Virus record (IMG/VR): IMGVR_UViG_2541047795_000004 | Length of the DNA stretch: 44,950 bases | Reading direction: 5' to 3' (one strand) | From: a virus | Taxonomy: Duplodnaviria; Heunggongvirae; Uroviricota; Caudoviricetes | Shown: positions 1-44,950 of the stretch, one piece after another | Layout of the letters: every line of letters begins with the position of its first letter | Position numbering within the stretch: the first letter of the stretch is position 1 | Notes under the pieces: model-generated | What the model was told of the DNA's origin: nothing | Seen by the model: the letters and a program-made list of their open reading frames with translations, nothing else | Databases searched by the model: none | Program-made: the position numbers and the translations under genes

Positions 1-1236
1 CTACGATAACCGCGCATTCAACATGGCTATCTGTTCGTCGTTCATGTCATCAATCCACATACCGTAAATTTCATACACCATCTGCGCAGTTTCATGCCCC
101 ATTTGGCTGGCTATAAATGCCGGGTTCGCTCCTGCCGTCAACAGCCAGCAGGCAAAAGTATGCCGCGTATGGTACGGATTACGGCGGCGAATACCAGCAC
201 GTTTTACTGCTGCATTCCACCTTGCCCCCAAACTGCTTACCGAGTAATAAGGTTTTTGTTTTCCGTTACACACCCTGGGCATGAAAACAAAATGCAGTTT
301 TTGCTTTTCGGTTCTGCCGTACTCCCGATGATAAAAGGTGATTTCGCTTTTGCGATGATGCCCGGTCAGTTTGTATTGCTCCTTCAGTGCTTCAAGAGCA
401 GGCTGCAGTAGTGTTACTGTTCGGATCCCGGCATTTGTTTTTGGGGGACCGAACATATCAAGTATCGTCAGGTTTCTTCTGACATTCACTATTCCCTTTT
501 CGAGATCCACATCCTCCCACGCCAGAGCTGCCAGTTCCCCGTGACGAAGTCCTGAGTAAACGGCAAATTTCCACAAGTTCTGGCTCTGTCCTTTTTCACT
601 TTCCATTAATGCATTGAATTCTGTTTTAGATAACGGATCAGGCTTTATTCTGTTTCGCTGTAATTTTTTTACTCCTTCAAATGGTTTAGTTGATATAAAT
701 CCCGACTGATACGCAAAACGCAACAGCGAACAGAGCAGGGCGATATAGTTATCAACTGTGCGCACGGTTCTTCCTTTTTTGTTGGATCTTGGATTATCCA
801 GGTAAAGCGTTTCTCCATGCAGCAGTTCATTCCGGTAGTTTAAGATATCGCTATAACGAATATGTGATATCGGGGTACTTTCACAAATTATTATTCTGAG
901 TGTTTTTAATTGTGATTTCGTTTTCTTCATTGTGTTTGTTGTTAACTCTGTCTCTTTAATTTTTGTCCAGATATCACAAAGCTCTCCGAACGTTTTTATG
1001 ACTCTCGTTGTCACCATTTTTGCCCCAGTGCTGGACTGGGGAAAACGTCTTAAATACTCAAATTCACCGGAGTTTATTTCATGAACTATCAGCGATCTTA
1101 AATTTCCGGCCTTTTTAATATTACTGTTTGTAATCTCCCAGCCTTTTAATGTTTCCCGACATCGTTTTCCTCGAAACATGAACCAGATGCGAATGTATCT
1201 ACCTCTAATCTCGACACCTGTTGGTAATTTAGACAT
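1..1236 (-). CDS. intR: Phage tyrosine integrase (Rac IntR-like), complete; stop codon at 1-3
   Basis: 411-aa ORF with a C-terminal tyrosine-recombinase catalytic region (HTRHTFACWLLTAGANP); sits at the prophage end next to an excisionase-like gene. Confidence 0.9.
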   Translation of the reverse strand: MSKLPTGVEIRGRYIRIWFMFRGKRCRETLKGWEITNSNIKKAGNLRSLIVHEINSGEFEYLRRFPQSSTGAKMVTTRVIKTFGELCDIWTKIKETELTTNTMKKTKSQLKTLRIIICESTPISHIRYSDILNYRNELLHGETLYLDNPRSNKKGRTVRTVDNYIALLCSLLRFAYQSGFISTKPFEGVKKLQRNRIKPDPLSKTEFNALMESEKGQSQNLWKFAVYSGLRHGELAALAWEDVDLEKGIVNVRRNLTILDMFGPPKTNAGIRTVTLLQPALEALKEQYKLTGHHRKSEITFYHREYGRTEKQKLHFVFMPRVCNGKQKPYYSVSSLGARWNAAVKRAGIRRRNPYHTRHTFACWLLTAGANPAFIASQMGHETAQMVYEIYGMWIDDMNDEQIAMLNARLS

Positions 1237-1237
1237 A

Positions 1238-1453
1238 TCATGAGTCTTTGATAAACTGATTTATCTTTGGATAGTTGTACCAGATAATCCCTCGTTTGCT
1301 GTCTGGCTTACCTAAAGGAGATACTCGTTTGAAGTGGAAGCCCTCCACCCAACAGTTCTGGCGGTATGCTTCAATTTGTCTGGCCCCCAGACCAGTGCGA
1401 AGCATCAGGCCGTATTCAACCATCCACTCTTCATTAAAGATTACTTGTGCCAT
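1238..1453 (-). CDS. xisR: Excisionase-like small protein (71 aa from the internal ATG; the ORF could extend to a TTG at 1477)
   Basis: Small ORF immediately upstream of int on the same strand; ATG at 1453 is preceded by a GAGGTGA Shine-Dalgarno. Family assignment rests on position and size. Confidence 0.55.
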
Positions 1454-1531
1454 CGCATCACCTCTGGCAGGCGCCAATGTTAGACTGAAATTGACGCCCG
1501 ATGTTGATTATTAATAATCAGCTATGAAGTT

Positions 1532-1741
1532 TTAATTTGAATACAATGCAATTCTCGAGGACTGAAGTTTCTCGCAATTAAAATTTATCAGTTTTACTTT
1601 CTGCTCTCTGGAAACGCCTGCTTCTTTTTTACCTGAGAGCATTTTTTCGCATTCTGATTTCGTTAGTTTAGATTTTGAATATCTTGTCCAGTTAGTAGGA
1701 GTGCCACCTTCCTTTTCAATAGTGGCGGTAATTTTATACAT
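1532..1741 (-). CDS. ydaC: Small hypothetical protein (YdaC-like), 69 aa
   Basis: ATG at 1741 preceded by GGAGGTG; start chosen inside the 93-aa ORF-track entry. Position between xis and lar matches the Rac layout as I recall it. Confidence 0.5.
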   Translation of the reverse strand: MYKITATIEKEGGTPTNWTRYSKSKLTKSECEKMLSGKKEAGVSREQKVKLINFNCEKLQSSRIALYSN

Positions 1742-1967
1742 GAACACCTCCATTATTATTTCCAGTGGTTCGTTTATTCCATCTTTCGAGTGCTTCTTTT
1801 TCACTTCCACCATAACCGGTTCGGGATTCGCATCCGTTACACTTCGCTCGGTAATATCCTGAAATGGCTTTCACCGTTACTGATGGACAACCACAAAATG
1901 GACATGGTTTAACATTGTCATATCTCATAATTTTTCTCATAAAAAATATTTCAAGTTGGCGGTGCAT
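1734..1967 (-). CDS. ralR: Lar/RalR-family restriction-alleviation zinc-finger protein (start may be an internal ATG at 1940 or 1928)
   Basis: Cys-rich motif KPCPFCG...CNGCES typical of the Lar family; overlaps the ydaC-like start by a few nt. Confidence 0.7.
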   Translation of the reverse strand: MHRQLEIFFMRKIMRYDNVKPCPFCGCPSVTVKAISGYYRAKCNGCESRTGYGGSEKEALERWNKRTTGNNNGGVHV

Positions 1968-1984
1968 TACACCGCCAGGCTGAA

Positions 1985-2794
1985 TTATTCCTCTGAATTA
2001 TCGATTACACTGTATTCCCCGGTTAATACAGAGGAATCTGCAGGATCGATTGTCAGTGGTTCCTTTTCATCCATTGATACTGCACGCTGGATCTCAATTG
2101 ATACGGGCAGATATTTGAACAGGCGACGAATAGCCGTTTTCTTTGCCATTTCTTCCCAGTGAGTTACCCACGGCCCGTTATTACCAGCTTTACTCAGGCT
2201 GCGCACCAGCTCAATCTGTTTGCGCGTCATAACTTCAAACTGAGTACCTCCGTCTTTCAGTCTTGCGACAGCATAGACGTGGGTAACCGGGGCATCTTCG
2301 TTTTCTCCCGGGCGGTGTATTAACTTTTCATCAAGGCCAAATTCGAAGCTAAACTCGTCACCTTCACGGACAACACGGGCTGACAGGCTGGCGATTTGAC
2401 CAGAACGGCGAGCCAGATCAATCATGCCGCGATAGCCAATGATTAGCTGAACGTTCTTTTTACCGCTCTTTTCGTTTTTATTACCAAAAGGCAGTAAATA
2501 TGCATGACCGAGGGCGCTACCTGGCTCAAGTCCGAGCTGTGAACACTGTACGATCGCACTGACAAAACTCATAGTGTCACAGTTTCCTAACGCCGGAACT
2601 TTACGAATTTCTGTGGTGGCGATACGGATCATACGTTCAGCCGTCATATGGCGTGGAAGAGCTGCTGCCAGTTGCTCTTTCATTGATGGCTGGTTAATAA
2701 AACTAATCACGTCGCTATTTTTAACTGCTGCTGGTGCACGGTTTCCCTGAGTTTTTTGCAGATCGGCTTTTGCGATTGGTGGTTGCTTAGTCAT
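1985..2794 (-). CDS. recT: RecT single-strand annealing recombinase, 269 aa
   Basis: Translation from [26 protein letters not shown] onward matches RecT as I remember it; ATG at 2794 has an AAGGA Shine-Dalgarno 8 nt upstream; overlaps the recE stop. Confidence 0.93.
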
Positions 2795-5387
2795 TTGCAT
2801 ATTCCTTAGCCCAGCGGGGCAGTGATAATGTCTTAATAGCTGGCCATTCATCGGTATTCAGGCAGTCAGACAGGGTTCGCAGATTGCGGTGATATTCCTG
2901 TTGACCTGCCAGTTTTGCTTCTTCGCCCATCATGAAAATTTCAACCGGATAACGTCCGCATTCAATAGTTGTGCTGGCAACCAGAAAAACGAAAGTTGGC
3001 TGCACTCCAAACTGTGCTTCATAACCGTCACTGTAGAATGCATCCTGAACGTGATAGCGGTAGTCGTAATAAGCGGTTTTGAATCGTTGAATATCCGCCG
3101 TAGTTTTCACGTCCATGATCCAGTGAAATTCAGGGATAATTTTGTCCGGACGGCACCGACACAAAATTCCTGTTTCAGGATCTTTCCAGTAAATTGATGA
3201 TTCAGCGTGTCCGGCGCTTTCAACAAGCCATTGCCCCAGCGGCAAAGCCATAACGCTTTGATACATGAGTTCAATTTTCCGGCCTTCTTCCGCAGTGATA
3301 ACCGTTTTTCCTGTGCTTGCGCATTCCATCAGAAACGCTTTCTCTTCTTCTTTTCCGGCGTTTGTACGGCGGTTAAATTCAGGTGCTACGATAAAGCGGT
3401 TACTGAATTCTTCCGGTTCAAGTACCCGGCAGTGGAAAGCAGTTCCTAAATCGAGCGTTTTTGTCTTTGTGGTGTCCACGGGGGCATTTTTACGCCACAA
3501 ATATAGTGCCGGAGTATCAGCAATGTCATCGAGCTGAGACTTACTGATACCGGGACCCGCGTGGTAATTCTCATTCGAAATTCCGTAATAAATACCTGGC
3601 TCTATGTCTTCTACGATTACGGGATCTGCGACTTCGCCAGTTTCATCACTGCAATCGCGATGCGGATCGCTGCCAGCATTCTCATTGTGCGGATGTTCAG
3701 CGCCTTCCATTTCCTCCGGATCATTTTCCTTAGCTTCAACCTGACTCTCTTCATCGAATGTTTCCTGGTATGTTGCGTCGCCCATCACCGCACCACAGTC
3801 AGGGCAGTTATCCCCGCCAGTCTGGCCGCAGGCATTGCAGGCTATTTCCGGTTCCTGTTGCACTACTGGCTCAGGTTGATTCATATCTGGGCTGGTTTTT
3901 TCCGTTTCTGGCTGGTTCTGGTACACACAATCGCGAGTCTGGATCCCCTTTACCCATTTCGGATCGTTCGGGTCGCTAATTCCGTCAACAAATTCACCAC
4001 GTGATGCAGCAAGCAATTTATCGGCATCGACAGGATTTTTTGATGGAATGTTTTTCCGGGCTTCATGGAGTTCTGCCCGCAGTTCCTGATATTTCGCATC
4101 AACAGAATTTACCTGTGACTGAGCATCCAGCGGCTGCGTGTCCTGATGATGTTCAGTTGCGTCCGGTTCCATTGTTTCAGCCTCTCCCTGTTCAACTGCC
4201 GTTGTTCCAGATGGTTGCGGTTTTTCTTCATCATCCTGTTTTCCTTCTTCTGTTACTCGCTGCGGCATCGGGGCAGAGGAGCGACCGCAGGCAATATCCA
4301 CGATTTCCGGATCAGGGTTGGCATGATCGGTTTCAGTCAGTGCTTTGTTCAGATATTCAGTGACGTGCGCGGGGATGACCTCGATCCCAATTGGTGCTTC
4401 TTTTACGGACGCAACCACGATGGCGCGGGAATAATCCAGCCCGCCAGGCATGGTGATGAATTTGTCGCGGAAAACAGAAAAGGGCGGTTTATTTTCAGCG
4501 ATAATTTCCTCAATGCGTTTAGCGTGTGCCGGATGAAGGTTATAGATGTCCAGATCCATTGAACGGGCCAGTACGCCAGTGGCTACGTCGCGCGCCAGTG
4601 ACGTCAGATCGTGTACGAAACCTTCGCCGCGATCGGTGAGGTTTCCGCCGCCAGCATTAGCACCGGAAGCCGTGCGAGTGATGTGTGAAACACGATTACC
4701 CTTCATCCACTCTTTTGTCAGCAGTCCTCGATCGGTGTAGTCAGCGTTCAGGTATGCTTCGAAAAAAGCAGTTATCAGTCCCAGGTTTGAATTACCAGGA
4801 TTAGGGAAAACTTTGTCAGTGTCACGAACCAGTTTGTGGAGTTCGCGAATTTCCAGCGGGTCGAGCAGGCTGGTTTTGTGGGAAACAGCCAGGGCAGTAA
4901 CAGCCGGTAGTTCTTCAGCCCGAGCAATGTGTAATGCCTGGAGTCCGTCGCGTGAAACGTGCGTTACCGGTTTTTCGCTGCCGTGTTGAGCAAGCCAACG
5001 AATGGGCAGTTCCTGGCCAGAAATTGGGAGTAGCATATTCTCCTCAATCTCAGTCATGTCTTCGCCGTTGACGTTGGTATTGCCTTGATAGTGAGCGTTG
5101 TCTGGTGCTGCTCCCGGTTTTAGTTCCCATGTCATGGAGTCTTTGCTGAGTTGATAGCGTTCACTCCAGGTAAAATCGATCTCACCTTCAGCGGGCAGGT
5201 CATTAACGACAGGAAAATTCGTGGCAACAGCTTTAAAATAGCTGCTCAGTTTTTTACCTGACTTAACGATCAGGTAGTCCAGAGTGGCACAGGTCGATTC
5301 AAAATCGTTGCTTGCCCACAGGACGACGTCAGGTTCACCGGATGATTTTTTCGCTTTCCGTAACAGGAAGAGTGGTTTTGTGCTCAT
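2787..5387 (-). CDS. recE: RecE exonuclease VIII, 866 aa
   Basis: 866-aa ORF whose C-terminal region ([22 protein letters not shown]...) matches RecE as recalled; sits upstream of and overlaps recT. Confidence 0.93.
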
Positions 5388-5488
5388 TGTTTTTTAACCT
5401 CAACTCAGATTAAAATTCGTTTTGTTCAGTGAATGATCTTGCCGGATACACACTGTTCATAGCCTGCGCCATACGCAGGCTATTTCTT

Positions 5489-5764
5489 TCAGATTTCACC
5501 TTTTAATTTCATTGCAATTAGAGTTGCCAGAAATTCGGCTTTTTTTTCTGCGGGCAGATTCTTTCCGATATGCACCAGGCACATTTTTTTGACACCTTCA
5601 TCAAGTGTTTTTACGTTGCCTGATGGACCATCGATATCAACCACAGTGAATGGGGTTTCTTTATTTTCTGTTTTAATTACGTAGCCAATGCGCTTTCCTT
5701 CCAGATTCACCTCGTGAACAATGTCATCGGTAGTTACAACAGTGGCTTCATAATTGGTAATCAT
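5489..5764 (-). CDS. racC: RacC-like small protein, 91 aa
   Basis: Start at MITNYEATVVTTDD with an AAGGAG Shine-Dalgarno; position upstream of recE. Confidence 0.75.
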   Translation of the reverse strand: MITNYEATVVTTDDIVHEVNLEGKRIGYVIKTENKETPFTVVDIDGPSGNVKTLDEGVKKMCLVHIGKNLPAEKKAEFLATLIAMKLKGEI

Positions 5765-5838
5765 GTTTTTCTCCTTAATTAAGGTTGAGCGAATACCTGC
5801 CATTTCTGGCATAAATTCAGTTTCGAATAGTCAATTAA

Positions 5839-6009
5839 TTAAAGTTCATGTGCCATCTGGTCTTTTTCGGCACAAGCTTCACTGCAATATTTTCTCGGTT
5901 CGTCTTTTGATAAAATCCCGTGCATGAAGTGAAGCATTCTTTCAATAGCTTTGCTTTCTTCAACGTCTTTTTTGCAAAGGTGGTAAGCACATTTTATTTT
6001 CTTAGTCAT
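5839..6009 (-). CDS. ydaE: YdaE-like Cys-rich small protein, 56 aa (below the ORF-track size cut-off)
   Basis: Hand-translated minus-strand [59 protein letters not shown]; its ATG overlaps the kilR stop as TGATG (6007-6011). Confidence 0.6.
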   Translation of the reverse strand: MTKKIKCAYHLCKKDVEESKAIERMLHFMHGILSKDEPRKYCSEACAEKDQMAHEL

Positions 6010-6230
6010 CACCATGACTCCGCCTTTACAGGTAAACCATCACGACCGAGGAAGACTTTAATCATGCGGTCAGTAATGCATGTTTTTGTGGTCAGGTTAC
6101 GAATATATAGTTTTCGCTTTTTAATATTGTTTGCCGAGGCAATATATGTCCGGCCTTCATGAAGAACATAATCGCCAGGAGTCACACACTGACGTGGTAT
6201 TTCATCAGTTCCGAAGTGATGTGCAATCAT
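6009..6230 (-). CDS. kilR: KilR-like cell-division inhibitor, 73 aa
   Basis: Sequence from [29 protein letters not shown] matches KilR as recalled; GGAGA Shine-Dalgarno before the ATG at 6230. Confidence 0.8.
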
Positions 6231-6671
6231 AATTATCTCCATTTTTACAAATGAACTTTGTTGATGCGGTGCCTGGTGCCTCCAGGTGACTGCAACCAGT
6301 TAACAATTACAGTCGGCTTTCCCACCCAAACCAATAAGGACTAACATGACTTTTAACTGTGCCACGTGCGCTTAGCCGCATTCACCGCATCACAAAATTC
6401 ACTTTAAAAAGGGCGGACATCAGCCGAACTTCAAGAAAAAAACTGATGCCGCCAGGACTACACACAGCAATGTCGTTATTTACAACCGGAGGCGCACTCC
6501 CACCATTTAAATTTAACAGACAAGACCGACTCTTTATGGATATCGGAAATGCGCCTTCGTGTTGTGCCCGGTTTTATTTCACCACCTCCGGGCTTCGGTG
6601 GTCTCGGCTATACCCCTACAGCGAGAGCTTGTGTTAACATTTCAATACCCTTACAGTTGAGAGTTATTGAT

Positions 6672-7160
6672 ATGTTGGATGTATTTACTCCATTGTTGAA
6701 ACTTTTTGCTAACGAGCCACTCGAAAGACTTATGTATACGATTATCATTTTTGGTCTCACTCTCTGGCTGATACCGAAAGAGTTTACTGTCGCATTCAAT
6801 GCTTATACTGAAATACCTTGGCTCTTTCAGATTATCGTTTTTGCCTTTTCTTTCGTGGTCGCCATTTCCTTCTCAAGATTGCGAGCACATATTCAAAAGC
6901 ATTATTCATTACTACCAGAGCAACGAGTATTGCTTCGTTTATCTGAGAAAGAAATCGCTGTATTTAAAGATTTCCTTAAAACAGGAAATCTTATTATCAC
7001 TTCTCCTTGCCGTAACCCGGTTATGAAAAAATTAGAACGGAAGGGCATCATTCAACATCAGAGTGATAGCGCAAACTGTTCTTATTATCTCGTCACCGAA
7101 AAATACTCCCATTTTATGAAGTTATTCTGGAACAGCAGGAGTAGACGTTTTAATCGTTAG
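6672..7160 (+). CDS. sieB: Superinfection exclusion protein B, 162 aa, membrane protein
   Basis: Sequence from MLDVFTPLLKLFANEPLERLMYTIIIFGLTLWLIPKEF with hydrophobic helices; the ORF-track N-terminal extension from 6549 is probably not translated. Confidence 0.85.
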   Translation: MLDVFTPLLKLFANEPLERLMYTIIIFGLTLWLIPKEFTVAFNAYTEIPWLFQIIVFAFSFVVAISFSRLRAHIQKHYSLLPEQRVLLRLSEKEIAVFKDFLKTGNLIITSPCRNPVMKKLERKGIIQHQSDSANCSYYLVTEKYSHFMKLFWNSRSRRFNR

Positions 7161-7312
7161 CTTACTGTGTGCTTCTCCAACCATCGGCGCGCACCAGTTT
7201 CGGTTTTAAATGTTTTGCTTTTGGTATACGTCATGGCAGTGAACGTTCCATCCTGGTTGGGGAACACGCCGCACACCAGGGATTCGTTGTTGCCGAGGTC
7301 GATTTTTTGCAT
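7157..7312 (-). CDS. ydaF: YdaF-like small protein, 51 aa (hand-translated)
   Basis: Minus-strand ORF MQKIDLGNNESLVCGVFPNQDGTFTAMTYTKSKTFKTETGARRWLEKHTVS; converges on the sieB end. Confidence 0.5.
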   Translation of the reverse strand: MQKIDLGNNESLVCGVFPNQDGTFTAMTYTKSKTFKTETGARRWLEKHTVS

Positions 7313-7322
7313 TTTGCGAATC

Positions 7323-7457
7323 TCACATCTTGTTGCTACGTATAGCGACTTCTGCCTGCCAGAGATCCCAGTCGTTGCTGCGTAAAGCCTGCACAGCCTG
7401 GTTGTAAGTGATACCGCAACAATCCATCAAATACTGAACTACTTCGTAATGCACCAT
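7323..7457 (-). CDS. ydaG: YdaG-like small protein, 44 aa (hand-translated)
   Basis: Minus-strand ORF MVHYEVVQYLMDCCGITYNQAVQALRSNDWDLWQAEVAIRSNKM between racR and ydaF. Confidence 0.5.
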   Translation of the reverse strand: MVHYEVVQYLMDCCGITYNQAVQALRSNDWDLWQAEVAIRSNKM

Positions 7458-7744
7458 CTTATCTATCCCCTTAACGCCGGGTGGCGGAACTAACTGCTGC
7501 ACTGCAAAATTTGAATCCCGCCGTCATGTTCATACGCCTCGGGCTGGCTACTTAACCCCTGACCACTGCCTGGTAACTCGAAGTATTGCCCGGCGTTCTG
7601 TGGGGCGGGGTGGGTTGGTAGGTATATAATGTACTTTGTGTTCATCATTGTAAAGTACTTTAAGTACATTTTATGTATAAAAAAATGAGACGGGATAAAG
7701 TGAAGCACAAACCCGGAGGGGGACGCTACCGGATTTATGCTGGT

Positions 7745-8164
7745 TTAAGAGGCTTTTTGTTTTTTCTTTCGTGCTAACTCTTCGTAAATTGCATTGTACT
7801 TCTGTTTTTTCTCCTCAAGAGTTTTTAAAAGTTCATCTGTCTCACTGTCAGGGAGCTCGTCCAGAAGGTCAATGATGATTTTTTGTCTTGGATTTAACTC
7901 CTGATAGAAACGTATCTGTCCACTTTCTTCTGTATCCTCTCCCAAAAGATAGGTTGGTGTTGTTCCAATGAGTGTTGCTAATTCCCTTAATTTCTCTCGG
8001 CGAGGAATTGTTTCACCATTAAACCATTTGCTAACCGCTTTTGGTGTTAATTTCATTCGACGGGCAATTTCTGCCTGCCTTCCATGTTGTTCATAACCAG
8101 CGTTTTCACAGGCTAGCGCAAGCCTACTGGCGAACTCTTTACGCGCTTTATCTTCATGAACCAT
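7745..8164 (-). CDS. racR: Prophage repressor (RacR-like, HTH XRE-type, no LexA-like peptidase domain evident)
   Basis: N-terminal helix-turn-helix (QAEIARRMKLTPKAVSKWFNGETIP); divergent from a Cro-like gene; C-terminal part is acidic and Lys-rich with no S24 peptidase motifs. Confidence 0.75.
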   Translation of the reverse strand: MVHEDKARKEFASRLALACENAGYEQHGRQAEIARRMKLTPKAVSKWFNGETIPRREKLRELATLIGTTPTYLLGEDTEESGQIRFYQELNPRQKIIIDLLDELPDSETDELLKTLEEKKQKYNAIYEELARKKKQKAS

Positions 8165-8243
8165 AAGTTCAATGATATTCGCTCTTGAATGTACTGTCAG
8201 TTCTGTTATAGCATGTACTCAAAGTTCACATTGTGAGGATGAT
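8165..8243. promoter_or_regulatory. Divergent promoter/operator region between the repressor and the Cro-like gene
   Basis: 79-bp intergenic interval between divergent starts; contains repeated ATGTACT motifs (GAATGTACTGTCAG and GCATGTACTCAAAG). Confidence 0.4.
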
Positions 8244-8498
8244 ATGAACCAGAAAACACTTGAAGATGTAATCAAAACTGTTCGCGTTTCTGTTGTGGCC
8301 GACGTTTGTGGTGTCAGCCAAAGAGCAATCTACAAATGGATGGATAACGGAAAATTGCCTCGCACAGAATATACCGGCGAAACAAATTACGCTGAAAAAA
8401 TCGCTCATGCATCAAACGGATTATTTTCTGCCGATGCAATTTTAACTATTGGCAGAAATAAAACTACTACGAAAAAGCTGATGGGAGTTGATTCATGA
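8244..8498 (+). CDS. ydaS: Cro-like HTH regulator (YdaS-like); start uncertain (ORF open from 8172)
   Basis: HTH motif VADVCGVSQRAIYKWMDNGKLP; ATG at 8244 has a GAGGA Shine-Dalgarno, whereas the ATG at 8172 would leave only 8 nt to the divergent repressor start. Confidence 0.6.
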   Translation: MNQKTLEDVIKTVRVSVVADVCGVSQRAIYKWMDNGKLPRTEYTGETNYAEKIAHASNGLFSADAILTIGRNKTTTKKLMGVDS

Positions 8499-8917
8499 AA
8501 ATCAAGCATGAGCACATCGAATCAGTGTTGTTAGCCCTGGCAGCCGAAAAAGGGCAGGCGTGGGTCGCTAACGCAATTACTGAAGAATATCTGCACCAGG
8601 GGGGCGGCGAATTGCCCCTGGTACCAGGCAAGGACTGGAACAATCAGCAGAATATCTATCATCGTTGGTTGAAAGGTGAAACGAATGCGCAAAGGGAAAA
8701 AATTCAGAAACTGATCCCTGCGGTTCTGGCAATTCTTCCTCGCGAGCTGCGTCACCGACTCTGCATCTTCGATACCCTGGAACGCCGTGCATTACTGGCG
8801 GCACAGGATGCACTGAGTACGGCAATTGATGCGCATGATGATGCAGTCCAGGCCGTTTACCGTAAAGCACATTTCAGCGGCGGCGGTTCTCCTAGCGATT
8901 CTGTCGTAGTGCATTGA
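8495..8917 (+). CDS. ydaT: YdaT-like protein, 140 aa (possible CII-like regulator or toxin)
   Basis: 140-aa ORF overlapping the Cro-like stop; size and position match YdaT as recalled. Confidence 0.6.
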   Translation: MKIKHEHIESVLLALAAEKGQAWVANAITEEYLHQGGGELPLVPGKDWNNQQNIYHRWLKGETNAQREKIQKLIPAVLAILPRELRHRLCIFDTLERRALLAAQDALSTAIDAHDDAVQAVYRKAHFSGGGSPSDSVVVH

Positions 8918-8961
8918 TTGAAATTAATCGTACCGAACTGTTTTGTTCGGTATCAGTTAAA

Positions 8962-8982
8962 TGTAACGCTGCGAGCGTTACA
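8962..8982. repeat. 21-bp palindrome TGTAACGC-N5-GCGTTACA, copy 1
   Basis: Perfect 8-5-8 inverted repeat read directly from the sequence, just upstream of the replication gene start. Confidence 0.7.
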
Positions 8983-9153
8983 AGGTGAAAACAAATGGCT
9001 TCAAACTGGATAAAGCTCGAAGTTATTACGCCGGATAAGCCGGAAATATTCAGGCTTGCTGAGATTCTGAATATTGATCCAGATGCCGCATTAGGGAAAG
9101 TCATTCGCTTCTGGGCATGGGCGGATCAACAAATGATAGACGGTAACGCAGAG

Positions 9154-9174
9154 TGTAACGCTCGAGGCGTTACA
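9154..9174. repeat. 21-bp palindrome TGTAACGC-N5-GCGTTACA, copy 2
   Basis: Perfect 8-5-8 inverted repeat inside the replication gene; a GGTAACGC half-site lies at 9142-9149. Confidence 0.7.
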
Positions 9175-9361
9175 AAAAGTGCAATAGACCGTATCACTTT
9201 TATGGCTGGTTTTGCTGATGCGTTAATTCAGGTTGGATGGCTGGTCGAAAGTGATGGAGTGCTTTCACTACCAAACTTTGAGCGTCATAACGGAAAAAGC
9301 TCGAAAAAAACGGGCGGTTACAAACGAGAGAGTTACAAAAATACGCGAACTGAAGCGAAAA

Positions 9362-9382
9362 GGTAACGCTGCCAGCGTTACA
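9362..9382. repeat. 21-bp palindrome GTAACGC-N7-GCGTTAC, copy 3
   Basis: Same half-sites as copies 1 and 2; further GTTACAAA and GCGTTACC half-sites nearby (9317-9340, 9398-9406). Confidence 0.65.
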
Positions 9383-9790
9383 CAAACGGATCAAAAAGCG
9401 TTACCAGAGGAAGAGGAAGAGGAAGATATAAATACTGATCTCCCCCTAAATCCCCCTCGGCAAAAACGAGCGTCTAAACAATTCGAGCCGGAGGCCATTG
9501 CTCTGCCCGACTGGTTGCCAGAAACACTCTGGAATGAGTGGGTCCAGTTCAGGCAGGCATTGCGAAAACCGATTCGAACGGAGCAGGGCGCTAACGGGGC
9601 GATACGGGAACTGGAAAAATTCCGCCAGCAGGGTTTTACCCCTGAGCAGGTGATTCGACACAGCATCGCCAATGAATACCAGGGCTTGTTCGCGCCGAAA
9701 AGTGTTCGGCCTGAGACGTTGCTCCGACAGGTTAACACTGTCTCGTTTCCGGACAGTGCGATCCCGCCAGGCTTCAGGGGGTAACTGACC

Positions 9791-10537
9791 ATGAAAAATA
9801 TTGCGACAGGCGGCGTTCTGGAACGTATCCGCAGACTGGCCCCGCCACATGTAACCGCGCCATTCAGGACGGTGGCGGAGTGGCGCGAGTGGCAACTTGC
9901 AGAAGGCCAGAAACGTTGCGAGGAGATCAATCGCCAGAATCGTCAGTTGCGGGTGGAAAAAATTCTGAATCGCTCCGGCATCCAGCCGTTGCACCGCAAA
10001 TGCTCGTTTTCGAATTACCAGGTGCAGAACGACGGCCAGCGATACGCGTTGAGCCAGGCGAAATCCATCGCCGATGAACTGATGGTCGGGTGTACAAATT
10101 TTGCGTTTAGCGGAAAACCTGGTACCGGAAAAAACCATCTGGCGGCGGCTATCGGGAATCGCCTGCTGAAAAACGGTCAGACAGTGATTGTGGTTACCGT
10201 GGCTGATGTTATGAGTGCTCTACACGCCAGCTATGACGACGGGCAATCAGGCGAAAAATTTTTGCGGGAACTGTGCGAAGTGGATCTGCTGGTTCTTGAT
10301 GAAATTGGCATTCAGCGCGAGACAAAAAACGAGCAGGTGGTACTGCACCAGATTGTTGATCGCCGGACAGCGTCGATCCGCAGCGTGGGGATGCTGACAA
10401 ACCTGAACTATGAGGCCATGAAAACATTGCTCGGCGAGAGGATTATGGATCGGATGACCATGAACGGCGGGCGATGGGTGAATTTTAACTGGGAGAGCTG
10501 GCGCCCGAATGTTGGTCAGCCAGGAATTGAGAAGTAA
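9791..10537 (+). CDS. ydaV: DnaC-like helicase loader (IstB-like AAA+ ATPase, YdaV-like)
   Basis: Walker A SGKPGTGKNHLAAAIG and Walker B DLLVLDEIG; directly follows the initiator-like gene. Confidence 0.85.
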   Translation: MKNIATGGVLERIRRLAPPHVTAPFRTVAEWREWQLAEGQKRCEEINRQNRQLRVEKILNRSGIQPLHRKCSFSNYQVQNDGQRYALSQAKSIADELMVGCTNFAFSGKPGTGKNHLAAAIGNRLLKNGQTVIVVTVADVMSALHASYDDGQSGEKFLRELCEVDLLVLDEIGIQRETKNEQVVLHQIVDRRTASIRSVGMLTNLNYEAMKTLLGERIMDRMTMNGGRWVNFNWESWRPNVGQPGIEK

Positions 10538-10559
10538 TTTTTACCGGGAGGAAATTTTA

Positions 10560-11285
10560 ATGGAGACCGTTTTTGACGCACTGAAAGCAATGGGAAAAGC
10601 CTCTTCCCAGGAAGTGGCAGCACGTCTGGGAATGACCCGGGATGAGGCGATTAACGAGCTGTGGAAACTGAAGCGTCGTGGGGAAGCTGATAACAAGGGC
10701 CCGATGTGGTGGTTGACTCAAACCGACGAAAACGCATCTGTAGCACAGGCTTCTAAAGTGACAGCGCAAATGCTGATCGAGGCGATTGAACAGCATGGCC
10801 CTAAAGCGGCTGATGAACTTGCACTGATATTCAGAATTACTTCCCGCAGGGTGAACTCATCGCTGGCTATGGCCATCAGCAAAGGTCGTCTGATTCGCGT
10901 AAATCAGAACGGTAAATTTCGTTACTGCCTGCCGGACGGTAATTTACCAGCAGAGCCGAAAGTTGTATCGGTAGTGAAAACACCTGGTAAAGGCTTTCCT
11001 CAGCCAGCCGGTGTTGCGTTACCAGTACAGGAAGCGGCAACACAGGAAGAAATTAAAACAGATACTGTGGGGGACATTGTGCAGTCACTACCATCGTTCA
11101 CTGAAACGCGAGCCAATGACCTGATTATACCATCGCTGCAAATGGCAAACCGCGAACTGCGCCGGGCGAAAAGTTATGTCCAGAAGTGGGAGCGAGTCTG
11201 CGCCGCGCTGCGTGAGCTGAACAAGCACCAGGATATTGTCCGTCAGATTGTCGATTCCTCCAGTCGTATTGTGTCGGAAAAGTGA
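10560..11285 (+). CDS. Hypothetical phage protein, 241 aa, probable winged-helix N-terminus
   Basis: ATG at 10560 with a GGGAGG Shine-Dalgarno; the ORF-track upstream extension from 10509 overlaps the preceding gene. Confidence 0.6.
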   Translation: METVFDALKAMGKASSQEVAARLGMTRDEAINELWKLKRRGEADNKGPMWWLTQTDENASVAQASKVTAQMLIEAIEQHGPKAADELALIFRITSRRVNSSLAMAISKGRLIRVNQNGKFRYCLPDGNLPAEPKVVSVVKTPGKGFPQPAGVALPVQEAATQEEIKTDTVGDIVQSLPSFTETRANDLIIPSLQMANRELRRAKSYVQKWERVCAALRELNKHQDIVRQIVDSSSRIVSEK

Positions 11286-11300
11286 TTCTAGGGGAGGGCT

Positions 11301-11724
11301 TATGGCAAAAGTATTAACACAGGAAGAGCGCGAAAAAATTAAAGGGCAGATTGTTGATCTCGTACGCCAGAGTGAGCGAGAGACGTTACGACAACTGGAA
11401 GCTAAAACAGGGGCAACCAGATATCTGATAAGTATTCTCGCCAAAGAGCTGGTTTCGAGTGGTTACGTATACAACTCTGGCTACGGGTTATTCCCGTCTG
11501 AGCAGGCACGTAAAGACTGGCAAAACGCCAGCAAAAAACTCTCGAGTGCAAAGTCGAAGGAACCGGTTATGGTTGATCCTGACCTTATCTGCTCGTTATC
11601 TGACGGAGAAATACGTCGTTACGACAGGCGTCATAATATAATTTGTAGTGAGTGCCGTAAAAGAGAAGTTATGCAGCGTGTACTGGCGTTTTATCGGGGA
11701 AACTTTCAAGAGGTGCTGTTGTGA
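11301..11724 (+). CDS. Hypothetical phage protein, 141 aa
   Basis: ATG at 11301 preceded by GGGGAGGG; C-terminal Cys pair CSEC. Confidence 0.55.
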
Positions 11725-11884
11725 GCCAAATTAATAATCGGAACTTGGTGAAGTGAAAGAGAAAGCATAACCCAAATCTGAATAATTAAATTCAGCACTG
11801 TGAATAAAATAGAGTCCTTAACCGGAGGAATTCCTGCACTCTCAAATCATCAGGAGGCCGCCCGAAAAGGCGGTGGAGATAATA

Positions 11885-12403
11885 ATGGAAATAACTAAAG
11901 AACGATTATTGGAAATAGCAAATCTTAGTGATGGGGCATTAAGTGATGGGAGAATTATTTCTCCTGATGCTTATGAATCAGTTACAAGTATAGAAATAAT
12001 AACGATGGCTAGGATGCTTCTTGCGCGATTCAAAAAAGAATATAAAAAACAGGTAGATAGCAATGCTAATATATATGATATTTTGGACGGTTGGGGAGCC
12101 TGGGCTGTAGCTGAAAATAGTTCTATTGATTGGCAGGAAATAGCTGATAAATATAAAAATGTTGTTCCTCATGGTAAAAAATCACGTCGTCAGTGCAGCA
12201 ATGATGAAGGGGGTATAATTGATACCTGCATGTTGAGGCTTAAACAATATAGGATAGATGACTATGAGTTAATTATCGCTCATTTTGTTATGGGAGTTTC
12301 ATTGCGTTGTTTAGCTAAGATAAACGAATGTTCAGATGGTAAAATAAGGAAAAAAATGCAAATGGCAATGGGATTTATTGCAGGTTGTATCTATTACCGT
12401 TGA
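11885..12403 (+). CDS. Q-like antiterminator paralog (QuuD/phage-82-type resemblance), AT-rich
   Basis: WGAW motif followed by a Cys-containing segment and a C-terminal helix, parallel to the Q gene at 16732; GGTGGAG Shine-Dalgarno before the ATG at 11885. Confidence 0.45.
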   Translation: MEITKERLLEIANLSDGALSDGRIISPDAYESVTSIEIITMARMLLARFKKEYKKQVDSNANIYDILDGWGAWAVAENSSIDWQEIADKYKNVVPHGKKSRRQCSNDEGGIIDTCMLRLKQYRIDDYELIIAHFVMGVSLRCLAKINECSDGKIRKKMQMAMGFIAGCIYYR

Positions 12404-12433
12404 TTTTTTAAGGCGAGTTTCTCTCGCCTTAAA

Positions 12434-13867
12434 TTAACTACAGTAACTATTGATTAAGTGAGAACTGAGCCAAGAGGTAATTGCATTCGTAGCATGTTCA
12501 TCAAGCATTGAGAATCCTAATATGATCATTATAAATGAAATCAGCAAAGTCAGAATCACAACGAATGTGGCTATAATCTGATAAGCTTTGTATGCTTCTC
12601 TTAATGGTGTGACTGCAAGATTCTCATAGTCAGTATCATCAAGAAAACCATATAGTTTATCTCTCCAGACTAGCCTAGTATTATCAAGTATCTTAAAGTA
12701 ATTTTTATTTATGAAGAGAGTTGTAACCTGAGATATAAAAATATATATAGATAACGCGAAGAACATATATGGGAATATGTTATTGGTTATATTAATCTTT
12801 GATGCGTCTAGCGCATATTTTATTGCAAATAGACTTATAACCAGAGCCAGATCTTTCCAAAGAGCGGATGTGATGTCTTTAGACTGACTTATTATTTTTT
12901 GCGTGTCTTCAGCTAAGGTTTTCCTTAGATCGGACAGAGATTTAATAGTCTCTCTGCTGCTAGCGCGAATGTGGGCCTTATATAGTAATTTTGCTGACTC
13001 AAAGGCCATAGGGAGTTTTTTTGGTAAACCCTCACAGAAGGATACATACTCTGGCCATTCTCGTGCTAACTCACTTGTGAAGAAAGTATGTTTGAGTTCA
13101 ATCTCATTGCCCTCAATAAAGATCCAGTTTATTACAGTTTGTAAAACTGAATAGTCGGAAAGCAGAATGTCTGGATCTCCATAAATTAATTTTTTTGGTG
13201 GCTTTCCAGTTAAACAAATTGATTTCTTTTCATCTGCTAATAATTCATTAACGAGAGTGCGACAAAGCATATTGCAGGAAACTTGTAACCATTTTTTGAA
13301 AAAGTTGTCCTCTGCCTCAGGCATTTTATAAAGTACCCAAGGAGCTATATCAGATGCAGGCATGAACTCACTAGAATAGAATTTAACGTAGCTCTGTAAA
13401 TTGATTGAAGTTCGTACGGTTTCATTAGATTCAATTTTTTCTGGAGCATGGTTCCATGGCTCAACAGAATATCCTAAAGTTTCAAATCCATGTTTCAAAC
13501 CGAGAATATTCACTTTATTGGTTATTGATACTAAATCATCATTGTGTAGAAAAACATTCCACCCTTCGAGCGTAAAAATATACCTGTTATTTTCGAATGC
13601 AATGCATTTTAGCGTAATGTTAAGTTTATCACCTTCACTGCATGACGATGGTTTTACTTCATCATTACAGTCATCTTTAACAGTAATTTCAATCCAATTT
13701 GGTACGTTTTCGTAAACGTACTGCCAAAGAATGAGTGCATCTTTGTCCATTTTGGCAGAAATTAGAACGCGCGCAGAATCATTTTTTATTGATTCTGATG
13801 CCAAAAATTCAGGGTCTTTCCTTGACGCCTGTATAGACTCATCGATTTTTTGAAGTATCGATGTCAT
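12434..13867 (-). CDS. Cassette gene B: uncharacterised 477-aa protein, large soluble N-terminal domain plus C-terminal transmembrane helices
   Basis: Hydrophobic helices IFPYMFFALSIYIFISQVTTLFI and IIATFVVILTLLISFIMIILGFSML near the C-terminus; GAGGA Shine-Dalgarno 10 nt before the ATG at 13867; overlaps gene A by 29 nt; AT-rich. Confidence 0.7.
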   Translation of the reverse strand: MTSILQKIDESIQASRKDPEFLASESIKNDSARVLISAKMDKDALILWQYVYENVPNWIEITVKDDCNDEVKPSSCSEGDKLNITLKCIAFENNRYIFTLEGWNVFLHNDDLVSITNKVNILGLKHGFETLGYSVEPWNHAPEKIESNETVRTSINLQSYVKFYSSEFMPASDIAPWVLYKMPEAEDNFFKKWLQVSCNMLCRTLVNELLADEKKSICLTGKPPKKLIYGDPDILLSDYSVLQTVINWIFIEGNEIELKHTFFTSELAREWPEYVSFCEGLPKKLPMAFESAKLLYKAHIRASSRETIKSLSDLRKTLAEDTQKIISQSKDITSALWKDLALVISLFAIKYALDASKINITNNIFPYMFFALSIYIFISQVTTLFINKNYFKILDNTRLVWRDKLYGFLDDTDYENLAVTPLREAYKAYQIIATFVVILTLLISFIMIILGFSMLDEHATNAITSWLSSHLINSYCS

Positions 13868-14897
13868 CAGTAATAATCCTCGCAGTAGTAACAATAATTT
13901 GTTTTCGCCCATCATCTAAGTTTCTTATTTCTGGACGGTCATCTTCATTATAACTAATTACTACACTTTCTGCAGTTTCAATTTTTCGTCTTGGTGGTTT
14001 ATGAATGCCATCTGCTTTTATAGTAAAGGATTCGCCTTCAATACCAGCATTTTTTGTTTGAGTTTTGAATGTGTTGAGAATTGGTGATTTTTCATCTAAC
14101 GGCCCAAAAATGCTGGTCAATAACGGAGAAGCATCTTCAGGATTATATTCGAAATCAGCTCTGCTTAAAACTTCATATATTTTATTTACGCCGCTTTTTT
14201 GAATTGACTCTGGCAATAATTCTTTATGCCTTTTGAAGGTTATTTTCAGCGCATCAATAAGCTTATTGCAAAGTTCAATTTCAGAGTTGACTCTTTTAAC
14301 ATTTAAGAAGCCTTTAAAATATCCTGAAATATTGGTTCTTTTACTCCTGTCTTTTACAATAACTTTCCCGCCTTTCCCACTTGGATCAAGTTGAATTAAC
14401 GCTATTTTTTGCATTGCCTCAGCTTTTTTTACGAAAGTTTCATGAAATCTTTCTAAAGTAGGCATTTGTTCTTCAGATAACTTTTCGTCAAGAACATAAC
14501 GAACCACATCTTCATTATCGTATTTTATAATTGCATAGAATTTTTCCTTATCTGAAACCAATTCAAATAAGAAAAAGCATCCCATACTCGTGTTACCGCT
14601 AGAATGGTGTGACTGAAAATCACTGGCCAGTAGCTTCGATTGTTCTGTAAAACAATTAGCTTCAGCATCTGCTTTATCTCTAATGATACGCAGGATTCTT
14701 TCGGTATTTGAATTCTCCAGAAAAGTGAAAAGATTTCCTTTCAGTGAAGATTTGATACGTTCAAGAAAAAAATCCACATGCTGAACTGGTTTTATTTCTT
14801 TGAGAAGTGTCGGTGCTTCAAGATTCTTACCTACAACGTGAAAGATCATTTTATTAATGACTAAATTTTGTACGTCTTGTTCAGAAAGGAAACTCAT
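13839..14897 (-). CDS. Cassette gene A: uncharacterised 352-aa cytoplasmic protein, tentative weak resemblance to NA37/YejK-type nucleoid-associated proteins
   Basis: GGAG Shine-Dalgarno before the ATG at 14897; no transmembrane segment; the NA37 resemblance is by eye only and unverified. Confidence 0.7.
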   Translation of the reverse strand: MSFLSEQDVQNLVINKMIFHVVGKNLEAPTLLKEIKPVQHVDFFLERIKSSLKGNLFTFLENSNTERILRIIRDKADAEANCFTEQSKLLASDFQSHHSSGNTSMGCFFLFELVSDKEKFYAIIKYDNEDVVRYVLDEKLSEEQMPTLERFHETFVKKAEAMQKIALIQLDPSGKGGKVIVKDRSKRTNISGYFKGFLNVKRVNSEIELCNKLIDALKITFKRHKELLPESIQKSGVNKIYEVLSRADFEYNPEDASPLLTSIFGPLDEKSPILNTFKTQTKNAGIEGESFTIKADGIHKPPRRKIETAESVVISYNEDDRPEIRNLDDGRKQIIVTTARIITDDIDTSKNR

Positions 14898-15226
14898 CCT
14901 GACTCCATAATCAAGCAGATTAGAACTATGACTAGTCTAGTATATGCATCTTTTGGTGCGTACGCAAAAGTTCTTAAACTCAAAATGTTATCGCGGATAG
15001 ATCTTTGTAGAGTCAGTGATTGGCGCAGGTAGGTGGTAACAGCAGACAAATAGCTGCGGATACTTGAGGCTATCTGCCTCGGGCATGAACATCAAAGGCA
15101 GATAGAGAAAAGCCCCAGTTAACATTACGCATCCGGCAAGACGCTTAACATTAATCTGAGGCCAATTTCATGCTTTGCACATGTAGGTTAGCCTCTTACG
15201 TGCCGAAAGGCAAGGAGAAGCAGGCT

Positions 15227-15382
15227 ATGAAGCAGCAAAAGGCGATGTTAGTCGCCCTGATCGTCATCTGTTTAACCGTTATAGTGACGGTACTGGTAAC
15301 GAGGAAAGACCTCTGCGAGGTACGAATCCGAACCGACCAGACGGAGGTCGCTGTCTTCACAGCTTACGAACTTGGGGAGTAA
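15227..15382 (+). CDS. hok: Hok/Gef-family type I toxin, 51 aa
   Basis: MKQQKAMLVALIVICLTVIVTVLVTRKDLCEVRIRTDQTEVAVFTAYE is a Hok-family sequence with one transmembrane helix; a 7-bp stem-loop follows at about 15389-15407. Confidence 0.8.
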   Translation: MKQQKAMLVALIVICLTVIVTVLVTRKDLCEVRIRTDQTEVAVFTAYELGE

Positions 15383-15845
15383 GAGGACCGGCGGGGAGAA
15401 ATCCCCGCAACCTCTGATGTATTATGCATCCTCAACGCAGCCACAGTTAACCTGATTGGCGGGTTTATTTCATCTGTAAATATATTTATAAAAATAATGC
15501 CCACGCACAGCATAAAACAAAAAGTATTACAGATAAAAAAGGAACGTAATGTGCAGATTTGTTGTTTTCCATATTTACTCACCTTAATATGATTAACCCT
15601 GATAGGGTTGTTATTTCAGCGGTTTTCAAATGAGATATTATGGTGATCTGACAAATTTGCATAACATTAAAATTTAATTTGTTTAACCGCTTTTAATAAT
15701 AAGCGTTGTTTGTATCCCAGCAATCTGTTGTTTGGTTTTTATTCCATTAAGGTGGGGGCTTTACACTGGAGCCAGTTTATTTATACTTCATACGTCAGCC
15801 TGAACAACTGGCATCTGCTGCGCTGCGCCATCGAGAGATTGAGAA

Positions 15846-16445
15846 ATGGCGCATATACAACTGGTCAAACAAACCTCTTCCGGATTACTTCTCCCGGCGA
15901 CGCCGGAGAGTTGTGATTTTCTGCATCAAATCAAAATAGGCGAGTGGATACACGCAGACTTTAAGCGTGTGCGTAACTACGCATTCCACAAGCGTTTTTT
16001 CAAACTCCTGCAACTGGGATTCGATTACTGGACTCCGGTCGGTGGGGCGATCACGCCTCGCGAACGAAAACTGCTGTCTGGTTTCGTTGATTACCTGTGC
16101 GAATCAGTTGGTCGGGAACACACGCCAGCCCTGAGTGATGCCGCAGAGCAATATCTGAATACAGTTGCGACACGCAGAACCCGGGATACGGCATTGTTAA
16201 AGTCGTTTGAGGCTTTTCGCGAGTGGGTAACCATTCAGGCTGGATTTTACACCGAACATTTTTATCCGGACGGTAGCCATGGGCGTCGGGCGAAATCCAT
16301 CGCTTTTGCGAATATGGACGAAACCGAGTTTCAGCAGGTTTATAAATCTGTTCTGAATGTGCTGTGGAACTGGATTCTGTTCCGTAAATTTTCCTCTCCG
16401 GAACAAGTCGAAAATGTGGCCGCGCAGCTGCTGGAGTTTGCGTAA
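15846..16445 (+). CDS. Nin-region protein, DUF1367-like (YdfU/YbcN-like)
   Basis: 199-aa ORF directly upstream of the YbcO-like and Q genes; family call from position and remembered resemblance. Confidence 0.55.
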   Translation: MAHIQLVKQTSSGLLLPATPESCDFLHQIKIGEWIHADFKRVRNYAFHKRFFKLLQLGFDYWTPVGGAITPRERKLLSGFVDYLCESVGREHTPALSDAAEQYLNTVATRRTRDTALLKSFEAFREWVTIQAGFYTEHFYPDGSHGRRAKSIAFANMDETEFQQVYKSVLNVLWNWILFRKFSSPEQVENVAAQLLEFA

Positions 16446-16735
16446 TGGTGGATTTACGTAAAGCGGCGCGGGGGCAGATGTGCACCGTCAGAATTCCTGG
16501 CTACTGCAATCACGATCCGGAAACGTCTGTGCTGGCGCATTACCGACTGGCGGGAACGTGCGGAACAGCGACAAAACCACACAATATGCAGGCGGCGATT
16601 GCCTGTAGCTCATGCCACGATCTAATCGACGGGCGGGTAAAAACCATCGATTACACCAAAGAAGAATTACGCCTGATGCATGCAGAAGGTGTTCTTCGCA
16701 CACAAGAAATCTGGAGAAAGGAGGGATATTTATGA
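16445..16735 (+). CDS. YbcO-like Cys-rich putative nuclease (DUF1364-like), 96 aa
   Basis: Cys pattern C..C....C...CSSCHD and size characteristic of nin-region YbcO-type proteins. Confidence 0.55.
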   Translation: MVDLRKAARGQMCTVRIPGYCNHDPETSVLAHYRLAGTCGTATKPHNMQAAIACSSCHDLIDGRVKTIDYTKEELRLMHAEGVLRTQEIWRKEGYL

Positions 16736-17274
16736 TTTACCCAACGAATACAGGAAAAAGCGGAGAACACCTTCGTCTCACCACGCTGGAAAGTGTCTGG
16801 ATTCAGGGAAAACTACGTATGTGGGGGCGCTGGTCGTATATTGGCGGCGGTAAGACGGGGAATATGTTCAACCAGTTGTTGGCCTCTAAAAAGCTGACAA
16901 AAACGGCAATTAACGAGGCGCTCCGGAGGATGAAAAAAGCAGGTCTGAACAAGTCTGAACTTGAGGCTTTTTTGCGGGATATGATTAACGGTAAGCAAAA
17001 GAGCTGGCTGGCGCATTGTACTGATGCAGAGGCGTTATGTATTGATCGGGTCATAAGTGAGGTGCTGGCAGAGCATCCAGGATTGATTAGCGTCCTTCGG
17101 CAACGGTATGAGGGGCGGGGGATGACCAAACGCAAAATGGCTGAATTGCTAAATGATGCACACCCAGAGTGGTGTTTTAGCACATGCGAAAAGCGAATTG
17201 CTAATTGGTTGGCCGTTGCTGAGTATGCGCTATACATTCCCATGCGAGAATCATTCGCTCAAAAAACGGCTTGA
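16732..17274 (+). CDS. Late-gene antiterminator Q, 180 aa
   Basis: ATG at 16732 with GGAGGG Shine-Dalgarno, overlapping the upstream stop; WGRW motif; immediately upstream of a promoter-like region, a terminator, tRNAs and the lysis cassette. Confidence 0.6.
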   Translation: MIYPTNTGKSGEHLRLTTLESVWIQGKLRMWGRWSYIGGGKTGNMFNQLLASKKLTKTAINEALRRMKKAGLNKSELEAFLRDMINGKQKSWLAHCTDAEALCIDRVISEVLAEHPGLISVLRQRYEGRGMTKRKMAELLNDAHPEWCFSTCEKRIANWLAVAEYALYIPMRESFAQKTA

Positions 17275-17340
17275 TTTTTTACGCATAAACTGCTTCAATT
17301 TTGCTACGCTTCGCAAAGCTGTATCGCGAGGCGAATCAAG
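17275..17340 (+). promoter_or_regulatory. Putative late promoter (PR'-like) and qut region
   Basis: Position only: TTGATT at 17275 followed 17 nt later by TTCAAT, directly after Q. Elements are weak. Confidence 0.3.
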
Positions 17341-17360
17341 CGCAATTAAACTTTAATAGA

Positions 17361-17390
17361 ACCCGCCATCGAGCGGGTTTTGTTGTTTCT
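17361..17390 (+). terminator. Intrinsic terminator (tR'-like) after Q
   Basis: Hairpin ACCCGC-CATCGA-GCGGGT followed by TTTTGTTGTTT. Confidence 0.55.
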
Positions 17391-17627
17391 GTGGTGTGAT
17401 ATCAGAAACGATATTTAATCATCGCCTTCAAAATAAATTTATTTATATGTTGTTGTATATATTTTAAGTGAAAGTGAATTATTCACATAAAATAAAAACA
17501 TATAAATAAATTTACATAACTTGACGCAAACTGTTGTTGCGATTGGAATATTAAATCGTATCATCGAAAACGGTTCTGAGGGGGAACTCTTCTTTGAACG
17601 GTGATATCGCTCCCCTGAAGAACCAAT

Positions 17628-17703
<76 letters not shown>

Positions 17704-17706
17704 TAT

Positions 17707-17781
<75 letters not shown>

Positions 17782-18147
17782 GCATTTGAAACAAGCCTTA
17801 TTGTATTACGGCACTGGCGTATTTTTTTATTACGTGGGAGCAGGTTGTTTTGAAAAAGCATTCTGTTCTCTGGCTATGATTTGAGGCCGGGTGTAGCCTC
17901 AGTGCTGATTTTTTTACGGCAGCAGAATGGTGCATTATCGGTGGAGATTTTGTATTTCCTGGCAGGGTCGGTGGTGCATCATTCTGGTGTTGTAAATCGC
18001 ACCACAGAGGCGCTCCTCAGTGCGAGGGTGGTTTAAAGAGTCGGTTTAGCGGGAAACCACAGTATCCATACAGCACGGAATACTTCGGGAGGCACCCGAC
18101 GCCTCGGTTTAATAACAATTAAAAAATTCATCCCTTGCATTGACCAA

Positions 18148-18172
18148 CCGCCATATCTGGCGGTTTTTTTTA
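18148..18172 (+). terminator. Intrinsic terminator in the ORF-free interval upstream of the lysis genes
   Basis: Palindrome CCGCCA-TATC-TGGCGG followed by T8. Confidence 0.5.
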
Positions 18173-18560
18173 TTCCTTTCTCAGGACAAAAAAAGACACG
18201 AGCATCCAGGAATACTCGTGGGACAACGTCCTTTAGATAGCAATTTGCGAGAGGGTGAAAAGTAGCGCGGTCGTCGGATTAAGACCGCGGGACAAAGTCC
18301 ATGAAGAATAATAAGTATTGGCCCCCTTCTGGGGACATGTTCATACTACTAAGCTTCAGAAGTGGTTTAAATCATCAAATTAACCTTAATTTTCGATAAG
18401 TCTTATTTCATTTCTTTGCGCCACATCTGGCGCGCATCAAATAACGCCACGCAAAGGGCATCTGCGGATGCCGGTGCTTTTGACGGGGTGTTTTTTACGG
18501 GCCGCTGGTGGCCATTTTTTGTTTCCATTACACAGCGCCCGCATCTGCGAGGTGGGGGTT

Positions 18561-18776
18561 ATGAAATCCATGGATAAGTTAACAACGGGTGTCGCCTATG
18601 GCACCTCCGCAAGCAGTGCTGGCTACTGGTTTTTACAGTTGCTCGATAGAGTAACTCCGTCACAGTGGGCTGCAATCGGTGTGCTGGGTAGTCTGGTTTT
18701 TGGCCTGCTGACGTACCTGACAAACCTTTATTTCAAGATTAAAGAAGATAAGCGCAAGGCTGCGAGAGGTGAATAA
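18561..18776 (+). CDS. Pinholin (phage-21 S-type class II holin), 71 aa, with dual-start motif MKSM
   Basis: [71 protein letters not shown] resembles S21 as recalled; TAATG overlap with the endolysin start. Confidence 0.85.
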
Positions 18777-19273
18777 TGCCTCCATCATTACGAAAAGCCG
18801 TTGCTGCTGCTATTGGTGGCGGAGCAATTGCTATAGCATCAGTGTTAATCACTGGCTCAAGTGGTAACGATGGTCTGGAGGGTGTCAGCTACATACCATA
18901 CAAAGATATTGTTGGTGTATGGACTGTATGTCACGGGCATACAGGAAAAGACATCATGCTCGGTAAAACGTATACCAAAGCAGAATGCAAAGCACTCTTG
19001 AATAAAGACCTTGCCACTGTCGCCAGACAAATTAACCCGTACATCAAAGTCGATATACCGGAAACAACGCGCGGCGCTCTTTACTCATTCGTTTACAACG
19101 TGGGTGCTGGCAATTTCAGAACATCGACGCTTCTTCGCAAAATAAACCAGGGCGATATCAAAGGCGCATGTGATCAGCTACGTCGCTGGACATATGCTGG
19201 CGGTAAGCAATGGAAAGGTCTCATGACTCGTCGTGAGATTGAGCGTGAAATCTGTTTGTGGGGTCAGCAATGA
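18776..19273 (+). CDS. SAR endolysin (lysozyme with N-terminal signal-anchor-release domain)
   Basis: N-terminal Gly/Ala-rich hydrophobic segment [20 protein letters not shown] followed by a lysozyme-like domain; follows the pinholin. Confidence 0.85.
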
Positions 19274-19734
19274 ACAGAGTAACCGCGATTATCTCCGCTC
19301 TGGTTATCTGCATCATCGTCTGCCTGTCATGGGCTGTTAATCATTACCGTGATAACGCCATTACCTACAAAGCCCAGCGCGACAAAAATGCCAGAGAACT
19401 GAAGCTGGCGAACGCGGCAATTACTGACATGCAGATGCGTCAGCGTGATGTTGCTGCGCTCGATGCAAAATACACGAAGGAGTTAGCTGATGCGAAAGCT
19501 GAAAATGATGCTCTGCGTGATGATGTTGCCGCTGGTCGTCGTCGGTTGCACATCAAAGCAGTCTGTCAGTCAGTGCGTGAAGCCACCACCGCCTCCGGCG
19601 TGGATAATGCAGCCTCCCCCCGACTGGCAGACACCGCTGAACGGGATTATTTCACCCTCCGGGAACGACTGGTAATGATGCAGGCCCAACTTGAAGGTGC
19701 TCAGCAATACATAACCGAACAGTGTTTAAAGTAA
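19270..19734 (+). CDS. rzpR: Rz i-spanin
   Basis: N-terminal transmembrane helix, coiled-coil body; ATGA overlap with the endolysin stop. Confidence 0.8.
19490..19675 (+). CDS. rzoR: Rz1 o-spanin lipoprotein, embedded in Rz in the +1 frame
   Basis: Lipobox LVVVGC and proline-rich [15 protein letters not shown], wholly inside the Rz ORF. Confidence 0.75.
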
Positions 19735-19871
19735 AATCTTAACTACAATATGATTCATTTTGATGATTGTTTCATAAGGAACAGTGAAGTAAGATCTAAG
19801 ATGAGTTAAATTTTATACAGTATAATCATAATATTGCAGCAAGGTGGTTATAATTGAAAGAATATTTAGAT

Positions 19872-21329
19872 ATGAATACATCTCATGTAAGAGTTGTTAC
19901 TCATATGTGTGGGTTCCTGGTTTGGCTCTATAGTCTTTCAATGTTGCCACCAATGGTTGTAGCATTGTTTTATAAAGAAAAAAGCCTGTTCGTTTTCTTT
20001 ATAACTTTCGTTATATTTTTTTGCATTGGTGGCGGAGCGTGGTATACAACTAAGAAATCTGGCATTCAATTACGTACCCGTGATGGGTTTATTATAATTG
20101 TAATGTTTTGGATTTTGTTTTCTGTTATTAGTGCATTCCCTTTATGGATTGACTCAGAACTTAATTTAACGTTCATTGATGCTCTGTTTGAAGGGGTTTC
20201 TGGAATAACAACAACAGGAGCAACTGTAATTGATGATGTTAGTTCATTACCTCGGGCATATTTGTACTATCGGTCACAGTTAAATTTTATAGGTGGTTTA
20301 GGAGTTATTGTTCTGGCGGTTGCTGTATTGCCATTATTGGGTATTGGTGGTGCAAAGCTTTATCAGTCAGAAATGCCGGGGCCATTTAAGGATGACAAAC
20401 TCACTCCCCGCCTGGCCGATACGTCACGGACACTGTGGATAACTTATTCTTTATTAGGTATTGCTTGTATTGTCTGTTATAGACTTGCAGGAATGCCTTT
20501 GTTTGATGCTATTTGTCACGGGATTTCCACAGTTTCGCTTGGTGGTTTCTCAACTCATAGCGAGAGTATCGGATATTTTAATAACTATTTGGTTGAGCTG
20601 GTGGCTGGTTCTTTTTCCCTGCTATCGGCTTTCAACTTCACTCTTTGGTATATTGTTATTAGCAGGAAAACGATAAAACCTTTAATCAGAGATATTGAAC
20701 TTCGTTTCTTTCTGTTAATAGCCTTAGGGGTGATCATTGTTACCTCTTTCCAGGTCTGGCATATAGGTATGTATGACTTGCATGGAAGTTTTATTCATTC
20801 GTTTTTTCTTGCCAGCTCCATGCTCACTGATAATGGTTTAGCTACGCAGGATTATGCAAACTGGCCCACGCACACGATAGTGTTTTTGCTGTTGTCAAGT
20901 TTCTTTGGGGGATGTATAGGTTCAACTTGTGGTGGAATTAAGTCACTTCGATTTCTTATACTTTTCAAACAAAGCAAACACGAGATAAATCAGCTTTCTC
21001 ATCCCAGAGCGTTGTTGAGTGTAAATGTAGGAGGGAAGATAGTTACAGATCGTGTAATGAGGTCTGTATGGAGTTTCTTTTTTCTTTATACTCTCTTCAC
21101 GGTGTTTTTTATACTGGTGTTAAATGGTATGGGATATGATTTTCTTACATCATTTGCAACAGTGGCTGCATGTATTAATAATATGGGATTAGGTTTTGGG
21201 GCTACTGCATCGTCATTCGGAGTGCTTAATGACATTGCAAAATATTTAATGTGCATAGCTATGATTCTTGGTCGCCTTGAAATTTATCCTGTTATTATAT
21301 TGTTTTCAGGTTTTTTTTGGCGCTCCTAA
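19872..21329 (+). CDS. trkG: TrkG potassium-uptake membrane protein (moron)
   Basis: 485-aa polytopic membrane protein from MNTSHVRVVTHMCGFLVWLYS, matching TrkG as recalled; AT-rich with AT-rich flanks. Confidence 0.9.
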   Translation: MNTSHVRVVTHMCGFLVWLYSLSMLPPMVVALFYKEKSLFVFFITFVIFFCIGGGAWYTTKKSGIQLRTRDGFIIIVMFWILFSVISAFPLWIDSELNLTFIDALFEGVSGITTTGATVIDDVSSLPRAYLYYRSQLNFIGGLGVIVLAVAVLPLLGIGGAKLYQSEMPGPFKDDKLTPRLADTSRTLWITYSLLGIACIVCYRLAGMPLFDAICHGISTVSLGGFSTHSESIGYFNNYLVELVAGSFSLLSAFNFTLWYIVISRKTIKPLIRDIELRFFLLIALGVIIVTSFQVWHIGMYDLHGSFIHSFFLASSMLTDNGLATQDYANWPTHTIVFLLLSSFFGGCIGSTCGGIKSLRFLILFKQSKHEINQLSHPRALLSVNVGGKIVTDRVMRSVWSFFFLYTLFTVFFILVLNGMGYDFLTSFATVAACINNMGLGFGATASSFGVLNDIAKYLMCIAMILGRLEIYPVIILFSGFFWRS

Positions 21330-21466
21330 TATATGGCTGATTTATAATTGTGAGTTTAATATTATATTGACTCACTCATTGATCCAATACCTAACTTTAC
21401 CAGCAACACCTCCGCCCCCAGTAGCACTGGCTGCTGGGGTGCGTTTTATTCATAAAGCAAGGCTGT

Positions 21467-22255
21467 ATGAGCGAGAAATTAAAGATAGTCTATCGCCCAT
21501 TACAAGAATTGTCACCGTATGCGCACAACGCCAGGACGCACAGTACTGAGCAGGTGGCACAACTGGTAGAAAGTATTAAGCAATTCGGCTGGACTAATCC
21601 GGTGCTGATTGACGAAAAGGGCGAAATTATTGCGGGTCACGGTCGTGTTATGGCGGCTGAAATGCTCAAAATGGATTCTGTTCCGGTCATTGTTCTGTCT
21701 GGCCTGACGGATGAGCAGAAAAAGGCGTACCGCCTGGCAGATAATCGCCTACCGATGAATGCTGGCTGGGATGAAGATCTATTGCGGATGGAGCTGTCGG
21801 ACCTAATCAATGCTGATTTTGATGTCTCCCTGACAGGCTTCGGCCCGACAGAAATTGATGAACTGTTGACGGATGTTTTGCCCGGTACAGGAAATAAGGA
21901 GGAGCCGTATACGACGAAAATTGATACGCCTGTTTATGAGCCGTCGGGCGGTAAACCGGATATCAGTGAACTGTACGACGATACGAAAACTCAGGAGCTG
22001 ATCAGCCGGATACGTTCGGCGTCCCTTGATCCTGATATTGAGAAATTCCTCCTGTGTGCGGCAGAACGTCACACGGTGTTTAATTTCAGCAGAATTGCGG
22101 ACTATTACGCTCATGCCCCCGCTGAAATTCAGTGCCTTTTCGAGGAGTCGGCGCTGGTGATCATTGATTATCAGCAGGCTATTGAAAATGGATTTGTCCG
22201 AATGACGCAGCGCATGGTGGCGATCATGCATAGCGGGGAGGAGGAATATGCGTGA
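21467..22255 (+). CDS. ynaK: ParB-like nuclease domain protein (full-length YnaK-like)
   Basis: N-terminal ParB/Srx-like motif (GHGRVMAA..., PVLIDEKGEIIAG); lies just upstream of the terminase genes. Confidence 0.7.
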   Translation: MSEKLKIVYRPLQELSPYAHNARTHSTEQVAQLVESIKQFGWTNPVLIDEKGEIIAGHGRVMAAEMLKMDSVPVIVLSGLTDEQKKAYRLADNRLPMNAGWDEDLLRMELSDLINADFDVSLTGFGPTEIDELLTDVLPGTGNKEEPYTTKIDTPVYEPSGGKPDISELYDDTKTQELISRIRSASLDPDIEKFLLCAAERHTVFNFSRIADYYAHAPAEIQCLFEESALVIIDYQQAIENGFVRMTQRMVAIMHSGEEEYA

Positions 22256-23180
22256 TGATTTTTGCGCCTTTATTCTGACTCACGGGCGACCGGACAAAGT
22301 TCTGACTTACCGGACGTTGCGTCGTGCTGGCTATACCGGGAAAATTTTTATCGTTGTTGATGATGAAGATAAGACACGGCATCAGTACATGGCTGAATTT
22401 GGTGAACAGGTGCTGGTATTTTCCAAAGCCGATATTGCCAGTCGTTTTGACGAAGCCGATAATTTTGGTGACCGCCGCTCAATTTTTTACGCCCGTAATG
22501 CCTGTTTCGACCTGGCAAAACTGGTCGGGTGTAAATACTTCATTCAGCTCGATGATGATTATCACGAGTTCCAGTTTCGGGTGGATCGCAACTATGACCA
22601 GGCCTATTTCCCGATAAGGAAACTGGATGCGATCCTTTCTGAAATGCTGGCGTATTACGAATCAATACCCGCGCTTTCCATCGCTATGTCGCAGGGCGGG
22701 GATTTTCTTGGTGACAATGGCGGCCATGCTTCGTGGGTGAAACGCAAGGCAATGAACAGCTTTATCTGTTCGGTTGATCGACCGTTCTCATTCATGGGGC
22801 GCATTAACGAGGATGTGAATACGTACACGAATCTCGGTCGCTGTGGTGAATTGTTTATGACGATCGGTGCTGTCCAGTTAGGGCAGAAACAGACGCAGAA
22901 AAACAGCGGCGGAATGACCGAGCTGTATCTGGATTCCGGAACCTACGTTAAAAGTTTTTACTCCGTCATGTATGCGCCGTCGTGCGTAAAAATCTCACTG
23001 ATGGGTGCCAGCCATAAACGCATTCACCATCAGGTCACCTGGAACAACGCTGCAGTAAAAATCCTTCACGAAAAATACAGGAAGAAGACACCCTGCATAT
23101 CAATGGGGGTGACAAATGATTCCGTATTCGAAAGTCGAGTCTCTGGCAGCGTGCCGGATGACTGCACAACAAATCGCTGA
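22248..23180 (+). CDS. Putative GT-A-fold glycosyltransferase-like protein, 310 aa
   Basis: N-terminal KIFIVVDDEDK and downstream FIQLDDDYHEF (DxD-like) motifs; overlaps the ParB-like stop by 8 nt. Fold assignment is by motif only. Confidence 0.5.
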   Translation: MRDDFCAFILTHGRPDKVLTYRTLRRAGYTGKIFIVVDDEDKTRHQYMAEFGEQVLVFSKADIASRFDEADNFGDRRSIFYARNACFDLAKLVGCKYFIQLDDDYHEFQFRVDRNYDQAYFPIRKLDAILSEMLAYYESIPALSIAMSQGGDFLGDNGGHASWVKRKAMNSFICSVDRPFSFMGRINEDVNTYTNLGRCGELFMTIGAVQLGQKQTQKNSGGMTELYLDSGTYVKSFYSVMYAPSCVKISLMGASHKRIHHQVTWNNAAVKILHEKYRKKTPCISMGVTNDSVFESRVSGSVPDDCTTNR

Positions 23181-23367
23181 CGTTCTGGATGTTGATCTGA
23201 ACCGACTGAAAGAAAATCGGGAAGCAATGACAGATTTTTATGCGGCCATCCGTAAGGGCAGAGCGAAAGGTGAAGCCGAGTTACGAGCGGCATTGTTTAA
23301 GCTTGCCAGAAAAGGGGATGCCTTTGCTCTGCGCGAACTACTCAGGGTGGATAAAAATCAGGACTAA
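23116..23367 (+). CDS. Small HTH-like protein (start uncertain; possibly ATG at 23158)
   Basis: 83-aa ORF overlapping the 3' end of the previous gene; helix-rich, basic; weak ribosome-binding site. Confidence 0.35.
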   Translation: MIPYSKVESLAACRMTAQQIADVLDVDLNRLKENREAMTDFYAAIRKGRAKGEAELRAALFKLARKGDAFALRELLRVDKNQD

Positions 23368-23370
23368 CTG

Positions 23371-24465
23371 ATGAGCAGACCGGACTGGGGGGCGTTGCAG
23401 CAGGAGTATATTGCTGAATACACCCGCTCCGGTATATCTCCGGTGGCATGGTGTGAAGCAAGGGGACTGAACTACGCAACAGCCCGTCGTTACATCAAAA
23501 AAACTCCGAAAAATGCGCAGAAAGAAATGCGCAAAACTGCGCAAAAAAGTGCGCGAAAAAAAACTGCGCAGACTGCGCAAAGGCAGAACGGAAAATCTCA
23601 GAAAAAAAAGGCTGTATCCGATGCACTCCTGATTGAGGGGGACACGGAAGAAATTTCGTTCTGCCCCGATGAATTCGGTATTTCTGACCAGCAGGCAAAA
23701 TTCGCCATGTTGGTTGCTCAGGGGAAAAAGCCGACAGAGGCATACCGACTGGCTGGTTATGAGGGGCAAGGTGCGACAGCTAACAGCAACGCCAGCCGTA
23801 TGCTTAGAAATGCCAGGGTTTATCGTGCTATCAGCTACTTCCGCAATCAGTACCAGAAACGCTATACCGCAGACCTGGATTTACTGGTGAGCCAGTTGAT
23901 GGCCATTGTCCAGGCCGACCCCAATCAGTTGGCACAATTTCGCCGTGTTAACTGCCGTTATTGCTGGGGCGAGAATCATCTCTACCAGTGGCGTGATATT
24001 GCAGAATTCGATAAGGCTGCGGCACAGGCCTCCAGAGATGGTAAACCCGAGCCGGAATATGGAGGCCTCGGCTTTGTTGATAACGCCATACCCAATCCGG
24101 ATTGCCCGAAGTGCTGCGGTGAGGGAACGGGACAGCTTTATATGGCTGATACCACACTGCTTGATGGGGATGCGCGGCAATTATATGCAGGGTCAAAGCT
24201 CGGAAAATACGGTGTTGAGATCCTGCTGGAGGATAAGGCTGCCGCCCGGCGTGAATTGTTGCGTTTGCTTTCTGCTGGCGGGGCATTATGTGCAGATAAA
24301 CGGCTACAGGAACTGGAAATTGAACGGCGCAGAATAGAAAACCAGAAGCTGCGCAAAGAGATCGAAACGGTGGAGGATAATGAACATCCCCAGCCTGTGG
24401 CGATCAATATTAATGTGGTTGATGCCAGATTAAGGAGTGATGAAGATGATCTCTCCGACGCTTAA
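23371..24465 (+). CDS. Terminase small subunit, 364 aa (HTH plus Terminase_2-like core plus Cys-rich C-terminal region)
   Basis: Core FCPDEFGISDQQAKFAMLVAQGKKPTEAYRLAGYEGQGATANSNASRMLRNARV resembles small-terminase domains; directly upstream of the large subunit. Confidence 0.75.
   Translation: MSRPDWGALQQEYIAEYTRSGISPVAWCEARGLNYATARRYIKKTPKNAQKEMRKTAQKSARKKTAQTAQRQNGKSQKKKAVSDALLIEGDTEEISFCPDEFGISDQQAKFAMLVAQGKKPTEAYRLAGYEGQGATANSNASRMLRNARVYRAISYFRNQYQKRYTADLDLLVSQLMAIVQADPNQLAQFRRVNCRYCWGENHLYQWRDIAEFDKAAAQASRDGKPEPEYGGLGFVDNAIPNPDCPKCCGEGTGQLYMADTTLLDGDARQLYAGSKLGKYGVEILLEDKAAARRELLRLLSAGGALCADKRLQELEIERRRIENQKLRKEIETVEDNEHPQPVAININVVDARLRSDEDDLSDA
23514..23579. repeat. Cluster of six TGCGCA/TGCGCG motifs at 9-15 bp spacing inside the small-terminase gene
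   Basis: Motif copies start at 23514, 23528, 23538, 23550, 23565 and 23574; the region encodes a basic KTAQ-rich linker. Confidence 0.4.
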
Positions 24466-25747
24466 TGTGCCTCAGGCGCGATTTCTTTCAATGCCCCATA
24501 AATTTAAAGCCTATATTGCTGGTTTTGGCTCGGGCAAAACATGGGTTGGGTGTGGCGGCATATGCAAGGGGATTTGGGAGCATCCAGGTATAAATCAGGG
24601 ATATTTTGCGCCAACGTATCCCCAAATTCGCGATATTTTTTACCCTACAGTGGAAGAAGTTGCTGCTGACTGGGGATTGAACGTAAAAATTAATGAGGGA
24701 AATAAAGAGGTTCACTTTTATTACGGACGCCAGTATCGGGGAACCACTATCTGCAGATCGATGGAGAAGCCACAAACGATCGTCGGTTTCAAAATTGGTA
24801 ATGCGCTGGTGGATGAACTGGATATTTTGCCGAAGGAAAAAGCCAGAACGGCGTGGCGCAAGATAATTGCGCGTATGCGTTATAAGATTGATGGACTTCG
24901 CAACGGTATTGACGTTACAACCACGCCGGAAGGATTCAAATTTGTCTACGAGCAGTTTGTTAAAGCCGTGCGTGAAAAAACAGAGCTGGCCTCACTGTAT
25001 GGTCTGGTGCAGGCATCTACTTTCGATAATGAAAAGAACCTGCCAGCAGATTACATTCCTTTACTTCTTGAATCATACCCTCCAGGGTTGATTAAAGCCT
25101 ATCTTCTAGGACGGTTTACTAACCTGACAAGTGGTACTGTTTACCATCAGTTTGACCGGAAACTGAATAATTGCGAAGAAGTGGAGCAGCCAGGGGAGCC
25201 GATTTATATTGGGATGGATTTTAACGTTGGAAAGATGGCGGGAATCGTCCATGTGCTGCGTTTGGGGCTTCCATGTGCGGTAACTGAAATCATCAATGCC
25301 TACGATACGCCGGATATGATCCGCCTCATTAAAGAACGCTTCTGGCCGTATGACGGGCATGATTACCGGAAAGTGAGGGAGATTTATATTTATCCAGATG
25401 CTTCCGGAGATTCCAGAAAATCAAGTAACGCAAGTACGACGGATATAGCCCAGCTTAAGCAGGCAGGTTTTAACGTTGTGGTGAACAGCTCGAACCCGCC
25501 AGTAAAAGATCGCGTTAACTCAATGAATGCAATGTTCTGCAATGCCAATGGTGAGCGTCGCTATAAAGTTAATGTGAAGCGTTGTCCGGTATATGCCGAA
25601 TCTCTGGAGCAACAGGTCTGGGATGATAAGGGGGAGCCTGATAAAAAATCTGGCAATGATCACCCGAATGATGCCGGAGGTTATTTCATCGTTAAGCAAT
25701 TCCCTATTGTCAAACCGACCGGAAGAGTCACATCACTTCGGATTTAA
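24446..25747 (+). CDS. Terminase large subunit
   Basis: Walker A-like AGFGSGKTW near the N-terminus; AAGGAG Shine-Dalgarno 8 nt before the ATG at 24446 (ORF opens at a GTG at 24437). Confidence 0.85.
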   Translation: MISPTLNVPQARFLSMPHKFKAYIAGFGSGKTWVGCGGICKGIWEHPGINQGYFAPTYPQIRDIFYPTVEEVAADWGLNVKINEGNKEVHFYYGRQYRGTTICRSMEKPQTIVGFKIGNALVDELDILPKEKARTAWRKIIARMRYKIDGLRNGIDVTTTPEGFKFVYEQFVKAVREKTELASLYGLVQASTFDNEKNLPADYIPLLLESYPPGLIKAYLLGRFTNLTSGTVYHQFDRKLNNCEEVEQPGEPIYIGMDFNVGKMAGIVHVLRLGLPCAVTEIINAYDTPDMIRLIKERFWPYDGHDYRKVREIYIYPDASGDSRKSSNASTTDIAQLKQAGFNVVVNSSNPPVKDRVNSMNAMFCNANGERRYKVNVKRCPVYAESLEQQVWDDKGEPDKKSGNDHPNDAGGYFIVKQFPIVKPTGRVTSLRI

Positions 25748-25749
25748 TT

Positions 25750-27156
25750 ATGGCTGATATATCAACACCCAACCTCGACTATAACGATATGCTGGAGGCG
25801 TGGGATATTAACGACGCATTGATGGGCGGTACGCTTGAAATGCGCAGGCAGGGGGAAAATTATCTCCCCAAATGGCCTAATGAAGATGAAGACGCTTATA
25901 AAAAACGCCTGTCTGTGGCTACGCTACTTCCTGTGTATGAAGAAAGCATCAAACAAAATATTGGGCGCATATTTGCAGAGCCGACAGTATTGAGTGAGGA
26001 AACGCCGGAAAAAATCAGGGAATATGCAGAAAATATCGACATGGAGGGGAGCCGACTGGATGTGTGGGCGCAGCAATTTTTCAGTCTCGCATTTCAGTAT
26101 GGTGTGGCACATGCGCTGGTGGACTATCCACGAACGGATATGAACGAGATTCGGACAAAAGCCGATGAAAACGCGGCCGGTGGTCGCCCGTACGTTACGA
26201 TGCTGAATCCACGCCAGGTTATTGGATGGAAATCGAAAGTTGAAAAAGGGAAAGTTGTTCTCACTGATTTGCGTATAAAAGAGGTCATCATTATTGATGG
26301 TGATGATTTCGGGCAGAAGAAGGTGGAGCAGATCCGCCATATTATGCCCCGTCGAGTAGAAATTTATCGACGCAGCGAAGGTACTAATGGCGAATCTGTC
26401 TGGATGCTTCATGAGTCATGGAATACCAGCCGTGATGATATTCCTCTGGTAACACTGTATACGAAGAAAACAGGGTTTATGCGTGGTACACCGCCATTGC
26501 TTAATCTTGGCTTGCTGAATATCAAGCACTGGCAAAGCCAGAGCGAGCAGGACAATATTCTTCATGTTGCCCGCGTTCCATTGCTGGTGGCCTACGGGCT
26601 GGACAGGAATGAAGAACTGACGGTTGGTGCATCCACCGCTACGATTTTTGAGGACAGAACAAAAAATGGCCTCGAATATGTTGAACATAGTGGCGCAGCG
26701 ATAGAATCTGGCGAAACATCACTTGAGAAGCTGGAAAATCAGATGCGTCATGCCGGCGCTAAACTTCTGCGGGCTGAAAATACATCCACCAAATCTGTTG
26801 ATCAGACTAATGAAGAGCGGATGCAGGAACACTCGCCGCTTTATACAATGGCGAACTCCCTCGAAGATGCCCTCGATAATATTCTCCAGATAATGGCGGA
26901 ATGGAGCGGAGAGAGTTGCGGTGGCAATGTGGATGTGCGCACTGAACTGGATGTATCTGCCCAGGTGTTTGACTCATCCTCCGCGCTGGCTGTTCAGTCA
27001 TTGCGTCAGGGCGGTGATATACGTCAGATTGATGCGGTTCGGGTGTTGCAGGCGTTGAAATTTATCGATCAGGATTCCCGTCCAGAGGAAGTGATCGATG
27101 AATTAAAAAATCAGAGTGTAATGCTGATGGAAATCAATGATGCAAACCGTGAATGA
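25750..27156 (+). CDS. Portal protein
   Basis: 468-aa ORF immediately after the large terminase; size and position. Confidence 0.7.
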   Translation: MADISTPNLDYNDMLEAWDINDALMGGTLEMRRQGENYLPKWPNEDEDAYKKRLSVATLLPVYEESIKQNIGRIFAEPTVLSEETPEKIREYAENIDMEGSRLDVWAQQFFSLAFQYGVAHALVDYPRTDMNEIRTKADENAAGGRPYVTMLNPRQVIGWKSKVEKGKVVLTDLRIKEVIIIDGDDFGQKKVEQIRHIMPRRVEIYRRSEGTNGESVWMLHESWNTSRDDIPLVTLYTKKTGFMRGTPPLLNLGLLNIKHWQSQSEQDNILHVARVPLLVAYGLDRNEELTVGASTATIFEDRTKNGLEYVEHSGAAIESGETSLEKLENQMRHAGAKLLRAENTSTKSVDQTNEERMQEHSPLYTMANSLEDALDNILQIMAEWSGESCGGNVDVRTELDVSAQVFDSSSALAVQSLRQGGDIRQIDAVRVLQALKFIDQDSRPEEVIDELKNQSVMLMEINDANRE

Positions 27157-28252
27157 ACGGCTGCGTGATGAATCAATTGCTCATGCAGTCTGGATATCCC
27201 GCTATAGCACTGGTGTGGCTGCCAGAATGGTGAAAATACTGAATGACAGCGATGCGGAGCTTACAGCTCGCCTGCTGGTAGCACTGGACAGCCTCGATCC
27301 TGGTAGTTTTACCGTTACGCGCCTGGAGTCACTTCTGGCGAGTGTCAGAGAGGTTAACCGCGCTGCTATTAACAGCATGTTTACCAGTCTCTCCGGAGAG
27401 CTGAACGAGCTGGCAATTTATGAGGCTGGTTATCAGTTAAGTCTGTTTGATTCTCTGCTACCTGATTTTGTTGCTGATGTTCACCCTCTGGTTGGTATAT
27501 CTTCTGATGCACTTTACGCCGCTGCAATGGCGCGACCATTCCAGGGACGACTGCTCAGTGAGTGGGCCTTGGATCTTGAGGCGGATCGGCTCAGACGCAT
27601 AACAAATACGGTGCGTCAGGGTTTTTTGCTGGGGGATACCAATGAGCAGATCGCAAGAAAAATTCGGGGACATGTCAGCAAGGGATTTCAGGATGGTGCA
27701 TTGCAGATGAGCCGGGCTAATGCGGCCAGCATTGCAAAAACAGCGGTTGGACATCTTGCTGCTACTGCCCGTGAGAGTTTTGCCAGCGCGAATAATGATT
27801 TGATTAAGGGTAAGCAATGGTTATCAACGCTTGATAATCGTACTACGCCACAATGTCGAATCAGGGATCGCCTCAAATATACGCTGGATAATAAACCTGT
27901 AGGTCACAGTGTGCCTTATTTGCATGGGCCGGGAAAAATTCATTTCTGCTGCCGCTCAACGGAAACGTTCATTCTGAAATCAGCGAAGGAACTGGGTATT
28001 GATGTTCGTGATATTTCCCCGGCTGAGCGGGCCAGCATGGATGGCGTGGTGGCCGGAGATACAACCTACAGGGAATGGTTTTTGCGTCAGCCTTACACCA
28101 GACAAAAACAGATTGTGGGGGAAACCCGGGCAAAGCTGATTCGGGATGGCGGTATGTCGCCAGATGAATTTTACACCGATAAAGGCGAATGGCTGACGCT
28201 GAAGCAACTCCGTGAGCGTGATGCACAGGTATTCAGAAAAGCAGGGATTTAA
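27137..28252 (+). CDS. Head morphogenesis protein (minor head protein)
   Basis: 371-aa ORF after the portal gene, overlapping its end; terminator follows. Confidence 0.65.
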   Translation: MMQTVNERLRDESIAHAVWISRYSTGVAARMVKILNDSDAELTARLLVALDSLDPGSFTVTRLESLLASVREVNRAAINSMFTSLSGELNELAIYEAGYQLSLFDSLLPDFVADVHPLVGISSDALYAAAMARPFQGRLLSEWALDLEADRLRRITNTVRQGFLLGDTNEQIARKIRGHVSKGFQDGALQMSRANAASIAKTAVGHLAATARESFASANNDLIKGKQWLSTLDNRTTPQCRIRDRLKYTLDNKPVGHSVPYLHGPGKIHFCCRSTETFILKSAKELGIDVRDISPAERASMDGVVAGDTTYREWFLRQPYTRQKQIVGETRAKLIRDGGMSPDEFYTDKGEWLTLKQLRERDAQVFRKAGI

Positions 28253-28272
28253 ATAAATCATTTATTACAACA

Positions 28273-28298
28273 GGCTACCTTCGGGTGGCCTTTTTTAT
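28273..28298 (+). terminator. Intrinsic terminator/attenuator after the head morphogenesis gene
   Basis: Hairpin GGCTACC-TTCG-GGTGGCC (one G-U pair) followed by T6. Confidence 0.45.
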
Positions 28299-28356
28299 TG
28301 CTGCGATCCGGATGGTGAGCAGCGTAACTGTCGGAAGACTTAAACCAGGTACTAAT

Positions 28357-29121
28357 ATGAAACTGAAAACGGTCGAGATTAACGGAAAACAATACGCAGA
28401 AATCGATACTGCTGGCCTGCCAGTTTATGTGCACGACGATGGTAAAGAAATCGGCTTCGATGCACCGCTGGCGATAAAAAAAATTACAGAGCTTAATGGC
28501 GAGGCAAAAAATCATCGCCTGGCTAAAGAAGCTGCAGAGGAAAAACTGGCTAAGTTTGCCGCTATCGAAGACCCGAAGAAGGCGATCGAGGCACTGGAAA
28601 TGCTGTCAAAAATCGACCAGAAAAAGCTGATCGATGCGGGACAGGTTGACCAGGTTAAGGCAGAAATTACGAAAAATTTTCAGCAGCAATTAGATGAAGA
28701 AAAGCAACGCTCTCAGATGCTGGAGACGCAGCTTTACGATTCTATGATTGGCGGTAGTTTTGCGGGTTCAAAATATATTGCCGATAAAATTGCGATCCCG
28801 GCAGATTTATTACAAGCCCGCTTCGGGCAGGCATTCAAAGTGGAAGAAGGGAAGATCGTTGCTTATGACGCTTCCGGCAACAAAATTTATTCCCGCGCGA
28901 AGCCTGGCGAACTGGCGCAGTTTGATGAGGCGCTGGAGTTCCTCGTCGAAAATTACCCTCAGAAAGACTACATCCTGAAAGCCAGTGGCAACAATGGCGG
29001 CGGCTCCCGTCCGACACAGCATGATGTTGGTCAGAAAACGATGAAACGCTCTGCTTTTGATGCACTGGATGTTGCAGGTAAGCAAAACGCATTGAAAGAC
29101 GGTATCACAATTGTTGATTAA
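28357..29121 (+). CDS. Putative scaffolding protein, 254 aa
   Basis: Helix-rich, charged protein directly upstream of the major capsid gene; start set at ATG 28357 downstream of the terminator. Confidence 0.5.
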   Translation: MKLKTVEINGKQYAEIDTAGLPVYVHDDGKEIGFDAPLAIKKITELNGEAKNHRLAKEAAEEKLAKFAAIEDPKKAIEALEMLSKIDQKKLIDAGQVDQVKAEITKNFQQQLDEEKQRSQMLETQLYDSMIGGSFAGSKYIADKIAIPADLLQARFGQAFKVEEGKIVAYDASGNKIYSRAKPGELAQFDEALEFLVENYPQKDYILKASGNNGGGSRPTQHDVGQKTMKRSAFDALDVAGKQNALKDGITIVD

Positions 29122-29219
29122 CACATTTGTCAGCTTCCGGATGGGAGCTGGTGTCAGGGCTGGATAGCTCATTACTCCATCTATTCACAATTACGCAAAT
29201 TTTTAAGGAATATTTAATT

Positions 29220-30359
29220 ATGGCTGGAAATACCCTGACCGGGTTGATCCCGACTATTTATACCGCCCTGGATATTGTATCCCGTGAGCAGGTAGGTTTT
29301 ATCCCTGCGGTAGCTAAAAACGCAAAAGCTGACGCCGCAGCAAAAGATCAGACGGTAACCGCGCCAGTTGCGCCTGAGGCGAAAACCGAAGATATCGTAC
29401 CGGGGCCGTCAGCTCCGAATACCGGTGATCAAAATATTGGCACTGTTGATGTGAAAATTACTAAATCCAAAATGGCACCGGTTAAATGGAATGGTGAAGA
29501 ACAACTGGCTCTTGGCCCTTCAGGGACTTACAACACCATTCTGGCTGATCAGTTCAAGCAGGCTTTTCGCGCCCTTGCAAACGAGGTTGAGGCTGATCTT
29601 GGTGCGTTGTATTTCGGTGCTTCCCGCGCCGTGGGAACCGCAGGGACAACGCCGTTTGGTGTTAAAGATGATCTTTCTGATGCTGCTCTGGCTCGTCAGG
29701 TTCTGGAGGATAACGGCGCACCGACAACCGATCTGCAGATGGTGCTTGGCTCCACTGCCATTGCTAATTTGCGCGGAAAACAGTCTGTACTGTTTAAAGT
29801 GAATGAATCCGGCACTGAACAGCTACTGCGTGAGGGCGTGTTGGGGCGTCTGGAGGGATTCAATATTCACAGTTCGGCAGGTGTAAAACGAGCGCCAAAG
29901 GTTGCTGCAACTGGTTATCTCGTGAATGGCGAGAAAAAAGAAGGCGATGTTCTTATTTCCATTGATACTGGTTCGGGGAGTATTTCTGCAGGTCAGATTG
30001 TTACGTTCGCTGGCGATCCGAATCAGTATGTTGTGGCAGCAGCGACCAGCAATCTGATTACTCTTGCAGCGCCCGGACTGCGTCAGGATCTGGCCGATGA
30101 TACTGCAATCACAGTTGTTGGCTCCTTTACTGCAAATATGGCGTTTGATCGCAACGCGTTTCTGCTGGCATCCCGTACTCCGGCAATGCCGGAAGGTGGC
30201 GATAATGCTGATGATGTAATGAATGTTACGGACCCGATTTCAGGGATTACGTTCCAGATTGCACTGTATCGTCAGTATCGCCAGGTGCGCTATGAAGTTG
30301 GACTGGCATGGGGTGTTTCATCAGTGAAGCCGGCACATGGTTGTCTGATTCTTGGTTAA
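29220..30359 (+). CDS. Major capsid protein, 379 aa
   Basis: Position between scaffold and head-tail genes; ATG at 29220 with an AAGGAA ribosome-binding site; strong terminator immediately downstream. Confidence 0.7.
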   Translation: MAGNTLTGLIPTIYTALDIVSREQVGFIPAVAKNAKADAAAKDQTVTAPVAPEAKTEDIVPGPSAPNTGDQNIGTVDVKITKSKMAPVKWNGEEQLALGPSGTYNTILADQFKQAFRALANEVEADLGALYFGASRAVGTAGTTPFGVKDDLSDAALARQVLEDNGAPTTDLQMVLGSTAIANLRGKQSVLFKVNESGTEQLLREGVLGRLEGFNIHSSAGVKRAPKVAATGYLVNGEKKEGDVLISIDTGSGSISAGQIVTFAGDPNQYVVAAATSNLITLAAPGLRQDLADDTAITVVGSFTANMAFDRNAFLLASRTPAMPEGGDNADDVMNVTDPISGITFQIALYRQYRQVRYEVGLAWGVSSVKPAHGCLILG

Positions 30360-30369
30360 ACATTCAAAC

Positions 30370-30390
30370 GGGGCTTCGGCCCCATTTTTA
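30370..30390 (+). terminator. Intrinsic terminator after the major capsid gene
   Basis: Hairpin GGGGC-TTCG-GCCCC followed by a T-rich run. Confidence 0.5.
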
Positions 30391-30401
30391 ATGGGGGGCA
30401 T

Positions 30402-30578
30402 ATGGCCGGATTAACTAAAGAGCAAAGAGCACAGCGTGAAGCCGCACAAAAAACGCAAATTGAGTTAGTGGTTATGGTGACCGATTATCAGATGTTTCCC
30501 GGCGCACCAACTATCGCTAATGTTCATCCTGATGAAGTTGACAACTGGAAGGCTATGGGCTGGAAAACTCAGGAGTAA
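30402..30578 (+). CDS. Small hypothetical protein, 58 aa (hand-translated)
   Basis: ORF MAGLTKEQRAQREAAQKTQIELVVMVTDYQMFPGAPTIANVHPDEVDNWKAMGWKTQE fills the gap between the capsid terminator and the next gene. Confidence 0.35.
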   Translation: MAGLTKEQRAQREAAQKTQIELVVMVTDYQMFPGAPTIANVHPDEVDNWKAMGWKTQE

Positions 30579-30581
30579 CAC

Positions 30582-30977
30582 ATGATCACTTACGTGACCT
30601 GTGATGACGTTGATAATGCGTTTGGGAACGCCTGGACGAGTGAGAACGCTAAAAATAAAGCTGTTTTAATGGCTAATGCCTGGCTTAATGGCTTCAACCT
30701 GAAAATTAACCCATCCCGTATTCCGGAAGAGGTAAAACTTGCGGGAGCATATGCAGCCAGAATTGCCTCATTCGGTAAGTTGTTTCAGCAGAAAAATGAT
30801 TCTGGCGTTGTTATCAGTAAAGCCGTGTCGGCTGACGGGGTCAGTGTATCGAAATCATTTTCTGAGTTGCCAGCAAACAGCACTGCATTGCTTGAACCCG
30901 ATTTACAGCTTGCGATAGCACTGCTGAAACCGTACGGACTTAGTCGCTCACAAGTCAGGGTTGTGAGGGGGGGATAA
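30582..30977 (+). CDS. Head-tail connector / head completion protein (hypothetical)
   Basis: Position and size in the head-tail joining block; tightly packed with neighbours. Confidence 0.45.
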   Translation: MITYVTCDDVDNAFGNAWTSENAKNKAVLMANAWLNGFNLKINPSRIPEEVKLAGAYAARIASFGKLFQQKNDSGVVISKAVSADGVSVSKSFSELPANSTALLEPDLQLAIALLKPYGLSRSQVRVVRGG

Positions 30978-31360
30978 TGGGGCTTCGTGAAGAGATTCAG
31001 TCAGAGGTTGCCGCTGCTTTTGATGAGGATTTAGCGGACGCCGTGAGTGATTTTTCTGGTTCTTACGTTACGCACCGGCACTGGGATCCTGTGACGGAAA
31101 CTGGCGGCGAATCCACCGAAATCTATACCGGGCGAGGCGTGTTGACACGTTATAAGCTGGGCAGAATTGATGGGATTAATATTTTGCATGGTGACCTTAA
31201 ATTAACCGCTCTGGTATGCGAGGTTACGGATAAACCAGCTGTCGACCATATTATTGAGATTTATGATCCTGTATCAAGGCAGTTACAACGATACGAGGTA
31301 ATTACAGCAAGTGTAGATCCTTCCGCATCAGTTTACTCTATCCAGTTAAGGAGAGCGTAA
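30977..31360 (+). CDS. Head-tail joining protein (hypothetical)
   Basis: Position and size; ATGA overlap with the previous gene. Confidence 0.45.
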   Translation: MGLREEIQSEVAAAFDEDLADAVSDFSGSYVTHRHWDPVTETGGESTEIYTGRGVLTRYKLGRIDGINILHGDLKLTALVCEVTDKPAVDHIIEIYDPVSRQLQRYEVITASVDPSASVYSIQLRRA

Positions 31361-31741
31361 ATGGCAAAGGCATGGGATATAGAACCGTCAATATTTGCCG
31401 GGATGATTGAGGAAGATGTAGGGCTGAAGATTCGCTACATCGCTATTCAGATTCTTACTGCTATTGATATTGCTGCTCCGGTTGATACCGGACGTTTCAG
31501 AAATAACAACCTGGTGTCGTTACAGCATCCCGATTTTGGTATATCTGATAACGTGGATCCGAACGGTACGATTGCTGTTCAGCGTGGGATCGGGGTTATT
31601 TCGAAAGCTGCAAATTACGGAGTTATTTATATCCAGAATAACCTTCCTTATGCAGAGGCTCTTGAAAACGGTCATTCACAACAAGCGCCAACTGGCGTGT
31701 ATGCCAACGCTTTTCATGGTGTTTTACAGGCTTACAAATGA
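31361..31741 (+). CDS. Neck/tail completion protein (HK97 gp10-like, tentative)
   Basis: Position and size. Confidence 0.45.
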   Translation: MAKAWDIEPSIFAGMIEEDVGLKIRYIAIQILTAIDIAAPVDTGRFRNNNLVSLQHPDFGISDNVDPNGTIAVQRGIGVISKAANYGVIYIQNNLPYAEALENGHSQQAPTGVYANAFHGVLQAYK

Positions 31742-32130
31742 CGTTTACTGAAATCAGAAATACGGTTATTTCCAGAATGACGGCACAGACGATTATTGAT
31801 GGAAAAGACGTATTGTATCCGAACGCGCCAACGTTCGATCCTTCCGGTAAGTTAATCTGGGCGCGGTTAAGTAATATTCCCGGGCAGGCTGGAGTTAATG
31901 AAATTGGCGCGGGGCCGATTGTTTATCGCACGGGGATAATCATTATTCAGTTATTTGTCCCCGCAGGTTCTGGTTCAAAACTCATTACTGAGACAGCCGA
32001 TAAATTGCGGGAACTGTTTGAGTTTCAGGATGACGATCGTCTCAGTTACCAGGCTGTTTCCTCAATAGCCGTTGGCGAAAAGAATGGCTGGTTCCAGCTT
32101 AATCTTCAAATTCCATATCGCGCGCTCTAG
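31738..32130 (+). CDS. Tail terminator-like protein (tentative)
   Basis: Position immediately upstream of the major tail protein gene. Confidence 0.45.
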   Translation: MTFTEIRNTVISRMTAQTIIDGKDVLYPNAPTFDPSGKLIWARLSNIPGQAGVNEIGAGPIVYRTGIIIIQLFVPAGSGSKLITETADKLRELFEFQDDDRLSYQAVSSIAVGEKNGWFQLNLQIPYRAL

Positions 32131-32156
32131 CGCAATTAATGACATAGGAGGCTCCT

Positions 32157-33119
32157 GTGAGTTCAGGTGCAAAGGTTATCTCGGCATTTATCCGGGAGAC
32201 GGTTGCAGGCACTACGCCAGCAAGTGGTGACTGGAGTTTATTAAAACGCACAAGCTGGGGAGTAAAACCCACCCAGAATAAAGGCGAAAATAATGAGATT
32301 GGTGGCTCCCGGATGGCTCAGGGGGCGACGCCTGGCACTGTGGATGTCGGCGGTGATGTTGGTACCAAATTTCGCTGGGGTCAACATGATGATTTTCTTG
32401 CATCCTGTTTCGGCGCGGAATGGTCAGGCGATTCTCTGACAATGGGGAATGAGCGAATAACATTTTCTCTGGCGACCTATGCGTCCGATGTCGGAATTGC
32501 CTCTGTCGTCAGAGGAGCGCAGGTTGGCTCATGGAAAATGCAGATCCCTAACGACGGCGATATTACAGCGACCGTAACCTTTGCCGGACTGGACTGGGAA
32601 TCAAAGGCCGATGATACGAATTTTATCAAAGGCGAACCTGTGGATAGTGCAGGAAAGCTACGTTATTCGTTTAAGGAGGTTTCAGCAGTAAGCCTGAATG
32701 GTGTTGCCGGAGGTAACGGTTTTTGTATCGACAGTTTTGATATTCAGTTCGATAACAAACTCCAGACACAGCGTTGTATCGGGACTGGCTCGCCTTATGC
32801 AGGAGCAAATATTCCGACTACTTTTACACCGTCCGGTACGGTGACGCTTTCATGGTCTAAAGCCGCGTGGGAAATCTGGAGTAAAACACTGACTGGAGAA
32901 ACAGTTCCGTTCAGCTTCACGCTTTCGAATGGAGAGGGGGCATACACTTTCAGTTTCCCGAAGGTTCAGGTGTCAGGTGAATGGCCTGATGGGGGTAATA
33001 GCGACATTATCCAGGTTCAATTGAGCATTACCGCAGCAGATGAAGCACCTACGATAACCAGAAAAAAAAATTCCCCGGCTGCCGTGATCGCAAAAGCCAG
33101 TGCTGAGGCGATTAGTTGA
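32157..33119 (+). CDS. Major tail (tube) protein with a C-terminal Ig-like region; GTG start
   Basis: AGGAGG Shine-Dalgarno before the GTG at 32157; precedes the chaperone gene pair; A9 tract near the 3' end (33062-33070). Confidence 0.7.
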   Translation: MSSGAKVISAFIRETVAGTTPASGDWSLLKRTSWGVKPTQNKGENNEIGGSRMAQGATPGTVDVGGDVGTKFRWGQHDDFLASCFGAEWSGDSLTMGNERITFSLATYASDVGIASVVRGAQVGSWKMQIPNDGDITATVTFAGLDWESKADDTNFIKGEPVDSAGKLRYSFKEVSAVSLNGVAGGNGFCIDSFDIQFDNKLQTQRCIGTGSPYAGANIPTTFTPSGTVTLSWSKAAWEIWSKTLTGETVPFSFTLSNGEGAYTFSFPKVQVSGEWPDGGNSDIIQVQLSITAADEAPTITRKKNSPAAVIAKASAEAIS

Positions 33120-33167
33120 TTTTCCGTTATTCCTCCTGTGGTACTGCCCTACAGGGGGACGCATTGA

Positions 33168-33629
33168 ATGAGGTTATGGATGTTTATTCTTAATCAGAAA
33201 ATTATCATTGGTGGAGAACGCTGGTTTACGCCAATGAAGGACTTAAAACCTGTAGACGGGTTAAAACTGTTGGTGGCAAGCAGCGATAACGATCAGTATC
33301 GCTCCCGTAATGCATTAATCCGTCGCCACATTGAGAAAATGGATGCCAGTTTGCACGTCGGAACGAAGGAGTTTGATATTTCAAAGGTTTCCGAGGTGGA
33401 TTCTGTTGATGATTTACTCATTGATAATGCCGCTCGTTATCTGCTGAAAGACTGGAAAGGGGTTGGTGAACTGGTTAATGGTGTTGAGGTTGCACTGGAA
33501 TATACGGCAGAACGAGGGATCGCGCTGCTTAAGCAGAATCCAGAGTTGTACTGGCAGATCCTTGCAGAAGCAGCCAGCATCGCCCAGGGTAAAGAGCAGC
33601 AGAAGCAGGATACGATAAAAAAGCCATAG
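33168..33629 (+). CDS. Tail assembly chaperone (lambda G analogue)
   Basis: Position between the major tail and tape-measure genes; ends TIKKP* directly over the slippery heptamer. Confidence 0.65.
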   Translation: MRLWMFILNQKIIIGGERWFTPMKDLKPVDGLKLLVASSDNDQYRSRNALIRRHIEKMDASLHVGTKEFDISKVSEVDSVDDLLIDNAARYLLKDWKGVGELVNGVEVALEYTAERGIALLKQNPELYWQILAEAASIAQGKEQQKQDTIKKP

Positions 33630-33937
33630 CTGCCCAGCGGTGGTTATCGGAGTTCGGGGGAGAAAGGGGGGAAAAGGCAAGATGGAAGCGAGAAAAACTC
33701 AGGTTGCCACCGATACCGGAACCAGAAATAGACCCGGTGCTTAAGGAGTTGTTGTACGCCTATTCGGTAATATCCCGTGCCCGACGTTATGCTGGAATGG
33801 CTGGGGTGCCTTTGCCTTTATCTCTGACAGAGATAAATGAATATTTAGCCACTCATCCGGTATTGATTGAGCGCGATGAATTTGAAGCAGTGATCTTTGC
33901 ACTGGATGACCAGTATTTTCAGGAGCAGTGTGTGTAG
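33168..33937 (+). CDS. Tail assembly chaperone fusion (lambda GT analogue) via -1 programmed frameshift at A_AAA_AAG (33617-33623)
   Basis: The -1 frame is open from 33620 to 33937 with no ATG of its own (ORF-track entry starts at a TTG at 33704). Confidence 0.55.
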
Positions 33938-34058
33938 TTGTTAATTACGTACACTCTGTTACAGAGATGTGATGGTGTCTTTAATTAAATCGATGATGCT
34001 CCTGGAGAAAAGCATTGCGTGGCCTCGTAATCGCTATATCTACTATTATGTCGCCTGA

Positions 34059-34084
34059 AACCCACTTCGCGGTGGGTTTTTTGT
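34059..34084 (+). terminator. Hairpin with T-run between the chaperone and tape-measure genes (possible attenuator)
   Basis: AACCCAC-TTCGCG-GTGGGTT followed by T6. Confidence 0.4.
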
Positions 34085-35420
34085 TGTCAGGAGTTTTAAT
34101 AAATGGCAGAGCAAACCTCGCGTCTCGCAATAATTATTGATAGCACTGGAGCGAAAAATAATGCTGACAATCTGACCTCCTCATTAGTCAAAATGACGCA
34201 GGCTGGGGAAACTGCTGCAAATAGCGCAGGGAAAGTGACTAAGGCAACAGAAGATGAGAAGAACGCGCTCGCAAAATTAAAAGTAGCTATTGATCCAGTT
34301 GGTGCCGCAATTGATACTGTCGGTCGACGCTATTCTGAATTAAAGAAATTTTTCGATAAAGGGCTTATTGATAAAGAAGAATATGAATTTCTTGTCCGTA
34401 AACTTAATGAAACCACAGAGGAATTGAGCGGGGTTGCGCAAGCGCAGAGAGAAGCCGAGAAGGCCGGAAAACTTGCTGCCGCCCAGCAGGAAGCGCAGGC
34501 TCAGGCCTTTCAAAGAATGCTGGACAAGATCGACCCTCTGGCTGCGGCGCTAAGAAATCTTGAACAACAGCATGATGAACTTAATGCTGCGTTTGCATCC
34601 GGGAAAATAAATGGTTCTCAGTTTGAGAATTATAGCCGAAAAATACAGGAAACACGGCGAGAGCTTACCGGAGAGGCTCAGGCAGAGCGAGAAGCAGCAA
34701 AAGCGCATGATGAACAGGTTGTTGCTTTGCAACGTCTGATTGCTCAACTTGATCCTGTCGGAACTGCTTTTAATCGTCTGGTAGAACAACAGAAACAGCT
34801 CAATGAAGCAAAAGCTAAGGGGATGCTTTCTCCTGAAATGTATGAGGAGCTTTCTGGAAAACTTCGTGCTATGCGGAGTGAGCTTGAGGTTACTCAATCA
34901 CAATTAAGCAAAACCGGAATGTCGGCAAAACAAACGGCTTTTGCTATGCGCATGTTGCCTGCACAAATGACGGATATTGTTGTTGGGTTGTCCACTGGTC
35001 AGTCGCCATTTATGGTGTTAATGCAGCAGGGCGGCCAGCTAAAAGATATGTTCGGTGGGATTGGCCCGGCGATCAAAGGTGTAGGTTCTTATGTGCTGGG
35101 ATTAGTTAATCCTTTTACCCTAGCCGCAGCAGCCGTTGGGGTCTTAGGACTGGCTTACTATAAAGGCTCTCAGGAGCAGGACGAATTTAATAAATCTCTT
35201 ATTCTTACCGGAAATCAGTTGGGGACAACCAGCGGGCAATTGGGCGATATAGCTCAACGTGCCGGGAATGCGGCTGATTCGACAACTGGTGCTGCGGCGG
35301 CAGTATTAAATCAGCTTGTGCGTTCGGGAAAGGTAGCGAGCAGTTCGCTGGAGCAAGTGACGACAGCGATAGTAAAAACGAGCGAAGTAACAGGAATATC
35401 AACCGGGTAATGACTCCAAC

Positions 35421-35924
35421 TTATTGATAGTGTTTTATGTTCAGATAATGCCCGATGACTTTGTCATGCAGCTCCACCGATTTTGAGAACGACAGCGACT
35501 TCCGTCCCAGCCGTGCCAGGTGCTGCCTCAGATTCAGGTTATGCCGCTCAATTCGCTGCGTATATCGCTTGCTGATTACGTGCAGCTTTCCCTTCAGGCG
35601 GGATTCATACAGCGGCCAGCCATCCGTCATCCATATCACCACGTCAAAGGGTGACAGCAGGCTCATAAGACGCCCCAGCGTCGCCATAGTGCGTTCACCG
35701 AATACGTGCGCAACAACCGTCTTCCGGAGACTGTCATACGCGTAAAACAGCCAGCGCTGGCGCGATTTAGCCCCGACATAGCCCCACTGTTCGTCCATTT
35801 CCGCGCAGACGATGACGTCACTGCCCGGCTGTATGCGCGAGGTTACCGACTGCGGCCTGAGTTTTTTAAGTGACGTAAAATCGTGTTGAGGCCAACGCCC
35901 ATAATGCGGGCAGTTACCCGGCAT
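35421..35924 (-). CDS. insB: IS1 transposase InsB
   Basis: 167-aa ORF matching IS1 InsB as recalled. Confidence 0.9.
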
Positions 35925-36118
35925 CCAACGCCATTCATGGCCATATCAATGATTTTCTGGTGCGTACCGGGTTGAGAAGCGGTGTAAGTGAACTGCAGTT
36001 GCCATGTTTTACGGCAGTGAGAGCAGAGATAGCGCTGATGTCCGGCGGTGCTTTTGCCGTTACGCACCACCCCGTCAGTAGCTGAACAGGAGGGACAGCT
36101 GATAGAAACAGAAGCCAC
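35843..36118 (-). CDS. insA: IS1 InsA
   Basis: 91-aa [46 protein letters not shown] with zinc-finger Cys pairs. Confidence 0.9.
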
Positions 36119-38105
36119 TGGAGCACCTCAAAAACACCATCATACACTAAATCAGTAAGTTGGCAGCATCACCGATCAACCGAACAACTGGTTAATGACT
36201 TCAATGAAATTGCAAAGGATCCTGTCAGTGCCATATCAAAACTTAATGATCAGTACCATTTTCTGACACTTGCGACTTATAACCAGATTAAGGCGCTACA
36301 GGATGAAGGGAACCAGCAGGAGGCCGCCCGCATTGCGACAGAAGAATACTCATCCTCAATGATCCAGCGCACCAACCAGATTAAAGAAAATCTTGGTTAT
36401 CTTGAGACTGCATGGAAAGCTGTCGCAGACTCCGCAAAATGGGCATGGGATTCCATGCTGGATATTGGCCGTGAGACCTCCCTTGATCAAAAAATCTCAG
36501 ATGTTCTCCGTCAAATTGATGAAATAGAAAAAAATACCCGACCCGGAGTTTTCGGGTTAGGTGGCATTGGAGATGGCGGAGCTCAAAATAAAAGGCTGGC
36601 ACGATTAAAGCAGCAATTGGGCGTACTTCAAGCAGAAAAAATTGCTCAGGACGTACTAAATTCATCAATAAACGATTACAACAAGCGACAACAGGAAGGA
36701 ATTGAACTCAGACAGAGAGCAGATGCCTTTTCAAAACAATATCAGACCCGGGAGCAGCAGAGAGCTAGTGAACTTGCAAAACTGGAAAAGCTAAAGAATC
36801 AGTATTCAAAGGAAGAATATAATAATCTTATCGCTCAAATAAATGAGCGTTATAAAGATCCAAAGCAACCAAAGGCGAAAGGTTATTCTGATGATGCAGC
36901 CCAACGAATGATTGATCATCTGAATCAACAGAATGCGTTACTAAGTTCACAAGCTGAGTTGACCGTTAAATTAAGTTCCTCTGAACAGGAACTGGTTAAG
37001 TGGCGTCAGCGGATTGCCGACCTAGAGTCACGACCATCAACGAAATTAACCCAGGATCAGAAATCGCTTCTCTTACACCGGGAAGAAATAACCGCGTTGA
37101 TGGAGAAAAATGTTGCGATTGAAAAAAATAACAGGCTAATCAAGGAATCCGCCGAAATAACAGCATGGCGTGATTCATTGCAGGCTTCGATTGATAATCG
37201 TCAGCAGGGGTATGATATTCAGATTGCTGGTTATGGGGTTGGCGATAAAAATCAGCAACGCCAGCAGGAATTACTGCGGATTGAACATGGATATAACAAT
37301 CAGCGTCTGCAACTTGAACGTGACTATGCAGATAAATCCCGTGGAATGTCAGATCATGTTTTTCAAGAGAAAATGCAGGCTCTGAATGATGCTCTGGAAC
37401 GGGAAAAAGAAATTGTCAGACAGAAAAACGAGCAGCTCGATATTCAGGCAGGAGACTGGGTTAGTGGTGCCTCCCAGGGATTCAATAACTGGCTGGATGA
37501 CACTAAGGATATCAGTGAGCAGATAAAATCAACCACGACTCAGATGTTTGATGGGATGACCGATGCGCTGGGTGATTTTGTCACGACAGGCAAGGCAAAT
37601 TTTCGTTCTTTCGCTACTTCCGTGATTTCGGATCTTAGTCGAATAGCATTAAAGGCTTCAATTACTGGGATTTTCGACAGCATTAGTAACAGTTCTTCTG
37701 GGGGGATTTTAGGAACTATCGGGAGTGCTATTAGTAAATTTATTCCGAATGCAAAGGGCGGTGTTTATGAGTCTCCGTCATTGAGCACGTATTCGAACGG
37801 TATTTATGATTCCCCGCAATTTTTTGCTTTTGCAAAAGGGGCTGGTGTTTTTGGTGAGGCTGGACCGGAAGCTATTATGCCATTAACACGAACTTCCGAT
37901 GGTTCTCTTGGTGTCAGAGCTATTAATAGTAAAAGTGGTAATGGAGGCGGAGATATTACCTATGCCCCTGTATACCAAATCACTATTCAAAATGACGGCC
38001 AGAATGGAGAGATTGGCCCTCAGGCAATAAAAGCACTTATGGGGATGGTTGATCAGCGGGTGCAGGGCAATCTGTTAAATATGCGACGTGATGGGGGAAT
38101 GTTAA

Positions 38106-38444
38106 GTGGCTAATACGGAAGAATTTCACTGGTTACCAGAGGATGGAATGAAAACAGAAAATAAACCATCGATAAAAACTGTAAGATTTGGTGATGGTTA
38201 TGAGCAACGAAGTCCAAATGGACTTAATCATTCTCTGCGCGTTTTCACCTGTGATTTCAAAGTTGAGGCGAATGAACGTGATTCATTTGAAAAATTTTTA
38301 GCCCGGCATGAAGGCTATAAATCTTTTTTTTGGCGCCCGCCGGGTATTAACAGAAAAATCAGAGTGGTGTGTCGAACGTGGTCAGCGACAGAACATATCA
38401 CCTATACCGATTTTTCGTGTCAGTTTGACGAAGTGGTGATCTGA
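38106..38444 (+). CDS. Minor tail protein M (lambda gpM-like); GTG start
   Basis: 112-aa ORF after the tape-measure gene, overlapping its stop; lambda tail gene order. Confidence 0.8.
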   Translation: MANTEEFHWLPEDGMKTENKPSIKTVRFGDGYEQRSPNGLNHSLRVFTCDFKVEANERDSFEKFLARHEGYKSFFWRPPGINRKIRVVCRTWSATEHITYTDFSCQFDEVVI

Positions 38445-39142
38445 TGCAGGACATACGACAGGAAACACTGAATGAATGCATCCGTGTGGAGCAGACGGCC
38501 AGCGTGGTGCTCTGGGAAATTGATCTGACAGAGGTCGGTGGGGAGCGTTACTTTTTCTGCAATGAGCAGAATGAAAAAGGTGAACCGGTTACCTGGCAGG
38601 GGCGAAAGTATCAGGCGTACCCCATTCAGGGAAGCGGCTTTGAGATGAACGGTAAGGGCAGCAGCGCACGTCCCACACTTAAGGTATCTAACCTGTATGG
38701 CATGGTCACCGGGATGGCCGAAGACCTGCAGAGTCTGGTCGGCGGAACGGTGGTCAGGCGTAAGGTTTATGCCCGTTTTCTGGATGCGGTGAACTTCATC
38801 AACGGAAACAGCGAAGCCGATCCGGAGCAGGAGGTGATCAGCCGCTGGCGCATCGAGCAGTGCAGCGAACTGAGCGCGGTCAGTGCCTCCTTTGTACTGT
38901 CCACGCCGACGGAAACGGACGGCGCTGTTTTTCCGGGGCGCATCATGCTGGCCAACACCTGCACCTGGACCTATCGCGGTGATGAGTGCGGTTATCACGG
39001 TCCGGCGGTCGCGGATGAATATGACCAGCCGACATCCGAAATCACGAAGGATAAATGCAGCAAATGCCTGAGTGGCTGTAAGTTCCGCAATAATGTCGGC
39101 AACTTTGGCGGCTTCCTTTCCATTAACAAACTTTCGCAGTAA
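38444..39142 (+). CDS. Minor tail protein L (lambda gpL-like)
   Basis: 232-aa ORF with C-terminal Cys cluster (CSKCLSGCKF); lambda gene order. Confidence 0.85.
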   Translation: MQDIRQETLNECIRVEQTASVVLWEIDLTEVGGERYFFCNEQNEKGEPVTWQGRKYQAYPIQGSGFEMNGKGSSARPTLKVSNLYGMVTGMAEDLQSLVGGTVVRRKVYARFLDAVNFINGNSEADPEQEVISRWRIEQCSELSAVSASFVLSTPTETDGAVFPGRIMLANTCTWTYRGDECGYHGPAVADEYDQPTSEITKDKCSKCLSGCKFRNNVGNFGGFLSINKLSQ

Positions 39143-39147
39143 ATCCC

Positions 39148-39891
39148 ATGACAGAGACAGAATCAGCGATTCTGGCGCACGCCCGGCGATGTGCGCCAGC
39201 GGAGTCGTGCGGCTTCGTGGTGAGAACGTCGGAAGGGGAAAGATATTTTCCCTGCGTGAATATCTCCGGTGAGCCGGAGGATTATTTCCAGATGGCTCCG
39301 GAGGACTGGCTGCGGGCAGAGATGCAGGGTGAGATTGTGGCGCTGGTCCACAGCCACCCCGGTGGCCTGCCCTGGCTGAGTGAGGCTGACCGGCGGCTGC
39401 AGGTGCAGAGTGATTTGCCATGGTGGCTGGTCTGCCGGGGGGCGATTCATAAATTCCGCTGTGTGCCGCATCTTACCGGGCGGCGCTTTGAGCACGGGGT
39501 GACGGATTGTTACACGCTGTTCCGGGACGCTTACCATCTGGCGGGGATTGAGATGCCGGATTTTCATCGCGAGGATGACTGGTGGCGTAACGGCCAGAAT
39601 CTCTATCTGGATAATCTGGAGGCCACAGGGCTGTATCAGGTGCCGTTGTCATCAGCACAACCGGGTGATGTGCTGCTGTGCTGTTTTGGTTCATCGGTGC
39701 CGAATCATGCCGCCATTTACTGTGGTGACGGCGAGCTGCTGCACCATATTCCTGAACAACTGAGTAAACGAGAGAGGTATACCGACAAATGGCAGCGACG
39801 CACACACTCCCTCTGGCGTCACCGGGCATGGCGCGAATCTGCCTTTACGGGGATTTACAACGATTTGGCCGCCGCATCGACCTGCGTGTGA
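39148..39891 (+). CDS. Tail assembly protein K (lambda gpK-like; MPN/JAMM plus NlpC/P60)
   Basis: HSHP motif (LVHSHPGG) and a Cys-containing C-terminal domain. Confidence 0.85.
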   Translation: MTETESAILAHARRCAPAESCGFVVRTSEGERYFPCVNISGEPEDYFQMAPEDWLRAEMQGEIVALVHSHPGGLPWLSEADRRLQVQSDLPWWLVCRGAIHKFRCVPHLTGRRFEHGVTDCYTLFRDAYHLAGIEMPDFHREDDWWRNGQNLYLDNLEATGLYQVPLSSAQPGDVLLCCFGSSVPNHAAIYCGDGELLHHIPEQLSKRERYTDKWQRRTHSLWRHRAWRESAFTGIYNDLAAASTCV

Positions 39892-40436
39892 AAACGGGGG
39901 CCGAAGCAGTCCGGGCGCTGACCACACAGCTTCCGGCGTTTCGTCAGAAACTGAGCGACGGCTGGTATCAGGTACGCATTGCCGGGCGTGATGCAGGTGA
40001 AACTGAATTATCAGCCCGTCTTAATGAACCGCTGGCAAATGGTGCCGTGATCCACATTGTGCCGCGTCTGGCGGGAGCCAAAAGTGGCGGTCTTTTTCAG
40101 GCTGTGCTGGGGGCGGCGCTGATTGCGGTGGCATGGTGGAACCCTGCAGGTTGGTTGGGGGCTGCCGCAATTACAGGAATGTATGGTGCGGGGGCCAGTA
40201 TGGTGCTCGGTGGTGTGGCGCAGATGCTGGCACCGAAAGCCAGAACTCCCCGTACACAGACAACGGATAACGGCAAACAGAACACCTATTTCTCCTCACT
40301 GGATAACATGGTTGCCCAGGGCAATGTTCTGCCGGTTCTGTACGGTGAAATGCGCGTGGGGTCACGGGTGATTTCGCAGGAGATCAGCACGGCAGATGAA
40401 GGAGATGGTGGTCAGGTTGTGGTGATTGGTCGTTGA
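39789..40436 (+). CDS. Tail assembly protein I (lambda gpI-like)
   Basis: Begins MAATHTLPLASPGMARICLYGDLQRFG like lambda I as recalled; overlaps the end of K in another frame, as in lambda. Confidence 0.85.
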   Translation: MAATHTLPLASPGMARICLYGDLQRFGRRIDLRVKTGAEAVRALTTQLPAFRQKLSDGWYQVRIAGRDAGETELSARLNEPLANGAVIHIVPRLAGAKSGGLFQAVLGAALIAVAWWNPAGWLGAAAITGMYGAGASMVLGGVAQMLAPKARTPRTQTTDNGKQNTYFSSLDNMVAQGNVLPVLYGEMRVGSRVISQEISTADEGDGGQVVVIGR

Positions 40437-40496
40437 TGCAGAATGTTTTGTGTGAAACCGCCTCAGGGCGGTTTTGTCGTTTCTGGAGCGTGAGGA

Positions 40497-43400
40497 ATGG
40501 GTAAAGGCAGCAGTAAGGGGCATACCCCGCGCGAAGCGAAGGACAACCTGAAATCATCCCAGATGCTGAGCGTGATAGACGCCATCAGTGAAGGGCCGAT
40601 TGAAGGTCCGGTGGACGGATTAAAAAGTGTGCTGCTGAACAGTACGCCGGTGCTGGACAGTGAGGGGAATACCAATATCGCCGGTGTCACGGTGGTGTTC
40701 CGGGCAGGTGAGCAGGAGCAGACACCGCCGGAGGGATTTGAATCCTCCGGCTCCGAGACGGTGCTGGGTACGGAAGTGAAGTACGACACGCCGATTACCC
40801 GGACCATCACGTCTGCAAACATCGACCGTCTGCGCTTTACCTTCGGTGTGCAGGCACTGGTGGAAACCACCTCAAAGGGGGACCGGAATCCGTCGGAAGT
40901 CCGCCTGCTGGTTCAGATACAGCGTAACGGTGGCTGGGTGACGGAAAAAGACATCACCATTAAGGGCAAAACCACCTCGCAGTATCTGGCCTCGGTGGTG
41001 GTGGATAACCTGCCTCCGCGCCCGTTCAATATCCGGATGCGCAGGATGACACCGGACAGCACCACAGACCAGCTGCAGAACAAAACGCTCTGGTCGTCAT
41101 ACACCGAAATCATCGATGTGAAACAGTGCTACCCGAACACGGCACTGGTCGGCGTGCAGGTGGATTCGGAGCAGTTCGGCAGCCAGCAGGTGAGCCGTAA
41201 TTATCATCTTCGCGGGCGCATTCTGCAGGTGCCGTCGAACTATAACCCGCAGACGCGGCAATACAGCGGTATCTGGGACGGAACGTTTAAGCCGGCATAC
41301 AGCAACAACATGGCCTGGTGTCTGTGGGATATGCTGACCCATCCGCGCTACGGCATGGGGAAACGTCTTGGTGCGGCAGATGTGGATAAATGGACGCTGT
41401 ATGTCATCGGCCAGTATTGCGACCAGTCGGTGCCGGACGGTTTTGGCGGCACGGAGCCGCGCATCACCTGTAATGCGTACCTGACCACGCAGCGTAAGGC
41501 GTGGGATGTGCTCAGTGATTTCTGCTCGGCGATGCGCTGTATGCCGGTATGGAACGGGCAGACGCTGACGTTCGTGCAGGACCGACCGTCGGATAAGGTG
41601 TGGACCTATAACCGCAGTAATGTGGTGATGCCGGATGATGGCGCGCCGTTCCGCTACAGCTTCAGCGCCCTGAAGGACCGCCATAATGCCGTTGAGGTGA
41701 ACTGGATTGACCCGGATAACGGCTGGGAAACGGCAACAGAGCTTGTGGAGGACACGCAGGCCATTGCCCGTTACGGTCGTAACGTCACGAAGATGGATGC
41801 CTTTGGCTGTACCAGCCGGGGGCAGGCGCACCGCGCCGGGCTGTGGCTGATTAAAACGGAACTGCTGGAAACGCAGACCGTGGATTTTAGCGTCGGCGCA
41901 GAAGGGCTTCGCCATGTACCGGGCGATGTTATTGAAATCTGTGATGATGACTATGCCGGTATCAGCACCGGTGGTCGTGTGCTGGCGGTGAACAGCCAGA
42001 CCCGGACGCTGACGCTCGACCGTGAAATCACGCTGCCATCCTCCGGTACCACGCTGATAAGCCTGGTTGACGGAAGTGGCAATCCGGTCAGCGTGGAGGT
42101 TCAGTCCGTCACCGACGGCGTGAAGGTAAAAGTGAGCCGTGTTCCTGACGGTGTTGCTGAATACAGCGTATGGGGGCTGAAGCTGCCGACGCTGCGCCAG
42201 CGACTGTTCCGCTGCGTGAGTATCCGTGAGAACGACGACGGCACGTATGCCATCACCGCCGTGCAGCATGTACCGGAAAAAGAGGCCATCGTGGATAACG
42301 GGGCGCACTTTGACGGCGAACAGAGTGGCACGGTGAACGGTGTCACGCCGCCAGCGGTGCAGCACCTGACCGCAGAAGTCACTGCAGACAGCGGGGAATA
42401 CCAGGTGCTGGCGCGCTGGGACACACCGAAGGTGGTGAAGGGCGTGAGCTTCCTGCTCCGTCTGACCGTAACAGCGGACGACGGCAGTGAGCGGCTGGTC
42501 AGCACGGCCCGGACGACGGAAACCACATACCGCTTCAGGCAGCTGGCTCTGGGAAATTACAGTCTGACAGTCCGGGCGGTAAATGCGTGGGGGCAGCAGG
42601 GCGATCCGGCGTCGGTATCGTTCCGGATTGCCGCACCGGCAGCACCATCGCGGATTGAGCTGACGCCGGGCTATTTTCAGATAACCGCCACGCCGCATCT
42701 TGCGGTTTATGATCCGACTGTACAGTTTGAGTTCTGGTTCTCGGAAAATCGGATTGCGGATATCAGGCAGGTTGAAACCAGCGCACGTTATCTTGGCACG
42801 GCGCTGTACTGGATAGCCGCCAGTATCAATATCAAACCGGGCCATGATTATTATTTTTACGTTCGCAGTGTGAACACCGTCGGCAAATCGACATTCGTGG
42901 AGGCTGTCGGCCGGGCGAGCGATGATGCGGAAGGTTACCTGGATTTTTTCAAAGGCCAGATAACCGAATCCCATCTCGGCAAGGAGCTGCTGGAAAAAGT
43001 CGAGCTGACGGAGGATAACGCCAGCAAACTGGAGGAGTTTTCGAAAGAGTGGAAGGACGCCAACGATAAATGGAATGCCATGTGGGGCGTCAAAATTGAG
43101 CAGACCGAAGACGGCAGGCATTATGTCGCGGGGCTTGGCCTTAGTATGGAGGATACGGAGGAAGGCAAACTGAGCCAGTTCCTGGTTGCCGCTAACCGTA
43201 TCGCGTTTATTGACCCGGCAAACGGGAATGAAACGCCGATGTTTGTGGCGCAGGGCAACCAGATATTCATGAACGAAGTGTTCCTGAAGTATCTGACGGC
43301 TCCCACCATTACCAGTGGCGGCAATCCTCCGGTATTTTCCCTGACACCGGACGGGCGGCTGACGGCGAAAAATGCCGATATCAGCGGTAACGTGAATGCG

Positions 43401-43892
43401 AACTCCGGGACGCTCAATAATGTCACGATTAACGAGAACTGTCGGGTTCTGGGAAAACTGTCCGCGAACCAGATTGAAGGCGATCTCGTTAAAACAGTGG
43501 GCAAAGCTTTCCCCCGGGACTCCCGTGCACCGGAGCGGTGGCCATCAGGGACTATTACCGTCAGGGTTTATGACGATCAGTCGTTTGACCGGCAAATTGT
43601 TATTCCAGCGGTGGCTTTCTGCGGTGCCAGACATGAGCGGGAGAATAGCGATACTTATTCGTCATGCCGCCTGATAGTGAAGAAAAACGGGGCTGAAATT
43701 TATAACCGAACGGCTCTGGATAATACTCTGATTTACACGGGTGTTATTGATATGCCTGCAGGCAGTGGTGTAATGACACTGGAGTTTTCTGTATCAGCAT
43801 GGTGGGTAAATGGCTGGTATCCCACAGCAAGTATCAGCGATTTGCTGGTTGTGGTGATGAAGAAAGCCACTACAGGCATCACGATTAGCTGA
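40497..43892 (+). CDS. Host specificity protein J (central tail fibre, lambda gpJ-like), 1131 aa
   Basis: Size, position and close resemblance to lambda J as recalled. Confidence 0.9.
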
Positions 43893-43959
43893 ATTTTATA
43901 ACCCAGATACGGGCACCAGAAATGGTGCCTTTTTTATTGCAGAAAAGCGAGAGGTAATT

Positions 43960-44559
43960 ATGCGTAAATTATGTGCTGTTATTCTGTCCGCAGTAGTCTG
44001 GCTGGTTGCCGCTGGTACGCCAGCGAGCGCAGCAGAGCATCAGTCCACACTAAGCGCCGGGTATCTTCAGACCCATACTGATATGCCAGGCAGTGATGAC
44101 CTGAAGGGCATTAACGTGAAATACCGTTATGAATTTACGGACACGCTGGGGCTGGTGACGTCATTCAGTTATGCAGGATACAAGAATCGTCAGCTGACCC
44201 GTTACAGCGATACCCGCTGGCATAAAGATTCCGTGCGTAACCGCTGGTTCAGCGTGATGGCGGGGCCGTCTGTGCGCGTGAATGAATGGTTCAGCGCGTA
44301 TGCGATGGCGGGTATGGCTTACAGCCGTGTTTCGACTTTTTCCGGGGATTACCTCCGCGTAACTGACAACAAGGGGAAAACGCACGATGTGCTGACCGGA
44401 AGTGATGACGGTCGCCACAGCAACACGTCTCTGGCGTGGGGGGCTGGCGTGCAGTTTAACCCGACCGAATCCGTGGCCATTGATATTGCTTATGAAGGCT
44501 CCGGCAGTGGTGACTGGCGCACTGACGGTTTCATCGTGGGTGTCGGTTATAAGTTCTGA
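43960..44559 (+). CDS. lom: Lom outer-membrane protein (Ail/Lom family)
   Basis: N-terminal signal peptide (AVILSAVVWLVAAGTPASAA) and a C-terminal ...GYKF beta-barrel ending; downstream of J as in lambda. Confidence 0.85.
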   Translation: MRKLCAVILSAVVWLVAAGTPASAAEHQSTLSAGYLQTHTDMPGSDDLKGINVKYRYEFTDTLGLVTSFSYAGYKNRQLTRYSDTRWHKDSVRNRWFSVMAGPSVRVNEWFSAYAMAGMAYSRVSTFSGDYLRVTDNKGKTHDVLTGSDDGRHSNTSLAWGAGVQFNPTESVAIDIAYEGSGSGDWRTDGFIVGVGYKF

Positions 44560-44585
44560 TTAGCCAGGTAACACAGTGTTATGAC

Positions 44586-44613
44586 AGCCCGCCGGTTCAG
44601 GCGGGCTTTTTTG
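44586..44613 (+). terminator. Intrinsic terminator after lom
   Basis: Hairpin AGCCCGCC-GGTTCA-GGCGGGCT followed by T6. Confidence 0.6.
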
Positions 44614-44623
44614 TGGAGTGGAT

Positions 44624-44950
44624 ATGGCAGCAGTAAAAATCTCAGGTGTGCTGAAAGATGGTGCGGGAAAACCAATACAGAACTGCACTATTCAACTGAA
44701 GGCAAAGCGTAACAGCACCACGGTACTGGTGAACACGGTGGCCTCTGAAAATCCGGATGAAGCCGGGCGTTACAGCATGGATGTTGAGTATGGCCAGTAC
44801 AGCGTCACCCTGCTGGTTGAAGGTTTTCCGCCTTCACATGCCGGGACCATTACCGTCTATGAAGGTTCCAGACCAGGTACGCTGAATGATTTTCTCGGTG
44901 CCATGACGGAAGATGATGTCATGCCGGAGGCATTGCGTCGTTTTGAGGAA
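44624..44950 (+). CDS. Side tail fibre protein, N-terminal fragment; runs off the window end
   Basis: ATG at 44624; translation MAAVKISGVLKDGAGKPIQNCTIQLKAKRNSTTVLVNTVASEN... resembles lambda Stf N-terminus; no stop inside the window. Confidence 0.7.
   Translation, partial: MAAVKISGVLKDGAGKPIQNCTIQLKAKRNSTTVLVNTVASENPDEAGRYSMDVEYGQYSVTLLVEGFPPSHAGTITVYEGSRPGTLNDFLGAMTEDDVMPEALRRFEE

Follow-up and report, generated by a model that had tools for sequence, protein, structure and literature searches.

The hok/sok locus is a textbook type I toxin-antitoxin system. Its mechanistic paradigm is the hok/mok/sok locus (parB) of plasmid R1, a proven killer of plasmid-free segregants. In the canonical mechanism, which was shown for R1 and would be expected to apply by inference to the prophage locus described here, pairing of the two ends of the full-length mRNA (tac with fbi) would keep this RNA inactive, with ucb hiding the ribosome-binding site of mok. 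Slow trimming of the 3' end down to a hairpin would then free tac, which would capture ucb and expose the mok site. The mok SD/dcb hairpin expected to form at this stage would be both the ribosome entry site and the target of Sok. Pairing of Sok at the mok site would lead to cleavage of the hok mRNA by RNase III, and once Sok is gone, mok and hok would be translated and Hok would damage the inner membrane.

The hokW-mokW-sokW locus of phage 933W and of the Sakai prophage Sp5 (AF125520) was established by experiment as a type I system requiring both RNase III and Hfq (Takada et al. 2021, PMC8621323). Its toxin is neutralized by SokW, and deletion halves the release of Sp5 after mitomycin C treatment (PMC8621323). 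HokW, a close relative of the toxin described here, is 44% identical to Hok of R1 (PMC8621323). A survey found hok to be enriched in prophages (bioRxiv 10.1101/2025.08.07.668861). Among the chromosomal loci, hokA, hokC, and hokE are reported to be inactivated by IS elements and others by rearrangement (Pedersen and Gerdes 1999, as cited in PMC12214031), and the chromosomal hok loci tested to date mediated no killing (bioRxiv 10.1101/2025.08.07.668861; PMC12214031). The hokD gene of K-12, in the Qin prophage, is retained from the hok Shine-Dalgarno sequence (SD) onward only and is fused to relBE, without leader, mok, and sok. The hok family is thus documented, as are its occurrence in prophages, the in-frame position of mok in this lineage, and decay among the chromosomal copies.

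A hok-mok-sok locus in a Rac-like prophage

The DNA analyzed here (the window; IMG/VR record IMGVR_UViG_2541047795_000004, 44,950 nucleotides) belongs to a Rac-like lambdoid prophage of Escherichia coli, with the RalA sRNA, sieB, ydaF, ydaT, ydaV, essD/rrrD/rzpD, and trkG as markers. The 501 nucleotides at 15000-15500 are identical in strain Ecol_316, where the annotated neighbors are sieB, ydaF, ydaT, ydaV, a Q-family antiterminator, lysis genes, trkG, and a terminase. This 501-nucleotide region was matched in 4,722 of the 5,426 complete E. coli genomes. The hok locus lies in the early-region/Q accessory part of the prophage, adjoining a foreign cassette; a previous reading of the letters alone (here, the sequence-only reading) had placed it in an accessory hotspot of the prophage next to a candidate cassette. 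The position of hokW is different: a search of the early region of Sp5 on the Sakai chromosome did not find it, and it lies close to the right end of the phage genome.

The sequence-only reading had called the 51-codon open reading frame at 15227-15382 (plus strand) a Hok/Gef membrane toxin with an in-frame upstream extension and a 3' stem-loop, and all three were recovered. The 51-residue product (MKQQKAMLVALIVICLTVIVTVLVTRKDLCEVRIRTDQTEVAVFTAYELGE; SD AAGGAG at 15212-15217) matches Pfam PF01848 (HOK_GEF) with an E value of 1.1e-21 and 76.5 bits against a cutoff of 22, covering profile positions 1 to 42 of 42, and corresponds to the RefSeq entry WP_197731663.1 ("Hok/Gef family protein"). Members of the family have a cysteine in the helix and one in the periplasmic tail, with a second tail cysteine that is either encoded in the DNA or obtained by A-to-I editing of a TAC codon. 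The product has the expected length (about 50 residues), a hydrophobic N-terminal helix (residues 6-24), and Cys15 and Cys30. Its Tyr47 codon is TAC followed by G (15365-15368), a possible context for A-to-I editing, and the same arrangement is found at the equivalent tyrosine codon of hokC/D/E (PMC12214031). The toxin differs from HokW at five residues.

The upstream ATG at 15170 opens a mok frame of 70 codons (15170-15382, plus strand) with its own SD (GAGG, 15158-15161). This frame is coterminal and in frame with hok, as annotated for mokW in AF125520, and unlike that of R1, where mok is out of frame with hok (AUG at 116 versus 174). The stem-loop at 15383-15414 (plus strand) consists of GCGGGGA-GAAA-UCCCCGC within GAGG/CCUC (−19.1 kcal/mol; z = −4.7). 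It would be expected to block 3' exonucleases and to set the 3' end of the truncated, active mRNA, the function described for the equivalent R1 hairpin (PMC9841398). Alignment to 933W hokW, to hokD-type loci, and to R1 predicts a full-length hok (mok-hok) mRNA at 15058-15442 (plus strand), from the +1 of the family to the end of fbi; the fold of the whole transcript has a z score of −4.2. A terminator-like hairpin with a T-run follows 3' of fbi (15449-15475, plus strand). No damage is seen in the hok and mok frames, in the two ribosome-binding sites, in the 3' hairpin, or in fbi, an observation that in itself speaks against attenuation.

The window is about 90% identical in nucleotides to the hokW locus over 15058-15442. 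The two loci have in common a Hok of 51 residues, an in-frame Mok of 70, a Sok of 71 nucleotides, and a lambdoid prophage home, as well as an identical Sok promoter stretch, an extended loop in the Sok/target hairpin, the 3' hairpin, and the position of fbi. The closest sequences are intact hokD-type (relF) loci found in many E. coli strains, which are 96% identical from 15063 onward. They have the same fbi variant as the window (GCAGCC) and the same downstream genes (DUF1367-DUF1364-DUF1133), and therefore occupy the same prophage position. The segment encoding the 5' tail of Sok resembles that of a subgroup with L019 and RM9131 rather than that of hokD. The R1 locus is more distant but shows the same order of elements (tac, ucb, Sok target, mok SD/dcb, hok SD hairpin, 3' hairpin, and fbi). 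An R1-type locus belongs to the same Rfam family (88.9 bits) and has its Sok promoter at the same place as the window; in R1, the Sok/target hairpin is without the extended loop and tac is GGCGCUUGAGG. It is near certain that the window carries, by descent, a hok-mok-sok type I toxin-antitoxin module of the hokD/hokW lineage.

The Rfam match and the leader fold

The covariance-model search that the sequence-only reading had proposed as a check matched Rfam family RF01794 ("sok antitoxin"; gathering score, 59) at 15058-15232 with 99.4 bits (E = 1.9e-21). The match is on the plus strand, starts at the hok mRNA +1 of the family, and the consensus of the model ends with the hok SD and AUG. The same hok-sense orientation and the same extent, from the hok +1 to the hok AUG, were found in all 12 reference loci, including 933W hokW and the R1-type plasmid, even though the real Sok is known to be antisense in both of these. 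The match in the window and in the 12 references therefore confirms the fold of a hok leader and not an antisense RNA. What RF01794 models is the open form of the hok mRNA leader, with the tac/ucb stem, the Sok-target hairpin, the mok SD/dcb hairpin, and the hok SD hairpin. Weak matches in the region to mir-7360 and ZEB2_AS1 (E values of 3 to 5) were discarded as noise.

The structure of the leader was tested in an alignment (A3) of 35 loci from six genera, phages, and R1. The cells of this alignment were paired in 73.9% of the cases, against 35 to 43% with slid partners, and 17 pairs showed changes on both sides. The RF01794 score of the window is 12 to 18 bits under those of its close relatives (111 to 117 bits), in part because of two pairs of the tac stem (3:76 and 5:75) that cmscan flags as noncanonical.

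The Sok antisense RNA

An antisense RNA had been predicted on the minus strand over the leader, at roughly 15100-15230, and a putative Sok homolog indeed falls there, at 15108-15178, with its promoter extending to 15213. Its length of 71 nucleotides is given by homology to sokW (a misc_RNA in AF125520), and alignment and folding agree on its shape: a single-stranded 5' tail of 15 nucleotides (15178-15164), a long hairpin (15163-15111), and a U-tail (−26.8 kcal/mol; z = −4.3), as in SokW. Compensatory changes occur at 5 of the 10 pairs of the Sok/target hairpin across the 35 loci. The putative promoter (15213-15185, minus strand) has TTGCCT at −35 (15213-15208), a spacer of 17 nucleotides, and TAACCT at −10 (15190-15185), for a start at 15178; it is the top promoter-like site of the minus strand (weight-matrix score, 8.3). 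The stretch at 15179-15229, which includes this promoter, is identical to that of 933W. Published primers and probes for hokW/sokW have exact or nearly exact matches in the window, and probe YO-597 and the mutagenesis primers (PMC8621323) locate the −10 of sokW at the −10 found here. Sok is probably still transcribed from the window.

The target of Sok, the mok SD/dcb hairpin (15158-15195, plus strand), joins the mok SD to dcb (GCCUC, 15191-15195) and exposes a CUUUGCA loop opposite the 5' end of Sok (−12.4 kcal/mol). It corresponds to helix 4 of the Rfam-derived structure, and its base pairs are invariant in all 35 sequences. Within the leader, paralogs differ most in the 5' tail of Sok: that of the window differs from that of SokW at 7 of about 20 positions, which makes cross-regulation between them unlikely.

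Loss of the hok promoter at a cassette junction

The homology to other hok loci ends at about 15049, inside the hok promoter. An AT-rich, two-gene cassette on the minus strand lies directly upstream, in an island (about 30 to 37% GC, compared with about 49% in hok) that contains a Q-family gene, an open reading frame of 493 codons, and an NA37-like gene of 352 codons. The product of the first of these two neighbors had no match in Pfam or PADLOC, and that of the second matched only NA37. What is left of the hok promoter (15020-15051, plus strand) consists of a −35-like TTGGCG (15020-15025), a spacer of 20 nucleotides, and ACAAAT (15046-15051) at the −10 position. This position (−12 to −7) reads TAnnnT in 40 of 41 relatives, and the promoter of the closest ones, the intact hokD-type loci, is TTGGCG-17-TAGAAT; hokW likewise has an intact TAGAAT. 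The sigma-70 weight-matrix scores at the homologous position are −5.7 to −7 for the window, +12.0 for the closest relatives, and +7.5 for R1. By these models, the window would lack a working hok promoter directly 5' of tac.

A consensus scan of the plus strand between 14900 and 15100 yielded no replacement sigma-70 promoter. The best weight-matrix site upstream of hok, a weak TTGGTG-16-TAAACT at 14953-14980, scored 7.6, which is within the background (median, 5.6; 90th percentile, 9.05). The junction variant is present in 29 of the 5,426 E. coli genomes (blastn with the junction), all at 99% identity or above, and since these carriers are nearly identical, their conservation is uninformative about selection. 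The locus resembles the inactivated chromosomal hok loci in having an intact-looking toxin gene with damaged regulatory or expression elements, but the lesion is of another kind: a junction with a foreign cassette that removed the −10 and altered tac, and not an IS insertion or a large deletion.

An altered mRNA switch

The translational activator element tac (15058-15069, plus strand) reads GGAUACUUGAGG in the window and GGG(U/C)GCUUGAG(G/A) in its relatives, which come from Escherichia, Kluyvera, Photorhabdus, Pantoea, Citrobacter, Erwinia, phages, and R1. Its first six bases are GGAUAC, against GGGYGC in 40 of 41 relatives; both hokW and the intact hokD-type loci keep GGGUGC. The two changes, G3A (A15060) and G5A (A15062), are lineage specific and affect nearly invariant positions (G in 41 of 42 relatives at G3 and in 42 of 42 at G5, with one R1 alignment offset). 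We considered that the locus might be a chimera that had received a GGAUAC tac from another hok lineage with a co-varying ucb or fbi, but no such lineage was found: blastn with the junction gave only the 29 near-identical E. coli genomes, and an exact-pattern scan of IMG/VR for the GGAUAC tac returned the same configuration only, along with unrelated chance matches.

Neither partner of tac compensates for these changes. The first, ucb (the anti-SD box; 15108-15118, plus strand; AAAAGCCCCAG), which is predicted in the folds to pair with 15156-15162 over the mok SD in the closed form, lies in invariant alignment columns and is unchanged in the window, so that the tac changes are uncompensated there. 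Pairs 3:76 and 5:75 of the tac/ucb stem are A.C in the window and G-C in the 34 other sequences, and the window is the only one of the 35 sequences of alignment A3 that is unpaired at both. The activating stem is damaged, with 5 of its 7 pairs kept. The tac/ucb hairpin has a predicted energy of −19.0 kcal/mol in the window, −26.7 when both G residues are restored, and −26.8 in hokW. The second partner, the fold-back inhibitory element fbi (15430-15442, plus strand; CCUCAACGCAGCC), would pair with tac in the full-length mRNA and offers no compensation for G3A/G5A either. When nucleotides 1-13 were paired with the 3' region using RNAduplex, the fbi site was recovered in the window and, for most relatives, its homolog was recovered as well. 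The duplex is worth −9.3 kcal/mol in the window, with 7 of 12 pairs kept, against −16.8 to −25.6 in 41 of 42 relatives, the exception (L050) being itself degenerate; in hokW the tac/fbi helix is perfect (−21.5 kcal/mol). Across genera the two elements co-vary (GGGUGC with GCACCC, GGGCGC with GCGCCC, GAGA with UCUC, and U4:A to C4:G).

One of the two changes has been studied in R1. A15062 aligns with G4 of R1, whose numbering we verified on the R1-type plasmid, and any substitution at G4, C5, or U6 of R1 abolishes toxicity (Le Rhun et al., PMC9841398). In the R1 G4A mutant both forms of the mRNA are present and the Hok protein is drastically reduced, because the tac stem no longer frees the mok SD (PMC9841398); the R1 leader in which this was obtained is only about 60 to 65% identical to that of the window. 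Constrained-ensemble calculations on the truncated mRNA put the open-minus-closed difference at +4.4 kcal/mol in the window, at +1.2 once tac is restored, and at +2.0 and +6.0 in the R1 and R1 G4A controls, values that are supportive but model dependent; the value for HannyBb, for which the 3' end was set wrongly, is disregarded. Plain minimum-free-energy folds of the truncated mRNA were closed even with tac restored; they do not discriminate between the two states, which leaves the thermodynamic argument soft.

A probably attenuated module

The sequence-only reading had described a lethal gene under RNA control. Its identification as hok/sok stands, but the lethality has become doubtful, since the −10 is destroyed and two G residues of tac are changed to A. 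On balance, we take the locus to be most likely a hok/sok module in decay, with its toxin attenuated, and not an armed killer. The models of promoter and leader make it rather likely that this copy still produces Sok and that its toxin arm is attenuated or silent. With its native −10 lost, the locus would be expected to give little hok mRNA from its own promoter, and any hok mRNA that is made would mostly stay in the closed, untranslatable form owing to the uncompensated G3A/G5A changes in tac.

A fully functional module, in which Hok is made when Sok decays and which either stabilizes the prophage by post-segregational killing or speeds up lysis and release as hokW/sokW does in Sp5, is possible but doubtful. 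All the coding elements and most of the RNA elements are intact, and the sequence between the start site of Sok and the start codon of hok does not differ from that of hokW, the 90%-identical locus for which toxicity, neutralization by Sok, and an effect on phage release were demonstrated (PMC8621323). The prophage has genes for lysis and packaging. Moreover, hok and the early rightward operon point in the same direction, so that read-through on induction could transcribe hok without a promoter of its own, and a transcript extended at its 5' end would, by prediction, still form a fold-back helix (GCUGCG at 15053-15058 with CGCAGC at 15436-15441). Against this, such a read-through RNA would have no free tac end at its 5' side, and the loss of the −10 would remain. 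Two nearly invariant tac residues are changed without compensation, one of them being the loss-of-function change of R1, and the helices that tac forms with its two partners are both clear outliers among 42 loci. The absence of killing by the chromosomal hok loci tested so far (bioRxiv 10.1101/2025.08.07.668861; PMC12214031) also speaks against an active toxin.

A different role for the locus, which we regard as unlikely, would be that of an orphan antitoxin: the toxin would be dead, and Sok would be retained against the hok mRNAs of incoming phages, plasmids, or sibling prophages, as an anti-addiction or immunity function. This would fit the contrast between the intact promoter and fold of Sok and the damaged hok promoter and tac, and the variability of the Sok tail between paralogs is as it would be for specificity groups. 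The same Sok 5' tail and target (GGCCAAUUUCAUGCUUUGC) occur in other hok loci of E. coli and Shigella, and 340 E. coli records match 15105-15200 at 95 to 99% identity; among the matches listed at 99.0%, most are STEC. Yet the siblings with the same tail that we examined are themselves disarmed, RM9131 by an IS1203 inside hok and L019 by an 11-nucleotide deletion in the promoter spacer, and there may thus be nothing to neutralize; one sibling contig of IMG/VR has lost fbi. Chromosomal Sok RNAs showed no cross-talk with R1 hok (PMC9841398). Finally, Sok and the hok leader are encoded by the same DNA, and the retention of Sok may reflect nothing more than a recent lesion.

In an extension of this idea, which we consider improbable and offer as speculation, the gain of the AT-rich cassette would have disarmed hok and left Sok expressed as an immunity RNA against competitors whose hok has the same target. 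The 5' edge of hok would then be a recurrent boundary of cargo exchange in lambdoid phages and the silencing of the toxin a selected by-product. A chance resemblance, with no toxin-antitoxin locus present, has nothing but the small size of the open reading frame in its favor and was rejected as extremely improbable on the basis of Pfam (E = 1e-21), Rfam (E = 2e-21), the alignment to 933W, and the 90 to 96% identity to studied hok loci over about 400 nucleotides.

Implications for the annotation of hok loci

Beyond correct annotation, the significance of this locus is small, since a 90%-identical prophage copy has already been characterized experimentally; what is new is a small detail, the specific lesion at the junction. 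Because the Rfam "sok" family matches the hok-sense strand and covers the entire leader, an automatic annotation with Rfam would put the antitoxin of such loci on the wrong strand and give it the wrong length. The right edge of the foreign cassette coincides exactly with the lesion, which thereby marks the boundary of that cassette. An intact hok reading frame is not equivalent to an armed toxin: with the promoter and the tac switch both damaged, the reading frame alone does not justify scoring this region of the prophage as the carrier of a lethal gene.

Sibling loci and the ends of the hok mRNA

Sibling loci that share an identical or nearly identical Sok 5' tail are each disarmed, and the lesion is different in each of them. 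In E. coli RM9131 (2950-4600 of its locus), IS1203 is inserted at about hok codon 13, while the promoter and tac, the activator element at the 5' end of the hok mRNA, are intact. A second locus, L019 (1290-1340), has a hok promoter spacer shortened by an 11-nt deletion, and an IMG/VR contig (L070) carries foreign DNA beyond the position equivalent to 15404 of the window, thereby losing fbi, the fold-back inhibitory element at the 3' end of the mRNA. In the window itself, CGCAGC (15436-15441) within the hokD-type fbi variant has a complementary motif, GCUGCG (15053-15058), just 5' of the family's +1. The predicted fold of a putative 5'-extended hok transcript uses this GCUGCG/CGCAGC helix, with a 5-nt bulge.

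The Rfam model RF01794 ("sok antitoxin") has the orientation of the hok sense strand and covers the whole hok leader (157 positions). Its match was on the hok strand in all loci tested, i.e., the window (15058-15232, plus strand), the reference loci L005 and L073, and 10 others, the R1-type and 933W loci included. Automatic annotation based on RF01794 would thus assign the antitoxin to the wrong strand.

Genomic neighborhood of hok

A low-GC island (about 11750-15050, 30 to 37% GC) lies upstream of hok, and its right edge is the site of the destroyed hok promoter. It contains a Phage_antitermQ gene (11873-12403, plus strand) and, on the minus strand, a 493-aa ORF without Pfam or PADLOC match (12434-13915) and the gene of an NA37-like nucleoid-associated protein of 352 aa (13839-14897). 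This NA37-like pair (12434-14897) fills the slot directly upstream of hok, where the cargo, mostly encoded on the minus strand, differs among lambdoid phages. In phage Tritos, the slot encodes a hypothetical protein of 444 aa (1042-2376 of L007), and in RM9131 it encodes sce7726-family and "beta family" proteins (930-2565 of L074). These differences suggest a variable cargo site with hok as its boundary.

On the 3' side of hok is a second antiterminator-like module (DUF1367/DUF1364/DUF1133), and the roughly 370 nt that separate hok from the DUF1367 gene (15476-15845) are AT-rich. No convincing ORF or Rfam match was found in this stretch. On the plus strand, it contains one promoter-like and one terminator-like site (15566-15593 and 15594-15610, respectively). 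In other phages, rem or small ORFs occupy the equivalent place. Two tRNA genes, Thr and Gly (17628-17700 and 17707-17778, plus strand), annotated in the identical RefSeq record, follow the antiterminator module and precede the lysis genes, a position typical for lambdoid late regions.

A second RNA-controlled toxin locus and possible editing of the hok mRNA

The window also carries a full-length RalA small RNA (1557-1735, plus strand; Rfam RF02694, 225 bits). RalA acts as antitoxin in the type I pair RalR/RalA, and its presence alongside hok/sok therefore reveals a second RNA-controlled toxin locus in the same prophage. In hok, the Tyr47 codon is TAC and is followed by G (15365-15368, plus strand), which is the context of TadA A-to-I editing, changing Tyr to Cys, in the hokC, hokD, and hokE mRNAs (PMC12214031). 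If such editing applies to the hok of the window, it would be a further layer of control, required for full toxicity.

What the first reader, a model, noticed from the sequence alone, without database searches (positions are those of the whole stretch)
21467..23367. ParB-like nuclease plus GT-A-like glycosyltransferase candidate immediately upstream of the terminase
A full-length ParB/Srx-fold protein (21467-22255) is coupled by an 8-nt overlap to a 310-aa protein with IVVDD and QLDDD motifs suggestive of a GT-A glycosyltransferase fold (22248-23180), followed by a small helix-rich ORF. This position, just before terminase, often holds DNA-modification or anti-restriction functions. In K-12 Rac only fragments of these genes remain, as I recall, so function is essentially unstudied; a DNA or surface glycosylation role is speculative.
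Basis: inference. Interest (0 to 1): 0.5.

Follow-up and report, generated by a model that had tools for sequence, protein, structure and literature searches.

The report
Phage glycosyltransferase with obligate ParB-like partner
Just upstream of the DNA-packaging genes of an intact Rac-type E. coli prophage sit two overlapping genes, a sugar-transferring enzyme of a family best known for decorating phage DNA and an acidic ParB-like partner protein, and this pair recurs in phages of bacteria and archaea with no sign of the enzymes that normally prepare DNA to receive a sugar, so its target is unknown and now testable in E. coli.

Summary

New here:
- The real, invariant partner of this TAGT clade is ORF1's undescribed C-terminal domain plus an invariant disordered Y..P.Y motif. 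It lies on the same strand next to a TAGT in 77/77 diverse genome loci and, reciprocally, 80/80 viral loci.
- 133 of 141 adjacent gene pairs overlap.
- The ParB N-domain is dispensable. Fused forms sit before terminases of at least four unrelated types; unfused forms sit beside sliding-clamp and polymerase genes.
- No TET/5mYOX or hydroxymethylase accompanies the pair, so "TET-associated" is a misnomer for this clade.

Best explanation (about 0.45): a late-expressed, two-protein, DNA-directed glycosylation module, analogous to the ParB-activated phage thymine dioxygenases reported in 2026. The acceptor is unknown.

The parts
21416..21439 (+). Terminator-like hairpin (10-bp stem, 7 G-C pairs, T-rich tail) between the trkG cargo gene and ORF1. 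It marks the end of the trkG insert and the resumption of the phage late operon.
   Evidence: This is a consensus scan only; function was not tested.
21467..22255 (+). ORF1, 262 aa: an acidic (pI 4.6, net charge about -21) ParB-like partner protein of the glycosyltransferase. It is the full-length form of K-12 ynaK.
21467..21871 (+). ORF1 residues 1-135: ParB/Srx NTP-binding fold followed by a helix-helix segment. Box II reads GHGR (G57 and R60 invariant; H58 and G59 at least 90% conserved), and the DN of box III (D92, N93) is invariant. There is no HTH DNA-binding domain.
   Evidence: Pfam ParB_N 8.8e-7; PDB Spo0J/ParB/Noc N-domains only; closest to ParB domains fused to DNA methyltransferases (PHROG 498 at 3.7e-51; PADLOC MTase_II at 1e-38); AF2 pLDDT about 88
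21905..21946 (+). ORF1 residues 147-160, 'PYTTKIDTPVYEPS': a conserved motif in a predicted disordered linker. Y148, P155 and Y157 are invariant across 70 diverse partners from bacteria, archaea and their viruses.
   Evidence: alignments A2 and A5; pLDDT below 50 over residues 136-167
21968..22231 (+). ORF1 residues 168-255: an undescribed helical C-terminal domain ('FLLxAAERHTVFNF...ALVIIDY..AI.NGF') followed by an acidic tail. This domain is the invariant partner of this TAGT clade.
   Evidence: Same strand, upstream of TAGT in 77/77 genome loci; TAGT present in 80/80 loci found with this domain's profile; no credible Pfam or PDB match
22235..22255 (+). Coupling junction: Shine-Dalgarno GGGGAGGAGG (22235-22244), ORF2 ATG (22248-22250) and ORF1 TGA (22253-22255), giving an 8-nt overlap.
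   Evidence: the overlap is conserved in 133 of 141 adjacent pairs elsewhere
22248..23180 (+). ORF2, 310 aa: GT-A-fold nucleotide-sugar glycosyltransferase of the TAGT family (PF20691). RefSeq names it 'GREB1-related protein' (WP_001204032.1). Active-site residues are R83, D102-D103-D104 (nt 22551-22559) and E188-D189.
   Evidence: motif definition from bioRxiv 10.1101/2023.12.21.572611
23088..23180 (+). ORF2 residues 281-310 plus the stop codon: a disordered C-terminal extension absent from most homologues, which are about 285-290 aa. It overlaps ORF3.
23116..23367 (+). ORF3, 83 aa (or 69 aa from 23158): a small basic helical protein related to part of a terminase small subunit. It belongs to the packaging module, not to the GT pair.
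   Evidence: PHROG 309 at 8.3e-23, profile positions 145-218 of 319; no Pfam, NCBIfam or PADLOC hit
23371..25747 (+). Context: terminase small subunit (23371-24465) and large subunit (24437-25747).

Best explanation
ORF1 and ORF2 form a translationally coupled two-protein glycosylation module, expressed with the phage late (packaging) genes.

ORF2 is an active, metal-dependent, nucleotide-sugar GT-A enzyme of the TAGT family. ORF1 is its obligate partner. Its novel C-terminal domain, together with the invariant Y..P.Y linker motif, engages the basic GT. Its ParB-type NTP-binding domain, a DNA-clamp fold, holds or activates the enzyme on double-stranded phage DNA as that DNA is readied for packaging. 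In phages whose partner lacks the ParB domain, the pair sits beside a beta sliding clamp and polymerase instead, which suggests coupling to replication. The sugar mark would protect or label progeny DNA against host nucleases.

Shown here: the GT-A fold and intact active site; the obligate, reciprocal gene pairing with conserved overlap; the two DNA-centred contexts; the absence of any acceptor-generating enzyme.

Inferred: physical interaction of the two proteins; DNA as the target; the clamp-tethering role; the anti-restriction benefit.

Unknown: the sugar donor and the acceptor atom. Because no 5hmC or 5hmU source exists in this prophage, the acceptor would have to be something present in ordinary DNA, or a non-DNA hydroxyl.
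For: Enzyme:
- Pfam TAGT at 5.5e-35 over the full profile.
- AF2 model with pLDDT 91.2 and pTM 0.86.
- The nearest viral structures are TAGT-family proteins.
- R83, D102-104, N187 and D189 are invariant or nearly so in 112 homologues at 40-82% identity. They match the R...DDD...EDY/F signature of experimentally validated DNA-modifying phage GT-A enzymes.

Pairing:
- The ORF1 C-domain lies on the same strand upstream of a TAGT in 77/77 species-level diverse loci spanning many bacterial phyla and some archaea.
- The reciprocal search gives 80/80.
- 133 of 141 adjacent pairs overlap.
- The two proteins co-diverge (r = 0.41, Mantel p <= 0.001).
- Their charges are complementary: pI 8.7 against 4.5.
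- The pair is conserved in cultured phages of Lactobacillus, Nocardia, Porphyromonas and Vibrio, and in the archaeal virus HHTV-2.

DNA link:
- Biochemically characterised TAGT-type enzymes act on DNA-borne acceptors: T2/T6 (PMC13216743) and the 5mYOX-linked GT-A enzymes.
- ORF1's N-domain is closest to ParB domains fused to DNA methyltransferases.
- At least 51 of 59 first large downstream genes are large terminases, of four unrelated Pfam types.
- Unfused partners sit among DNA_pol3_beta (16), DNA_pol_A (8) and DnaB genes.
- A phage ParB-like protein with the same architecture (NTP-binding domain, helix-helix, unstructured linker, C-terminal domain, no DNA-binding domain) is experimentally required to activate a DNA-modifying dioxygenase on dsDNA (PMC13229309).
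- Accessory genes and fusions in variant loci are of the kind seen in DNA sugar-hypermodification clusters: a second GT, O-methyltransferase-type domains, sulfotransferase, P-loop kinase, radical SAM, cytidylyltransferases, epimerase.
Against: - No enzyme that creates a hydroxyl acceptor on DNA (TET/5mYOX, dUMP or dCMP hydroxymethylase) is present in this 45-kb prophage, and none recurs near the pair elsewhere. Every characterised DNA GT needs such an acceptor.
- The ParB domain, the main argument for DNA, is dispensable.
- The partner is very acidic and has no DNA-binding domain.
- A TAGT-domain protein (GREB1) is reported to glycosylate a protein (PMC7968844).
- The module is present at >=80% coverage in 867 of 5426 complete E. 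coli genomes, yet I found no report of glycosylated DNA from such phages.
- No complex model could be computed.
Confidence: 0.45

Rival explanations
1. Protein glycosylation. The GT O-glycosylates a protein. The most economical version is that it modifies its own partner on the invariant Tyr/Thr-rich disordered motif (Y148-T149...Y157), as glycogenin does to itself. Alternatively it modifies a packaging, replication or host protein that the partner presents.
For: - The only universally co-conserved candidate acceptor is the partner's invariant Y..P.Y motif, which lies in a predicted disordered and therefore accessible linker.
- No DNA acceptor-generating enzyme is present.
- The GREB1 TAGT domain is reported to O-GlcNAcylate ER-alpha.
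- The acceptor-side C-terminal region of the GT is extremely conserved across bacteria and archaea. That fits a co-inherited acceptor.
Against: - It does not explain why the pair is wired to a ParB NTP-binding domain, terminases, sliding clamps and polymerases.
- The Thr/Ser at motif position 2 is not invariant.
- Conserved disordered motifs are more often binding motifs than modification sites.
- Most characterised relatives act on DNA-borne acceptors.
Confidence: 0.2
2. Glycosylation of another nucleic-acid or nucleotide acceptor: a ribose 2'-OH, a modified tRNA base, or a nucleotide signal used by host immunity. This would be an anti-defence function.
For: - The GT is basic.
- P-loop kinase, cytidylyltransferase, CofD-like and radical-SAM accessories occur in variant loci.
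- From my own knowledge, GT-A enzymes that glycosylate queuosine in tRNA are known; this was not tested here.
Against: - There is no specific contextual link to tRNA or signalling genes.
- PADLOC has no model for ORF2.
- The terminase and replisome linkage points to genomic DNA.
Confidence: 0.1
3. Classical TAGT role. The enzyme adds sugar to 5hmC, 5hmU or an existing sugar on DNA. The acceptor is made by an enzyme encoded elsewhere, for example by the host, a co-resident prophage or a distant phage gene.
For: This is the family's established chemistry. 5mYOX loci often contain GTs (31%), ParBs (27%) and terminases (19%).
Against: - The whole Rac-type prophage is visible and contains none.
- Phages of only 31-38 kb carry the pair.
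- No 5mYOX or ThyS family was among the Pfam families listed for the 260 neighbouring proteins scanned. Only the top 25 families per scan are shown, so rare cases are not excluded.
- E. coli makes no hydroxymethyl-pyrimidine DNA (established knowledge).
- The T4-like TAGT of Aeromonas phage Aeh1 lacks the partner domain, so the hmC-type enzymes form a different clade.
Confidence: 0.07
4. Two unrelated genes. ORF1 is a ParB-like nuclease or partition protein, and ORF2 is a lysogenic-conversion GT acting on the cell envelope. They are adjacent by chance or share an accessory-gene slot.
For: - The slot before the terminase commonly collects accessory genes; trkG sits immediately upstream.
- Deposited phage and RefSeq annotations name ORF1 a partition or ParB/Srx-domain protein.
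Against: - The pairing is 77/77 and 80/80, with conserved overlap.
- It spans bacteria and archaea, whose envelopes differ completely.
- No Gtr-type membrane partner is annotated in the prophage.
- No ParA is annotated and there is no HTH domain.
Confidence: 0.03

Closest known systems
ParB-dependent phage thymine dioxygenases (5mYOX176/ParB176; O'Toole et al., PNAS 2026, PMC13229309)
   Same: - A phage ParB-like protein is built as NTP-binding domain + short helix-helix + unstructured linker + C-terminal domain, with no DNA-binding domain.
- It is encoded next to a DNA-modification-type enzyme, often near terminase genes.
- It is needed as a cognate-specific activator on dsDNA.

ORF1 has the same predicted architecture and the same kind of genomic wiring.
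   Different: - Here the adjacent enzyme is a GT-A glycosyltransferase, not a dioxygenase, and no dioxygenase is present.
- In this clade the ParB NTP-binding domain can be absent altogether, whereas the ParB176 NTP-binding domain was required.
- Homology between the two C-terminal domains could not be tested because the ParB176 sequences are not held.
T2/T6 beta-glucosyl-HMC-alpha-glucosyltransferase, the biochemically characterised member of PF20691
   Same: Same Pfam family and the same GT-A fold. PHROG 842 carries this name.
   Different: - The T-even enzyme extends alpha-glucosyl-5hmC. That requires dCMP hydroxymethylase and alpha-GT, neither of which is present here.
- T2 and T6 were not retrieved by tblastn at E <= 1e-3, and T4-like Aeromonas phages reach only 23-25% identity.
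- The one T4-like homologue tested (Aeromonas phage Aeh1) lacks the partner domain.
- The annotation 'beta-glucosyl-HMC-alpha-glucosyltransferase' on the Rac-type protein is therefore an over-transfer.
5mYOX/TET-associated phage GT-A enzymes and trypanosome base-J glucosyltransferase (Pyle et al. 2023/2024; Iyer et al. 2013)
   Same: The R...DDD...EDY/F active-site signature and the GT-A fold. Similar accessory enzymes occur in variant loci.
   Different: Those enzymes act on 5hmC or 5hmU made by an adjacent MT/5mYOX or ThyS. The Rac-type clade has no such neighbour and instead has an obligate non-enzymatic partner.
ParB-domain / DNA methyltransferase fusions of phages and prophages (PHROG 498; PADLOC MTase_II; PMC12704722)
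   Same: The ORF1 N-domain is most similar to the ParB domains of these fusions (3.7e-51 and 1e-38). Both combine a ParB NTP-binding fold with an enzyme of a type that modifies DNA, and both are enriched in prophages.
   Different: Here the enzyme is a separate polypeptide and a glycosyltransferase. The link runs through a dedicated C-terminal domain rather than a covalent fusion.
GREB1 (animal TAGT-domain protein; source of the RefSeq name 'GREB1-related protein')
   Same: A shared TAGT-type GT-A catalytic domain.
   Different: GREB1 is a 1949-aa multidomain protein reported to O-GlcNAcylate ER-alpha. None of its other domains is present here. The name implies nothing about the phage protein's substrate.

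Membership tests
Pfam PF20691 TAGT (TET-associated glycosyltransferase) | Profile score above the curated gathering threshold over the full domain | tested here: met
   121.6 bits against a 27.5 cut-off; residues 8-222 match profile positions 4-205 of 205
Pfam PF20691 TAGT (TET-associated glycosyltransferase) | GT-A (nucleotide-diphospho-sugar transferase) fold | tested here: met
Pfam PF20691 TAGT (TET-associated glycosyltransferase) | Conserved R...DDD...ED(Y/F) active-site motifs | tested here: met
   R83 is invariant. D102, D103 and D104 are each at least 90% conserved. N187 and D189 are invariant; E188 is >=90% conserved in the 25-sequence alignment A4 and is the consensus residue in A1; Y193 at least 90%.
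Pfam PF20691 TAGT (TET-associated glycosyltransferase) | Genomic association with a TET/JBP (5mYOX) dioxygenase or a hydroxymethyl-pyrimidine pathway | tested here: not met
   None in the prophage. None among the families listed for 260 neighbours in 160 related loci.
Pfam PF20691 TAGT (TET-associated glycosyltransferase) | Sugar transfer to a DNA-borne acceptor | not testable with these tools
   Needs LC-MS of DNA or in vitro assays
T2/T6 beta-glucosyl-HMC-alpha-glucosyltransferase (functional equivalence) | Presence of its substrate pathway (dCMP hydroxymethylase and alpha-GT) | tested here: not met
   Absent from the prophage annotation and from the Pfam scan of hypothetical proteins
T2/T6 beta-glucosyl-HMC-alpha-glucosyltransferase (functional equivalence) | Close sequence relationship to the T-even enzyme | tested here: not met
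   T2 and T6 not retrieved at E <= 1e-3; the best T4-like hits are Aeromonas phages at 23-25% identity
Chromosome/plasmid-segregation ParB (ParABS) | ParB N-terminal NTP-binding domain | tested here: met
   PF02195 at 29.3 bits against a 26.3 cut-off; PDB Spo0J at 1.8e-5, residues 7-93. Box II reads GHGR instead of GERR.
Chromosome/plasmid-segregation ParB (ParABS) | Central HTH parS-binding domain (full-length TIGR00180 match) | tested here: not met
   TIGR00180 scores 38.1 bits against a 58.45 cut-off and matches residues 11-94 only. PDB matches stop at about residue 93.
Chromosome/plasmid-segregation ParB (ParABS) | Cognate ParA ATPase encoded nearby | tested here: not met
   No ParA among the 60 annotated features of the prophage
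ParB-like activators of phage DNA-modifying enzymes (PMC13229309) | Architecture: NTP-binding domain + helix-helix + unstructured linker + C-terminal domain, with no DNA-binding domain | tested here: met
   AF2: strands and helices over 8-92, helices 103-134, pLDDT below 50 over 136-167, helical 166-255. Compare the description.
ParB-like activators of phage DNA-modifying enzymes (PMC13229309) | Encoded next to a cognate enzyme and co-inherited with it | tested here: met
   77/77 and 80/80 loci; the genes overlap in 133 of 141 pairs. The enzyme class differs: GT rather than 5mYOX.
ParB-like activators of phage DNA-modifying enzymes (PMC13229309) | Sequence homology of the C-terminal domain to 5mYOX-associated ParB C-terminal domains | not tested
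   The sequences are in supplements that are not held
ParB-like activators of phage DNA-modifying enzymes (PMC13229309) | Partner required for enzyme activity on dsDNA | not testable with these tools
   Needs co-expression or in vitro reconstitution
'ParB-like nuclease' | Demonstrable nuclease active site or activity | not testable with these tools
   The label is historical. No nuclease family matched ORF1.
GREB1 family | GREB1 multidomain architecture (Zn-binding domain, permuted SF2 helicase-like domain, C-terminal GT) | tested here: not met
   ORF2 is a single TAGT domain of 310 aa. The GREB1 architecture is as described.

The most novel reading that the evidence does not exclude
The pair is a post-replicative DNA glycosylation system that needs no hydroxymethyl-pyrimidine precursor. 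The GT would attach sugar directly to a group present in ordinary DNA, for example an exocyclic amine, a backbone phosphate or a terminal hydroxyl. A dedicated adaptor domain would tether it to a DNA clamp: a fused ParB-type clamp at packaging, or the beta sliding clamp at replication. That would be a new chemical class of DNA modification. It would be widespread in temperate phages of bacteria and archaea, and present at >=80% coverage in about one in six sequenced complete E. coli genomes.
Probability: 0.2. Interest if true: 0.9.

Novelty: new variant of a known kind. Interest (0 to 1): 0.6.

Why it matters
Phage DNA glycosylation is a classic counter-defence, and the enzymes behind it are also molecular-biology tools. 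Two 2023-2026 papers flag 'solitary' TAGT or GT-A genes that lack a hydroxymethylation pathway as unexplained: 288 of 753 GT-encoding phage genomes in one, and about 65% of GT contigs in the other.

This analysis shows that a large share of such genes are not solitary. They form an obligate pair with a previously undescribed domain, and that domain is wired either to a ParB NTP-binding fold beside the terminase or to the replisome.

The result is a concrete two-gene system that can be tested in E. coli. K-12 is a natural null background, and many strains carry an intact copy. Experiments could establish:
- whether DNA can be glycosylated without a hydroxymethyl handle;
- whether ParB-like proteins are general activators of DNA-modifying enzymes beyond dioxygenases;
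- what the invariant Y..P.Y motif does.

The work also corrects misleading database names ('beta-glucosyl-HMC-alpha-glucosyltransferase', 'GREB1-related', 'partitioning protein', and ynaK called a pseudogene).

Tried and rejected
1. Sequence search of ORF2 against PDB chains gave only noise (E >= 1.2).
2. A profile of the ORF1 C-domain against PDB and Pfam gave only sub-threshold hits: designed armadillo repeats, adhesin A and Phage_Gene47, at E 0.003-0.03. I rejected these as homologues.
3. The AF2 model of ORF1 was too poor in the linker and C-domain (pLDDT 30-79) for a meaningful fold search, so none was run on it. This is consistent with a domain that folds as a dimer or against its partner.
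4. The first viral-contig scans returned almost only near-identical E. coli prophages. I solved this by using the species-dereplicated genome collection and by seeding with a distant member.
5. The A1 alignment was too diverse for the genome scan.
6. The AFDB library was unavailable.
7. The long TAGT representatives are not ParB-TAGT fusions. Their extra domains are methyltransferase, sulfotransferase, P-loop kinase-like or a second TAGT.
8. Iyer et al. 2013, the original TAGT description, is not held, so what it says about ParB is cited only second-hand through PMC8256090.
9. Literature searches for ynaK, GREB1-related, TAGT + ParB, and glucosyl-HMC + ParB + terminase found no functional study of this module.
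10. I considered the beta-clamp-binding motif (QL[SD]LF) and the PIP box as readings of the Y..P.Y motif. I rejected both by inspection because there is no resemblance.
11. PADLOC has no defence-system model for ORF2 or ORF3.
12. A complex prediction of ORF1 with ORF2 was not possible with the tools and caps available.


Full report
**Observation.** The window is a complete Rac-type lambdoid prophage of E. coli, running intR, recET, kilR, Q-like antiterminator, lysis genes, trkG, head and tail genes. It is 100% identical over the tested 2.1 kb to several complete genomes. At the stated coordinates there are three forward ORFs:
- ORF1, 21467-22255, 262 aa.
- ORF2, 22248-23180, 310 aa.
- ORF3, 23116-23367, 83 aa.

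They are followed by the small and large terminase subunits. ORF2's ATG lies 8 nt inside ORF1 and is preceded by a strong GGGGAGGAGG ribosome-binding site. A terminator-like hairpin (21416-21439) separates the trkG cargo gene from ORF1.

**What ORF2 is.** ORF2 matches Pfam PF20691 (TAGT, 'TET-associated glycosyltransferase') over the whole profile, at 121.6 bits against a 27.5 cut-off. It also matches PHROG 842 at 9e-104. RefSeq calls it 'GREB1-related protein'.
- An exhaustive search found 1330 clusters at 50% identity with E <= 1e-3, of which 497 had E <= 1e-30.
- In an alignment of 112 homologues at 40-82% identity, R83, K167, N187, D189, R258 and H260 are invariant. D102-D103-D104-Y105 and D41 are at least 90% conserved.
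- This is the R...DDD...EDY/F signature described for experimentally validated DNA-modifying phage GT-A enzymes (bioRxiv 10.1101/2023.12.21.572611).
- The AlphaFold2 model is confident (pLDDT 91.2, pTM 0.86). Residues 281-310 are disordered; they form an extension absent from most homologues and overlap ORF3.
- The closest viral models are all TAGT-family proteins.

**What ORF1 is.** Residues about 7-95 are a ParB/Srx NTP-binding fold. The evidence is Pfam ParB_N at 8.8e-7 and the N-domains of solved Spo0J/ParB/Noc structures.
- ORF1 fails the full-length ParB model (TIGR00180, 38 bits against a 58 cut-off).
- It has no HTH DNA-binding domain, and no ParA gene is annotated in the prophage.
- Box II reads GHGR rather than GERR. 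G57 and R60, and the D92-N93 of box III, are invariant, while H58 and G59 are at least 90% conserved; the box I arginine is not conserved.
- The N-domain is most similar to ParB domains that are fused to DNA methyltransferases (PHROG 498 at 3.7e-51; PADLOC MTase_II at 1e-38).
- After a helix-helix segment comes a linker predicted to be disordered (residues 136-167, pLDDT below 50). It nevertheless carries a sharply conserved motif, P-Y-T-x-K-I-x-T-P-x-Y-E-P, with Y148, P155 and Y157 invariant in 70 diverse sequences.
- Next is a conserved helical C-terminal domain of about 90 aa, and then an acidic tail.
- That C-domain has no credible match in Pfam or the PDB.
- ORF1 is strongly acidic (pI 4.6, net charge about -21), as is the whole partner family (median pI 4.5). 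The TAGT clade is basic (median pI 8.7).
- Nothing supports a nuclease.

**The pair is an obligate unit, and the C-domain is the constant partner.**
- tblastn found relatives of ORF2 at 27-47% identity in cultured phages of Lactobacillus, Nocardia, Porphyromonas and Vibrio, and in the archaeal virus HHTV-2.
- In phi jlb1, c5, NTR1, HHTV-2 and the Porphyromonas phage, the gene order is ParB-like, then overlapping TAGT, then terminase and portal. In HHTV-2 about 3 kb of small genes separate the TAGT from the terminase.
- In 80 species-level loci from many bacterial phyla and some archaea, an HMM of the ORF1 C-domain found its target on the same strand upstream of the TAGT in all 77 loci that have upstream sequence.
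  - In 74 of these it lay within 2-77 nt.
  - The other three have a second TAGT gene inserted between the two.
- In the reciprocal test, 80 viral loci retrieved with the C-domain profile all carried a TAGT on the same strand.
- 133 of 141 adjacent pairs overlap, with modes at 11 nt and 8 nt.
- The two proteins co-diverge (mirror-tree r = 0.41, Mantel p <= 0.001).
- The ParB N-domain is dispensable.
  - In 7 of the 77 genome loci, and in 55 of the 80 viral loci (a sample biased by my seed), the partner is only about 75-185 aa: motif plus C-domain.
  - The nearest TAGT neighbours usually share the same partner architecture (88%), but the two groups are not deeply separated. This implies repeated gain or loss of the ParB domain.
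- The T4-like TAGT of Aeromonas phage Aeh1 has no partner domain. T2 and T6 were not retrieved at all. The partner-dependent clade is therefore distinct from the T-even enzymes whose name is propagated onto it.

**Context.**
- In the ParB-fused form, at least 51 of 59 first large downstream genes are large terminases. They belong to four unrelated Pfam types: Terminase_6 (27), Terminase_3 (17), lambda GpA (5) and TerL_ATPase (2). The linkage is to the packaging position, not to one terminase lineage.
- In the unfused form, the neighbours are replication genes: DNA_pol3_beta (16, typically the overlapping downstream gene), DNA_pol_A (8), DnaB, and a second TAGT (8). In Vibrio phage pv27 the downstream gene is a helicase.
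- Upstream neighbours of the fused form are heterogeneous, with no family in more than 3 of 142 proteins.
- No TET/JBP, thymidylate-synthase-like or other acceptor-generating family appears in the family lists returned for the 260 neighbours scanned. Only the top 25 families per scan are displayed, so rare cases cannot be excluded.
- None is present in this prophage.
- Variant loci add sugar-elaborating chemistry.
  - As fusions to the TAGT: class-I methyltransferase, Sulfotransfer_2, a P-loop kinase-like domain, or a second TAGT.
  - As neighbouring or inserted genes: radical SAM, GT-B, CofD-like plus NTP-transferase, histidine phosphatase plus cytidylyltransferase, epimerase and GDP-mannose dehydratase.
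- The fusion variants still keep the ParB-like gene upstream. The P-loop-kinase variant also has a terminase downstream; the sulfotransferase variant's contig ends too soon to tell.

**Literature.**
- PF20691 includes the T2/T6 beta-glucosyl-HMC-alpha-glucosyltransferase. A 2026 study notes 288 of 753 GT-encoding phage genomes with 'solitary' TAGTs of unknown function (PMC13216743).
[quoted passage not shown] They also noted ParB-like and terminase neighbours.
- Most relevant is O'Toole et al. (PNAS 2026). They show experimentally that a phage ParB-like protein (NTP-binding domain, helix-helix, unstructured linker, C-terminal domain, no DNA-binding domain) is a cognate-specific activator of a thymine dioxygenase, required specifically on dsDNA.
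- A 2025 survey of the ParB-CTPase fold does not mention a GT partner or terminase linkage.
- I found no functional study of the Rac-type pair.

**Interpretation.** The best-supported reading is a translationally coupled, two-protein, DNA-directed glycosylation module. ORF2 is the catalyst. ORF1's C-domain and motif bind or activate it. ORF1's ParB fold, or a neighbouring beta clamp in the unfused form, couples it to DNA at packaging or replication.

The steps shown here are the fold, the intact active site, the obligate pairing, the contexts, and the absence of a precursor pathway. DNA as the target, the physical interaction and the tethering are inferred.

The main weakness is chemical. All known DNA GTs need a hydroxymethyl or sugar hydroxyl acceptor, and none is available here. 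That leaves two options: a novel direct DNA acceptor, which is the most novel reading, or a non-DNA acceptor.

The strongest rival is protein glycosylation, possibly of the partner's own invariant tyrosine-containing motif. It explains the missing precursor pathway but not the ParB, terminase and replisome wiring.

An envelope-conversion role, or chance adjacency, is effectively excluded by the co-occurrence statistics and by the archaeal and bacterial breadth.

**K-12 and prevalence.** Matches to the 2.1-kb region occur in 1610 of 5426 complete E. coli genomes, and 867 carry at least 80% of it. K-12 Rac aligns up to window 21720 and resumes at 33278. It therefore keeps only an 87-aa YnaK stub fused next to ydaY, and has lost the GT, terminase, head and proximal tail genes. 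K-12 is a convenient null background for reconstitution.

**Verdict.** Both component families are known, so this is not categorically new. The obligate TAGT-partner-domain module, its independence from any TET or hydroxymethylase pathway, and its two alternative wirings appear not to have been described. They bear directly on an open question flagged in 2024-2026 papers. Interest is 0.6. I classify it as a new variant of a known kind.

Noticed in passing
L001 20168-20425 (equivalent to window 21467-21724): In a genome whose sequence is 100% identical to the window here, PGAP annotates ynaK as an 'incomplete, missing C-terminus' pseudogene of 258 nt, although the 262-aa ORF is intact. The annotation seems to be modelled on the truncated 87-aa K-12 YnaK, so intact copies are systematically under-called in some RefSeq genomes.
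   Followed up: partly
window 21720/33278 (K-12 NC_000913.3 about 1425630): The K-12 Rac deletion junction maps inside ORF1 at about codon 85. It joins ORF1 to the region just upstream of ydaY and removes 11.6 kb: the GT, terminase, portal, head and proximal tail genes.
   Followed up: yes
proteins P0195-P0238 (ORF1 relatives) and P0007, P0023, P0033, P0040-P0045 (ORF2 relatives): Many E. coli database proteins are about 99% identical to ORF1 up to about residue 165, or to ORF2 up to about residues 232-255. They then continue into unrelated domains: Ail/Lom, NlpC/P60, tail-fibre assembly, terminase C-terminus. This suggests recurrent independent deletions or recombination with one endpoint inside this module, as in K-12. 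Assembly or gene-calling artefacts are not excluded.
   Followed up: no
window 23088-23180 / 23116-23367: The E. coli TAGT carries a disordered C-terminal extension of about 20-30 aa that is absent from most homologues and overlaps ORF3 by 65 nt in another frame. ORF3's start is ambiguous: ATG 23116 has a GGGGGTGA Shine-Dalgarno-like sequence, whereas RefSeq starts it at 23158.
   Followed up: partly
L226 3460-3798 and 4597-5001; L221, L233, L253, L279 inserts: Some loci carry two partner-domain genes or two tandem TAGT paralogues (partner, TAGT-a, TAGT-b). This suggests stepwise construction of a di- or oligosaccharide.
   Followed up: partly
L266 2845-5282, L268 3083-5474, L312 1398-2384: The genes inserted between partner and TAGT in some viral contigs encode a CofD-like phospho-transferase plus a MobA/IspD-like nucleotidyltransferase, or a histidine phosphatase fused to a cytidylyltransferase. 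This hints at phospho-linked decorations, comparable to teichoic-acid or coenzyme-F420 chemistry, on whatever is glycosylated.
   Followed up: no
L245 80-1042: A radical-SAM enzyme lies directly upstream of the ParB-like gene in the locus whose TAGT carries an N-terminal P-loop kinase-like domain. A second radical-SAM gene is inserted between partner and TAGT in L251.
   Followed up: no
window about 15576-15825 (L001 14277-14526): The prophage carries tRNA-Ile and tRNA-Arg genes downstream of the antiterminator gene. This comes from the RefSeq annotation only.
   Followed up: no
window 19854-21329: The trkG potassium-transporter cargo gene sits between the lysis genes and the ParB-like gene. 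It is followed by a strong terminator-like hairpin, so the GT pair is the first phage late function after the cargo insert.
   Followed up: partly

What the first reader, a model, noticed from the sequence alone, without database searches (positions are those of the whole stretch)
23514..23579. Periodic TGCGCA motif cluster inside the small-terminase gene: candidate pac or binding site
Six copies of TGCGCA/TGCGCG at 9-15 bp spacing lie in the linker between the HTH and the core domain of the small terminase, in a region also carrying A8 runs. Several pac-type phages place the packaging recognition site inside the small-terminase gene as short repeats. Alternatively the repeat may simply reflect the repetitive basic peptide (KTAQ-like) it encodes.
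Basis: seen in the sequence. Interest (0 to 1): 0.4.

Follow-up and report, generated by a model that had tools for sequence, protein, structure and literature searches.

The report
P1-like packaging-site hexamers in terminase gene
Six copies of TGCGCA/G packed into 66 bases of a prophage's small-terminase gene are a conserved DNA signal, not a by-product of the protein, and most likely mark where the phage's packaging enzyme recognises its own DNA, much as in phage P1.

Summary
TGCGCA lies at 23514, 23528, 23538, 23565 and 23574, and TGCGCG at 23550. All sit inside the small-terminase gene (23371-24465), in codons 48-70, a predicted disordered linker.

The cluster is not chance and not a by-product of the peptide:
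- No other 66-bp stretch of the window has more than 2 copies.
- 0 of 200,000 synonymous recodings of the peptide reach 6.

In 49 non-redundant relatives from Enterobacterales to Aeromonas, TGCGCA is kept 244 times against 36.6 expected. It occurs in all three reading frames while the peptide changes.

The motif follows the N-terminal helix-turn-helix (HTH), not the terminase core:
- ..ARRYIK.. goes with TGCGCA.
- ..AKRYIK.. goes with TGCGAA.
- 933W ..ARTRIK.. goes with GATCAT.
- P1 PacA goes with TGATCA.

That HTH is homologous to the N-terminus of P1 PacA (hhalign 92.6%). P1's experimentally defined pac site is an array of TGATCA/G hexamers at the same place in pacA.

Best reading: this is the recognition part of a P1-type pac site with a different hexamer, no Dam site, a single cluster, and a different terminase core and large subunit. 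Binding and cleavage are inferred, not shown. I found no paper describing it.

The parts
23371..24465 (+). small terminase gene (terS), 364 aa
   Evidence: Pfam Terminase_2 E 1.2e-8 over aa 122-316; phrog_51 'terminase small subunit' E 6e-75 over aa 1-364; annotated as terminase small subunit in relatives.
23371..23502 (+). coding region of the N-terminal PacA-like helix-turn-helix domain (aa 1-44, ending ..GLNYATARRYIKK)
   Evidence: AlphaFold2 gives three helices (6-20, 24-30, 35-38) with pLDDT 71-84. hhalign against P1 PacA residues 3-41: probability 92.6%, E 4.5e-7. PHROG cross-hits to the PacA family phrog_1711.
23506..23649 (+). coding region of the basic linker, predicted disordered (aa 46-93)
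   Evidence: pLDDT below 50 for aa 46-93; peptide TPKNAQKEMRKTAQKSARKKTAQTAQRQNGKSQKKK....
23514..23579 (.). array of six TGCGCA/G hexamers; proposed terminase recognition part of pac
   Evidence: conserved in homologues in three reading frames.
23514..23519 (.). hexamer 1, TGCGCA (codons N48-A-Q)
23528..23533 (.). hexamer 2, TGCGCA, in a different reading frame (M53-R-K)
23538..23543 (.). hexamer 3, TGCGCA (T56-A-Q)
23550..23555 (+). hexamer 4, TGCGCG (S60-A-R); reads TGCGCA in most close relatives
23565..23570 (.). hexamer 5, TGCGCA (T65-A-Q)
23574..23579 (.). hexamer 6, TGCGCA (T68-A-Q); mutated to TGCACA in several common E. coli haplotypes
23497..23503 (+). A7 run flanking the array
23556..23563 (+). 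A8 run inside the array; a frameshift hot spot in database copies
23602..23609 (+). A8 run just downstream of the array
23665..23865 (+). second helical DNA-binding-type domain (aa 99-165), the N-terminal part of the Terminase_2 core
   Evidence: pLDDT 78-88; Pfam Terminase_2; weak PDB sequence hit to a small terminase over aa 108-163.
24437..25747 (+). large terminase gene (terL), the presumed nuclease and motor that would cut near the array
   Evidence: Pfam Terminase_6N E 1.9e-30 and Terminase_6C E 8e-11.

Best explanation
The hexamer array is the recognition part of the phage's packaging (pac) site, built like the pac site of phage P1. The small terminase carries an extra N-terminal helix-turn-helix domain homologous to that of P1 PacA. 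This domain is tethered by a basic flexible linker to a Terminase_2-type oligomerising core. Several of these domains in one terminase oligomer would bind the six closely spaced TGCGCA/G hexamers, which are written into the DNA that codes the linker itself. That would mark the concatemer as phage DNA and position the large terminase (24437-25747) to make the first cut nearby, after which headful packaging proceeds. Shown here: the array is real, is selected at the DNA level, is conserved across genera, and co-varies with the adjacent HTH. Inferred: physical binding, the position of the cut, and the direction of packaging.
For: 1. DNA-level selection.
- 0 of 200,000 synonymous recodings of the peptide give 6 hexamers; the mean is about 0.6.
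- In 49 non-redundant homologous loci, 244 TGCGCA are observed against 36.6 expected under synonymous codon permutation. They fall in all three frames: 178, 56 and 10.
- In a 30-locus class, hexamer columns are as conserved (pairwise identity 0.917) as codon positions 1+2 of the HTH (0.927). Spacers (0.717) approach third positions (0.619).

2. The motif follows the HTH, not the core.
- About 53 intact loci with helix ..ARR(Y/H)IK.. have TGCGCA as the top hexamer.
- All 10 ..AKRYIK.. loci have TGCGAA or TGCGAATTCGCA.
- 933W ..ARTRIK.. has four (C/T)GATCAT, and P1 ..NTARRYLR.. has TGATCA.
- L090 and L089 differ at 4 of the first 43 HTH residues, including R39K, yet carry different hexamers.
- The Yersinia phage YenM_30.14 TerS has a core 46% identical to the window's but carries AKRY and TGCGAA. 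The 933W core resembles the L090 core but carries a different hexamer.
- A relative with the same core at 91% nucleotide identity but an unrelated N-terminal HTH (L004) has GTTTCCAC/GTGGAAAC repeats at the same place.

3. Homology to a characterised system.
- hhalign of the N-terminal alignment against PacA: probability 92.6%, E 4.5e-7; reciprocal PHROG hits.
- The P1 record annotates pac cleavage inside pacA, flanked by 4+3 TGATCA/G hexamers.
- Synonymous disruption of the P1 hexamers lowers P1 packaging about 9-fold (PMC10028697).

4. Decay where the HTH is lost. In Rac-SA53, annotated as a deletion fusion lacking the HTH, only 2 of 5 hexamers remain intact.

5. Context. The gene lies directly upstream of terL, a DUF4055 portal, a MuF-like protein and a P22-coat-like protein. 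From general knowledge, this head module is typical of headful packagers.

6. Unbiased scan. Of 121 clusters of at least 3 close TGCGCA in IMG/VR, 73 lie beside a PacA-like HTH.
Against: - There are no binding, cleavage or virion-end data for this phage or any TGCGCA-class relative.
- P1 needs two hexamer clusters flanking the cut, plus IHF. Here there is one cluster, no second one within about 590 bp, and no IHF consensus in 23300-24000.
- Common E. coli haplotypes with an intact terS ORF carry only 4 or 5 intact hexamers. So not all six are essential, or many of these prophages are inactive.
- The R/K-to-hexamer link may rest on few independent evolutionary events, and P1 has ARRY but binds TGATCA, so there is no simple one-residue code.
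- TGCGCA arrays also occur in other contexts: intergenic, or beside other HTH proteins.
- Because the hexamer is a palindrome, adjacent copies can pair in RNA.
Confidence: 0.72

Rival explanations
1. The hexamers are binding sites for the terminase's own N-terminal HTH, but they serve something other than packaging initiation. Possibilities include autoregulation of terS/terL expression or of late transcription read-through.
For: The co-variation of HTH and hexamer shows recognition, not purpose. HTH domains with arrays of short repeats are also typical of operators and iterons. TGCGCA arrays occur beside non-terminase HTH proteins and in intergenic DNA (L192, L202, L277, L260).
Against: The HTH is always fused to a small terminase, with at least five different cores. 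Its homologue in P1 acts at pac. The array lies inside the coding region, about 140 bp past the start codon, which is an odd place for an operator.
Confidence: 0.1
2. The element works at the RNA level. Adjacent palindromic hexamers pair into small hairpins in the terS mRNA and modulate translation, stability or frameshifting at the A8 runs.
For: The RNA fold of 23495-23600 gives three 6-bp hairpins formed by hexamers 1-2, 3-4 and 5-6. The energy is -29.5 kcal/mol against -19.4 for shuffles (z -3.3). A8 runs sit next to the hairpins.
Against: Any array of identical palindromes folds this way, so the z-score is not independent evidence. Odd copy numbers (3, 5, 7) are common. Single hexamer mutations in relatives are not compensated. 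The sister class uses TGCGAA, which is not self-complementary and occurs as 9 direct copies in Pasteurella phage Pmp11. The P1 homologue is a DNA site.
Confidence: 0.05
3. The array is recognised by another factor. Candidates are the neighbouring ParB-like or glycosyltransferase proteins, a DNA methyltransferase acting on GCGC, a restriction system, or a host protein.
For: ParB_N (21467-22255) and a TET-associated-type glycosyltransferase (22248-23180) lie just upstream. The P1 hexamers double as Dam sites, and TGCGCA contains GCGC.
Against: The hexamer type tracks the terminase HTH sequence. TGCGCA-class loci from other genera were not checked for a ParB/TAGT pair, and the Klebsiella phage locus L003 has neither upstream of terS. 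No methyltransferase was found among the window ORFs scanned.
Confidence: 0.06
4. The array has no function. It would be a by-product of a repetitive basic peptide (xAQ repeats) or of replication slippage that duplicated a short unit.
For: Five of six copies encode x-A-Q/R. Copy number varies from 5 to 7 among close relatives by gain or loss of units (L024, L026). The linker is predicted disordered.
Against: 0 of 200,000 synonymous recodings reach six copies. 27% of 244 hexamers in homologues lie in other frames and encode unrelated peptides such as L/V/M-R-x and C-A-x. Hexamers are conserved while spacers diverge across genera. The hexamer switches together with the HTH.
Confidence: 0.02

Closest known systems
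Phage P1 pac site and PacA (small packase subunit)
   Same: - The recognition elements are several 6-bp near-palindromes, TGNNCA/G. Both systems share the A/G wobble at the last base.
- They are irregularly spaced by 7-15 bp.
- They lie inside the small-terminase gene, just downstream of the DNA coding an N-terminal HTH.
- That HTH is homologous between the two: hhalign 92.6%, reciprocal PHROG hits, shared ..LN..TARRY(I/L)(K/R) motif.
   Different: - The hexamer is TGCGCA/G rather than TGATCA/G. It has no GATC, so the Dam-methylation control known for P1 cannot apply.
- There is one cluster of six rather than 4+3 clusters flanking the cut.
- No IHF consensus is present.
- The rest of the small subunit is a Terminase_2 core with its own helical domain, not the PacA body.
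- The large subunit is Terminase_6N/6C, whereas PacB matches no Pfam family.
SPP1 / SF6 G1P-type small terminase (Pfam Terminase_2) and its pac site
   Same: The core of the window protein belongs to this Pfam family. From general knowledge, SPP1 pac lies at or within the 5' part of the small-terminase gene, contains short repeated boxes and A-tracts, and is bound by the HTH of an oligomeric ring.
   Different: The window protein has an additional PacA-like HTH and a roughly 50-residue linker in front of the Terminase_2 part. The repeated element is a different, shorter palindromic hexamer. No sequence similarity to the SPP1 pac boxes was tested.
P22 / Sf6 pac sites inside the small-terminase gene
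   Same: The pac site is embedded in terS, so the recognition protein and its site are inherited together. The phages are lambdoid, with headful-type head modules; the window has a P22-coat-like protein.
   Different: From general knowledge, P22 pac is a single asymmetric site of about 22 bp in the middle of gene 3, not an array of hexamers. The P22 and Sf6 TerS proteins belong to different families.
Phage lambda cosB (R1-R3 elements bound by the gpNu1 winged HTH)
   Same: Several repeated short elements next to or in the small-terminase gene are bound by its N-terminal HTH, to position the large subunit for cutting.
   Different: Lambda is a cos system with a defined nick site and 16-bp R elements upstream of Nu1, and it depends on IHF. 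The window's head module looks like that of a headful packager.

Membership tests
P1-type pac site (PacA-recognised hexamer array) | Small-terminase N-terminal HTH homologous to that of PacA | tested here: met
   hhalign of a 23-sequence N-terminal alignment against PacA 1-60: probability 92.6%, E 4.5e-7, columns 6-44 against 3-41. BLASTP E 0.007. Window TerS hits phrog_1711 (PacA family) at E 2.4e-4, and PacA hits phrog_370 at 1.9e-4.
P1-type pac site (PacA-recognised hexamer array) | Multiple TGNNCA/G hexamers inside the small-terminase gene, downstream of the HTH-coding part | tested here: met
   Six copies at 23514-23579, codons 48-70. In P1 the hexamers begin at about codon 65 of pacA.
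P1-type pac site (PacA-recognised hexamer array) | Two hexamer clusters (4+3) flanking a central cleavage region with an IHF site | tested here: not met
   There is a single cluster; the nearest other TGCGCR copies are at 23330 and 24171. No WATCAANNNNTTR match on either strand in 23300-24000.
P1-type pac site (PacA-recognised hexamer array) | Hexamers contain GATC and cleavage is controlled by Dam methylation | tested here: not met
   TGCGCA/G has no GATC. No methyltransferase domain was found in the window ORFs scanned. The related Stx-phage 933W array does contain GATC.
P1-type pac site (PacA-recognised hexamer array) | Terminase binds the hexamers and cuts at the site to start headful packaging | not testable with these tools
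   This needs EMSA or footprinting and mapping of virion DNA ends. No paper was found.
Terminase_2 small terminase (SPP1/SF6 G1P type) | Match to Pfam PF03592 above the gathering score | tested here: met
   36.1 bits against a cut-off of 26.1, aa 122-316. The Klebsiella-phage relative scores 101.8 bits.
Terminase_2 small terminase (SPP1/SF6 G1P type) | Single N-terminal HTH directly joined to the oligomerisation core | tested here: not met
   An extra HTH (aa 1-44) and a disordered linker (aa 46-93) precede the Terminase_2 part.
P22-type pac site | Single asymmetric site of about 22 bp within terS, and a P22 gp3-family small terminase | tested here: not met
   The element is an array of six 6-bp palindromes. 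The protein matches Terminase_2 and phrog_51, not a P22 gp3 family. The P22 site definition is from general knowledge.
lambda-type cosB | R elements upstream of the small-terminase gene, next to a cosN nick site, with an IHF site | tested here: inconclusive
   The repeats are inside the gene and no IHF consensus is present. A cos nick site cannot be recognised from sequence alone. The head module (DUF4055 portal, MuF-like, P22-coat-like) is unlike lambda's.

The most novel reading that the evidence does not exclude
The window shows one instance of a portable packaging-specificity cassette. A roughly 200-bp unit encodes a PacA-like HTH and, in the DNA of its own linker, the array of hexamers that this HTH reads. 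The cassette has been grafted onto at least five different small-terminase cores. It exists in several specificity classes: TGCGCA, TGCGAA, GATCA(T) in Stx phages, and TGATCA in P1. The TGCGCA/TGCGAA pair is separated by essentially one recognition-helix residue (R39/K39). A second, unrelated HTH family shows the same layout with GTTTCCAC or GGTAACCA repeats. If this is right, pac sites and packaging specificity of hundreds of enterobacterial prophages, including Shiga-toxin phages whose array carries Dam sites as in P1, could be read from sequence and re-programmed.
Probability: 0.45. Interest if true: 0.65.

Novelty: new variant of a known kind. Interest (0 to 1): 0.52.

Why it matters
Few temperate phages of enteric bacteria have a known pac site, yet pac sites set where generalized and lateral transduction start and which satellites can hijack a phage.

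This terS module is in 882 of 5,426 complete E. coli genomes. The same HTH-plus-array layout occurs from Enterobacterales to Vibrio, Aeromonas and Pasteurella phages, and in Stx-converting phages.

A sequence-readable rule linking HTH type to hexamer type would:
- let pac sites be predicted;
- give a natural test of a protein-DNA recognition switch (R39K with C-to-A in the hexamer);
- extend the P1 paradigm beyond P1-like plasmid prophages;
- offer small defined pac cassettes for phagemid or transduction tools.

It does not overturn any concept. Pac sites inside terS, and repeats bound by a terminase HTH, are established ideas.

Tried and rejected
- A protein search with the 50-residue N-terminus returned only fragments under 90 aa, mostly frameshift products at the A-runs. 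It was no use for diversity. It was replaced by a genome-contig scan with a 4-sequence alignment.
- The full-length protein search gave only close relatives, at least 76% identical. The alignment for structure prediction was therefore shallow and the model poor overall (mean pLDDT 51). I used only the per-segment confidence and ran no fold search.
- PDB sequence searches were uninformative: for TerS only a weak small-terminase hit at E 0.13, for TerL nothing.
- The viral-contig scan for the pPE4-type N-terminus found only an identical copy. A tblastn of phage records then gave two usable relatives.
- P0053-type proteins read the linker in another frame and then return to frame. They looked like a natural experiment. 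But their DNA has +1 A in each of three A-runs and both copies come from one sequencing project, so homopolymer error is likely. I do not count this as evidence.
- A search for an IHF site found none. A-tract phasing showed no clear helical period, and hexamer spacings are 7, 9, 12, 14 and 16, not multiples of 10.5.
- Testing whether hexamer loss tracks terS inactivation in 80 close relatives had no power: only 3 complete loci have a broken ORF.
- Literature searches for TGCGCA with terminase, for pac with 933W, for Rac with pac, and for Stx with headful and Dam found nothing relevant. One search was wasted on PACAP and pancreatic-cancer hits.
- The idea that C-to-T changes in mutated hexamers (TGTGCA, TGCACA) reflect cytosine methylation was dropped: too few events.

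Full report
**Observation**

The + strand carries TGCGCA at 23514, 23528, 23538, 23565 and 23574, and TGCGCG at 23550. Start-to-start spacings are 14, 10, 12, 15 and 9 bp. An A7 run lies at 23497 and A8 runs at 23556 and 23602.

The window as a whole is not enriched for the hexamer: 57 matches on both strands against 65 expected. The clustering is extreme, though.
- The other 25 + strand copies never exceed two per 66 bp.
- Poisson P is about 2e-12 per position.
- None of 200 first-order Markov simulations exceeds three.

**Setting**

The array lies in ORF 23371-24465 (364 aa). This ORF matches Pfam Terminase_2 over aa 122-316 and phrog_51 'terminase small subunit' end to end. Downstream come:
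- a Terminase_6N/6C large terminase (24437-25747);
- a DUF4055 portal, a MuF-like protein and a P22-coat-like protein.

Upstream lie TrkG, a ParB_N protein, a TET-associated-type glycosyltransferase and an 83-aa ORF. With the integrase, SieB and Q antiterminators, and TrkG next to the same genes in relatives, the window is a Rac-type lambdoid prophage.

An AlphaFold2 model is poor overall (mean pLDDT 51). It does give a confident three-helix N-terminal domain (aa 1-44, pLDDT 71-84), a stretch below 50 for aa 46-93, and a second confident helical domain at aa 99-165. The hexamers code residues 48-70 of that linker.

**DNA or peptide?**

Five hexamers are read as xxT GCG CAx (N/T/S-A-Q/R) and one as aTG CGC Aaa (M-R-K). 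I resampled synonymous codons for the same 28-residue peptide using the window's own codon usage. The mean was about 0.6 hexamers, and none of 200,000 trials reached six.

Identity by descent from slippage could still explain one sequence, so I collected homologues.
- Eighty close relatives from IMG/VR give 18 haplotypes. Copy number runs from 5 to 7, and some point-mutated hexamers sit in ORFs that are still intact.
- A scan of one genome per species with an alignment of the N-terminal domain gave 66 loci. They span Escherichia, Klebsiella-like genera, Serratia, Pantoea, Xenorhabdus, Pectobacterium, Vibrio and Aeromonas.

In 49 non-redundant intact loci whose helix reads ..ARR(Y/H)IK.., the 180 nt after the domain hold 244 TGCGCA. 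Permuting synonymous codons within each gene predicts 36.6. The copies lie in all three frames (178, 56 and 10), encoding TAQ/SAQ/PAQ, L/V/M-R-x or C-A-x.

In a 30-locus class (320-340 aa), pairwise identities are as follows:

| Columns | Pairwise identity |
|---|---|
| Hexamer columns | 0.917 |
| HTH codon positions 1+2 | 0.927 |
| HTH third positions | 0.619 |
| Spacers within the array | 0.717 |

The result is the reverse: DNA kept and peptide scrambled.

**What reads it?**

The hexamer type follows the adjacent N-terminal domain, not the terminase core.

| Recognition helix | Top hexamer |
|---|---|
| ..ARR(Y/H)IK.., about 53 intact loci | TGCGCA |
| ..AKRYIK.., all ten loci | TGCGAA, often as TGCGAATTCGCA; none has TGCGCA |
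| Pasteurella phage Pmp11, AKRY and deeply diverged | nine TGCGAA, in two frames |
| 933W and other Stx phages, ..NTARTRIK.. | four (C/T)GATCAT at 12-bp spacing |

Further points:
- L090 (AKRY) and L089 (ARRY) differ at only 4 of the first 43 residues, one of them R39K.
- The window core is 46% identical to that of Yersinia phage vB_YenM_30.14, which carries AKRY and TGCGAA.
- The 933W core is related to the L090 core, yet their hexamers differ.
- A relative with the same core at 91% nucleotide identity but an unrelated N-terminal HTH (L004) has GTTTCCAC/GTGGAAAC repeats at the same position. That motif recurs after a 42%-identical HTH in Pseudomonas phage Cruim01. Enterobacter phage ENT1 has GGTAACCA instead.
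- In Rac-SA53, annotated as a deletion fusion that lacks the HTH, only two of five hexamers remain intact.

**Link to a characterised system**

The N-terminal domain is homologous to the N-terminus of P1 PacA.
- Both share ..LN..TARRY(I/L)(K/R).
- BLASTP gives E 0.007.
- hhalign of a 23-sequence alignment against PacA 1-60 gives probability 92.6% and E 4.5e-7.
- PHROG profiles cross-hit between the PacA, 933W-TerS and window-TerS families.

The P1 record annotates the pac cleavage points inside pacA. They are flanked by four TGATCA copies upstream and by TGATCG plus two TGATCA downstream, starting about 20 codons after the HTH. P1 pac is described as 161 bp with seven TGATCA/G hexamers carrying Dam sites and an IHF site. 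Synonymous disruption of the hexamers lowered P1 packaging about 9-fold (PMC10028697).

The window array shares several features with it: a six-base near-palindrome, the A/G wobble at the last base, irregular short spacing, and the position within the gene. The 7-bp pair TGATCAtTGATCA of P1 has a counterpart, TGCGCAnTGCGCA, in many relatives.

**Differences from P1**

- The hexamer has no GATC, and no methyltransferase was seen in the window ORFs scanned.
- There is one cluster, not two flanking a cut.
- There is no IHF consensus.
- The body of the small subunit is a Terminase_2 core with its own helical domain.
- The large subunit is Terminase_6N/6C, whereas PacB matches no Pfam family.

This is therefore a variant of the P1 design, not a P1-type packase.

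**Rival readings**

- RNA structure. Adjacent palindromes fold into three hairpins (z -3.3), but any such array would. Odd copy numbers, uncompensated mutations and the non-palindromic TGCGAA class all argue against it.
- A regulatory role for the same protein-DNA contact cannot be excluded.
- Another reader, such as the ParB-like protein, the glycosyltransferase or a methylase, fits poorly with motif changes that track the terminase HTH.
- An unbiased IMG/VR scan for three close TGCGCA found 121 clusters. Of these, 73 lie next to a PacA-like HTH. The rest include Ala-rich tandem repeats, intergenic arrays, and one terminase-like HTH of the other family followed by six TGCGCA. The array is strongly, but not exclusively, tied to this domain.

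**Verdict**

The element is best read as the recognition part of a P1-like pac site with a new hexamer, carried on a portable HTH-plus-site cassette (confidence about 0.7). Binding, the cut position and the packaging direction are inferred.

I found no paper describing it. The module is common: 882 of 5,426 complete E. coli genomes carry it. It is a new variant of a known kind and of moderate interest.

Noticed in passing
L151 1630-1690 (phage 933W, AF125520 about 28904-28964); also L152: The small terminase of Shiga-toxin phage 933W and its relatives has the same PacA-like N-terminal domain (helix ..NYNTARTRIK..). It is followed by four (C/T)GATCAT repeats at 12-bp spacing that encode IDHEIDHKTDHEIDHD. 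Each repeat holds a Dam site, as in the TGATCA/G hexamers of P1 pac, and one or two TGCGCA copies follow downstream. This suggests a P1-like, possibly methylation-controlled pac site in Stx phages. I found no paper on it.
   Followed up: partly
L004 2855-2915; L159 about 150-260; L158 about 740-830: A second, unrelated terminase N-terminal HTH family (..SHTTINNRARKEGW..) shows the same layout. An E. coli-type prophage deposited as an Actinobacillus phage has GTTTCCAC twice plus its inverse GTGGAAA(C) twice. Pseudomonas phage Cruim01 has the same motif, and Enterobacter phage ENT1 has GGTAACCA three times plus one inverted copy. L164 from IMG/VR has this HTH type followed by six TGCGCA.
   Followed up: partly
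window 21467-23180: Directly upstream of terS lies a gene pair: a ParB_N-domain protein (262 aa, phrog_620, also similar to the N-terminus of a phage DNA methyltransferase family) and a TET-associated-type glycosyltransferase (310 aa, Pfam TAGT, phrog_842). No TET/JBP dioxygenase or methyltransferase was seen in the window ORFs I scanned. This may be a DNA-modification module of unknown substrate.
   Followed up: partly
window 23116-23367: An 83-aa ORF between the glycosyltransferase and terS overlaps the end of the former. It matches only the middle part (positions 145-218 of 319) of phrog_309 'terminase small subunit'. It is either a remnant of another terS or a small accessory DNA-binding protein. 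Relatives annotate a 69-aa version.
   Followed up: no
window 23497-23503, 23556-23563, 23602-23609: The A7/A8 runs in the linker are frameshift hot spots. The protein database holds dozens of truncated products of about 86 aa from this gene, some from complete genomes. It also holds 365-aa variants with +1 A in all three runs, which read the linker in another frame and then return to frame. Whether these are real variants, slippage or sequencing errors is unresolved.
   Followed up: partly
window 23953-23964 and 24103-24114: The terminase core carries two CxxC pairs (CRYC at aa 195 and CPKC at aa 245) that are conserved in relatives. This looks like a four-cysteine zinc-ribbon-like insertion within the Terminase_2 region. 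There is only a weak, sub-threshold DnaJ_CXXCXGXG hit in relatives.
   Followed up: no
window 12434-14897 (- strand): Two reverse-strand genes sit between the two Q antiterminator-like genes (11873-12403 and 16612-17274). One is a 493-aa protein with no Pfam match. The other is a 352-aa protein matching the 37-kDa nucleoid-associated protein family (NA37). They look like an inserted cargo (moron) or defence pair.
   Followed up: no
L002 2912-3940 (phage Rac-SA53): The Rac-SA53 terS is annotated as a fusion of two genes by deletion. It lacks the PacA-like HTH, and three of its five remaining hexamer positions are mutated (TTCGCA, TGCGCT, TGCCCA). This is consistent with decay once the reader domain is gone.
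   Followed up: partly
L192 about 10434-10520; L202 about 1050-1170 and L277 about 1490-1600; L260 about 1892-1950: TGCGCA arrays also occur outside terminase genes in IMG/VR contigs. One follows a winged-helix-like ORF and is interleaved with a longer repeat (L192). Others are intergenic (L202, L277), and one lies just upstream of a start codon (L260). These may be iterons, operators or upstream pac sites.
   Followed up: no

Follow-up and report, generated by a model that had tools for sequence, protein, structure and literature searches.

Organisation of the locus

The stretch of DNA analysed here (the window, 44,950 nucleotides) is the Rac prophage at ttcA of E. coli HVH 182, from the draft assembly GCA_000458705.1. 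It starts at intR and stops short of the tail-fibre genes and attR. Its first 25 kb are 100% identical to strain EC-1639, where intR abuts ttcA and where the Rac gene set intR/xisR, recET, kilR, sieB, ydaT/V and trkG is annotated. In the tail operon the tape-measure gene is split by an insertion sequence, with the following features.

33168..33937, + strand: tail assembly chaperone pair G/GT, from a slippery site, an open −1 frame and a weak Phage_TAC_18 match
34103..35405, + strand: 5' part of the tape-measure gene, codons 1-434 and the first base of codon 435
35397..35405: left target-duplication copy, TATCAACCG, the same as the empty site in relatives
35406..36173, − strand: IS1 (IS1A type), complete, 768 bp, from its end sequences and identity to annotated IS1A
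35406-35428: IRR of IS1, left end, beginning GGTAATGACTCC
35421..35924, − strand: insB' reading frame, Pfam DDE_Tnp_IS1 (precomputed)
35843..36118, − strand: insA, 91 aa, GTG start, Pfam Zn_ribbon_InsA and HTH_Tnp_IS1 (precomputed)
35861..35869, − strand: A6C −1 frameshift motif, TTAAAAAAC, fusing InsA to InsB'
36151-36173: IRL of IS1, right end, reverse complement, ending GGCAGCATCACC
36174..36182: right target-duplication copy, GATCAACCG, with G36174 beside IRL where the empty site has T
36183..38113, + strand: 3' part of the tape-measure gene, from the rest of codon 435 to the stop, with TMP_4 and Tape_meas_lam_C
38106..38444, + strand: minor tail protein M (Pfam Phage_min_tail), the next tail-operon gene, beginning within the last bases of the tape-measure gene

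The genes run in the order tube, G/GT (with its −1 slippery site), tape-measure gene, then M, L, K, I and J. This order is taken from how the near-identical EC-1639 copy is annotated, from a match to Phage_min_tail and a weak one to Phage_TAC_18, and from a slippery A AAA AAG (33617-33623) with an open −1 frame. The G reading frame (ydaY) stops at 33629, and beyond the slippery site the −1 frame continues to 33937 and makes a GT fusion of 256 aa. GT and the tape-measure gene are separated by a spacer of 165 bp, which contains a terminator-like hairpin.

The split tape-measure gene and its reconstruction

The upstream reading frame, 34103-35410, closes at a TAA inside IS1 (35408-35410), giving a 435-aa product (EQT41753.1) whose last glycine and stop codon are both supplied by the element. 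The frame of the 3' part is open back to 36086, within IS1, and contains no ATG, GTG or TTG upstream of 36359, the earliest in-frame start, from which a 584-aa ORF is read. The right end of IS1 was also examined for an outward-facing promoter-like site, and none was found.

When IS1 and the right repeat are deleted in silico, a single ORF of 3234 nt results, encoding 1077 aa with no internal stops. The original prediction had held that the frames on the two sides agree once IS1 and one repeat are removed, giving a protein of about 1080 aa, and both the agreement and the approximate length are borne out. It had also proposed alignment to the intact tape-measure genes of relatives. In that alignment the reconstructed gene is the exact allele of E. 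coli Ecol_316 (WP_001587006.1), with 0 differences in 3234 nt; the same CDS is uninterrupted in both Ecol_316 and EC-1639 and interrupted in the window. The reconstructed protein matches TMP_2 (272.7 bits, residues 267-471), Tape_meas_lam_C (91.4 bits) and TMP_4 (86 bits), all above Pfam's cut-offs, and the insertion point, codon 434/435, falls within the TMP_2 domain, in keeping with the earlier view that the interrupted ORF is that of the tape-measure protein. In HVH 182 the product listed as a 'hypothetical protein' (G834_01495, 435 aa) and the 584-aa ORF are two halves of one tape-measure gene, and the annotation of the locus should read IS1-disrupted pseudogene in the Rac prophage.

The IS1 element and its junctions

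As first described, the inserted element is a complete IS1 of exactly 768 bp with both inverted repeats; on comparison of its ends, IRR and IRL pair at 18 of 23 positions. From end to end it shows 100% identity to copies annotated as 'IS1-like element IS1A' on many plasmids, and because this identity extends over all 768 bp, chance is excluded. On translation, a −1 shift at the A6C motif yields a 232-aa InsAB' transposase, and InsA, the motif and InsAB' are all intact. Judged by its intact coding and end sequences, this IS1 copy is predicted to be transposition-competent.

The source genome is a draft assembly, and short reads do not span IS1, a repeat present in multiple copies, so that the element could in principle have been misplaced in scaffolding, the true gene being intact. 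Both junctions were, however, traced in Logan read assemblies through exact-protein look-ups. SRR958333 and ERR4501703 contain the left junction, and SRR958333 also contains the right one, odd G included; two contigs lead out of unique tape-measure sequence and reach 25-29 nt into IRR, and a third runs from 26 nt inside IRL onward into downstream tape-measure sequence. Independent assemblies from more than one sequencing project thus cross the two junctions. The original prediction had named reads with an insertion-free allele as evidence against it; the Logan contigs run through the junctions unbroken, where breaks would be expected if an empty-site allele were also abundant. We regard an assembly artefact as extremely improbable. 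The ends of Logan contigs were also considered as a guide to the flanks of other IS1 copies and were judged not interpretable for that use.

Other searches gave no further instance of the junctions. Exact scans of genome and metagenome contigs for both junction 30-32-mers returned no match, and a partial product beginning at 36146 was absent from protein records. The look-up of the 584-aa ORF returned two unrelated tape-measure lesions and no further IS1 junctions. A candidate second insertion at the same site, P0012 (435 aa), ends ...GISTE at a contig end, and hence reflects a truncated contig.

A simple and recent insertion

The empty site TATCAACCG is present in many complete genomes, in which the corresponding span equals the query minus exactly 777 bp. 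IS1 elements can also mark deletions, inversions or inter-IS1 recombination, in which case excision would not restore the gene. Such events are suggested by the 25 of 45 surveyed IS1 copies that have no target duplication, and by strain TW01221, in which IS1 cuts the tape-measure gene short at nt 2082, with unrelated DNA beyond the element. In HVH 182, by contrast, the two flanks of IS1 are contiguous in the intact allele, with no bases lost and eight of nine duplicated bases present. An IS1-mediated rearrangement is refuted by this empty-site alignment, and we give it next to no credence.

With 777 bp removed, the window differs from EC-1639 at 1 of 44,173 positions, which argues that the insertion is recent. 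Not one of 5,426 complete E. coli genomes carries it, an absence that makes it a clean lineage marker. The simplest mechanism would be that a transposition-competent IS1A-type element inserted once, at codon 434/435, in the full-length Rac prophage of the HVH 182 lineage. Slippage between the two 8-bp repeats ATCAACCG could then produce a 777-bp deletion and restore the exact wild-type gene, a reversion carried out in silico only. Our literature search found no paper on rates of IS1 precise excision.

The imperfect target duplication

The original prediction had described a 9-bp target duplication. A flanking repeat is indeed present, and its two copies read as written there, but these copies, TATCAACCG and GATCAACCG, agree at only eight of nine bases, the exception being G36174, which adjoins IRL at the insA-proximal end of the element. 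An 8/9 duplication implies that the event departed somewhat from the textbook course or that a mutation followed it. The length of IS1 target duplications is reportedly variable (Iida et al., in 1985). IS1 directly duplicates 8-9 bp of target DNA (PMC12903888), and in our survey all 20 of the other repeat-flanked IS1 copies have perfect duplications of 8, 9 or 10 bp, without a single mismatch.

Two mechanisms could make the odd G a product of the insertion. The duplication might be of 8 bp, ATCAACCG, with one extra base of donor flank brought by the IRL end; alternatively, a donor base might be retained on the 5' strand, giving a heteroduplex that was resolved to G. Because only 1 of 44,173 bases otherwise separates the prophage from EC-1639, a random hit on G36174 is improbable, the expected chance of a substitution at exactly this position being ~2 in 100,000. 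A footprint of transposition itself, as opposed to later mutation, is nevertheless a reading that we hold only tentatively and think rather unlikely. The literature search found no paper on mismatched IS1 duplications. The imperfect duplication beside IRL is the sole mechanistic curiosity of the locus.

Discussion

What does the insertion mean for the prophage? The tape-measure protein is one continuous chain, and the tail tube is built around it on the tip complex. Cut in TMP_2, the gene would yield an N-terminal stub of 435 aa, and its C-terminal part lacks any start codon before 36359. Because the tape-measure protein must be one continuous chain, we infer, by analogy with the genetics of lambda gene H, that the prophage should no longer make its own tails. 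At ~0.15 nm of tail per residue (PMC9928086), the uninterrupted protein of 1077 aa would predict a tail of ~160 nm. Any polar effect that IS1 has on the tail genes downstream may be overcome by Q antitermination.

It could be argued that the split gene still permits tails, either with the 584-aa C-terminal fragment serving as a short ruler or with tails provided in trans. In-frame deletions in lambda gene H are described as giving shorter, functional tails (Katsura and Hendrix 1984, cited in PMC9928086). In multi-prophage hosts defective prophages can be packaged and transferred, and O157 prophages, though defective, continue to be released as particles (PMC2669165); the tails of a co-resident lambdoid prophage might likewise complement the defect in trans. 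Against this, the insertion interrupts the TMP_2 domain itself, and the 584-aa frame has neither a promoter-like site nor a start codon upstream of 36359. Continued tail formation by either route seems to us improbable, and loss of the prophage's own tails is the expected outcome.

A more serious alternative is that the insertion had no functional effect and was neutral decay in a prophage already grounded, one that could no longer finish the lytic cycle. The YdaU-family replication initiator gene (8995-9784) carries a +1 frameshift at an A7 run (9304-9310), compared with the intact ES7 allele. The frameshift is found also in EC-1639, where the insertion is absent and where RefSeq flags the gene as frameshifted. 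The prophage is therefore not 'otherwise remarkably intact', as had been supposed. Tape-measure lesions, moreover, are recurrent in this family of prophages, consistent with relaxed selection: ETEC1717 has two other IS1 copies in the gene, TW01221 has IS1 and a deletion, SRR12108863 has a nonsense change, and the ON4705xx prophage records have split tape-measure CDSs. On the other side, all remaining genes of the EC-1639 prophage are annotated as intact; some leakiness of the A7 frameshift might also be possible, or the initiator might be dispensable where host or helper functions stand in for it. The balance between these observations leaves a neutral insertion only slightly less probable than one that mattered.

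Records labelled as phages hold tape-measure genes that are 98-99.7% identical, that of Salmonella phage SPF_0923 reaching 99.7%. The nine ON4705xx (vB_EcoS) records were considered as evidence of live virions and set aside, since they are in-silico prophages of clinical isolates, several with split CDSs. Two minus-strand cargo genes at 12434-14897 gave no match in PADLOC.

We conclude that the locus very probably records one simple and recent IS1 insertion into the Rac tape-measure gene, with the expected loss of tails as further decay. The insertion would be a step added to a frameshifted replication initiator gene that was already there, making the locus a further example of stepwise prophage decay whose importance extends little beyond annotation; the knockout of a prophage gene by IS1 is ordinary and already known biology.

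Comparison with known systems

Compared with IS1A (IS1 family; ISfinder/RefSeq), the element in HVH 182 is identical in sequence, inverted repeats, insA, A6C motif and InsAB'. A short target duplication is common to both, and it is the 8/9 match, with its mismatch abutting IRL, that is unusual here.

The interrupted gene resembles that for lambda gpH, which is 853 aa in length, in its Tape_meas_lam_C domain, in its place behind a G/GT pair that carries a −1 slippery heptamer, and in the M-L-K-I-J order that follows. It differs in that the Rac tape-measure protein has 1077 aa and an N-terminal half of the TMP_2 family, and in the 165-bp spacer after GT.

The Rac prophage of K-12 presumably keeps just a fragment of the tape-measure gene, tmpR/ynaA. 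The ttcA site is common to the two prophages, as is the early region comprising intR, xisR, ralR, recET, racC, kilR, sieB, ydaT, ydaV, trkG and ydaY. Rac is widespread and its K-12 copy incomplete (PMC6379469), whereas the HVH 182 prophage has a full late region (terminase, portal, capsid and tail) with one clean break in the tape-measure gene.

Finally, the prophages of E. coli O157 Sakai have been tested for induction and release. Among their lesions are insertion sequences, chiefly IS629, within or close to morphogenesis genes. The likeness lies in retention: Sp1-Sp18 are lambdoid prophages with multiple defects that are kept in the chromosome (PMC2669165), as is the Rac prophage of HVH 182.

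The IS1 element and the gene it interrupts

The 768-bp element at 35406-36173, identified in the sequence of 35300-36300 and by script, is IS1A in every respect tested. Its left end is GGTAATGACTCCAACTTATTGAT and its right end the reverse complement of GGTGATGCTGCCAACTTACTGAT; the two match as inverted repeats at 18/23 positions, and many plasmid copies annotated as 'IS1-like element IS1A family transposase' are 100% identical to it over the full length. The complete IS1 with both inverted repeats that had been predicted is thus present. Its orientation is opposite to that of the phage genes (minus strand), which places the left, insA-proximal repeat (IRL) at the right, 36151-36173, and the right repeat (IRR) at the left. 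The 232-aa InsAB' fusion is intact, a promoter-like site for insA was detected within IRL, and the precomputed Pfam matches for the IS1 genes are Zn_ribbon_InsA, HTH_Tnp_IS1 and DDE_Tnp_IS1. Features of the element and its flanks are:

35397-35405: left flank repeat, TATCAACCG
35843-36118, minus strand: insA, 91 aa, intact (ORF calling and script)
35861-35869, minus strand: frameshift motif TTAAAAAAC, intact (script)
36174-36182: right flank repeat, GATCAACCG

The upstream ORF (34103-35410) encodes 435 residues, the last of which, with the stop codon, is supplied by IS1. Removal of IS1 and the right repeat copy by script gives a single ORF of 3234 nt, encoding 1077 aa (about 1080 had been predicted), with no differences from the 'phage tail tape measure protein' WP_001587006.1 of E. 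coli Ecol_316. The empty site in Ecol_316 reads ...GGAATATCAACCGAACAA..., with one TATCAACCG only, as it does in E. coli EC-1639. The event was a simple insertion of IS1 with duplication of the target; the flanking sequence is fully kept and IS1 is intact. Deletion in silico between the two 8-bp ATCAACCG repeats takes out 777 bp and brings back the wild-type codons, with Ile432 kept; removal of the left copy instead gives I432R.

The interrupted gene encodes a lambda-type tape-measure protein of the TMP_2 class. The protein has three Pfam matches, all far above the curated cut-off, and the position of IS1 falls within the first:

residues 267-471: TMP_2
residues 671-748: TMP_4
residues 858-932: Tape_meas_lam_C

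Gene order fits this identity:

upstream of the tape-measure gene: tail tube gene
33168-33937: G/GT chaperone pair, between the tail tube and tape-measure genes
downstream: M (Phage_min_tail; Pfam)
downstream, after M, in order: L, C40 peptidase (K), I, J and Lom (annotation of EC-1639)

The G ORF, which ends at 33629, is ydaY (Pfam Phage_YdaY) and contains the slippery heptamer A AAA AAG, a classic -1 site, at 33617-33623. The -1 frame is open to 33937, predicting a 256-aa GT fusion whose T part has a weak match to Phage_TAC_18; the RefSeq annotation of EC-1639 lists 'ydaY' only, and leaves the T part without annotation. GT and the tape-measure gene are separated by a 165-bp spacer (33938-34102), which contains a strong terminator-like hairpin at 34057-34080, with 10 pairs and a following T-run (about -16 kcal/mol for the folded 61-nt stretch). 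In strain ETEC1717 the same spacer holds an Ail/Lom-family gene (2118-2654 of the ETEC1717 sequence, L003), and it resembles a moron slot or what is left of one.

Consequences for tail assembly

Could the downstream part still act as a ruler? Its frame is open back to 36086, within IS1, but the first ATG, GTG or TTG start in it is at 36359, and no promoter-like site facing outward was found for it, which makes a functional short ruler unlikely. From the genetics of lambda gene H, a tape-measure protein has to be a single polypeptide, upon which the tip complex and the tube are assembled. Tails of its own are therefore not expected from this prophage, in line with the predicted tail defect. Any polarity of IS1 on M-J may be overridden by the prophage Q antiterminator.

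Junctions and target duplication

Logan read-assembly contigs from SRR958333 and ERR4501703 leave the tape-measure gene and continue for 25-29 nt into IRR, and another contig, from SRR958333, leads from 26 nt inside IRL via CACC/GATCAACCGAAC into the remaining gene. The evidence for both junctions, and for the odd G described below, is thus independent of the deposited scaffold, and the unbroken contigs speak against the empty-site allele being abundant in those samples. Together with the empty site in relatives and the 777-bp difference from them, these reads confirm the central reading that IS1 splits the tape-measure gene. The junction is absent from all 5,426 complete E. coli genomes, among which only three high-coverage matches were found, with IS1 elsewhere in the gene, and exact junction scans of genome and metagenome collections gave no match.

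The predicted 9-bp target duplication is present as a repeat, but matches at only 8/9 bases, the sole mismatch being G36174, which adjoins IRL. Target duplications of IS1 are reported as 8 or 9 bp (PMC12903888, citing Iida et al. 1985). A survey covered 45 distinct, full-length IS1 copies for which both flanks were available; they came from IMG/VR contigs and from two E. coli loci:

Target duplications flanking IS1 (n=45)
perfect 9 bp: 12 copies
perfect 8 bp: 6 copies
perfect 10 bp: 2 copies
none: 25 copies

All 20 repeat-flanked copies were perfect, and none of the 45 had a single-mismatch duplication. Since the prophage otherwise carries one substitution in 44 kb, a chance later mutation on G36174 has a very low prior probability (about 2 in 100,000). 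Alternatively, an 8-bp duplication may have been accompanied by one donor-flank G brought along with IRL, a 5' donor base may have been kept and the resulting heteroduplex resolved to it, or repair at a transposase nick may have introduced an error. The point is a minor one.

Identity and decay of the prophage

Over its first 25 kb the window has 100% identity to several complete E. coli chromosomes. For the last 20 kb, the same genomes align in two segments that together span exactly 777 bp less in the records than in the query. In EC-1639 (NZ_LR025101.1) the matching region is a prophage adjoining ttcA. Its genes include intR, xisR, rcbA, ralR, recT, recE, racC, kilR, sieB, ydaT and ydaV, and it also has a Q antiterminator, lysis cassette, trkG, terminase, portal, P22-type capsid gene and lambda-like tail. 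This site and gene set identify it as a full-length Rac prophage, the integration site and distribution of which have been described (PMC6379469). Compared base by base with EC-1639, the window minus IS1 and 9 bp differs once in 44,173 nt, at 41828 in gene J (G in the window, A in EC-1639); the insertion is therefore very recent. The 435-aa stub is an exact match to 'hypothetical protein G834_01495' (EQT41753.1) of E. coli HVH 182 (4-0985554), GCA_000458705.1, and exact-protein matching identifies this strain as the origin of the window. Cargo genes are:

12434-14897, minus strand: an overlapping gene pair (products of 493 aa and 352 aa) in reverse orientation, with the Q antiterminator on one side and the late genes on the other
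upstream of the lysis genes: tRNA-Thr(TGT) and tRNA-Gly(TCC) (ARAGORN)
prophage cargo: Hok/Gef family gene (placed by EC-1639 annotation)
between lysis cassette and terminase: trkG (placed by EC-1639 annotation)
prophage cargo coordinates, given jointly: 17628-17781, 15227-15382, 19872-21329

The 352-aa gene is a 'nucleoid-associated protein' in the EC-1639 annotation; PADLOC gave no match for either gene at 12434-14897.

The claim that the prophage is otherwise remarkably intact does not hold. In its YdaU-family replication initiator gene (8995-9784), a +1 frameshift at an A7 run, 9304-9310, leaves two overlapping ORFs; in alignment, the window has CTCGAAAAAAAC and the intact ES7 allele CTC-TAAAAAAC (that is, CTCTAAAAAAC). 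EC-1639, without IS1, has the same lesion (RefSeq: 'frameshifted', pseudogene), and the defect is therefore older than the insertion. The window ends after lom, with the tail fibres and attR beyond its reach.

The tape-measure gene has been broken independently in other strains, a recurrent event in this prophage family. In ETEC1717 it is interrupted by two other copies of IS1 (L003 3001-3768 and a copy annotated at 5482-6179), each with a perfect 9-bp duplication; TW01221 has IS1 with an adjacent deletion (L002 4286-5053); SRR12108863 has a C-to-T nonsense change 42 nt before the 584-aa ORF that in the window starts at 36359 (L010, about 959); and several in-silico prophage records, such as ON470595 (L013 4001-7234), give the gene as two CDSs. 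Such recurrent loss looks like the ordinary decay of a grounded prophage. In multi-prophage hosts, however, defective prophages are still induced and packaged (PMC2669165), so that tail-defective does not equate with immobile.

Partial N-terminal products from several unrelated draft assemblies (P0006, P0009, P0012 and P0014) all end at residues 435-453, at contig ends equivalent to about 35405-35460 and 36183-36240 of the window. Those genomes may therefore contain more than one copy of the gene's downstream half, as they would if a second prophage also had it, in which case a mosaic boundary would lie close to the IS1 site.

The knockout of a prophage morphogenesis gene by an insertion sequence is textbook biology. 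We conclude that the finding is correct and already known in kind, its only new element being the particular insertion site, which is private to the HVH 182 lineage.
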